This document shows, piece by piece, positions 1 through 33,412 of a DNA stretch of 33,412 nucleotides. A program made the position numbers and the translations under genes. Below the pieces are notes generated by a model. It ran no database searches. It saw nothing but the letters and a program-made list of their open reading frames with translations, and was not told the origin of the DNA. How positions within the stretch are numbered: the first letter of the stretch is position 1; every line of letters starts with the position of its first letter. Source of the stretch: Vermamoeba vermiformis (Eukaryota). The stretch spans positions 558,001 to 591,412 of the forward strand of contig JBEWZL010000300.1 of assembly GCA_045837725.1 (NCBI GenBank), in the 5' to 3' direction.

Positions 1-169
1 CTCCAGATCCAGATATGTATTATTATGCACTAGAAATACTCATCTTATTTTTCGTACATTTGATATGCTTAGATCGGCAGTTAGTGCACGCGTTGGAAGC
101 AACTGTAGTTCTTTGCTTCTTACGAGGTGGTTCCTCACTCGTATCAGTATCCTCGCGCTGCCGCGACAT
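1..169 (-). CDS. Partial gene (5' end): Zn(II)2Cys6 binuclear-cluster (Gal4-type) transcription factor
   Basis: Not in the ORF track. ATG at 169 reads MSRQREDTDTSEEPPRKKQRTTVASNACTNCRSKHIK(C): a basic NLS-like stretch, then C-x2-C-x6-C, the first half of a Zn2Cys6 motif. A probable gtacga intron donor follows and the gene runs off the window. Confidence 0.7.
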
Positions 170-297
170 ATTTCAAATAAATATCAACTAAAACAAGTCA
201 TTTGTTGTCTTCTGTCTGCTGAAATTAGCTTGAGTGAATCCACGACACAAAAATTGATAGTAACTGTACAGTTTATAATTACAAGAATGAAACAAAA

Positions 298-1090
298 CTA
301 TTTCTTAGCGGTATTCGTATTAGACGGTGCGCTAGTAGCTTCTTTAGTGGTAGACGAAGTTTGTTTTTTAGATTTGGCTTGAGCAGCTTGTGTAGCAGCT
401 TGTGTTAATTCTTCTGAAGGTTTAGCTAACAATTGTTTTTCCTTTTCTTCTTGTTGCGCTCGTTTTTCTTCTAATTTCACTGCGCGTTGCTTCAATTTCG
501 TCATCCGTTGGTTCATATTCGCCATTTCTTTCTTCAACGTTTGTAATTTGCTCATATAAAGCGGAATTTTCGCAAACTAAATACATTATAATATTAATAA
601 ATGCCTTAGCATTCCACTAGAACGAGTTTCAGATCTTGCAACACGTGATCTTGATTGCTTACCGCGTCAAACACTTCAGGATTATATGACTTTAATGCCT
701 CTACAAGTTGTTCATTTTCTTTAGTTAATTTATCGATCCAGTTTTGTTGGCTTTGGCTGTAAGAAAATTAGAAAAAAATAAATTAGAAAAAATCTTCAAA
801 TAATTGCAAATATTCTCTTACTCTAATTCCTCGATGTGTTTATTAATGTACTCAATAGGAACGTTGAAAGAGTCCATAAAGGCTTTTGTCAGATCCTCAA
901 TGGCATTTATGTCTATAATTAACCAGTTATTAATCCGCGCATTGATTCGCGCATTGATAACAAGATAATTAATTATTGAATATAATTATGTTGGTAAGAT
1001 TCCGGATTTGCACAAATAAAAAAATCTACCTGTTTGAGTTTGTTCAAGCACTTTTGCTTGATCTTCGATCGACTTATTAAGCTCTGCCAT
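298..1090 (-). CDS. BLOC1S6: BLOC-1 subunit 6 (pallidin)-like coiled-coil protein, 4 exons
   Basis: Spliced in frame by hand: MAELNKSIEDQAKVLEQTQT|DINAIEDLTKAFMDSFNVPIEYINKHIEEL|DQSQQNWIDKLTKENEQL...FDA|FAKIPLYMSKLQTLKKEMANMNQRMTKLKQRAVKLEEKR...EKEKQLLAKP. The C-terminal part resembles the pallidin motif Y..KL..I.KEM.......KLK.RA.KL...EKQL.A.P. Confidence 0.75.
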
Positions 1091-1280
1091 GATAATTATA
1101 TAGCGTTTGTAGTGTTCAATGACCGTTTCGTGCCAAGCTGCTTCCGGGGTTTTGGCTAGCAAAAATAAATGTTTTGACAACCAAATTCTGCGTGCTCGCT
1201 GGCCTTCTTCTTAGCTATACGTGTATTATTAGACAACAGTGTATTATATTTGTAAATTTATGGGCGATTAAATAAGCGAA

Positions 1281-4200
1281 ATGGAGCGACTAGAGGAACA
1301 ATTTTCGACCATCTTTCAAGATTTGTGCTTGATGGTCAATTTGGTGACTGAGTTCTTCGAGGAGCTCGTGCGAGATTCAGAAGATGTTACTTCACAATAT
1401 AATCAAGCGAAGAATAATATATTGGCTCAACTTGCCGACATCAAAAAAGTTTTTAGGATGCAGCCCAACCCTGACTTAAAACGGGCTGGAAAAACGGTAA
1501 GCAATATTTTATAATATTTATAATAATATTTTAAGCAAAATCTCGACGGTAACTCTTGCATAAAGTACGCAAGATTTTTTGAATCCTACCGTTGTACCCG
1601 ACAAAATTTTATCGTGAACTCGAGCACTAATATGACCAATACATCTATATTAATATTCTATTTCGTATTAAATCACAAAGTCTCGTTTCGGGCTTTTTTC
1701 TTGTTAGATTTACTTCACCAGCAATTCTAATGAAGCTGTATTACCTCACAATATTCTACGGTAAATCTAATATTACAATATTATATTTAGTTCGTTTCGA
1801 ATGTAGAAGCTTTCGTGCAGAATATTCAAGAGCATTTAGATCTGATCGACATCCCTACCGACTTTACCTCTTCGACTATGAACCAGTATTTAACATCTAT
1901 CGATATATCCATTAAAAATTGCGTGTCTCTTATTAGTGGACGAGGCGTAAGTATCTATTTAAAGGAGATCTCGGATCGCAACCTTGCGTAATCTTTTTGA
2001 CTTTAGTTAATTATTTTTTTAGAAATAACTCTATAATTATAATTTTTTATTAATATATTTCTCTTTTCAAATGATAGAGAAAGCTAGATTTTGAAGAAGA
2101 AGATTTGTACGAGATCCCGAATTACAGCCAAGTCGATGAAGAGGTCGAAAATGTTATTAGGGACCTATTACAAGATGCAAAAGAAATGACTAACACGCAG
2201 TTCACGTACAATTTTGACGCGCTCAACGAAATGATCGAAAATTCAGCGCAAATGATCGACATTACACTGGGCGATATCATAGCCAATCAGCCCTCGAGCG
2301 TGAATTCTCATTCAAACAATTCGAGCAACGGGTCACTTCCGACAAGCAACTCGGCATCACTGTTACAAGTGCCTGGTGTCAGTTCACCAACGAGTTTAAG
2401 TACCGCCAGCAACGGGGCCTCGAGTGCGCCCAGCACAGCTAACAATAGCGCCCAATCCTCGCCACAATTAGAGCGTGGTAGGAGTCAAGTGCAACTAGCA
2501 CAAAGGAGGTCTATTCCTAATTTACCACCGATCGATGCGATTATGAATCAACAAGGCGGATCTAGCACGAACCCCGTGCTGTCCCCGACATCAAATAATA
2601 ACGGAATGTCGCCAAAAATAGCAACACCGACGAGTCGAAGTCAGAGTCCAGGTAAGTTAACCATTACTAAATTTAGTAAGTCCTAACAATACCGCAGAAC
2701 CATCACTGCGGAGGTCGGTAGATAAACCTCCTTTGAGCAAAGTTCCATCGGTCCAAAAAGATTTAGCGAGTAGTCCTAAAACACCAAAAAGCGGCAATCC
2801 AGTCGTGACCACGACCAAACAACCGATCAAAATGGACAACGCGGCCATTCAGATCATGCGCAAGAAAGCACTCGATGAAGTTTTAAAATCCGAGTCTGAA
2901 TATGTAATATACTTAATTTTGGTTAACCAAGTAAGTACATTAGGCATCGATTATTATATAATGCTTATTATTATTTCTTTATTTAGAACTATTTACAACC
3001 GCTGAAGCAAGCTGCAGCAACGAAAAGAATTCCTATCACGGAAAAAGACGTCGCAGCATTGTTTTCATGCTTTGAAAGCGTTTGTAAATTTCACCAGAGC
3101 TTTTTGAAAGCACTCGAAATCAATTTTGCCAAGCACGCAACACCCGGTGAAGTGTTCAAGAAAATGGCGCCGATGATGAAAGTATACACGGGGTATATTG
3201 CGGATCAAGTACGAAGCACGGAGACTTTGCGGAAGTTTAGACGAAACACGAAAATTTCAAATTTCTTGGACGAATGCAAAGAAAAATCTGGTCAAGCGAA
3301 AGATTTGGAGGACCTACTTGACTTGCCTTATCAACGGCTCAATGTTTACGAAAATTTATTACAAGTACGTAGTTTAATTAAGCTCGGGACCTATTATTAA
3401 CGCCATACTATAGTCATTGATAAGTCTGACTGCTAAAGACCATCCTGATTACAAAACACTCGAGGAAGCGCAAAATGTCATTCACAGTGTCAACCAAGAA
3501 ATTCAAGAAAAAAATCGAGAACGAGAAGATCGAGGCAAAATTCTCGAGATCTCTAATAAGATCACGGGCATGCCTCCTCGCGTGGTACGTTGGAGCGAGT
3601 CTAAAAATAGCATTAGTATTTATTCCATATCAGGCACTTGTTGCTCCTCATCGCGTGTTTTTTAAAGAAGGCCAGTTGGAAATGAAACAATCTGATTGGA
3701 AGAAACAACGAGCCTCGTCATTCTTTGTATTTTTATTTAACGACATGGTATTAGTAACAAAAAAGCCAAGTAAGTACCGGATCTACTGCGCTTTGTACTG
3801 GATCTGATCGAACAATTTTTAGGCAAATTATCAACGTCAAGGAGGTTTGCAGTAGAAGCTATAATCAACTTACACGAGACACACTTGGACCATGGCGAAG
3901 AAGGTAATAATATATAATAGCACTAGTTCAAAAAAATTTTGAGATCCGATCGAGTACGGAAGCGGCGGAGTTTTGTGGTAGTATGGCAAGTAGTGACCCG
4001 AACACGATGCTGCAGTCGCTCATTTTTTCATTTTAATACCGCGCTGCTCTCGCAGCCCGTGGGTGAAATTTATTTAATGTCTAGCAATACAATATTACAT
4101 ATATCGACTTTCAACGCGCCCAGTTTGTTGTACTCCGCGTCGAAGCGAGCTCTGGCAGTACTAACGTACTGCGAGAGGGCTATTGGGTTTTCGCGGATGG

Positions 4201-6070
4201 CTTTGCGGGTCGCGTGAGCGATGCGTTGGCTGAGTATTGCGGACAGCGTGTTTGATATAGCCTTGGTGTAGTCGGATCGGATTTCGTCTGATGAGGGTCC
4301 TTCGTCAAAATGAAGCTTATAGATCGCGCGGCGGGTGAGCCAAAGTCTTGTTGATACGAGGATGAGGTCTAGGCCCGAGAAGTTGAGCGGGAGTATGTCG
4401 CTGGGCCTCCAATTGATGGGAGTCGTGGTGAGCTGACGATCGATGGCTGAACAGACTACGCTGACTTGAGATGCCGTAAAGCACTCAAACATCAGGTGGC
4501 AGTGAGTAATCTTCGTCTTGTGGTAGTTGCATTGCTCGTGGTGTTTGGGAGCATAGAAGTCCCGATGAAAGAAGCGGAACACGGCTGAGCGTTGATGACT
4601 CTTAGCGGGAGTGGTCGCGAGCTTGCCCCAGATGGTCGCCCAGTCGCAGCCATAGGAAGAGGTCCATTCCTGCTGGCCTGGTGTGGGGGCAAATTCGAGC
4701 GACTTGAGGAAGGGCCCGTAGATCTCCTTGAGTCTAGGGTAGTTGCCTGTGGTCACGGGGGCGTGCTTGGTGATCAGTGAGTACGAGGCAACTGAGTACT
4801 TCACAACATCAAAGTAAATGTGTTCGGCTTGGTAGTGGGCCAGCCACGGAGGCGAGTACAAGTCCTGGGGGTGCTGCTTAAGCGCCCTAATGTGAAGAGA
4901 GGCTAGTTGAGCCGGGCAGTCGCTCTCGGGCACGACCACACTAACAAGAATGCACCGCTTCCCGTCCGATCAGCGAAGTTAAGCTTGTTCAGGCCTTCTT
5001 AGTACTGGGGTAGGAGACTACCTGGGAATCGGAGGTGTTGTGCTCTTTACTTTTTGCTTTTAAACTTGCTGCTTCTCGCATTACACTTCTTTTTTGCAGC
5101 ATATATATTTTTTATGCTGGCTTATTGCAGTTTATTTTAGCTGATCCAAGTTTTCAAGATTGGCGAACCTATTTTTGTTTGATACTATTAGAACTTGCCT
5201 ACTACTAGACTAGTTTCTAACGTTTTTTTTTGTTTAGATCGCGTGGCGTTCTCGCTGTACGTGAGCAAAAAAGACATCTCGTACACGTTCTACGCTGAGG
5301 ACTACAACAAAAAAATGGAGTGGTTTGACACGATTGAGAAGTGCTTGCAAGGCTTGAAGAATGCACGATCAAAGTAAGTACAGTACAGTATAGTGTGCTC
5401 GGTTTGAAATTGTTGGGACTTTTTTTTCTTGCGGTGGATGTGCTAACAAGTCGAACAGGACGTTGGACAACAAAGGTGACGAAACAACAGCCACTAAACT
5501 TAAAATTAATCTGGTTGCCGGCAAGAACATGCTGCCTTCCTTATATGGTAAGTCAAACCGACGACAACTTTGAAAGTAGCTCGCACATCTAACTCTTCGG
5601 ATCTAGATCGAGCACACCTTGTAGTTATATTTAGAGTCGGTGAAAACGTGCTCGAAAGCAAAGTGAAGACAGCCAATGATATTTATGTCTGCAATCCGCT
5701 GTGGGACGAAGAATTCGTGATTGAAGTGTCGGATCCAAGCTCGGACATGTTGCGTGTCACAGTCAAAGATACGAGTTCAGATCGTATATTAGGCAAGACT
5801 AAGATCGTGTTATCCGATCTATATGAATACGTGCCTTCAGAGAAGTGGTACACATTGAAAGAAGCTGTCAATATTGAACGACCAGGCGAGATCTGTTTGG
5901 GTACGTAAATTCACTGGATCTGCTCGTAGAATTATAGGGCTAACAGTGCTTGCTTAGGCTTGACATTAGGAGAAGGTTTTCAATCAGCACAACCTGCGCC
6001 GCTAAAGTCTAGAGCGTCAGCGGTAAATATGGCCCAAAACAACAGAAAAATTAAAGCGAAAGACAAGTAA
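1281..6070 (+). CDS. RhoGEF with DH, PH and C-terminal C2 domains and a Ser/Asn-rich N-terminal linker; multi-exon
   Basis: DH motifs (RKKALDEVLKSESEYV; LLDLPYQRLNVYENLLQ; TAKDHPDYKTLEEA), PH motifs (RVFFKEG; FLFNDMVLVTK; YAEDYNKKMEWFDTI) and C2 motifs (NPLWDEEF; VTVKD...ILGKTKI). The last exon ends ...KAKDK-TAA at 6070. Exon boundaries between about 1500 and 2080 are less certain. Confidence 0.88.
4012..4021. repeat. Left copy of the 10-bp target-site duplication GCAGTCGCTC
   Basis: Exact match to 4916-4925; directly abuts the element's A-rich tail. Confidence 0.88.
4022..4915 (-). mobile_element. 5'-truncated non-LTR retrotransposon (L1/Tx1/TRE-like ORF2 C-terminus, 3' UTR and A-rich tail)
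   Basis: Open frame to TAA at 4070 containing W..IW.KL....K...R...FRFFH...CNYH......H.HLMFEC..A, a zf-RVT/CCHC-like C-terminal region of L1-clade ORF2. Visibly more GC-rich than the intron flanks. Short 3' UTR ends in TAAAATGAAAAAAT. Flanked by the direct repeat GCAGTCGCTC. The RT and endonuclease domains are absent. Confidence 0.82.
4916..4925. repeat. Right copy of the 10-bp target-site duplication GCAGTCGCTC (positions -12 to -3 of the 5S gene)
   Basis: Exact match to 4012-4021; the bases on either side differ between the two copies. Confidence 0.88.
4928..5046 (+). rRNA. 5S ribosomal RNA gene (119 nt, full length)
   Basis: GGGCACGACCACAC...CCCGTCCGATCAGCGAAGTTAAGC...GGCC...TTAGTACTGGGGTAGGAGACTACCTGGGAATC...GTGTTGTGCTCT. 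The 5' GGGCACGAC pairs with the 3' GTTGTGCTC (helix I). Box A-like AGTTAAGC and box C-like GGAGACTACCTGGGAA are present. Confidence 0.95.
5046..5055 (+). terminator. Pol III oligo(T) terminator of the 5S gene
   Basis: TTTACTTTTT immediately after helix I. Confidence 0.75.
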
Positions 6071-6141
6071 CGAAGAAAATATGCGCTTGTATTCGTAGTA
6101 TTAAAACTTATTTATTCTATTGACATAAGAGGTCTATAGTA

Positions 6142-9100
6142 TTAATAATCGTAAAAGAACGGACTAACACGCTGTTCATTAACGCGCTTGAAAAAGTCGC
6201 AGTAGCGTGATGTAGACCCCTGCAAGACTTCCAAATTTGGAAAACGCCTCACGAAGATCGGTTCGCAAGCTGAGATCAATGAGTATATGAATAGCATATA
6301 ATCAATACAAGCACTTACCGTCAGTGACCGTAAAAGCGTAATCAATCACCAAATACTTCAAATTCGGACAGCATTCAGCCAGATAGAATATCGGCCAATC
6401 GCTTTGGGTTTGCAGACCACTTGATGACAAGTTTCTTATCTTCGTCAAACCTGTGTGAACCACCATTCGGCTACAAGATCCGTTAGACTCAGTTATGCTA
6501 GCGTGTGCACGTGACTTACTTCCAACTTTCTTCCTGCGAGCATGGTGCGTACAAGTACAAGTCGGTCAAGTCTGTGCACTTTTCTAAAATCAGCCCGAAG
6601 TCAATCTGTTTGTGGACTACAGGCGGTGGTGGAGGTGCTGGTGCCGGGTTGTTATTGACTTGTTGTTCTTGATTGTTCGCCGGTGGTGCATTTTGAGCAT
6701 TATTGTTCGCGTCGTTATTGTTATTCTGGCCTTCTTGTGCTGCATTGTTGTCGCCAGGCTGTTGAGCGCCATTATTATTATTGTTTTGCGCTGCTTGGTT
6801 GTTGTTATTTTGAACTTGATTGTTGTTGTTTTGAGCTTGATTGTTGTTATTCTGCGCTTGATTGTTATTGTTCTGTTGTTGCTGATTTGCTGGATTTTCT
6901 TCATCAGAAACAACAAACAGATCTAAATCTTGAATCTTCTTGCAGTGTTCGAGAATGGTGTAGGCGTCCGAAATGGTAATCTACGAATAGCCACATTAGG
7001 TCGTGATCGTTACTAACGGTATTATTATTATTCATCCTTACCCTAGAAAGTTCCAATTTGACGAGGTTAACGCACCGCACGAGAGGTGAGTAATTGACGT
7101 AAAAATTCCTCTGTTGGTCCCGGCCTAATCAATTAAAGTTAACAATGCATACGAAGAGTTAATCCATATCAATTGGTCCTTACTGTGCAAGGCACGCAAT
7201 GTCGTGCCTAACTGAGCAATGCCTTGCACAATAGCGTTGGTCACAGGCTTAACGTCCAACTTTAATTTTTGAAGCTTAGTGCAGTGCGAGGTCACCGTAT
7301 GGAGGAACTGATCGGACCCTGCAATGAGCATCGTTAGATTTTGTTCACAGATTGATTTTAATCGTACCATCGGTAAGATCACCGGACTTCACAATTGCAA
7401 AATTGGTCAAGTTGGTGCACGAAGAAATGCCGAAATAAGGTCCGTTAAAGCCTATTTCGCCTGTGTGCAATACTTTCAACGACCGCAAGTTCTTGCAGTA
7501 GTCGCCAATGTAATCGTGAATGTCTCGGTCAAAGTTACTGATCTCGCTGCCTTCAAGTTTGAAGCTTTCAAAAGTTCCAAATCGCTTGAACAGCTCGTCA
7601 TATTCAGCATTGGATAGCCGTCCAAAGAGCCATTCGCCTTCCAACTTGACTTTGCGCAGCTTAGGACACGCGTCAAATATGCCGTACAGCATCTTCTTGA
7701 GCACTAACGACGTGACATTCTCGTTCTCATTGGAGTGATATAACTGCACCGAAGTGAGATTCGGACAGCGCTTGAATACGCCAACAATGAGGTCGGAAAT
7801 GAGGTCGTGTTGCACGTCCTCAGGGAATCCAACGTCGATCGTTAGATGTTGCAATGATGTGCTGCCCGACTGCATCACGGAGTCGAGGTCAACCATCCAC
7901 TTGCGCGGGTCAGGTTTCTTGACCTGTTTGACTTTCTTCTTCTTCCAAGGCTTCTTTGGGTTAGCAGGGGCAGGCTGAGGTTGTTCGGGGTTCAATTCTC
8001 CGTCTTTGACTGCTTGGACTTTAGCTCGCTTCCAAGGAATGATGCGGTAGACCCTCAGTGACGTCAAATTCGTGTTTTTCTGGAACACTCCTCCGAGCCA
8101 CGAGACGGGATGGTCTCGATAAATGTTATAAATGTCAAGTTCTTTCAAGCTAGTGCACAAGCGCGGAATATCAAAGGTGGAATTGTAGATCTCGTCACTC
8201 ACGTTGCACGTTTCCACTTTAAACTTCTCTATCATGTGCATTTTATGCGCGATATCGGCGAAGAAGGAAGGCTTGTCCTGATGACGTTCCCACATGCGCC
8301 AAGTGATTGACACGACCAGTTCACTCCACAACAACTTCTGCTTGTCCACGATCATTTGAATGCTCTTGGACGTGGCTGCGAAATGGCGCAAGTCCCGTTT
8401 GTTCAGCTTGATGAGAATCAAGTTGATCAGCTCGCTTAAGAGAGGCAGTCGCTCAATCAAGCCAATCCTCTTTCGCTCGTGGTCGTCAAGCTCTTGACTG
8501 GACACTGGTTGGCCACGCTTTTGCAATCGTTCTTTACGTTCTTGCTTAACATGGCCTTTGGATTTGAGATGTGCTTGTAAGCTAAATACGCATTAGTAAA
8601 GAATTCACGGAGCTACATTGATTCAAGGGACATACCTCACAGCAGAAGTGAACTTCTTGTCGCACAACAAGCACTCGAATTCTTTCTTATTTGGTGAAGC
8701 GTGCTCGGGAGGCTTAACGGCATCGTCAGAACTTGTTTTCAGCGATAAAATGGGCTCCTGTTCTTCAACTGTTGTATAGTCTCCATTGTGCCCTACAAGT
8801 GCAATTAGGCGAGCTTGACCTTCGCGACGATCGTTTAATTATATATACCTTGCGCTTCACGCTCGTGCAACTCATTAATGTAAGCCAGTTGCTCTTTGGT
8901 CAAGTTTTCTTGACTAGCTCCAGCATCCAACAAGACTCGAATGATTTTATCGCGTGAGAACTTATCGGCTGCTAAAAATTCTTCGCGGTACTTGCAGTCA
9001 CTATTGAACGAGGTAAGTCCGATTATCGAGTCTTGTATTCCTCAAGCCACTGCTACTTACTCAGACAAGATGATTTGCAGCAGCGTCAAATTGTTCGGTC

Positions 9101-10183
9101 CTTGCGTGCTGTTGAAACAAATGAGGGATCATTGCGCGCTACCATTCGATGCCAAGTCTTACCTGTTAACATCAGCCTTGCCACGAAGTATCAGTTCTTT
9201 GACAGCATCAGCGTGCACGTGCAGCACAGCGAGGCCAAGAGCGGTGTAATTCAACTTGTCACGCACTTCAGTTTGCTGCCAAAATGACGCAGGACTGTAA
9301 TTTGGATCCACCAACACATGAATTACCGCCGCATATCCGAATCGAGCAGCAATATGTAATGCATTGCCGTAATCTGACAGAAGAATCAAGTTGTGCGGTG
9401 AATGGCTCTGAGGACGGCAACATTAGCCATTGCCAAGTGTCATATTGGCACGTACCTTAACAAAAGGATTTTGTAGCAAGAACCGACATGCCTCCACTCT
9501 ATTGTGCAATGCGGCAATGTCTATTGGCTTGCGGTGTGTCTCCGTAGTTTCATTCGTCCAGTCCGTGTCTTTGCCAGTGTTTATCTTGCTGTAGTTTTCA
9601 AGGACCTAAATATCATAAGCAACCAAATATCACATTAGAACTTCATTAGGTACGCACTTGCACATGTCCCAGACGCGCAGCAACCGATAAAGGAGTAGGT
9701 TCACGCTGCAGAGCTTTGCCAATTAATCCTCTGCTAGGGCTTAGTCTGGGCAAGGCCAGTTTGAATCCACTAAGCGCCGCAAAGTATTCTAAATTCCTGT
9801 TATTCGATGGCTATTAGTACACGCAAGTAAATATCGCAATAAGACTTACACGTCGTAGAAGTTGTACATCGTTAGGTTGGTCCCTTGGTTGTAGTTTTTA
9901 ACAATTGTAAAGAGATCTTCATCGTTGTAAAGTACGGCCCATTCTACAGGCGACAGCTCCCCAAACAAGGGGTGTTTAATAGGAAAGGAAACTGTTTACG
10001 AGAATAGATCAGCACGTGTTAAATCCAGTGCCCGAATAATTTAACCAACTTACTTCCATAAAAACGAGTCTCACGACGAGTAGCTCGTCGCATTAACTCT
10101 TCGATGTACACAGTGCAACCGTGAGTATCGCCGTTAGTCAGGTACTCCTTAATTTTATCGTGGACTTCTTTCTCGTTCGCCAT
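6142..10183 (-). CDS. Ankyrin-repeat + C2H2 (zf-met/jaz-type) zinc finger + F-box + leucine-rich-repeat protein with a Gln/Asn-rich insert; multi-exon
   Basis: ANK motifs (NALHIAARFGY; TALGLAVLHVHADAVKELI; IIRVLLDAGA) splice in frame to FECLLCDKKFTSAVSLQAHLKSKGH, then an F-box (LPLLSELINLILIKLNKRDLRHFAATSK) and LRRs (CPNLTSVQL, CPKLRKVKL, CKNLRSLKV, CCPNLKYLVI). Last exon ends ...FFYDY-TAA at 6142. ATG at 10183 (MANEKEVH). Exons between about 9400 and 10050 were not fully resolved. Confidence 0.8.
6650..6890 (-). repeat. Coding low-complexity Gln/Asn region with about 4 imperfect 21-nt repeats (QNNNNQA/V)
   Basis: Minus strand reads NQQQQNNNNQAQNNNNQAQNNNNQVQNNNNQAAQNNNNNG...; the plus strand shows repeated ttgttgttatt units. 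Confidence 0.85.
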
Positions 10184-10612
10184 TATTCTGAATATTTTAA
10201 CCAAAATTATTTCCTATTCTACGTATGTTTTGTAATGATAATGTTATAAATTTCTACTTACCTGAATTATTCTGATTTTTCTCTTGGTTGAATTCTGGAT
10301 TTGTGGTTGATTCTTTGATACCAAATTGTGTTCGCGATGGTATTTATATATATAATCGTTATTGTTTATTATGGTGCCTATATAGGCCTCGCGTTTAGAG
10401 TTGCATTGTTGTGGATCGTTGCTCCACAAAAATTTGAATAAACCGTTTTCTTTCGTTCTCATAAGATTCTTGGCCTTGAAGTGTCTGACACCTCATATGG
10501 GCTCCATTTTATCGAACTAATGTTGCGGATTATTTGCCAGGCACCGTAAAGAAGCCAAGCAGCAAGAGAAAGTGGTTCGCGAGCGAGCGCCGGTTCTAGC
10601 TGTTCGTGGTAT

Positions 10613-11313
10613 TTATAAATCGTCATCGAGCTCCTGTATGAGCCATAATAATTAACGATGGAATTGTTTATAACCAAGTTTGATACGTACCAGATGAGGA
10701 TTGGTGCCATACTGATCGATACCTTGTTCCTCGATCTCACCGAGCAGCTTAATTAACTCCTTATTCTCAAATGCAAAGTCATTGTCCTCCTCGCTGCTAT
10801 CACTGTGCTCCTAAGTATAGAGTTAGAACGCTGACATCCACGTTGCAATCAGAGTTCTGCGCACCTTTCCCTCATTCATGTAATCTGCGATAATATTATT
10901 AATATTCCATTGATTAGATTGATCCTTACTTACCATAAATATCAAGTTCCACGACGGGAGTTTCAGATTTTGAAAATTCAACGTAGCTGGTTTCATCGAG
11001 TTTAGTTCCATTAGGCAAGTATATTTTGTCTCTCTAATTAAACAATGTGTTATTTAAATGAGGCCAGATATGCAATAAGCTTCATAATAAAAAGATTTTC
11101 AGATCACTGAGGTTCAAATCTTTACATACCACTACTTCAGCCGGGATCATGAATTCATTAGCAAGCATTAATATCATTTTATCGAACGTAGCCTCATTTT
11201 TAAATTTGTGAGAGGTCTGTGGATTTGTGTTTTTAACTCGAGCAATCAAAATGTTCTAGGAACGCCAATGAGCATACTTCTTTACAATAATTTATAACAA
11301 TTACCTGCGCCAT
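10613..11313 (-). CDS. Small acidic hypothetical protein (about 125 aa, 6 exons)
   Basis: Not in the ORF track as one ORF. Canonical introns join MAQ|NILIARVKNTNPQTSHKFKNEATFDKMILMLANEFMIPAEVV|RDKIYLPNGTKLDETSYVEFSKSETPVVELDIY|DYMNEGK|EHSDSSEEDNDFAF...GTNPHL|ELDDDL* in consistent phase. Confidence 0.55.
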
Positions 11314-11384
11314 TTAAATATTTAAGCCTGCTTAAATTGGTTAAGTGTTTGTTGCGTGTTGATCGGATCTTTTGCAAATTAATA

Positions 11385-14000
11385 ATGAGCGCACTAACAC
11401 ACGAGCAATACGAACAATTTCTAGCTAATAACTTCCGCCCTACTTGGGCTGAAGCTGAGAAGCTGTCTGCAGCCGAAGACGAACCCGAAGAACCATTCAA
11501 ATCAAAATACAAAGCCAATGAGCTTTTGGTAATGATCTGGCCTTAGACGCGGCGTATTTTTAATATTATATAATATATAGGTAAAATTGAAGGCTGATTT
11601 GCAACCGTATGCGAGCGTAGATGAAACGGTGAGTATGAATATTTTACTCGAAGCATGTCCAATGAAGATTAATTTTGTAATATTATTAGGAGGTGCTAGA
11701 TTATATAGCCATGATAGATATGAAGCTAGGAGTCAATCATATTAATACAGAGGTAAATAAAAAATATTTTTGTAATGATCTGCATTGACACGTCTGTAAC
11801 ACGATCATTTAGGACAATTTCAACGGTGAAAAACATCTTACCTTGAGTTTGCAGCAATTTATTAAAGATAAAGAAAAGCACACTGCCCAAATTATTGAGA
11901 TCTTAAACAACTTCGGCATCCTGTGGTTTGCACGGTACGTAGCGGCAATAATCGTTACTATTTCTAATGTAGATATTATAGTGATGACCCTGAAAAGGCA
12001 GAATCGTTTCTGAGAGAAGCTGAAAAGTTGTACAAGGAAATCCGGGAAAAGCGGCCATTAACGTGAGTTACTGCAGCTTGTCTGCTCATATTCTCATCGT
12101 GCTAATGTGTACTATTCGTATTAGTGACAAGAAGCAGTATGAGGACAAAACCGAACACCAAATAGAACGCGTGCACACATTGACACTGTTCTACTTGGCA
12201 CAAGTCTTCGGTGCAAAGGGAAACACCAATCTATCGGCAGAGTACTGCCACTTGACGCTGAAGAGACAGTACGAGTCCAAAGAGTTCGATCCAAGGGTAC
12301 GCACAAGTCATAATGGTTGTGTACAGCTCGAACTGAAGTCAAATTACAGGAGTTCGCGCTGCACTGCATGTCGATCTCGGAGTTCTACACGATGGAACAT
12401 CGATACAAACAAGCTCTTTACTGCTTGAGAGCTGCACAGACGATCATTCCGCCGGATGCGGGTGAACAGCTCGTGGCTGACTTGGCGTTTGGTTGGGGAA
12501 GATTCTTAATGCTATTCCTGAACTACCAGGTAAAAATTATTACTTTGGAGAACAACCACTCCGCATCGGAAGCGTGTGAATCGTTAATTAATGCCGTGTC
12601 ACAGGTGCACTTACGGGAGAAAGAGCGCGTAGCACGTCGTGCAGACAAGGAGGCTAAGGGACTCGAGTTAACCGAAGAAGATGTCCTAACCGAACACTAT
12701 GCAAACACTAAATATAGTCTCAGTTTAGAAGATTTGTCGGAGATTCAGGAGAAAGATATAATTTATTTCGAAGGCCTCAAAATGGACGAAGAACATTTCA
12801 CTGTCCCGAGTCTAGCTCCGGTTAGCAAAATTGAAGAGGTAATGCTCAATGACAGACATATCTAGCCATGATAAGCTCATTTCAATAGGAATCATAATTG
12901 TCACGTTTCGGATTTAATATTTTTTAATAGGCGAAACCGTACTTTGATACTGCTGTCAACTGGTTTAATGCTGCCAAAGACTATTATATACTAGAAGGTT
13001 TCGTAACCGAGCACATTGGCATACTGCAGGTATATTGACAATTTAATTTACTGTGACAAGATTGACAGCAAATAACGCTTCGAATTGTCTAAGATTTGCT
13101 GATATTAATTATATAATGTAGGACATGAATAGCTTGTACTTAGCATACTCGTACTTCCAAAAGGACTTGAAACAAAAAAGGTACGCGGAAACGATTTTTC
13201 AATTTACGTCTTTTGGATTCGGTTGTCGACATCATAATAATAGGAGCTGCACCTATTATTAGACGATTTAATGTTAACAAGTATTATTTAATGCTCAGGA
13301 AGCTGCACAAGCAACGACTGAAATTATTGGAACCATTACTTAAAGAGCTGAATCCAAACGTCTTCTTAACGACCGTACAACAAATTTTGTTTACGTGCGC
13401 TGAGATTCATGAAGCAATACTAAATCTTCGATTGAACACTCTTAAACACTCGAAACCAACCAAAGACGAAACTCAAAAGATTAATCTCAAGTAAGTACCG
13501 ATCGTGATCCGAAAATCCTCGTATTAATCCACAAATTGGTACAGTGGCTACTTTGCTATAACTTACTTCCAAAAATTTGCTACAATGTGTCAGCCAGTTA
13601 AGAACAATAACCCGGCCAGCAAGCAAGCACCAAGCCCGGAGGACGTTCCTGTAGATGCGGATTTGCTCGAGCCGTTTTTGCATGCCCACTTCAATATGGC
13701 GCGACTGTAAGTATTACTGTTATCGCAAAATCATTATTATCCATAATTATCGTAATTTACTCATATTTACTAATTTCTTGCAGCTATCAGAAACTTGTAA
13801 CAGATGACCCCAGAGGAACTGTCATGAACTTGAAAAAAGCCCTCGCGGAATATGTCTTTATTAATTCATTTGCTAAGAAGCATACCGTGCAAGTTTTGCA
13901 GCAAGAGATAAGCTTGTGCGCGCAGATGTTGGAGCTGCTACCAGCTAAGATTGAGCAATACCAAAGACTATTGAATGCAGCCGCAACTCAAAGAAAATAA
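11385..14000 (+). CDS. KIFBP: KIF-binding protein (KBP) homologue, multi-exon
   Basis: EPEEPFKSKYKANELL; HTLTLFYLAQVFG...SAEYCHLTLKRQ; AKDYYILEGFVTEH; KLHKQRLKLLEPLLKELNP; terminal EISLCAQMLELLPAKI. All are characteristic of the KBP family. Confidence 0.92.
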
Positions 14001-14174
14001 CATTGCAGATGAAATAGCTGGAAAATTGTTGATAGCGTCGTTCAGCGTGAGTCAATCGCGACGATCCAGAGATTTTTTCCTGGAGAAATCTCCCTGAAAT
14101 TGAACCAGCATAAAAAGAATCGGACGCAATTTTTTCATTCCAACTCATTTCTCTACTCGTTAAACAACAAAACA

Positions 14175-14354
14175 ATGGAAAACTCTCAACGAACAAACAA
14201 CGTAGATCGAAACCCCGTTCAAAGCTCTAGACCAAGAACCTTCTCGTCCTTGATGAGCTGGCTTCGTGGCTCCAACACACCTGTGGCTTCTTCGGACAAA
14301 AAAACCACTGTATCGAAGCCCTACAACACCACTGGTGCCTTTGCCTTCCGCTAA
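14175..14354 (+). CDS. Candidate 59-aa microprotein (MENSQRTN...GAFAFR)
   Basis: A/C-rich initiation context (aacaacaaaacaATGG) like that of neighbouring genes, plus an intron-like segment (14378-14488) just after the stop. Confidence 0.5.
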   Translation: MENSQRTNNVDRNPVQSSRPRTFSSLMSWLRGSNTPVASSDKKTTVSKPYNTTGAFAFR

Positions 14355-14942
14355 GCTATTGCTATATGTCGCAGAAGGTAAATCACGACTTTCAGACCAA
14401 TTTAAAAAATTCAAATTGAACGCTTTGACAGTTTGATTCTCCCTTGAGTCAATTTCGAATAGTTATACTGACACTTATTTAATTATAGGACATGTAAATT
14501 GTACATATCCTCAATAATAACATTGTAAGAAAGTGCTTCGATCTCGTCATCCGCAGAAGAAGTCACGATGTTTTGTAAAGAATTTTTAGAATAACGAAAA
14601 TAATGTGCAATTGTAAAATTAGTTATCACAATAAATATCGCTTCGTACTTAATTAATGGTATGGTTTATTTTCCCTTACGTCTGCCGGAATAATCTCCGC
14701 AGAAATACCCTTATTTGTTCTACATAGTACCATAGAAGGCAGCACTCCGGGGGCTAATCCCTGTATCTTCGACCTTGAGATAGTGCACCTCGGAGCTATG
14801 GGGCAGTGCACGAGCAAAAATACTTTGAAGTGAGTAGAGCAACCGTTGTAGTCGATAGACGTGCTTATAATTAATATTCAAAATTTATAGAAAAATATAA
14901 TACAACATTTGGAGGTGAAGTCTTGCATTTCTGCTTGCAAGC

Positions 14943-17659
14943 TTATTTTTCGGTGATCTCAGACGAAGAAGCGGAAGCAGCAGGCTTATCAGCGGGGTCG
15001 TTCTTCTTTTGCTTCAAGTACTCGTTCTCGGTTCTGAGCTTGTCGATCTCCTTGCGCAACTCGTTGAGCTCGTTCTCCAACTTCGATGAGTTTTCAGAGA
15101 GGGAGCTTTGAGGATGCGAGTGGGAGCTTGTCATAGCAGTGGTGTTCTTGTTGGTACCCCAAGCAGTACCATCATCACCGTCCTTCTTCAGCTTGGCCAT
15201 CAAGTGGATCTTGTTACCAAAGACAACGATGATAGTAGTCATGTTGGCCACAAAGATACCAATGCTGCGGATGATGAAACGTTCTTGACGGCTAATGGTG
15301 CTAACGAACTGCAATGCGGTGATGAGAGCAGAGATGATAACCAAGACGTAGATAACGAAGGCCAAGAGACGAGACTCGTTGTAGACCTTGTGAGGAACAG
15401 AACGGATGCGAACGGCCAAGTAGATACCGTAGCCCATCAGAATAGCGTTGTATCCCAAGGCAATGATAACGAAGGCGAAAGAGACCGGAGTAGCAGCCAT
15501 ATCAACGCTGCAGTCGGTGTACCAGAGAGCAGGGCGGTAGGGATCAGTCACGACAAGTTGCACGTCACTACCGAAGATTGCAATGATGATGCAGATGACA
15601 GCTTCAATACCGACGACCACTGCAGTAATGATGGAGAGCTTGGCGTCAGTAATAGCCTTGATGGTGAGGCGCTTGTCGTTGTACAAAGAGTGGATTCGCC
15701 ATGACTTAGCGAAGAGGCAACCAAAAGTGATGGTGAAGCCAATACCCAACAAGAGAGGAGTCAAGACGCAAGCAGCCTTGTCCAACCAGCTCAAGTTCCA
15801 GCTGAAGATGCTAGCATAAGACATGCAAGTACCGAACAGGACGTAAACCAAGAACAAAGCAGATGAGGCGCGGATAATCTTGTTCTTGCGGTTAGCAATG
15901 ACAACGATCATGAGGGCGATCGAGAAGACAATGCCAACAATAGCGAGAGCGAACATGGCCCACTCAGAAGGAGTGGTCGTAGGGTTGTAGATGCGCTCTG
16001 ACCAGGTGGGCATAGGGTAAACCAAGTTTTGCTAAATAGGATAATTAGAATGTGTTTCCTGCGTTTATAATATCAAAGGGATTCCACAAAATAATCGTTG
16101 GCCCTTTTTTGGACAGCACCTCACGAGATTTCAGCATAAAAATTGATATTATTTTTGTCAATTTACTGAAACGAGTGGCAGCTTGAATATACTGAGCTAA
16201 CAAGCAGCTTTGCCACGGCGGAGTATCAAATCATCACATAAGGTTATAATTTAAATTTGCAGGAATTGTTCCGGGTCGCGAAGATCCGCCGACCAAAATC
16301 GAATCAAATAATTAATGCTGATTTAAAATCACGTTTCATGTTGCTCAAATCGATATAATTTGCCTTGATTTAAAAGTTTTTAGGTATTGCTAAACTTACG
16401 AGCTGAACTCTGCTGGGACCAACGACGTTTACAACGCTAGTGTAGTTGGCAATTTCCTTACGGGCGTACTGAATCCATTCATCGCTGTTGGGGACGAACT
16501 GCAAGAAGGGAACGAAGCGAAGTTGCGAGTGATCTGCGCCGAACTGGTAAGGACCGAAGAAAGTGTCTACGTTAACTCGTCCCAAGGCACGTGTCACCTC
16601 GTTGTTGTCCAAACTATCAGCAGACTGGATGGCAAGCATGAGAAGCAAACCAGAGACGGCACCGATGGCTTGGTTAGCGTCAGCAGGACCAAGAGAAGCA
16701 TCCATGGTAGCGTCGAAAGCAGTAAGAAAATCCTTGTACGTGCCGAAGTAGTCACCTCTAAAATTAATACCAGGGGCAATGACGTCGCAGCCACTGACGA
16801 AGGCAACCAAAGAAGGGTCGAGAGCAAGGAAATCCGGAACGTAGTACGAGCTGATGTAGACAGCTTTAGGAGTGTAGTCCAACTTTCTGATGGCCTCCAA
16901 GAAGTAGCGACCGACGTTAGTGAAGCTAGCAATGACGACGGCGTCGAAAGTGTGCTCGTTAGTTCCATTTTGGTGATCAATGTCGCGGATGAGGGAAGCG
17001 ACATCCGAAATGTTTTTAATAAACGTATCATCAATGCCATTGAGAGTATCAGTAATTACGTTGTATTGAGCAACGATTTCGATGCTATAATCGTCGGCAT
17101 TTGAAACAAAACCTTTTCCAATGTCAATCTGGAAAGGTGTTTGTTCCACAACCAAAACAATCTTTCTAATGTTGTTAATTCGGAACTCCGGGAACGTAGT
17201 AGTAGCATATCGAGGAGGGGATGTTGTTACGGAGTAAGAGTATTCGGCACCAGTGTAGAATGAAGCCGATCCGACTTTGGTACCAAGAAGTAAGCGACCA
17301 GCGGGTTCTGTGATGGACTTGGCAGCTGAGCTGAGAGGAGAGCTCACGGGACCCAAGAAGAAGTTGATTTCGGAATCGTTAAGCATGGTTCGATAGTTTT
17401 GCTTGACGATCGTCGCGTTTCCATAATCTTCCATGTGCTTAATTGCAAAAGTTAAGCTTTCGTTCTTGTTGATTGTAATGTTCCAAGTGTTGGCTTTCTG
17501 AACGAAGAATTGAAGGCCGGCTAGAATTTGTTTGCCGTTCTGGTTGAGAAAGGAGGACGGCGCTTGAGTAGAAACGCTGATGCCAAAAGTGACCTGCGTC
17601 GAGTAGTAACCATAGAAGCAGCTCAAGAAGAGCAAGGCTGCAATTAAAACCTTGGCCAT
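14943..17659 (-). CDS. Class C (GABA-B-like / Dictyostelium Grl-like) GPCR; exons 17659-16400 and 16031-14943
   Basis: Signal peptide (MAKVLIAALLFLSCFYG), periplasmic-binding-type ectodomain (FFLGPVSS; VDTFFGPYQF), 7TM_3 motifs (IIRASSALFL, FGCLFAKSWRI, YNESRLLAF) and a C-terminal coiled coil. One 368-nt phase-0 intron. Confidence 0.92.
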
Positions 17660-17827
17660 TTGTGTTGTCGTGTGTGGCGTTGAATAACGAATAAAATTAA
17701 AGCGCAGTGTAAAATTTAAACAATTCCCACGAGACATGATTTGATCCCTTGTGATTCATTTTTGTGTTCGGCCGTATTAGTATTCCCACGATTGATTTAA
17801 ATTATGTTACCCGTGTTCCACCTTTTA

Positions 17828-17857
17828 TAGCGAAACAATAGTTACTGTAAAATTTGG
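17828..17857 (+). repeat. Left TIR TAGCGAAACAATAGTTACTGTAAAATTTGG
   Basis: Reverse complement of 20852-20881 apart from one T/C difference. Confidence 0.95.
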
Positions 17858-17997
17858 AGTCACCTGCCAATCAACTTGTCTCACTACTGGTGGAATTAAT
17901 TTTGTTTCCACCAAATTTCTGACCAATAGAATCACGCGTCAATAATTTTGATTTGTTTACGCCGACCTGTAGAATTATATGTAAAACAACGTGTAAC

Positions 17998-19164
17998 ATG
18001 GCCACAAATCAATTTGGTGGTGTATATTTCCCTGGGGCTTGTTACGATCAGTTACTCCGTATTCGAATACTGCAAGATTTGATTAGTCTTCAACCAAATC
18101 ATGGTGCAAAGAGTGAGCTCGCAAGAAAATACAGTGTTTCACCAGCGTATATATCAAAGTTAAATAATCTATTTGTGGAATATTTGACCGATCCTTCTGG
18201 AGAAAAAGCACGCAATCTACTTTTTTCTCGCTCGCACTGTAGGTTCATTAATTAAATTGGTAAATAATATTATAATTAACGCCTATATATCTAGCACACA
18301 TCCGTGAGTCACGTAAGCTGGATATTGAGAGCATTCTGTATATTTTACTGCTTGTTGAACAAAATCCGACCATCTACCTTTGGGAACTACAATTAATGCT
18401 TTATGCTCATCTCAATATCGAAGTATCAATGGAGACCATTCGAAAGACTATGATAGAGATCGGACTAACACATAAGAAAGTGTCAAGAGTGCATCTCCGC
18501 AGATTTACTCCCCGAAACATACAATGGCGACGAGTTTATTCGGAACTGATTAGCCAAGCAAACGTTGATAGATTATTTTATTTTGACGAATGTGGTTTTG
18601 CAAGGCGTGACACACAGCGAAATTATGGTTGGAGCGCATCTCGTCGTTGTGTAGCAATTGATGACTGGACGAGACTACCAGCGATTCAACTACTCGCATT
18701 AATGGGCAAGAATGGTGTGCAAGCGATTCAGCTCCTATCTGGTACAGTAACAAGCCTGCACATCTGCAACTACTTTCTTGTGCACGTGTTCCCGTTCTTA
18801 CCTCAAGGCTCTGTCATCGTGATGGACAATGCATCGATTCATCGTGGTGCAACATCGCAGTTCCTTGCCGACTTGCTGCAATTAAAGGACTCTGTTTTAA
18901 TTTTTTTGCCACCGTACTCGTAAGTCTACTTGAGTCTTTAAATTTGTTGTGCAAGCCACCAAAATACTAATAATATTTCTACCCTACAGACCTGACCTAA
19001 ACCCAATTGAAAATATGTTCGGGACGCTGAAATGCTTTATTAAAGATCAGCGATGTACAACAAACGAAGATCTGCTTGACAGCATTTTTCGTGGGATTGA
19101 TCTTATTACTCCAGAACATTGCACGAGCTGGTTCGTGCACTGTGGTATTGTTACTCCACAATAG
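17998..19164 (+). CDS. DDE transposase (DDE_3-type, DD37E), 3 exons; introns 18239-18294 and 18920-18989
   Basis: Paired-domain-like N-terminus (NQFGGVYFPG), PTIYLWEL, and catalytic YFDECGF, VMDNASIH and LPPYSPDLNPIE. There are 37 residues between the second D and the E after splicing, and no stops or frameshifts. Confidence 0.93.
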
Positions 19165-20706
19165 AGCGACAGTTTGGACAGTTATGATTTGTAGCAAACC
19201 AATTATCAATACAGTTTGCACAAAATATGTGCTTGCACGGCAATTCTCGTAACTCAACCCGTGAACTCAAAACATTCTCTCGACATATTGAACAGTCAAT
19301 TCTTGTGGCTGTGGCGTCGTTGTCATCGATTAGAATGGGAAGTTTGTTGATATCACGAACGGGAGTCGGCTCATTCGGTAAGCCAACCAAAAGCTACACA
19401 AAAGAGTTTTTAATGCACGACTCAATACTTTATCATTGTTGTTAATTACTAACTTCATAGTCATAGTCAGGGTCCCTAAATAATTCGGCGATCTGATCCG
19501 GGTCAAACTCTTCATCAGCGGCAATATTCACAGTTGTTATTTGACCTGAGCTATAGTTCAGAGTAAGTACTCGAGAGCTATCATCGGAAGCAGTCTCAGG
19601 CGAAGTAGGATCTTGCTCTTTAAGCCTTTGCGTGTCAGTCGAAGTGGCAAGCAGATCGGCAGGGTTTTTGATGAAGTTTTCACTGTTGTACAGACTAATA
19701 GGATTTGGCCTAATCATTATATCACGCAGGGTCCCAGGCCTAGACTTTGTGGATGGTGCACTGTTGCTTTGGGCGTTGTTCAGTGTGCTTGTGTACCGCG
19801 AAACAACGTCGTTGATCACTTGACTTGTTGGAGGAGCTGTTGACAACAACCCACTCTGATTACCTTGTAATTGGCTTGTAGGTTGCAGGGAAGGCTGCTC
19901 TACAGGCCTAGGTGCCAGAGTTGGATGTGGTGCTGGACTTGGACTCGGATGAGGGTAGGGCGGAAACAGAGACCAGTTACCCCAAGGTGCTTGCATTGGC
20001 ATTGAGCCTTGGCCTAATGAGCACCAATATGGATATTGTGGTGGTGGCTGTGGCCAGAAAGAGTAGGTTTGCGGATGTGGATACGGATACGGCGGTAAGT
20101 ACTGTGGTGCTCCATAAGTGTTTCCTGGGGCAATTGAATTTACAGCACTTGTATTTAGGCCGTCTTGTGCTGAATTTGGTGCCTCTGGTGGAACTTGCGA
20201 CGTTAGACGTTTGTACGAAGCCTGCATCCGAGCAACTTGTGAATCTCCTTTTGTTTCTTTCAAAAACTGCTCGTTTAATTGGCCTGCAAGGGTGTTGCTC
20301 TTTGGCAATGAATTTGAAAGCGCCTGAGCTGGGTTTTCATGATCTAAATAATAAATTCGAGGAAGTTAGTTGTGAAACCAAGACCACTTGGGCACGTACT
20401 AATCGCCTTGGCTAGTATTTCACCTAAATCCACTTTTGGTCGCTTTGGTGCTCCCTGTTGCTCGTGGCTTGCTACTTCAGCAATCTTTCTTTTTGGGCAT
20501 TGGTGGCCTTTTTTCGATACACCACACTGAATACATTTTTGAACAGTTCCAACAGGTGGTCCTTTTTTACTCTTTGTGTCGCTATCAAGGAGCTCAAAGA
20601 ATTTGTTAATAAATGTCTCTCGCGAGGTTTCTGGTAATTGTCCGCTCTTTATTTTGCCATCAACGATGGCAATCGCCTTTTCGTAATTATCAGCTCGGGA
20701 AGTCAT
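19151..20706 (-). CDS. Transposon cargo gene: CxxCG..KKGH.C zinc knuckle, Pro/Gln/Tyr-rich linker and C-terminal RING finger; exons 20706-20400, 20343-19454, 19393-19151
   Basis: Three ORF-track pieces join in frame through gtacgt..ttag and gttagt..gtag introns. CIQCGVSKKGHQC is near the N-terminus; CSICRE...LPCKHIFCANCIDNWFATNHNCPNCR is at the C-terminus. Confidence 0.85.
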
Positions 20707-20851
20707 TTGTGGTGGATCTATGCAAAACTACCAATACAATTCACAACCGGTTTGTAAGTGTCAAAAAATCAGCGTTTGGCGTTAAGAAATTTGGCAGAAT
20801 GTTTCGCTATTGTTTGACGTTTTGTAATTCACAAAGCTAGTGATTCAAAGA

Positions 20852-20881
20852 CCAAATTTTACGGTAACTATTGTTTCGCTA
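20852..20881 (-). repeat. Right TIR (plus strand CCAAATTTTACGGTAACTATTGTTTCGCTA)
   Basis: 29/30 match to the left TIR; followed by TA. Confidence 0.95.
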
Positions 20882-21785
20882 TATTACACCTAATACAATC
20901 CATGATGAACACGGTGTTTCAATTTCAGTGACAGCTGTCACGTAAATTGTGACATTGTTGGTAAATAGCATCTGGAACTCGGCAACAGTTCAGAACTCGT
21001 AAATATCATCTCTTTAAGTTTATTGGGTTAAGCGTAATTATTAAAAGCTTTCGATTAAAGGCGGAAAAACCCTGTGCAAAACCTATGTGACCTACTATTT
21101 CGGTGACAGTTTAAATTAATTCAATCACAATTCGAAGCACTGGAACACCCAGTGGAATTAATTGGTTAGCCTTATAAATGCCTTTAATGTTTCATCCGAT
21201 TACGAAAAACTTCAGATCGAGATCGGTTTCAAATTTGGAAGTGAATCATCACCTTCATTAATTAATGCTTGTCTACTTGTTTTACGCAACAAAGAATGCC
21301 TTTTATACCCTTAGATAAAAAGGTCAATACTTGAGCGTAAATTGTTACAAGATTGCTGGCGGCCGCCTGGCACAAGGTTAACTTCACTTCTTATTAAAAC
21401 GAGAGTCTATCACCTCGGTTAAGTTTTGTCTGCCAACCTTATACGAAATTTGAATCGACTTTGCTTGGGCTCCGTTTGTGAGGTTAGCGGAGCGATTTCA
21501 TGAAAATGAATAATTGCAAAAGTTAGAAAGTTTGCGGGGTGTGACATCATATCTCGTGCACGCTGATTGTGGAATTACTCCAAACACACGCTTCATTCTT
21601 CGGCAGCACTTACTCCCCGGATAATTCCACTTCGAATTCCGAGGTTACGCGTGCAATCAGGCTCTTGTCCGTTTAATAAATCATTTCTTTGTAATAAATG
21701 CTAGAACAGGAACGAAATAGTGCTTGTTCGGCGAAACAAAAATGTGATAGGTGGGCAGAACGATTATTTTGTCAACATTGCTTCA

Positions 21786-23254
21786 ATGCAACGTATCAAC
21801 AGGACTACTGCGGCGACTATCACTGTAGCAGCACTCGCTGTAGCCACTGCATTCGGTCTTTACTTGTACAAGAAAAGACCAACAAAGAATTACAAGATCG
21901 AACCTGTCGAAGATTTTGTTGATTTAGAAATGGGTCAAAATACAGCAAAAAATACTAATAAGGATACCAAAGAAGAAACATTCCAAATTCCTGAGAATCC
22001 GAAATCGTACGTCCATTATTGGAATTAATTAATTTTTTTTCAATTTTTATTAATAATTCTGCTGGCTCAGTTTGGAAGATTTTGGGTTCGCGTATAATGA
22101 ATCTGGAGAATTAAGAAATATTAAGACAAGTAAGTTATATTTCAAAAAAAAATGGCGAAGCTCAACACAATAATGTCTTAGATGAGAAATTCAATCTGCA
22201 ACTTACCCAACAACAGTACGAAGCTTTTGGAAACTTTGTCGTGGAATACGTTACAAACAAGATGAAGGTGGATTATGATATGGAGGTAAGACACTGCACT
22301 CTTAGCGGTTCAGTGAGTAACAAATCCGTTCAGAAAGTACTCTTGCCAACCGACGCTACAACAACCGAACCACAAACTGATATCTATATGACTAAGAATT
22401 GGAAGGACTGTGAGAAGCTTCTCGTCTTGATTCAAGGTTCTGGCGCTGTGAGGTAATATTGACAGATCGCGTGCCTCTTTTCTGAACATTTTTTGTAGAC
22501 CCGGAATGTGGGCTAGGTCTGTCTGCATCAACGACGGCCTTAAGAACGGTGCCGTATATTCGTATATCGATGCTGCTTTAAAGGAAAATTACGGAGTGAT
22601 TGTTTTGAATCCGAACAATAACAAAGGTAAGGCTTACTTAAGGCGGAACAAATCTTTAAGATACATTCTTAAATCGCTATTTTTAGTGCGTATCAACTCG
22701 AAATCGGTTCCTATTCGCGGAAGCAGTTCACCTGAAGAACACACTTTAAGTGTGTGGGACGAATTTATTTCTCAGTCGAATGCCAAGGACATCGTTATTG
22801 TCGCGCACAGTTACGGAGGCGTGTGCACGATGAATTTACTCGAGTACAGAAGTAAGTTCAATGATTCAACTTAGGAATATTTATCTTTGTGATACTAATT
22901 TATTTTTCCGACAGACGAAGCGGTGCTAGCACGTGTACGCGCTATTGCCTTTACGGACTCAGTGCACTCAGCCTATCCATTGCCCTATACTAACGTTAAG
23001 CAAGAACCCACCGTCTCGTACTTGAAAGAGGTAAAATTTATTCTAACCGTTAATTTTTATTTCGTGACATCAAACTGACATCTCTTTAGCGATGTGTAAA
23101 TTGGATCACCTCGGATACGCCGTTAGACACTGAACTTAAAGTATCGAAGTCGAATTGCCCGTGCGTGTCTGCGGGTCACACTAAACATGAGTACACTTCA
23201 GCATCCGCTTTTCCGTCAGTTATGAAATTCATTAACGAGAAGGTTGCAAAATAA
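21786..23254 (+). CDS. FAM172A: FAM172A/ARB2A-like Arb2-domain alpha/beta-hydrolase-fold protein with an N-terminal hydrophobic anchor; multi-exon
   Basis: [51 protein letters not shown]...[30 protein letters not shown]. Confidence 0.9.
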
Positions 23255-23417
23255 ACAGCGACATTTGAATAGGAACTCTACTTTGACGCATTTATTACTG
23301 TAGCATCGATGTTACGCTATCACGAGTAATTACCACGTTCGACCATTCAACCATCCCGGCGTCGTACTTTGGAGCTCTTCTACGATCTAAACACGATCTA
23401 TTGCTCGAACCCGTCTT

Positions 23418-24300
23418 CTATGCATGACCGCTGCTCGTGTTATCTCGCGCAGGACTCACAACGAGATAACCACGCGGCTGTTTGCTCATTCCATCGACGC
23501 GTGTCATCAACAAACATAACGCATCTATATTGATCCAATGAGGTGACACTCGATGTCTTCAACAAGAGGTGCGTTAATACGATGTTATGTATGTGAAAGT
23601 TGTTGAGGAGTACTTACGCCGCCACATCTAGGATCAACACTGTGTTCGAAGGTTTATGGTAAGCAGCGAGGGGACAAATGTGCCCTGCCGTAAATTTGCG
23701 ATATCGACGCCAGAAGTTGAATATAATAAACTTCTTGGCATTTTCTCCACTGTTATCCGCACAAAACACCTCTTCTAGATCGCGAAGAAAGTGTTCCTTC
23801 AAAACCTCCATGTCTGATAGGTTCACTCGCTTAACAGACGCTGATAGACTCATCAACATATCTGCTACTTGGGCTAAAGTGAGGCCTGCAGTTTAGTGTT
23901 ATTCAAATTCGAAAGAAATTTAAAATATCAGAATAATTGAAAAATCAAATTAACGTATAGAAAAATTACCATATCTGTGAGAGTCATCGCTGGTCCAATA
24001 TTTTTGTCGGACTAATTTGTAGACGTCAGTTTGCGTTAGTTTCTTTGGATCAAGACCTGCTCGCATTGTATTTAATACAATTACTGCGCTTGCTATTCCA
24101 CAAAACGAGCCTTCGTCTTGTTTTTCATAATGGTTCATCAGTACATCATACTGACTCGTACGACTCTGGGCAGATTCGATCAGCAGTTGTTGACCAACGT
24201 CCGTACGCAACTTAACAATTGAAGACGAATAGTCCACATCTTTTGGGTCTGTCCATCCATAGTGTTCAACGCAATTGATAGGAGGTATTGTATCTTCCAT
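23418..24300 (-). CDS. Phytochelatin synthase-family (papain-like) protein, catalytic domain only, 3 exons
   Basis: QDEGSFCGIASAVIVLN (catalytic Cys), GLTLAQ, GHICPLAAYH (His), VLILDVA (Asp), PHWI...RGYLVV. The exact 3' end is less certain. Confidence 0.9.
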
Positions 24301-24819
24301 GACTCGGCAGAAACATTGCACGCGCGACAACGACATAACCAATATTTTTTGCAACCCGTTACAAGACCTCACGGCACGAATAATTGAATTGAACCGTACA
24401 GTATATTAATATACCACCTCTTCACGACTTTTCCGTGTAAAATCGGTCAAGCTGTACCTCCTGCGTAGGATTATAATCTTACAAGGAGCTAGCTCTCTCG
24501 GTGACAGTCCTCGAAGGGTAGGAAAGTAGATAGATTGGCCGAAGATAATCCTGGATCTGATCGGGTAAATAATGGCTTGCGGTCAGAGATTAAAACTTTA
24601 AATTTAAAATGACAATTAAAATCCATTATTTGACCTCTTTTTAATATTACGAAATGCGCAATGGAGATATTACAAATTTTCTTTTTGCGTGATTTTGTGT
24701 GAGGCTCCACGCCATTGGTCAGCCCTGTTGGAATGGGCGCAAAAGCGAAACGCTTAAATAAGTACGTGTTCATCGATCATATATATATTCCTCATTGAAT
24801 ATCTCTAACACAACACATC

Positions 24820-25454
24820 ATGTCTTTCAAAACAATCATTCTCGTGTCTTTTGTCTTGATCGGATTCGTTCTCGCTCAAGCCCCTACCTCTGCTGGTTGC
24901 AGTTGTAACGACAACCTCTGCGCGTGCTGTGCTGAAATCCCGGGCATTGAAACAAATGTCTGCGCTAACCTTCAATGGTTCGCTAGTAACCAAGTATGTT
25001 CCTATTAAAGATCGATCCTTCCGAAGCTTTTCTCTCGTGTACAAAAAGCTCATAATTTATTTATAGACCCTCCAAGTTGCCGCTACTTTCGCTGGTGCCA
25101 ACATTTTGAACTCTCCCTTCTCTAGTAAGTAGGAAAGATATTTTCTAATTTTCGAAATTGGGATTACAAGTACCCGTACCTCCATTTGAGGTCTATAATT
25201 TACCTTTACCAGAAATATTGCTAACTTAGATTTTCCTTTGCACGTTAGAGTCTCAGCCCTCGCAATGCGTCGTCTTTTTCCTCAACAAGGTTAAAATCTG
25301 CATCAACTTGGAAGATTTCGTTGCTCAAAAGCAAGGTGCTTGTGGTTGCTTCGATGTTACCGGCAATGCCTTCGGTGTTGACGTCAAGGCTCCTTTGGGT
25401 TGCTTCGTTGTTGGATCAAACCCCACATGCACCGTTCCTCCTTCACCCTTTTAA
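24820..25454 (+). CDS. Small secreted Cys-rich protein, DUF4773-like, 3 exons
   Basis: Signal peptide, then GCSCNDNLCACC...VCANL; spliced C-terminus QC...KICINL...GACGC...LGCF ending PPSPF-TAA. The family call is from the Cys pattern. Confidence 0.7.
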
Positions 25455-25679
25455 GACACGTGTACTTTGTTATCAATAGCGCTATTAAACAGCCGCTTAC
25501 CTAGTACGTACCTTATTAACAGCTATTTTTTGGTCCGCCAATCACTTTCGTTCTTTTTTTTATTTTTAGCCAACCAATCCCGTGCGTTTTATCTTTACAA
25601 CCAAACATAAATTCCATTTTTTGTTGTTTATTTCATTCAAGGTTAACAAGCAACATCGCATCTCTACAATAATAAACAA

Positions 25680-26255
25680 ATGGAATACAAAGTTGTTCTC
25701 ATGGGTTCTGGCAGCGTCGGCAAGAGCGCCATTACGATTCAATTTATCAACAACCACTTCATCGACTGCTACGATCCCACAATCGAAGATAGCTACAGAA
25801 AGCAAATCGTCTGCGACGACGAAAGCTGCTTACTCGATATCTTAGACACAGCCGGCCAAGAAGAGTACAGTGCTATGCGAGATCAATACATGCGCTTCGG
25901 CTCTGGTTTCATGCTTGTCTACTCGATCACCTCTCGCTCGACGTTCGAAGAAGTTCAAACTCAATTCCACGATCAGATTCTTCATGTCAAAGAGCTCGAC
26001 AAATGCCCAATGGTGCTGATCGGAAACAAGAGTGATCTGGAGAACATGCGCGAAGTCACAACTGCTGAAGGACAACAACTTGCCAAGCAATACGGCATTC
26101 CCTTCTTCGAGACTAGCGCTCTTGGTCACATTAACATTGACGAAAGCTTCCGAGCTTTGGTTCGCGAGATTCGCAAATTCAACAACAGGGAATCTGGCGA
26201 CGCGAAAGCCACTAGAAAGCGCGTCAAGAAGATGAAGAAGTGTAAGATTTTGTAA
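25680..26255 (+). CDS. Ras-family small GTPase, intronless
   Basis: [33 protein letters not shown], polybasic tail and CaaX (CKIL). Confidence 0.97.
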
Positions 26256-26733
26256 ATCTTTACCTTCTCATCACCACATGTACTATAGCTTGCGAAACAA
26301 TTTTGTAAATAAATGTAAATTATTAGATTGACGTCGAGACCCAGTTTTGAATTCTTACATCGCCTAATGATTGATATAATTAACTTGTTGCAAATAAAAT
26401 CAAATGGCTGCGCGGGCTGGAAGCGGCAAGGCAGCACCGTCGGACAATCACCCTCGTTGAAGAATTTTTAGCGGATGAGTACGGCCCTTTGCAATATCTA
26501 TCGATCTACTTTGGCAGCCTCGTCTGCACAATAGCGGTTGGTTTTGCAATCCTAACTGTTTTAAAAGCGTTGGTGGTCTTTTCTAGATTTGCCCGCAATC
26601 TTGAGTGTAACGCGTTCGAGAGTTACGCGCGAATTTGAATTGCAATTGTAGTTCTACCTAGTGCGAATTACAGGTTAGTACAAATCAATGTAGCTTGATA
26701 AGCTAGAAATGTTTATTGAGTTCATTTGGTAAT

Positions 26734-29098
26734 TTAACTGTGCTGAGAATTCACATTGAAAGACTCAAGTGTTGAGCCAAGAGGTCCCAGGAACTCCTCC
26801 ATGTTCGTAACAATGGCAAGAGGATAAGAGGTCAGCTCTACCAGCCTCTCTACAAATGAGTCTTCCTCTTGTTGGTTTGTTACAATCAAAACCAGGGTAT
26901 TATGGCTAAGCTTAGTCAGAAATTTCTTCGCTTCTCCATCAGTTGTTTTGCATGCATGCTGCAGAGTGCTATAAAAGTCACGAACACTATTAGCAACTTC
27001 AATTGCTGTAAGCTTGGAAATGCCACTGGTAAATTTGGTCTGATGTGCAAGCAACAACAGCTCTGCCTCCTCATCTTCGTTTTCAGGGGGCATAGTGAAG
27101 AATTGAAAGCCATCGATGCCTGAGGCACCTGCTGTATTTAAAAAAGCCTTCTTTTCAAGTTCCTTCAAGTTAAGTGCACCTCCTCTGCAAACAGGCCACG
27201 GCAACTTAGCTGAGGGCCAACAATGTGTTAATGAGAGAAATTTCTGTTCTTTCAGTAGTATCTGCCTGTCCTCCATAGCATCTTGCTCTGTATTTACAAA
27301 CTGGGCACCAGGTAGCAATTCACTCAGTTTGAATGTTCTTGGCTCCAAGACTGGTTAAGGCTTGCACACGCAGAATTTGTGCCATTAACAAGACTTTCTC
27401 AAAGTCTGCACATGACAATTCATTAGCAGGATCATGCAAGTGTGCCCACAAATTCTCCAAGCACAGGACAGGTGCAGATTGTGAAAGGAAGATGAATGGG
27501 ATTGTGGGATACAGAATGTTGCCTCTTTTCTTGCACTGAATGATGCCACGAGAAAGTATGTCTTCTAATGTTATGCCATCAAACACTTTTGCTGATGGTG
27601 CATAGGGCCATCCACTAAATGCCCAGTGTTGTGCTGCCATTGCTATTTGAATCCCTGATTCAGTTCTGTCTTCAATTTTGAAGTGTTCTTGTGCAAATGA
27701 ACGTAACTGTTCTGCAATAATGCTGAAATCAAGATTGAATTTTGGGTCACTGCAGAGGCCAAAGAGCTTTTCAAGTATCCAAGGAATGCCTCCACTGTCT
27801 GACAGTAAACGTCTTAATTGTTTGTTGTTTTTCCCATGGTGTACATGTTGGAGCCAACCAAGCTTGCCTTCAGCCACTGCAGTGTCAATCAACTCATCTA
27901 CTTCAGTCATTGTTAAGAGAGAAAGGTCAATTGGTTCCACAGGACCTTCAGCAGCCCCGTTATCTTTCATCAGTGCATCACTGAATGACTCAAACAGTGT
28001 GCCACTGAGCAGCAACAGTGAGAATGTTGGAGCAAACTTTGCATAGACAGAAGTGAGGATAGTGATTGCGTCTACAGCCACACCATGAGGAAGCAGGGAT
28101 TGGAATTCATCAACATGCCAATATAATGTCAATTTGTTGTTTGGAGTTGAGTACACTTTGACTAGATAATTAGCAAGCTCTTTGATTGAGAACCACTCTG
28201 GTGGATTGCAATTCCACTTTCTTACAAGAGATGCAAAAAAGTCTTCTGGTGCCTCGTCAATCTTGAAGAATGCATAAATTGCTCGTGTCACCAGCAACCA
28301 CTCAGCTAACTGTTTGTTTGGCACGCTTAAGTCAGAGTTAGTGATTCTAGAGCAATTTCCAAACGTGATGGGAATGCGCAGAACATTGGCCAAGTATTTG
28401 TTTAGTTCTTCAGGGGTATTGGGATCCAAGCAAGCTCTTTCGGCAAGTAGTGAAGGCAGCTGAAAACCAAATCTCGTTTTGCCAATTCCCGGTGGACCGG
28501 TGGCAAACAAGCGGTAATGATGGTTGCGTTCATCGTACTGATGTGCCTTCCAACTAGTGTAATGCAACGTCACCGCCTTCCACGCTTTATCGACGGCGTG
28601 TGTCCTTCCCACTAAAGGCATAGTCGTGTCGAGTACGTGCATCTGCAAAAATTTAGCGGATTTGATTTTTTGATGTTCGCCGCTTATCTTACTTCGCTTC
28701 TTCTTTCATATGGAGCCAAAAATGATGCCATATCGGAAAGCCATCGAACTTTACGACGAATTGGCATTACAATGTATCTGCCTGCAAAATTGAATCCGAT
28801 CAGATCAGTTCGATTTAATCGCCAATATTCTTAGATAAATGAACAAATATTATAATATGTTTTGCAAAAAGTAAATTAAGTCGTACTCCAAAGATTTTCT
28901 CTTTTCGGGATTCGCCTCTGGTCTTGCGTCGCATCCTTTTTTTGCTTGGTGGCCGTAAGCTCACGTGTGCTTCTGTAATTATTGGCATTTTTTGGGCTCT
29001 GGCAAGGTGGCTTAAAAGCTATAAAAGATTAGCTTAGCTAGATATTGTTTTAATGTCTTACGTCGGCCATTCCGTCGTTTTGTGGGAGTATTGCTCAT
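26734..29098 (-). pseudogene. Crinkler-type P-loop NTPase + PD-(D/E)xK-like nuclease gene with one frameshift near 27335 (pseudogene or assembly error)
   Basis: PLVGR, Walker A GPPGIGKT, Walker B YWHVDEFQ, LLLSGT, DSGGIPW; C-terminal N.AGASGID...LLLAHQTK in a different frame. Three short 5' exons splice in from ATG 29098 (less certain). Confidence 0.7.
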
Positions 29099-29774
29099 TT
29101 TGTTGAATTATCTGTTATCTTTTTCGTTTTCCTGAGCTAAAATAGCGGGACACTTGCAGCCGACAAAACGGACGTGACGGATCGACCAATGGCTTCGTGC
29201 TGGTGCAAGTTTGGGAACACGATGCATCGGCCTTGCTCGACTAATGGCAGCACCAAAGCTTCTTTATTGAGCAGCCTTATATCGGCCAGCACCGTCGGTT
29301 ATTGTCTGTTCGGTAGTCAGTCACGAACAGTCCTCGAAGGTATTGACGTTTGCAGCGTCGTGACTTGCACAGTTCGGCACTTCAAATCACGATTGTCTCG
29401 GGACTCCTGCTCGGCACTTGGGCTGGCTAGGTTCGTGGTTTTGGTGCGCTTGTAGTATTGATCCTCATCGTCAAAGTCGTCTTCATTCTTATCTTCTCTT
29501 CTGGTGGGGACTTAATTGCGATTTCCACGAGCACAAAGCCTCCGTCTGTGTCTTATTGGGAACTTTTCTTGTTCAAATTAGCGTGAATGTGAGGGTGCAA
29601 GTTGTTGATGCACGAGTCGATTTTGACTTTGTTGTCGTCCTCCGCATCGGTGCGCAAAAGGAAGGTGGTGGTTGGCGTCTTCAGGGGTTTGAATCTGCAC
29701 TTATGGGCACAGAGCATCTTCTATCTGTACTGTGCACCAGTGTCTCGTCGCTAGCAAACAACCGAAAGCTGCGC

Positions 29775-31098
29775 TTAGATATTTGTTCTTGAGGATTCAA
29801 CTACCTTTGCGTCGTGTTTCCCAGCCTTGCTGTCGCCAATCGAAAACAGCACAAAGCCGCAGATGATCAACAAGGCACCTCCAAGTCTAATCCAACTGAA
29901 TGGCGTGTCTAGGAACAGCGTGTTGATCAAAAAGCTTGCAGGAATGGTGCACATGGTCGCGATGCGCATGAAGAGCGGAGAGGTCAGAAATATGCCAAGA
30001 TTGAGCAAGTAGTTGAAAGCAAGGGCAGATAACGCGTTTACGATGAGCAAGCCAATGTTGAACAAGCTGAACTTGTCGGCACTGAGCGTCTCAATGCCGA
30101 GGTAATGAAGCAACAAAATGCCAGGCCAGAACAGCACCAAGTCCCAAAATCCAATCATCGCAAGGAACAAATTGACCGCGGACAAGCTCAAGTCATTCAA
30201 CAGCTTCTTGTACAGCACCATGTAGAGTGCTGTTGCAATCGTAGAAATTAACACGAACAAATCGCCCAGCAGAGGATTCGAGCCACTCTTGCCGTCATCG
30301 GCTTGTTTGTCGGCCAAGGCAATGAGAATAGCACCGCCAATGCAGCCCTAGAAGCGTATACAAGGTCGTTAGAGACACGTAAAAGCCATCGTTTGATCAT
30401 GATCACTGACGCGCTTGACGAAGATAACTCGGTGTATGTAAAATTATTATATACACGTACACGTCAATGGTATTATTTTAATGTTGATGACTTACGACAA
30501 TGCTGATCACTTTGAGTGCGGTGATCTTTTCCTTTAGTACTACAATTGACAAGATGAATACAAGCACTGTTGCAACTTGTTCTAAACTGAGAGTAGACGC
30601 CGCGTTTGTCAAAGCTAAGCCAAGACCCTAAACAAATCAGCATATTAGATGTGTCGTTAGAGTTGAAATACAATAACGTACATAGATGTAATTGGCGAGT
30701 AACCAAAATGTTGCAAATAAAATTGCACTGAAAAACATTTTTTTAAATGTGATCTTGGCGGCCGTGGTTTCAGACTGTACGGATTGAAAATAATCTTCAA
30801 AAATATTTCCACGCAATGAAATATTATTAACTTGATTTTCTTCAACATTTTTGTCGCCTTGTTGCGCTATTGGTATGTACTGCGGGCTGTTTTGGCGTAA
30901 TCCTCTTCGGATCGCGAAGCTGGAGAAGCCAAAAATTCCCAAAAACAACAGCCAAGATGTGTTGAGGTACGTTATAAAAAAAGGGTTGTTCATATTATAT
31001 TTGATCAGCAGACTTTGACCTAAATACGTCCCACTAACTGCCAACGCGACAACCGCTAGGGCAAGTGTGAATCTGCCAATCCGCTGTAAGAACGACAT
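29775..31098 (-). CDS. SLC35F/EamA (DMT superfamily) transporter, multi-exon
   Basis: NNPFFITYLNTSW; FWLLANYIY; GDLFVLISTIATALYMVLYKK; LTSPLFMRIATMCTIP; multiple hydrophobic helices. Confidence 0.88.
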
Positions 31099-31209
31099 AT
31101 TATAATATGCACACAATTAAGCTGATATGTGTTCAATCAGCAAGTGAAGCGTTTGAAAAGAATCTTCGTTATTTTTATTTGAAGCGTAAACAAAGCACAA
31201 GCACAAAGA

Positions 31210-32858
31210 ATGGAACCACTTCCAGAAAAAGACGACGAAACACCTCAAAATAACAATAATAACGGCTCTATTCCCATTTCGCCTCGAAGCACAGAAAAGA
31301 CCAAATCCGCTTCACCTAGAAAATCGGGTCTTAGAAGTTCCATTGAGTCAATGGTACGTTGAGAATTCATTTGTATATTTTTTCGATTATTGTAAGCATT
31401 ATTGGAGTAATAAGCAGATAATTCTTGCATTTTTACTGTAATCTGGAAATTTTAATTTATTTCACTCCCGTTCAGTATGCGGAGGCGATCCTCAACCTTA
31501 AAGCAAGCACCTCGAGCGCCGATAGAGAGAAGCTAAAAATCGCTCTCCAAACGATCAAGATGTACATAGACAATATTGTAAAGGATCCGAAGAATGAAAA
31601 ATTCAGGAACATCAATAAGAACTTCAAAGCTTTTAGAGAAAAAATCAACACCCTTCCTGGTGTCACTACGTTATTGTATTTAATTGGATTCTCAGAGAAC
31701 GGCGATACATTAACATTAGCCGAACCTGACGAACCGGTAAGAATTGAAATTAATTCTGTAAATATCACAATAATTACTAATAATCGTTCTATTTATTTCT
31801 ATTAGGGTGTTAGCAATTTGCAATTTTTGAGCGCTGAACTGGCCAAACACACAGCTGCAGAACCCGAACCTAAAAAAGTTTACTTTGATGCTGGCGATGG
31901 AGAACTTCGTAAGAAATACGCGCGCAAATATTTACGGACGACTTTTTGATGATTTTTACAGTTGATTCAAATTTCACATTGGACATTCTCGGTAACAAAG
32001 TGCCGGTACTGCCTTTGCTCAGAGGTCGACAATGGAAAGCCATAAATACAGCTGTTACTATACCCGTAAGCACTCGTGCAATAGCGTTCGTTCGTGTATT
32101 AATTCCGCTTCGTAGCTCATGGAGGCAAGCAATGACACTATGAAGCGCCACTTGCCCGTCGTTACTTTTGGTCACGTCTTCCCGTACGTAACGCGGTTAT
32201 TACCAAGCATACTTGTGATGTTAATATAGTACTACTAGGCCACGAGTGTCTTACATGCGAAAAGAAGGTCTCGTTCTCATTGGAAAGTCAGTCAAAGAGC
32301 TCGAAAAAGCTGCGTTGAAAAATTTAAAGGACATCAAATATTCATGGAAAGCGAATGAATTCCAAGTTAACGAAGTGAAACTACCGACACTAGTTTGCAA
32401 CGAAAACTTCTCAGCTGAAAAGATTTTGGACCCCGAGTTCTTGATGGAAGCTGAGTCCCTCTTAGTCAAAACGCATACATCAATTTTCGGCATGGGAACT
32501 GAAGACGTAAGAATACGCAACTCTTATAATGCTCGTATTAACCACGCTGTCTTTAGTCAATTGCTGTCATTATTCCATGCGTAGGAGCGTTAGTGGCAAT
32601 GAAATTCGAAATGTCACTGATCCCTTACCTTCGTGGGCTGTCACAAGCGTTGTACGATCAAGCCGAAGAGCCTCACAAGCTGACAACCGCAGTGTTCACT
32701 GTCTTGGTAAGTACCCTATGTATAACATCGATAGTATTGCATTTGTAATAAGTGTGACCGCGTACTAACTGCGTGACCAGAGCGGTAGAATTATCGGACG
32801 AGTGTCCTTCAAAGACGAGAATCTCGATGACTTGGAGAACTTGAACTTGTCTGACTAA
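31210..32858 (+). CDS. PUB-domain protein with a C-terminal domain reminiscent of bacterial DUF1444; multi-exon
   Basis: PUB motif ALQTIKMYIDNIVKDPKNEKFRNIN..FKAF.EKI...G...LL..IGF. Exons splice in frame to ELEKAALKNL...SAEKILDPEFL...IAVIIPCVGALVA...LYDQAEEPHKLTTAVF...SGRIIG, ending NLSD-TAA. Confidence 0.8.
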
Positions 32859-33101
32859 ACTGGGAGTTGCACCGATCACGTGCTGATATAATATATACCT
32901 CTATTAAAATGTAAAAAGTTGAAAAAGATTAGATCCGATTGCGGAAATGAAACTTCGCAAAATGCTAAGATAAACAAGCACTAAGACAGCTTGTACGCGT
33001 AAAAAAGATTTTTCGAAGTTTACAGTCATTACGCGTTTGAAAGGTAAAAAAGGGGAACGACAATTCTGGTGTAAACAATTTAAAAAATCACCCGCAACAC
33101 C

Positions 33102-33412
33102 ATGCGAGGCCGCTCACTGCTCGTAATCGGCGTTGTATTGCTGATTGCAGTGCTAGTCTCAAGTGAAAGGGTTAAGATTACGGAGCAAAAGCCAGATGCA
33201 CTAGAGCAGTTGATCGGCAACTCGTATTTGAGCCAATTTATTTCAACAAAATCAACCATTGATATTAAAAAATTCTCCGTTGGCTCTAAGGTATAAATTA
33301 CAAACTGGAAGATCCGAGATCATTTTCAAATTTTCCCATTTTCGAATTCAAATTTAACAGTTGCATTAATTCTAATCACAACACCATTAGGCTAGAAAAG
33401 CATCCGACGACT
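33102..33412 (+). CDS. Partial gene (5' end) for a secreted or membrane protein
   Basis: Signal-peptide-like MRGRSLLVIGVVLLIAVLVSS; donor AAG|gtataa; acceptor attag|GCT AGA AAA near the window end. Confidence 0.6.

Follow-up and report, generated by a model that had tools for sequence, protein, structure and literature searches.

The window analysed here, a stretch of 33,412 nucleotides of Vermamoeba vermiformis DNA, raises the question of how a fragment of a LINE came to lie directly in front of a 5S rRNA gene, and whether its position reflects targeting of genes transcribed by RNA polymerase III (Pol III). Retrotransposons drawn to Pol III genes provide the textbook example of 'safe-harbour' integration in compact genomes and also serve as a model of how insertion can be tethered and programmed; to our knowledge, the LINEs for which such homing has been documented to date are those of dictyostelid social amoebae. 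The initial annotation had proposed a LINE that targets 5S/Pol III start sites. The features on which the analysis rests are collected in Table 1.

Table 1. Features of the interrupted 5S locus (positions in the window)
Feature	Position	Strand	Basis
Conserved upstream block of the 5S unit, holding GTAGTGACCCGAACAC at 3990-4005	3988-4011	+	Contig depth, loose ends, joins
Left TSD copy, GCAGTCGCTC	4012-4021	.	Adjoins element 3′ end; 100% identical pair
5′-truncated non-autonomous APE+RT LINE copy	4022-4915	-	tblastn with P0002 residues 845-1125
3′UTR, 48 nt, ending ...ATGAAAAAAT	4022-4069	-	Aligned with locus L001
ORF2 C-terminus, 281 codons (P0001, 281 aa), with conserved Cys/His cluster	4073-4915	-	Reading frame 4915->4073
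Right TSD copy, GCAGTCGCTC	4916-4925	.	-12 to -3 of 5S gene; adjoins truncated 5′ end
Intact 5S rRNA gene	4928-5046	+	Rfam RF00001, 104.7 bits, model positions 1-120 of 120
T5 run just 3′ of the 5S gene	5051-5055	+	Read from sequence

The 894-bp insert, which the initial annotation had recognised as a 5′-truncated LINE fragment on the minus strand, is an L1-like element of the APE type. ORF1, the endonuclease and the reverse transcriptase (RT) are all missing from it, and what remains is the last 281 codons of ORF2, closed by a TAA stop codon at 4070-4072. Likeness to LINE ORF2 C-termini, on which that reading had been made to depend, was found: by tblastn, P0001 was 99.6% identical to residues 845-1125 of P0002, the match beginning at base 4915, and it was also 99.6% identical to the C-terminus of P0256, these residues being the last 281 of APE- and RT-bearing proteins of 1125 aa. 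When searched alone, the 281-aa fragment gave no Pfam match; it carries a Cys/His cluster whose residues C973, H976, H982, H984 and C989 were invariant in the three proteins aligned. The 3′UTR contains a hairpin with a GNRA loop at ∼4040-4059 (-13.9 kcal/mol, z -2.6). The same stem is present in the related locus L001 (z -2.35), with a GUAA loop where the window copy has GAGA, and the conserved 3′UTR common to both stops a few bases before 4022.

The hallmarks of target-primed reverse transcription (TPRT) were all present, namely a 10-bp target-site duplication (TSD), truncation at ORF2 codon 845 and an A-rich 3′ end with a very short tail. By itself the GCAGTCGCTC repeat is unremarkable, since it was one of seven repeat families of 9 nt or longer in a 1.4-kb scan; it counts through its position, because both ends of the element are abutted exactly. 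The perfect repeats described in the initial annotation were confirmed, and the right copy, read directly from the sequence where that annotation had placed it, ends two bases before the start of the 5S gene. The element and the gene are head-to-head, with 12 bp between the element 5′ end and the gene.

A single contig of the source sample bridged both junctions (3992-4945), so the insertion is not an assembly chimera. The empty allele whose sequence had been predicted was also sought. Runs X1 and X2 each yielded two contigs that ran past 4021 directly into the first 5S bases, and this uninterrupted target matches the predicted empty site exactly. The insertion is recent, and some of the chromosome copies probably lack it. 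Among the contigs of the source sample, one covered the interior of the element, at single-copy depth (266.8), while 5S upstream regions without the element were present in at least 31. The 5S genes of this sample are plainly not saturated by the element, and their colonisation by it was not supported. No active master element was seen in the source sample, and no second copy was present in the 33-kb window.

The 5S gene scored well above the RF00001 gathering score (38), and its sequence was identical in an independent metagenome contig (4924-5061, 0 differences). The T5 run that follows it is presumably the Pol III terminator, judging by what is generally known of Pol III termination. In the source sample, the summed contig depth over 5S was 124,000-168,000, compared with about 400 in the flanks, a summed depth not being a copy number. 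The block upstream of the insertion also belongs to the 5S unit: summed contig depth reached 6130 in the 3936-4052 bin, against 376 in the flanks, loose contig ends started at 3986-3988, and at least 31 contigs in X1, among the 14 joints listed, ran from 4005-4015 straight to 4923-4926. This block, a putative promoter element, was shifted 904 bp from the gene by the insertion. The claim that the 5S gene had been left intact therefore holds for the coding region but not for what lies upstream. One 5S copy thus carries a recent, probably still-segregating LINE insertion that severs its conserved upstream block.

The organisation of the family was taken from its longer members. The full-length relatives P0002 (PF03372, 2.7e-6; PF00078, 1.4e-33) and P0004 (PF03372, 1.9e-7; PF00078, 3.7e-32) both showed RVT_1 and Exo_endo_phos as their only Pfam matches at E<=0.1, with no RNase H family and no PF13966 match; the best match among solved structures (PDB) was human LINE-1 ORF2p (5.9e-57). 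At locus L001, an ORF1 of 294 aa (683-1567), which gave no Pfam match above threshold, is followed by an ORF2 open over 1130 codons (1561-4953) with no internal stop, in the -1 frame relative to ORF1 and overlapping it by 7 nt. The family is widespread in water and soil metagenomes and, judging by its intact ORFs and by copies that are 99.97% identical, is active-looking.

The closest named relatives of its polymerase were those of dictyostelid LINEs, with RT domain identities of 39-44% (Heterostelium album, 44%; D. discoideum, 43%; also Acytostelium and D. citrinum). In an RT tree of 50 hand-picked rows, 18 of them dictyostelid, the family formed a lineage of its own (support 100/100) within a clade (100/98) containing all 18 dictyostelid rows, and outside both of the subclades that contain dictyostelids (100/99 and 95/81); the D. 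discoideum rows of this tree were not labelled as TRE5 or TRE3. The zf-RVT-bearing L1/Tx1-like rows fell in the other clade.

To learn where other copies had inserted, as the initial annotation had advised, the flanks of related elements were mapped. Thirty-five LINE loci were found in metagenomes, two of them close relatives (71% and 75% identity; L001 and L002, both retrieved with 5′ flanks) and 33 distant ones. L001 and L002 were 99.97% identical over 3071 bp and shared the same first base; since their flanks are unrelated, they are independent insertions. At L002 the element 5′ end is 18 bp away from a tRNA-Phe gene carried by the opposite strand, and at L001 a tRNA-Ala gene lies head-to-head at 60 bp, with a tRNA-Met gene further out. 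Head-to-head placement at a Pol III gene was therefore found in three of three insertions (5S, tRNA-Phe and tRNA-Ala), all within 60 bp, of which two are unbiased cases, the window copy having been chosen for its 5S neighbour. In contrast, none of the 33 distant loci (120,638 bp) contained a tRNA gene or any Rfam match at gathering level. The distances of 12, 18 and 60 bp reveal no single preferred position, and the bases beside the three 5′ junctions show no resemblance to one another. No clean duplication was definable at L001, and the L002 copy is missing its 3′ end. With both close relatives beside tRNA genes rather than scattered, and no Pol III gene at the distant loci, the targets of the family appear to be Pol III genes at large rather than 5S start sites. 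Of the initial proposal, the association with Pol III genes, in the same orientation, was retained; a 5S-specific or start-site-precise system was not supported.

The insert is, in our judgement, probably a dead-on-arrival copy of a two-ORF, APE-type LINE whose family prefers sites just upstream of Pol III genes, in head-to-head orientation. The endonuclease would nick the sense strand of the 5S gene at -3/-2, exposing a 3′-OH from which reverse transcription would be primed; the second strand would be cut 10 bp further upstream, and reverse transcription, or joining of the 5′ end, would abort at ORF2 codon 845. The position of the nick, already put forward in the initial annotation, is the one that standard TPRT geometry predicts, and is upheld as such rather than as a measurement. 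By analogy with what has been proposed for TRE5-A ORF1, the site would be chosen by a pre-integration complex tethered to the Pol III initiation complex (TFIIIB/TFIIIC), and not by sequence recognition on the part of the endonuclease.

A similar distribution could be produced by selection after near-random insertion, if copies survived only where they did no harm, for instance within the short spacers before multicopy Pol III genes. The window is gene-dense, with ORFs throughout, and distances of 12, 18 and 60 bp among n=3 insertions are more in keeping with a loose constraint than with a precise tether. However, all three copies are oriented alike, none is more than 60 bp from the 5′ end of its Pol III gene, and intergenic space far exceeds such spots; the insertion in the window, which parts a conserved block from its gene, is not obviously harmless. 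Selection would also have had little time to act, since identity is high (99.97% between L001 and L002, 99.6% between the window copy and full-length ORF2s) and the window insertion is apparently not yet fixed. We consider this explanation unlikely.

Less probable still is simple coincidence, in which an untargeted L1-like LINE happened to land next to a 5S gene, there being several hundred of these, and its relatives came by their tRNA neighbours fortuitously. Many 5S targets were indeed available, as the summed contig depth over 5S far above that of the flanks indicates. Nevertheless, two independent relatives lie head-to-head within 60 bp of tRNA genes when none of the 33 distant loci has a Pol III gene, and a rough estimate, in which Pol III genes are taken to occur once every 10-30 kb, puts such an event at ∼1e-3 per copy; the window has one in 33 kb.

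Equally doubtful is a sequence-specific endonuclease, in the style of Tx1/Mutsu, R1 or R2, that would read a motif upstream of Pol III genes. The candidate is a block containing CCGAACAC, which occurs at -26 to -19 of the window 5S gene and at -20 to -13 of the tRNA-Ala gene in L001, with 126 of 5000 shuffles scoring at least as well (p ∼0.025, weak for an 8-mer). The three junctions are nevertheless unrelated, the element separates CCGAACAC from the gene in the window but lies beyond it in L001, and no motif of this type was found upstream of the tRNA-Met gene in L001. The nick site in the window, GCTC^TCGG, is not of the T-rich L1 type. Finally, a LINE specialised for 5S genes and placed at the start site with Ty3-like precision, as first proposed from a duplication at -12 to -3 and a nick expected at -3/-2, is very improbable, since the two flanked relatives lie 18 and 60 bp from tRNA genes (12 bp here) and neither is at 5S, with at least 31 5S contigs free of the element, its interior at single-copy depth and no second copy in 33 kb.

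Among known systems, the family most resembles the TRE5 elements (TRE5-A/B/C, formerly DRE), L1-type LINEs of Dictyostelium. Both have two ORFs, of which ORF2 lies in the -1 frame and encodes APE, RT and a Cys/His-rich C-terminus; both also have a short A-rich tail, a strict head-to-head orientation, and tRNA as well as 5S genes as targets. TRE5-A is reported to insert strictly head-to-head, ∼47 bp before tRNA genes and 37-42 bp before 5S (PMC5391098), and integration windows of 40-54 bp (tRNA) and 37-42 bp (5S) are given for TRE5 (PMC5391098, PMC5911963), whereas the three distances recorded here lie outside these windows. According to a review, ORF2 of TRE5-A and TRE3-A requires a -1 frameshift (PMC5911963); ORF2 of P0002 possesses its own ATG, so such a shift is not needed in every subfamily here. 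The TRE5-A 5′UTR is modular (A/B-module), while that of the present family is 17 nt long; in the RT tree the present family is a lineage outside the dictyostelid-containing subclades, with at most 44% RT identity, and the TRE5 5S target lies on the extrachromosomal rDNA palindrome, rather than being a chromosomal 5S copy amid protein-coding genes. The TRE5 ORF1 protein binds TFIIIB subunits and integration needs TFIIIC (B box), features that the present family might share by analogy.

Mutsu, a Tx1-type zebrafish element, is likewise a LINE tied to 5S rRNA genes (PMC5340908, PMC3706591). Sequence-specific LINEs of multicopy RNA genes such as this one go into a defined sequence within the gene itself, but here insertion was upstream, the 5S coding region was untouched, the relatives lie at tRNA genes and the junction sequences are unrelated. 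Yeast Ty3, which is described as integrating at Pol III transcription start sites in dependence on TFIIIB (PMC5911963), resembles the window insertion in lying a few bases from a Pol III start; it is, however, an LTR element that uses an integrase and so follows another integration chemistry, and the relatives of the family are not at start sites. Similar in position to the window copy, with its nick expected at -3/-2, is Dp_NLTR-A of Dictyostelium purpureum, reported to insert 2-6 bp upstream of tRNA genes (PMC5006619). That survey describes NLTR-A as only distant kin of the TREs; Dp_NLTR-A and Pp_NLTR-B, with RNase H downstream of the RT, are set apart from P0002 and P0004. With TRE5-A at 5S genes and Dp_NLTR-A before tRNA genes already published (PMC5391098, PMC5006619), the initial suggestion that this could be an undescribed kind of system was not supported. 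Since its relatives sit likewise before tRNA genes, the window element belongs with the known Pol III-homing retrotransposons; the family is a new member of the Pol III-targeting LINEs, one that resembles TRE5 in its orientation and targets, though not in how far from the gene it inserts.

Taken by itself, the window carries a modest practical message. The wider interest lies in the TRE lineage, whose origin, like that of its targeting, is called undetermined in a 2016 survey (PMC5006619); published work considers the origin of the lineage open because TRE-like elements were not found in Physarum, Acanthamoeba or Protostelium. It is conceivable, if improbable, that the family is a deep, non-dictyostelid branch of the TREs that reads the pre-initiation complexes of both 5S and tRNA genes and can nick inside the TFIIIB-covered region at the start site. 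Were this so, it would differ from TRE5 in nicking right at the start site and, with its 17-nt 5′UTR, its transcription may depend on the upstream region of the Pol III gene, in which case the target would be safe harbour and promoter donor at once. In any case, as a separate lineage related to dictyostelid LINE polymerases, the family can serve as an outgroup for asking when Pol III targeting arose, which part of the protein carries it, and why integration distances differ.

The 894-bp insert (4022-4915, minus strand) beside the 5S gene lies in a GC-rich kilobase directly upstream of that gene (GC 0.533, versus ∼0.40-0.42 in the kilobases on both sides), which contains a long minus-strand frame. 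Its translation from 4915 to 4073 on the minus strand, P0001, comprises 281 residues and gave no Pfam match on its own. A search for longer proteins rendered three matches among 958 candidates: P0001 shared 99.6% identity with residues 845-1125 of the 1125-aa protein P0002, and 77% and 61% with the further family proteins P0003 and P0004, respectively. In both P0002 and P0004, Pfam identified an N-terminal Exo_endo_phos domain (PF03372) and a central RVT_1 domain (PF00078), and a C-terminal Cys/His cluster was invariant in all three proteins aligned. The top solved-structure match of P0002 was human LINE-1 ORF2p (5.9e-57, residues 102-810), with R2 proteins ranking next (∼1e-28). Because P0001 matches the C-terminus of a protein bearing both APE and RT domains, the insert is the 3′-terminal part of an APE-type LINE and lacks ORF1, the endonuclease and the RT. 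A second copy in the 33.4-kb window was found neither by blastn nor by tblastn with six LINE proteins.

The sequence GCAGTCGCTC is present at both 4012-4021 and 4916-4925, forming a 10-bp direct repeat. A 10-mer repeat is not rare by itself, the same scan giving 7 families of at least 9 nt in 1.4 kb; this one matters because its copies adjoin the element at either end. Homology to P0002 begins at base 4915, directly beside the right copy, while the 3′UTR shared with L001 (a metagenome locus holding a close relative), which ends in ...GGTATTAAAATGAAA, stops a few bases short of 4022. The right copy corresponds to positions -12 to -3 of the 5S gene. In the public runs X1 and X2, which are probably from the source sample, a single contig extends across both junctions (3992-4945), confirming the element, the duplication and the placement at the 5S gene described in the initial annotation. 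The empty site that had been predicted there was present too, in two contigs from X1 and two from X2 that continue from 4021 straight into the opening bases of the 5S gene. These could alternatively have come from a 5S paralogue whose spacer is identical. The depth of the filled contig was 266.8, below the 376-424 of its flanks; allele pairs elsewhere in the stretch showed depths of 263/176 and 298/160, and that of a variant contig immediately to the left of the element was 144.9. From these depths we infer a recent insertion carried by a portion, about two thirds, of the chromosome copies. By the standard geometry of target-primed reverse transcription, the nick in the + strand (5S sense) would fall between -3 and -2 and that in the opposite strand 10 bp farther upstream.

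Over window positions 3000-6500, the allelic contig pairs of X1/X2 stood near 2:1 in depth (263/176, 298/160 and 267/145), a ratio that suggests polyploidy or a mixed culture. In the water metagenome X5, the flanking coding sequence (3008-3591) carried 50 differences to the window over 584 bases, most of them falling at every third position, whereas pieces of the element (window 4026-4917) carried only 2 over 184 bases and 1 over 227. The element is either far younger than the split of the X5 and window strains or has moved between them; the element parts left uncovered in X5 and in X6, another public run, carry no information on absence.

The sequence just left of the element (3988-4011) is itself repeated and belongs to the 5S unit, with a summed contig depth of 6130 in that bin and loose contig ends beginning at 3986-3988. 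At least 31 X1 contigs join 4005-4015 to 4923-4926 (14 joint rows listed of 18), with 5-16 differing letters in between and the same length as the empty site of the window. Because 3988-4011 is repeated and so many contigs join it to the 5S gene, the 5S genes here have a conserved block, GTAGTGACCCGAACAC, lying about 20-40 bp upstream; the insertion displaced it 904 bp from the 5S gene. The 5S coding sequence is intact, and identical to that in a contig of an independent aquifer metagenome. The summed depth over the 5S body (124,000-168,000) indicates high multiplicity, although the tool itself cautions against reading it as a copy number. The unit (3988-4011, 4924-5061) seems to have sharp borders ∼40 bp upstream and ∼10-15 bp downstream of the gene, and the 5S genes share the conserved block and, after it, a spacer that varies but keeps a fixed length. 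The loose ends of source-sample contigs at 5S units lead into many different flanks; the 5S genes of this organism seem to be a dispersed multicopy family.

To find relatives, metagenome contigs were scanned with an alignment of P0002-P0004, which yielded 35 loci. Two were close, L001 (71% identity, full length) and L002 (75%, on a contig that ends in the RT); the remaining 33 were distant (21-43%). L001 and L002 are 99.97% identical over 3071 bp. Since they come from different data sets, their similarity begins at one shared base (L001:666, L002:2503) and their flanks are unrelated, they represent two independent full-length insertions. Each faces a tRNA gene head-to-head. By contrast, none of the 33 distant loci, used as a control (120,638 bp), contained a tRNA (ARAGORN) or an Rfam match at gathering level. 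Including the window copy, all three insertions whose 5′-flank is known share one orientation and lie upstream of a Pol III gene; without it, as it was noticed through its 5S neighbour, the count is 2 of 2. By a rough estimate, such a placement would arise by chance at ∼1e-3 per copy. The element's 5′-end lies 12 bp from the gene in the window, 18 bp in L002 and 60 bp in L001. The initial annotation had proposed a LINE that targets the start sites of Pol III genes: the association with these genes held, head-to-head in all three cases, but the single precise position did not. The three junction sequences are mutually unrelated and the nick site in the window is not T-rich, which together argue for a putative tethering mechanism rather than sequence recognition. 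About 25 further copies are known from the family protein clusters, the flanks having been read for three insertions; protein-pattern and 3′UTR DNA-pattern scans of genome_contigs and viral_contigs returned no additional copies.

Features of the window and of the two metagenome loci with close relatives of the element
Feature	Sequence	Coordinates	Strand	Details
5S rRNA gene, full-length	window	4928-5046	+	Rfam, 104.7 bits (gathering score 38)
Class-3 GPCR gene	window	14946-17659	-	periplasmic-binding/ANF-receptor-type ligand domain 16373-17659; 7tm_3 14946-16031
tRNA-Phe(GAA)	L002	2412-2484	opposite to element	18 bp from first base of element, head-to-head
tRNA-Ala(AGC)	L001	531-605	opposite to element	60 bp from element, head-to-head; tRNA-Met further out
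5′UTR	L001			17 nt
ORF1	L001	683-1567		294 aa
ORF2	L001	open 1561-4953		1130 codons, no internal stop; -1 frame, 7-nt overlap with ORF1
3′UTR	L001			about 45 nt; conserved hairpin

No target-site duplication could be defined in L001; an A-rich candidate (AAAGAACAAAAAACTT / ...A14CTT) was rejected, as the locus has many chance repeats that are just as good. An 8-mer, CCGAACAC, occurs at window 4000-4007 (-26 to -19 of the 5S gene) and at L001 618-625 (-20 to -13 of tRNA-Ala), on the sense strand of the gene in both places (shuffle p ∼0.025). It may represent an upstream Pol III element that both genes share, or a chance match, and as an exact 8-mer alone at this p value it was dropped as evidence of a common motif.

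The full-length copy in L001 revealed the layout of the family. Its ORF1 had no Pfam family above cut-off, the only matches being weak, of coiled-coil type and at the C-terminus. Its ORF2 was 100% identical to the family protein P0262 and 99.8% identical to P0004. At L001 1555-1575, ORF2 starts without a nearby ATG, whereas the P0002 subfamily has one at the matching position; the translation of ORF2 may differ between subfamilies. The loop of the 3′UTR hairpin is GAGA in the window (z -2.6) and GUAA in L001 (z -2.35), both of the GNRA type. Past the conserved 3′-end of the element, L001 has 31 extra bases followed by an A14 run and then ordinary flank (4998-5050), which may reflect 3′ transduction or a longer tail in the L001 subfamily. 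The P0004 cluster counts 10 members, spread over 18 contigs, and the P0003 cluster 5 members, while P0256 is a second full-length member beside P0002. In X1, the interior of the element lies under one contig only. The family is multicopy and turns up in several data sets, and it looks active.

The relationships of the RT were examined by a word-indexed search, of which the best 120 of 891 matches at E ≤ 1e-10 were listed. Among these, the family proteins P0002-P0005 ranked first and environmental proteins (∼45%) second, followed by the named relatives Heterostelium album PPL_10798 (44%) and D. discoideum DDB_G0274837 (43%), by Acytostelium subglobosum, D. citrinum and many more D. discoideum entries (39-43%) and, after the dictyostelids, by L1/Tx1-like proteins with a zf-RVT domain (31-36%). 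An exhaustive representative search (97,835 matches at E ≤ 0.001; 3,456 at 1e-30) returned no further cluster exceeding 40% across the full length. A maximum-likelihood RT tree was built from 50 rows hand-picked by similarity to the query (4 family, 20 environmental, 18 dictyostelid and 8 zf-RVT/RNase H-bearing); curated reference LINE clades are absent from it, and the database names of its dictyostelid rows do not separate TRE5 from TRE3. One clade (100/98) united the family with 17 of the environmental and all 18 dictyostelid rows, leaving the other 11 rows outside. Inside it the family is a lineage of its own (100/100), nested in neither of the two dictyostelid-containing subclades (100/99 and 95/81); the tree does not settle the order of the lineages.

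In the 33.4-kb window as a whole, the 5S rRNA gene was the only ncRNA gene detected by Rfam, and ARAGORN found no tRNA genes. A second mobile element is represented by a Tc1/mariner-type transposase fragment at 18276-18920 (+; DDE_3 2.3e-10, HTH_Tnp_Tc3_2 4.2e-5). The nearest match of the class-3 GPCR was a 774-aa protein (73% identity). The window also codes for Asn/Gln-rich stretches and a Ras-like GTPase, for which a PDB search gave human KRas-type matches only.

LINEs that target Pol III genes have been published. TRE5-A is described as inserting ∼47 bp upstream of tRNA genes, its 5′-end always facing that of the gene, with an ORF1 that binds TBP in vitro and a requirement for a functional B box (PMC5391098); Dp_NLTR-A, an RNase H-bearing LINE, inserts 2-6 bp upstream of tRNA genes (PMC5006619), and a review tabulates integration windows along with the APE-RT-ZF layout and -1 frameshift of TRE5-A and TRE3-A (PMC5911963). 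The system described here, initially put forward as a possible undescribed safe harbour, is in light of those accounts of a known kind. One survey roots the behaviour of TRE5 and TRE3 deep in the dictyostelids and reports no TRE-like elements in Physarum, Acanthamoeba or Protostelium, hence leaving the origin of the lineage open (PMC5006619); another source reports that the non-LTR RTs of Protostelium are only fragmented (PMC5804921). The literature searched, which included few subscription journals, contained no description of this LINE family or of a TRE-like element outside the dictyostelids. The family resembles TRE5 in orientation, target spectrum and architecture, but differs from it in distance to the gene (n = 3 insertions); the RT tree, in which its lineage is nested in neither dictyostelid-containing subclade, assigns it to no named clade. 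What is new is the family itself and its separate phylogenetic position, together with a short 5′UTR and a natural insertion that lies two bases from the start of a chromosomal 5S gene. The family of the window element is a new member among the LINEs that target Pol III genes.

What the first reader, a model, noticed from the sequence alone, without database searches (positions are those of the whole stretch)
17826..20883. Intact DD37E transposon carrying a second spliced gene encoding a Zn-knuckle/RING protein
Seen: TA-flanked 30-bp TIRs (29/30 identical) enclose two convergent, uninterrupted three-exon genes, a transposase and a Zn-knuckle + low-complexity + RING protein. Each gene starts about 170 bp inside its own TIR and together they fill the element. 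Known: Tc1/mariner/IS630 elements usually encode only a transposase; exceptions include ciliate TBE/Tec elements and Fanzor-carrying elements. RING domains are typically E3 ubiquitin ligases. Inference: the tight symmetric layout suggests a stable two-gene family rather than a chance capture. The RING protein might counter host silencing or regulate transposase turnover.
Basis: partly seen in the sequence, partly recalled or inferred. Interest (0 to 1): 0.8.

Follow-up and report, generated by a model that had tools for sequence, protein, structure and literature searches.

The report
Active transposon carrying a RING gene
A recently active, multi-copy cut-and-paste transposon of the Tc1/IS630 kind carries a second gene for a RING-finger (ubiquitin-ligase-type) protein beside its transposase; this layout is unusual, and the role and expression of the second gene remain unproven.

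Summary
A 3,054-bp element (17828-20881) has 30-bp TIRs (29/30) and a TA duplication. It carries two convergent genes whose stop codons overlap by 14 bp.

- **Transposase:** 346 aa, DDE_3/IS630-like, D178/D258/E296, which gives DD37E. Both introns are confirmed exactly by a spliced RNA contig.
- **Second gene:** a predicted 479-aa protein with a helical hairpin, one C-x2-C-x6-H-x-C knuckle, a P/S/Q-rich linker and a C-terminal RING resembling ZNRF3, Arkadia and RNF38.
- **RNA over the second gene:** its two introns were not confirmed. The only spliced RNA seen there is the transposase transcript running on antisense, with three further plus-strand introns.
- **Copy number:** in the probable source sample, contig depth is 6-9 times that of the flanks across both genes.
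- **Mobility:** several other flanks abut the TIRs, and a diverged allele shows the empty site with a single TA.
- **Relatives:** each gene has one unnamed diverged relative on a short NCBI contig (78% and about 60% identity; at most one in-frame gap). Linkage between the two is unknown.

Verdict: a real, recently mobile two-gene Tc1/IS630-type family and a new variant of a known kind. The RING protein's role (accessory, anti-silencing or passenger) is inferred, not shown.

The parts
17826..17827 (.). Left copy of the TA target-site duplication
   Evidence: The empty-site allele in X2 joins 17827 to the right flank and keeps one TA. Sequence read.
17828..17857 (+). Left 30-bp terminal inverted repeat
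   Evidence: 29/30 match with the right TIR, 0 expected by chance. X2 and X7 contigs with other flanks end at 17825/17826.
17998..18238 (+). Transposase exon 1 (codons 1-80 and the first base of codon 81); presumed N-terminal DNA-binding part
   Evidence: ORF and splice enumeration. X7 spliced contig runs from 17923. No Pfam family at E<=1.
18239..18294 (+). Transposase intron 1 (56 nt, GTAGGT..TAG)
   Evidence: Removed exactly in X7 contig record 18: joint 18238->18295, GT..AG.
18295..18919 (+). Transposase exon 2: second HTH and the catalytic core with D178 and D258
   Evidence: Pfam DDE_3 1.7e-9, HTH_Tnp_Tc3_2 4e-5. NCBIfam IS630 NF033545 1.2e-18, below its cut-off. 78% identical to P0001 without gaps over 207 aa.
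18920..18989 (+). Transposase intron 2 (70 nt, GTAAGT..CAG)
   Evidence: Removed exactly in X7 record 18: joint 18919->18990. It restores the PPYSPDLNPIE motif.
18990..19164 (+). Transposase exon 3 with E296; stop at 19162-19164
19165..20376 (+). Non-coding 3' continuation of the transposase transcript, antisense to the RING gene. It has three + strand GT..AG introns at 19378-19466, 19563-19729 and 20095-20158. AATAAA lies at 20350-20355.
   Evidence: X7 records 18 and 19. Longest open frame after splicing is 94 aa. Hexamer position. Contig ends are not proof of RNA ends.
20400..20706 (-). RING-gene exon 1: helical hairpin, C-x2-C-x6-H-x-C knuckle, basic NLS-like patches
   Evidence: 59-61% identical to P0005 with one in-frame 4-residue gap. 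AF2 gives helices 4-21 and 26-45. X7 record 20 covers 20412-20710.
20344..20399 (-). Predicted RING-gene intron A (56 nt, GTACGT..TAG, CTAAC branch-like site). The alternative donor at 20423 would give 80 nt.
   Evidence: Splice enumeration. Similarity to P0005 runs on to the residues before 20400. Not confirmed by RNA: X7 record 19 reads through 20344-20376.
19454..20343 (-). RING-gene exon 2: P/S/Q-rich low-complexity linker with LPPY/PPQY and hydrophobic-acidic patches
   Evidence: 307-codon open frame. Composition and motifs. No Pfam family and no homologue.
19394..19453 (-). Predicted RING-gene intron B (60 nt, GTTAGT..TAG). It lies inside the observed + strand intron 19378-19466.
   Evidence: Splice enumeration. 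Not confirmed by RNA.
19151..19393 (-). RING-gene exon 3: acidic stretch and C-terminal RING; stop at 19151-19153
   Evidence: zf-RING_2 5.4e-13. PDB sequence matches to ZNRF3 2.2e-10, Arkadia 7e-10, RNF38 6e-9 and RLIM 8.9e-9.
20800..20809 (-). Inner exact copy of the 10-nt TIR core, right end only
   Evidence: 3 exact copies in the window, all within the element. Including 1-mismatch sites there are 8 matches against 3.0 expected, and 2 of 100 shuffles reach 8.
20852..20881 (-). Right 30-bp terminal inverted repeat
   Evidence: Contigs with other flanks begin at 20881-20886.
20882..20883 (.). Right copy of the TA target-site duplication

Best explanation
This is an autonomous, recently mobile cut-and-paste transposon of the IS630/Tc1/mariner superfamily with a DD37E transposase of DDE_3 type. 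Its family carries a second, integral gene.

**Shown.**
- TA duplication and 30-bp TIRs.
- A transposase mRNA spliced exactly as predicted.
- About 6-9 times the flank depth across both genes.
- Other insertion sites and an empty allele.

**Inferred.** The second gene is transcribed from the right end and spliced twice. It would give a nuclear protein in which a helical hairpin and a zinc knuckle bind nucleic acid or chromatin. A disordered linker would carry short docking motifs. A C-terminal RING of the Arkadia/RNF38/ZNRF3 type would recruit an E2. I take it to be an element-encoded E3 ligase that helps the element. Most likely it ubiquitinates a host factor that limits transposition or expression; less likely it controls transposase level.

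**Transcript overlap.** The transposase transcript runs antisense over about 1.2 kb of the RING gene (19165-20376, observed). If the RING mRNA also uses the AATAAA at 19041-19036, the overlap would be about 1.3 kb (inferred). The two units could then restrain each other through double-stranded RNA or transcriptional interference.
For: **Transposon identity.**
- TIRs at these coordinates, with 0 expected by chance.
- DDE_3 and RING domain matches.
- IS630 model match at 1.2e-18.
- Triad D178/D258/E296.

**Transcription.** X7 contig record 18 has 0 mismatches and removes 18239-18294 and 18920-18989 exactly.

**Copy number.** X2 contig depths over the element are 2958, 2839, 2639, 2065 and 2179, against 344, 415 and 305 in the flanks.

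**Mobility.** The X2 joint 17827->20915 replaces 31 flank letters at depth 191, which is the empty site. Six of the 12 loose ends shown (6 more not shown) lie at the TIR edges with unlike flanks.

**Constraint in relatives.**
- P0001 is 78% identical over 207 aa with no gap.
- P0005 is 59-61% identical over exon 1. The start codon, the knuckle and the basic patch are kept, and the only gap is in frame.

**RING quality.** All eight metal ligands align to active E3s, together with the Ile, Trp, Pro and post-C8 Arg positions. The role of those four residues is recalled, not tested.

**Compactness.** The stop codons overlap by 14 bp. GC3 is alike in the two genes: 0.375 for the transposase, 0.383 for the RING gene.
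Against: **No RNA support for the RING gene model.**
- None of the 6 joints listed is a CT..AC (minus-strand) joint. Five are + strand GT..AG and one is the empty site.
- X7 record 19 reads through the predicted acceptor at 20344.
- After removal of the observed + strand introns, the minus-strand frame breaks.

**No test of selection within the family.** The copies are near-identical, so intact frames in this family prove only youth.

**Weak evidence from relatives.**
- P0001 and P0005 lie on different short contigs (1181 and 1570 bp). Their linkage, TIRs and source are unknown.
- P0005 could be a host gene.
- Exons 2 and 3 of the RING gene have no relative at all.

**Depth is a proxy.** Contig depth is a proxy for copy number, not a count, and X2 may be the window's own sample. 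In metagenome X3, element depth (3.8-5.3) is close to flank depth (2.6-4.2).
Confidence: 0.55

Rival explanations
1. Passenger gene. A host RING-finger gene with its own introns was captured once between the TIRs of a Tc1/IS630-like element. It has been copied passively during a very recent burst and does nothing for the element.
For: - The copies are so alike that long contigs run unbroken, for example 1015 nt at 18891-19905 in X2. Intact frames therefore need no selection.
- There is no RNA evidence for the gene.
- Exons 2 and 3 have no relatives.
- C-terminal RING proteins of this type are ordinary cellular genes.
Against: - The layout is tight and symmetric. The ATGs lie 172 and 177 nt from the ends and the stops overlap by 14 bp, with no filler DNA.
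- GC3 equals that of the transposase.
- Among 1.84 billion representatives, exon 1 has only 3 hits at E<=0.001. Only P0005 matches along the whole exon, and it sits on a short NCBI contig, as does the only close transposase relative.
- Gene capture is not typical of Tc1/mariner elements (recalled).
Confidence: 0.3
2. No second protein is made. The right half of the element acts as a long, intron-bearing 3' region of the transposase transcript, and the minus-strand RING frame is a relic on its way to decay.
For: - All spliced RNA seen over 19165-20376 is + strand, with three strong donors (GTAAGC, GTAAGT, GTAAGT).
- An AATAAA lies 21 nt before the end of contig record 19.
Against: - A 307-codon open frame has a chance probability of about 6e-9.
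- Three frames join through short GT..AG introns with a CTAAC-like site.
- The RING has all eight ligands, E 5.4e-13.
- Exon 1 is kept open in a relative about 60% identical.
- A separate X7 contig covers 20412-20710, almost exactly exon 1. It is set apart by an uncovered gap at 20377-20411.
- The spliced + strand RNA has no frame longer than 94 aa.
Confidence: 0.12

Closest known systems
Tc1-type DD37E elements of the IS630/Tc1/mariner superfamily (TRT, Mosquito, L18, impala)
   Same: TA duplication, short TIRs, and a DDE_3-type transposase of about 340 aa with 37 residues between the second D and the E. The described families have these features according to passages of PMC10379824 and PMC7325037.
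   Different: - The described families are about 1.3 kb and as a rule have a single intronless ORF (PMC10379824 passages; PMC7325037 passages).
- This element is 3.05 kb with two genes: two confirmed introns in the transposase and two predicted in the RING gene.
- Placement in any DD37E clade was not tested.
- The nearest sequence models are IS630-like. After P0001, the nearest protein hits were two unnamed proteins whose precomputed domains are HTH plus DDE_3, as in IS630-type transposases (26-42% identity).
Ciliate TBE and Tec elements
   Same: They belong to the same superfamily and carry extra ORFs, one of them on the complementary strand (PMC7325037 passage).
   Different: They have TIRs of about 700 bp, three ORFs, a DD34E transposase and a site-specific recombinase. 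That passage mentions no RING gene, and they are tied to ciliate germline biology.
Two-gene cut-and-paste elements of other superfamilies: MuDR (mudrA/mudrB), PIF/Harbinger (transposase plus Myb-like protein), ProtoRAG (RAG1-like with a RING, plus RAG2-like)
   Same: A transposase and a second protein gene lie between one pair of TIRs. In MuDR and ProtoRAG the two genes are convergent (recalled). PMC4411706, seen as title and abstract start in the listing, argues that RAG1 and RAG2 came from one transposon.
   Different: They belong to other transposase superfamilies. In RAG1 the RING is fused to the transposase, whereas here it sits in a separate protein. This resemblance is recalled and was not tested here.
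VANC anti-silencing proteins of Arabidopsis VANDAL (Mutator-like) elements
   Same: A precedent for a DNA-transposon gene that acts against host silencing of its own family (PMC10398659, abstract start seen in the listing).
   Different: VANC is a sequence-specific DNA-binding protein, not a RING protein. It is a functional analogy only, and nothing here tests it.
C-terminal RING E3 ligases ZNRF3, Arkadia/RNF111, ARK2C/RNF165, RNF38 and RLIM
   Same: Best sequence matches of exon 3, E 2e-10 to 9e-9, with the RING at the very C-terminus and aligned ligands.
   Different: The fifth ligand is Cys rather than His (C3HC4, not C3H2C3). The rest of the protein is unrelated. This gene is carried by a transposon.

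Membership tests
IS630/Tc1/mariner superfamily transposon | TA target-site duplication | tested here: met
   TA lies on both sides. The empty allele keeps a single TA.
IS630/Tc1/mariner superfamily transposon | Short terminal inverted repeats | tested here: met
   30 bp, 29/30 match, 0 expected by chance.
IS630/Tc1/mariner superfamily transposon | DDE_3-type transposase with a complete D,D,E triad | tested here: met
   DDE_3 1.7e-9, above its cut-off. IS630 model 1.2e-18, below its cut-off of 100 bits. D178, D258 and E296. The triad motifs were recognised from memory.
IS630/Tc1/mariner superfamily transposon | N-terminal paired-like helix-turn-helix DNA-binding domain | tested here: inconclusive
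   HTH_Tnp_Tc3_2 scores 24.3 bits, below its cut-off of 31.5. Exon 1 matches no family.
IS630/Tc1/mariner superfamily transposon | Mobility: several copies at different sites | tested here: met
   Depth is 6-9 times the flanks, other flanks abut the TIR edges, and an empty site exists. Depth is a proxy for copy number.
DD37E families (TRT, Mosquito, L18) | 37 residues between the second D and the E | tested here: met
DD37E families (TRT, Mosquito, L18) | Placement inside one of the named clades on a transposase tree | not tested
   No reference sequences of these families could be brought in.
DD37E families (TRT, Mosquito, L18) | About 1.3 kb with one intronless ORF (usual structure, not strictly defining) | tested here: not met
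   3,054 bp with two genes; two introns confirmed and two predicted. Usual structure taken from PMC10379824.
RING-type E3 ubiquitin ligase | Eight zinc ligands in cross-brace spacing | tested here: met
   zf-RING_2 5.4e-13, zf-C3HC4 2.1e-8. Aligned to ZNRF3, Arkadia and ARK2C.
RING-type E3 ubiquitin ligase | E2-dependent ubiquitin transfer | not testable with these tools
   This needs an in vitro assay.
CCHC zinc knuckle (Pfam zf-CCHC) | C-x2-C-x4-H-x4-C spacing and a model match | tested here: not met
   The spacing is C-x2-C-x6-H-x-C and no Pfam family matches at E<=1. The same motif recurs in P0005 and four times in a Phaeodactylum predicted protein, P0006.
Ciliate TBE/Tec elements | Long TIRs of about 700 bp, three ORFs, DD34E | tested here: not met
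   30-bp TIRs, two genes, DD37E. Family features taken from PMC7325037.

The most novel reading that the evidence does not exclude
The element encodes its own counter-defence. The product would be a nuclear E3 ligase that binds chromatin or nucleic acid. Hydrophobic-acidic patches sit next to an Arkadia-like RING (VLTL after a Ser/Asp run, and ILIDDND), so it might act like a SUMO-targeted ligase and remove a host silencing factor from the element's own copies. The long antisense overlap with the transposase transcript would tie the expression of the two genes together. This would be the first ubiquitin-ligase anti-silencing gene in a Tc1/IS630-type transposon.
Probability: 0.15. Interest if true: 0.85.

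Novelty: new variant of a known kind. Interest (0 to 1): 0.6.

Why it matters
Tc1/IS630/mariner elements are the textbook minimal transposon, with one transposase between two short repeats (passages of PMC7325037 and PMC10379824). This family looks currently mobile and keeps a second, separate RING-finger gene.

If the gene serves the element, it would show that even the simplest cut-and-paste elements can carry host-manipulating functions. It would also give a small, tractable system for studying how a transposon uses the ubiquitin pathway.

The fully overlapping convergent transcripts, with introns on both strands of one segment, are a compact case for studying antisense control within a mobile element.

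If the gene is only a passenger, this is a rare documented case of whole-gene capture, introns included, by a Tc1-like element.

Tried and rejected
**Searches that found nothing.**
- Whole-genome census: no genome is held.
- RING-gene exon 2 against the 5.8-billion-protein set: 547 candidates, none significant.
- RING-gene exon 3, near-length proteins only: no candidate. Longer proteins were not searched, so a full-length cellular parent is not excluded.
- Related loci: metagenome contigs with the transposase alignment and the exon-1 alignment; prokaryotic genome contigs; viral contigs with both alignments. None of the 5 scans found a relative.
- Other copies or fragments of either gene in the window: none.

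**Searches that gave nothing usable.**
- Protein atlas for exon 1: best score 0.81, below use.
- Transposase exon 2 against PDB sequences: no transposase hit.
- AF2 model of exon 1 (mean pLDDT 68.8) against PDB by Foldseek: best E 2.3, only helical-hairpin noise.
- Sub-terminal similarity beyond the TIRs: score 51 against a shuffle mean of 50.3, SD 7.9.

**RNA runs.**
- Raw RNA run X21: 0 reads on the element or on the expressed neighbouring gene, so it is no test.
- No listed holder is on record as RNA. X7 proved to be RNA only through its spliced contigs.

**Complex prediction.** Three transposase exon chains with RING-gene exon 1 gave no verdict, score 0.00. This is no evidence either way.

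**Literature.**
- A search for mariner + RING finger + ORF2 + TIRs found 0 papers.
- Broader searches listed no RING-encoding Tc1/mariner element. Only listings were read, and supplements were not seen.

**Reading rejected.** I considered that the + strand RNA encodes a second + strand protein. I rejected this because the longest open frame after splicing is 94 aa.
Full report
**1. What is in the sequence.**

The inverted repeat is real. Its arms lie at 17826-17857 and 20852-20883, 32 nt with 31/32 complementary. The 32-mer occurs at these 2 places and nowhere else in the 33.4-kb window, with 0 expected in 100 shuffles.

The outermost TA on each side is the target duplication. No other copy or fragment lies in the window.

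The element sits about 170 bp upstream of the start codon (17657) of a class C receptor gene on the minus strand. That gene matches Peripla_BP_6 at 2.7e-17 and 7tm_3 at 3.2e-42.

**2. Gene models.**

I enumerated every GT..AG pair that keeps the frames open.

- **Transposase (+ strand).** ATG at 17998. Exons 17998-18238, 18295-18919 and 18990-19164, with introns of 56 and 70 nt, giving 346 aa. It matches Pfam DDE_3 (1.7e-9) and, weakly, HTH_Tnp_Tc3_2 (4e-5, below cut-off). It also matches the NCBIfam IS630 model (1.2e-18, below cut-off). The triad is D178, D258 and E296, with 37 residues between the last two. Language-model neighbours are all DDE_3 clusters, from bacteria, giant viruses and fungi.
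- **Second gene (- strand).** ATG at 20706. Exons 20706-20400, 20343-19454 and 19393-19151, giving 479 aa. An alternative donor at 20423 would give 471 aa.
- **Layout.** The stop codons of the two genes overlap by 14 bp. The ATGs lie 172 and 177 nt from the outer ends.

**3. RNA evidence.**

Contigs of run X7 turned out to be RNA.

- **Record 18** (1,533 nt, 0 mismatches) covers 17923-18238, 18295-18919 and 18990-19376. It removes both transposase introns exactly as predicted.
- **The same contig does not stop after the transposase stop codon.** It continues antisense through the second gene and removes two further plus-strand GT..AG introns, 19378-19466 and 19563-19729.
- **Record 19** removes a third plus-strand intron (20095-20158) and reads through the predicted acceptor of the second gene at 20344.
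- **These donors are strong:** GTAAGC, GTAAGT and GTAAGT.
- **The spliced plus-strand RNA is non-coding here.** Its longest open frame is 94 aa.
- **Record 19 ends at 20376,** 21 nt past the first AATAAA on the plus strand downstream of the transposase stop codon.
- **Record 20 is a separate contig** covering 20412-20710. That is almost exactly exon 1 of the second gene, and an uncovered gap (20377-20411) sets it apart.

This pattern is compatible with a separate minus-strand RNA. However, contigs cannot show strand or ends. No minus-strand (CT..AC) joint was listed: 5 of the 6 listed joints are plus-strand GT..AG and one is the empty site.

The two in the RING gene remain predictions. The raw RNA run X21 gave 0 reads on the whole stretch and is no test.

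**4. Copy number and mobility.**

X2 may be the window's own sample.

- **Flank contigs** have depths 344, 415 and 305.
- **Element contigs** have depths 2958 (17826-18177), 2839 (18209-18920), 2639 (18891-19905), 2065 (19947-20311) and 2179 (20282-20622).
- **The ratio** is about 6-9 times the flanks, and similar over both genes. Most copies therefore carry both genes in identical sequence. Depth is a proxy and not a count.
- **Other insertion sites.** Six of the 12 loose ends shown (6 more not shown) sit at the TIR edges with unlike flanks: 17825 and 17826 before the element, 20881-20886 behind it.
- **Empty site.** One X2 contig joins 17827 to 20915. It carries 31 replaced letters that, read by eye, resemble the right flank (17 of the first 20 agree). 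Its depth is 191, and neighbouring variant positions are shared. This is the empty site on a diverged allele, and it keeps one TA.
- **Right end.** The last ~340 bp reach summed depths of 6,500-8,700, which suggests additional partial copies.
- **Metagenome X3.** Element depth (3.8-5.3) is close to flank depth (2.6-4.2).

**5. Relatives.**

The family is rare in the databases.

- **Transposase exon 2:** 3 significant hits among 119 candidates. One is close: P0001, 78% identical with no gap over 207 aa, unnamed, on an 1181-bp NCBI contig. The other two are unnamed proteins with HTH plus DDE_3 domains (precomputed Pfam; IS630-type by recall), at 26-42% identity.
- **RING-gene exon 1:** 3 hits among 1.84 billion representatives.
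  - P0005 is 59-61% identical over the whole exon, with the start, knuckle and basic patch kept and one in-frame 4-residue gap. Similarity fades where the 56-nt intron is predicted to begin. It is unnamed and sits on a 1570-bp NCBI contig.
  - P0006 is a Phaeodactylum predicted protein with four copies of the same knuckle motif.
  - P0004 is a tandem-repeat artefact.
- **RING-gene exons 2 and 3:** no relatives.
- **Five scans** of metagenome, prokaryote and viral contigs found nothing.

At this divergence, frames kept open with at most an in-frame gap argue for constraint on both genes (inference). Whether P0001 and P0005 sit in one element is unknown.

**6. The second protein.**

- **Residues 1-45** fold as a helical hairpin (pLDDT about 87) followed by the knuckle at lower confidence. 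No structural match was found.
- **The knuckle** is C-x2-C-x6-H-x-C, which is not the CCHC spacing, and it matches no Pfam family.
- **Basic patches** (PKRK, PKRPK) follow the knuckle.
- **The middle 296 residues** are 14% Pro and 12% Ser. They contain LPPY and PPQY, and two hydrophobic-acidic patches lie near the RING.
- **The RING** matches zf-RING_2 at 5.4e-13. It aligns best with ZNRF3, Arkadia, ARK2C, RNF38 and RLIM, at E 2e-10 to 9e-9. All eight ligands are present, with Cys in place of the fifth-position His. The Ile, Trp, Pro and final Arg positions that contact the E2-ubiquitin conjugate are kept; their role is recalled.

**7. Most likely working.**

- **Shown:** a mobile Tc1/IS630-type element with an expressed, spliced transposase gene, in which both genes are amplified together.
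- **Inferred:** the RING gene is an integral accessory gene. It would encode a nuclear E3 ligase that acts on a host factor, or less likely on the transposase.
- **Inferred:** the overlapping convergent transcripts couple or damp the expression of the two genes.

Rivals are a passively copied captured gene (0.3) and a non-expressed relic under a long transposase 3' region (0.12). The complex prediction gave no verdict and counts for nothing.

**8. Comparison with what is known.**

Passages of PMC7325037 and PMC10379824 describe Tc1-type elements, the DD37E groups included. They are about 1.3 kb with, as a rule, a single intronless ORF. Only the ciliate TBE/Tec elements carry extra ORFs, and only two Tc1/mariner elements were found in Amoebozoa.

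This element meets the superfamily's defining features: TA duplication, TIRs, DDE triad and mobility. It does not have the usual one-gene structure. Its clade among the DD37E groups was not tested.

MuDR, Harbinger and ProtoRAG are architectural analogues, and VANC a functional one. These are recalled, or seen only as abstract starts.

No paper combining mariner, RING finger, ORF2 and TIRs was found. This is a limited search, and supplements were not seen.

**9. Verdict.**

The two-gene-family reading is supported by depth, by other insertion sites and by one relative per gene. The proposed functions are untested, and the RING gene's expression is unverified. I rate this a new variant of a known kind, interest 0.6.

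Noticed in passing
window 19378-19466 (+) and 19394-19453 (-): One AT-rich segment is an observed + strand intron (GTAAGC donor, TACTAAC branch-like site). It also encloses the predicted minus-strand intron of the RING gene, so both strands may splice out the same segment.
   Followed up: partly
window 20544-20881: In X2 the summed depth over the right ~340 bp rises to 6,500-8,700, against about 2,100-2,900 for the rest of the element. Contigs also diverge inward at 20815 and 20846. This suggests extra partial copies or short derivatives that share the right end.
   Followed up: no
window 16826-17794 and 20958-21286, compared with 17881-20798: In runs X7 and X3 the element pieces have 0 mismatches (2,228 and 2,919 nt). 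The flanking host DNA differs by about 1-3% (25/839 in X7; 11/361, 2/231 and 2/333 in X3). This could mean the element spread more recently than these lineages split. However, the runs were chosen for holding element words, so the comparison is biased.
   Followed up: no
window 17701-17780 and 20958-20979: Two haplotypes or strains occur in the probable source sample X2. A variant flank at depth 148-191, out of 406-493, is the one linked to the empty site.
   Followed up: partly
window 14946-17755 (-): Neighbouring class C GPCR-like gene (Peripla_BP_6/ANF_receptor plus 7tm_3). It is well expressed in X7 (depth 111), and its contig ends only 7 nt upstream of the ATG at 17657. The transposon lies about 170 bp upstream, in its promoter region.
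   Followed up: no
X2 loose end at 20881 and X7 loose end at 20884: One alternative right flank is nearly the same in X2 and X7, differing by one letter in the part shown. At least one other insertion site may therefore be shared between the two samples.
   Followed up: no
P0006 (Phaeodactylum tricornutum predicted protein, 455 aa): It carries four repeats of the C-x2-C-G-V-P-x-K-G-H-x-C-P knuckle seen once in the RING protein. No Pfam family covers the motif, so it looks like an undescribed small zinc module.
   Followed up: partly
window 7345-8592 (-), 27320-28705 (-), 4070-4969 (-): Long open frames (415, 461 and 299 aa) with no Pfam family at E<=0.001. A Ras-family GTPase frame lies at 25647-26252 (+).
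   Followed up: no
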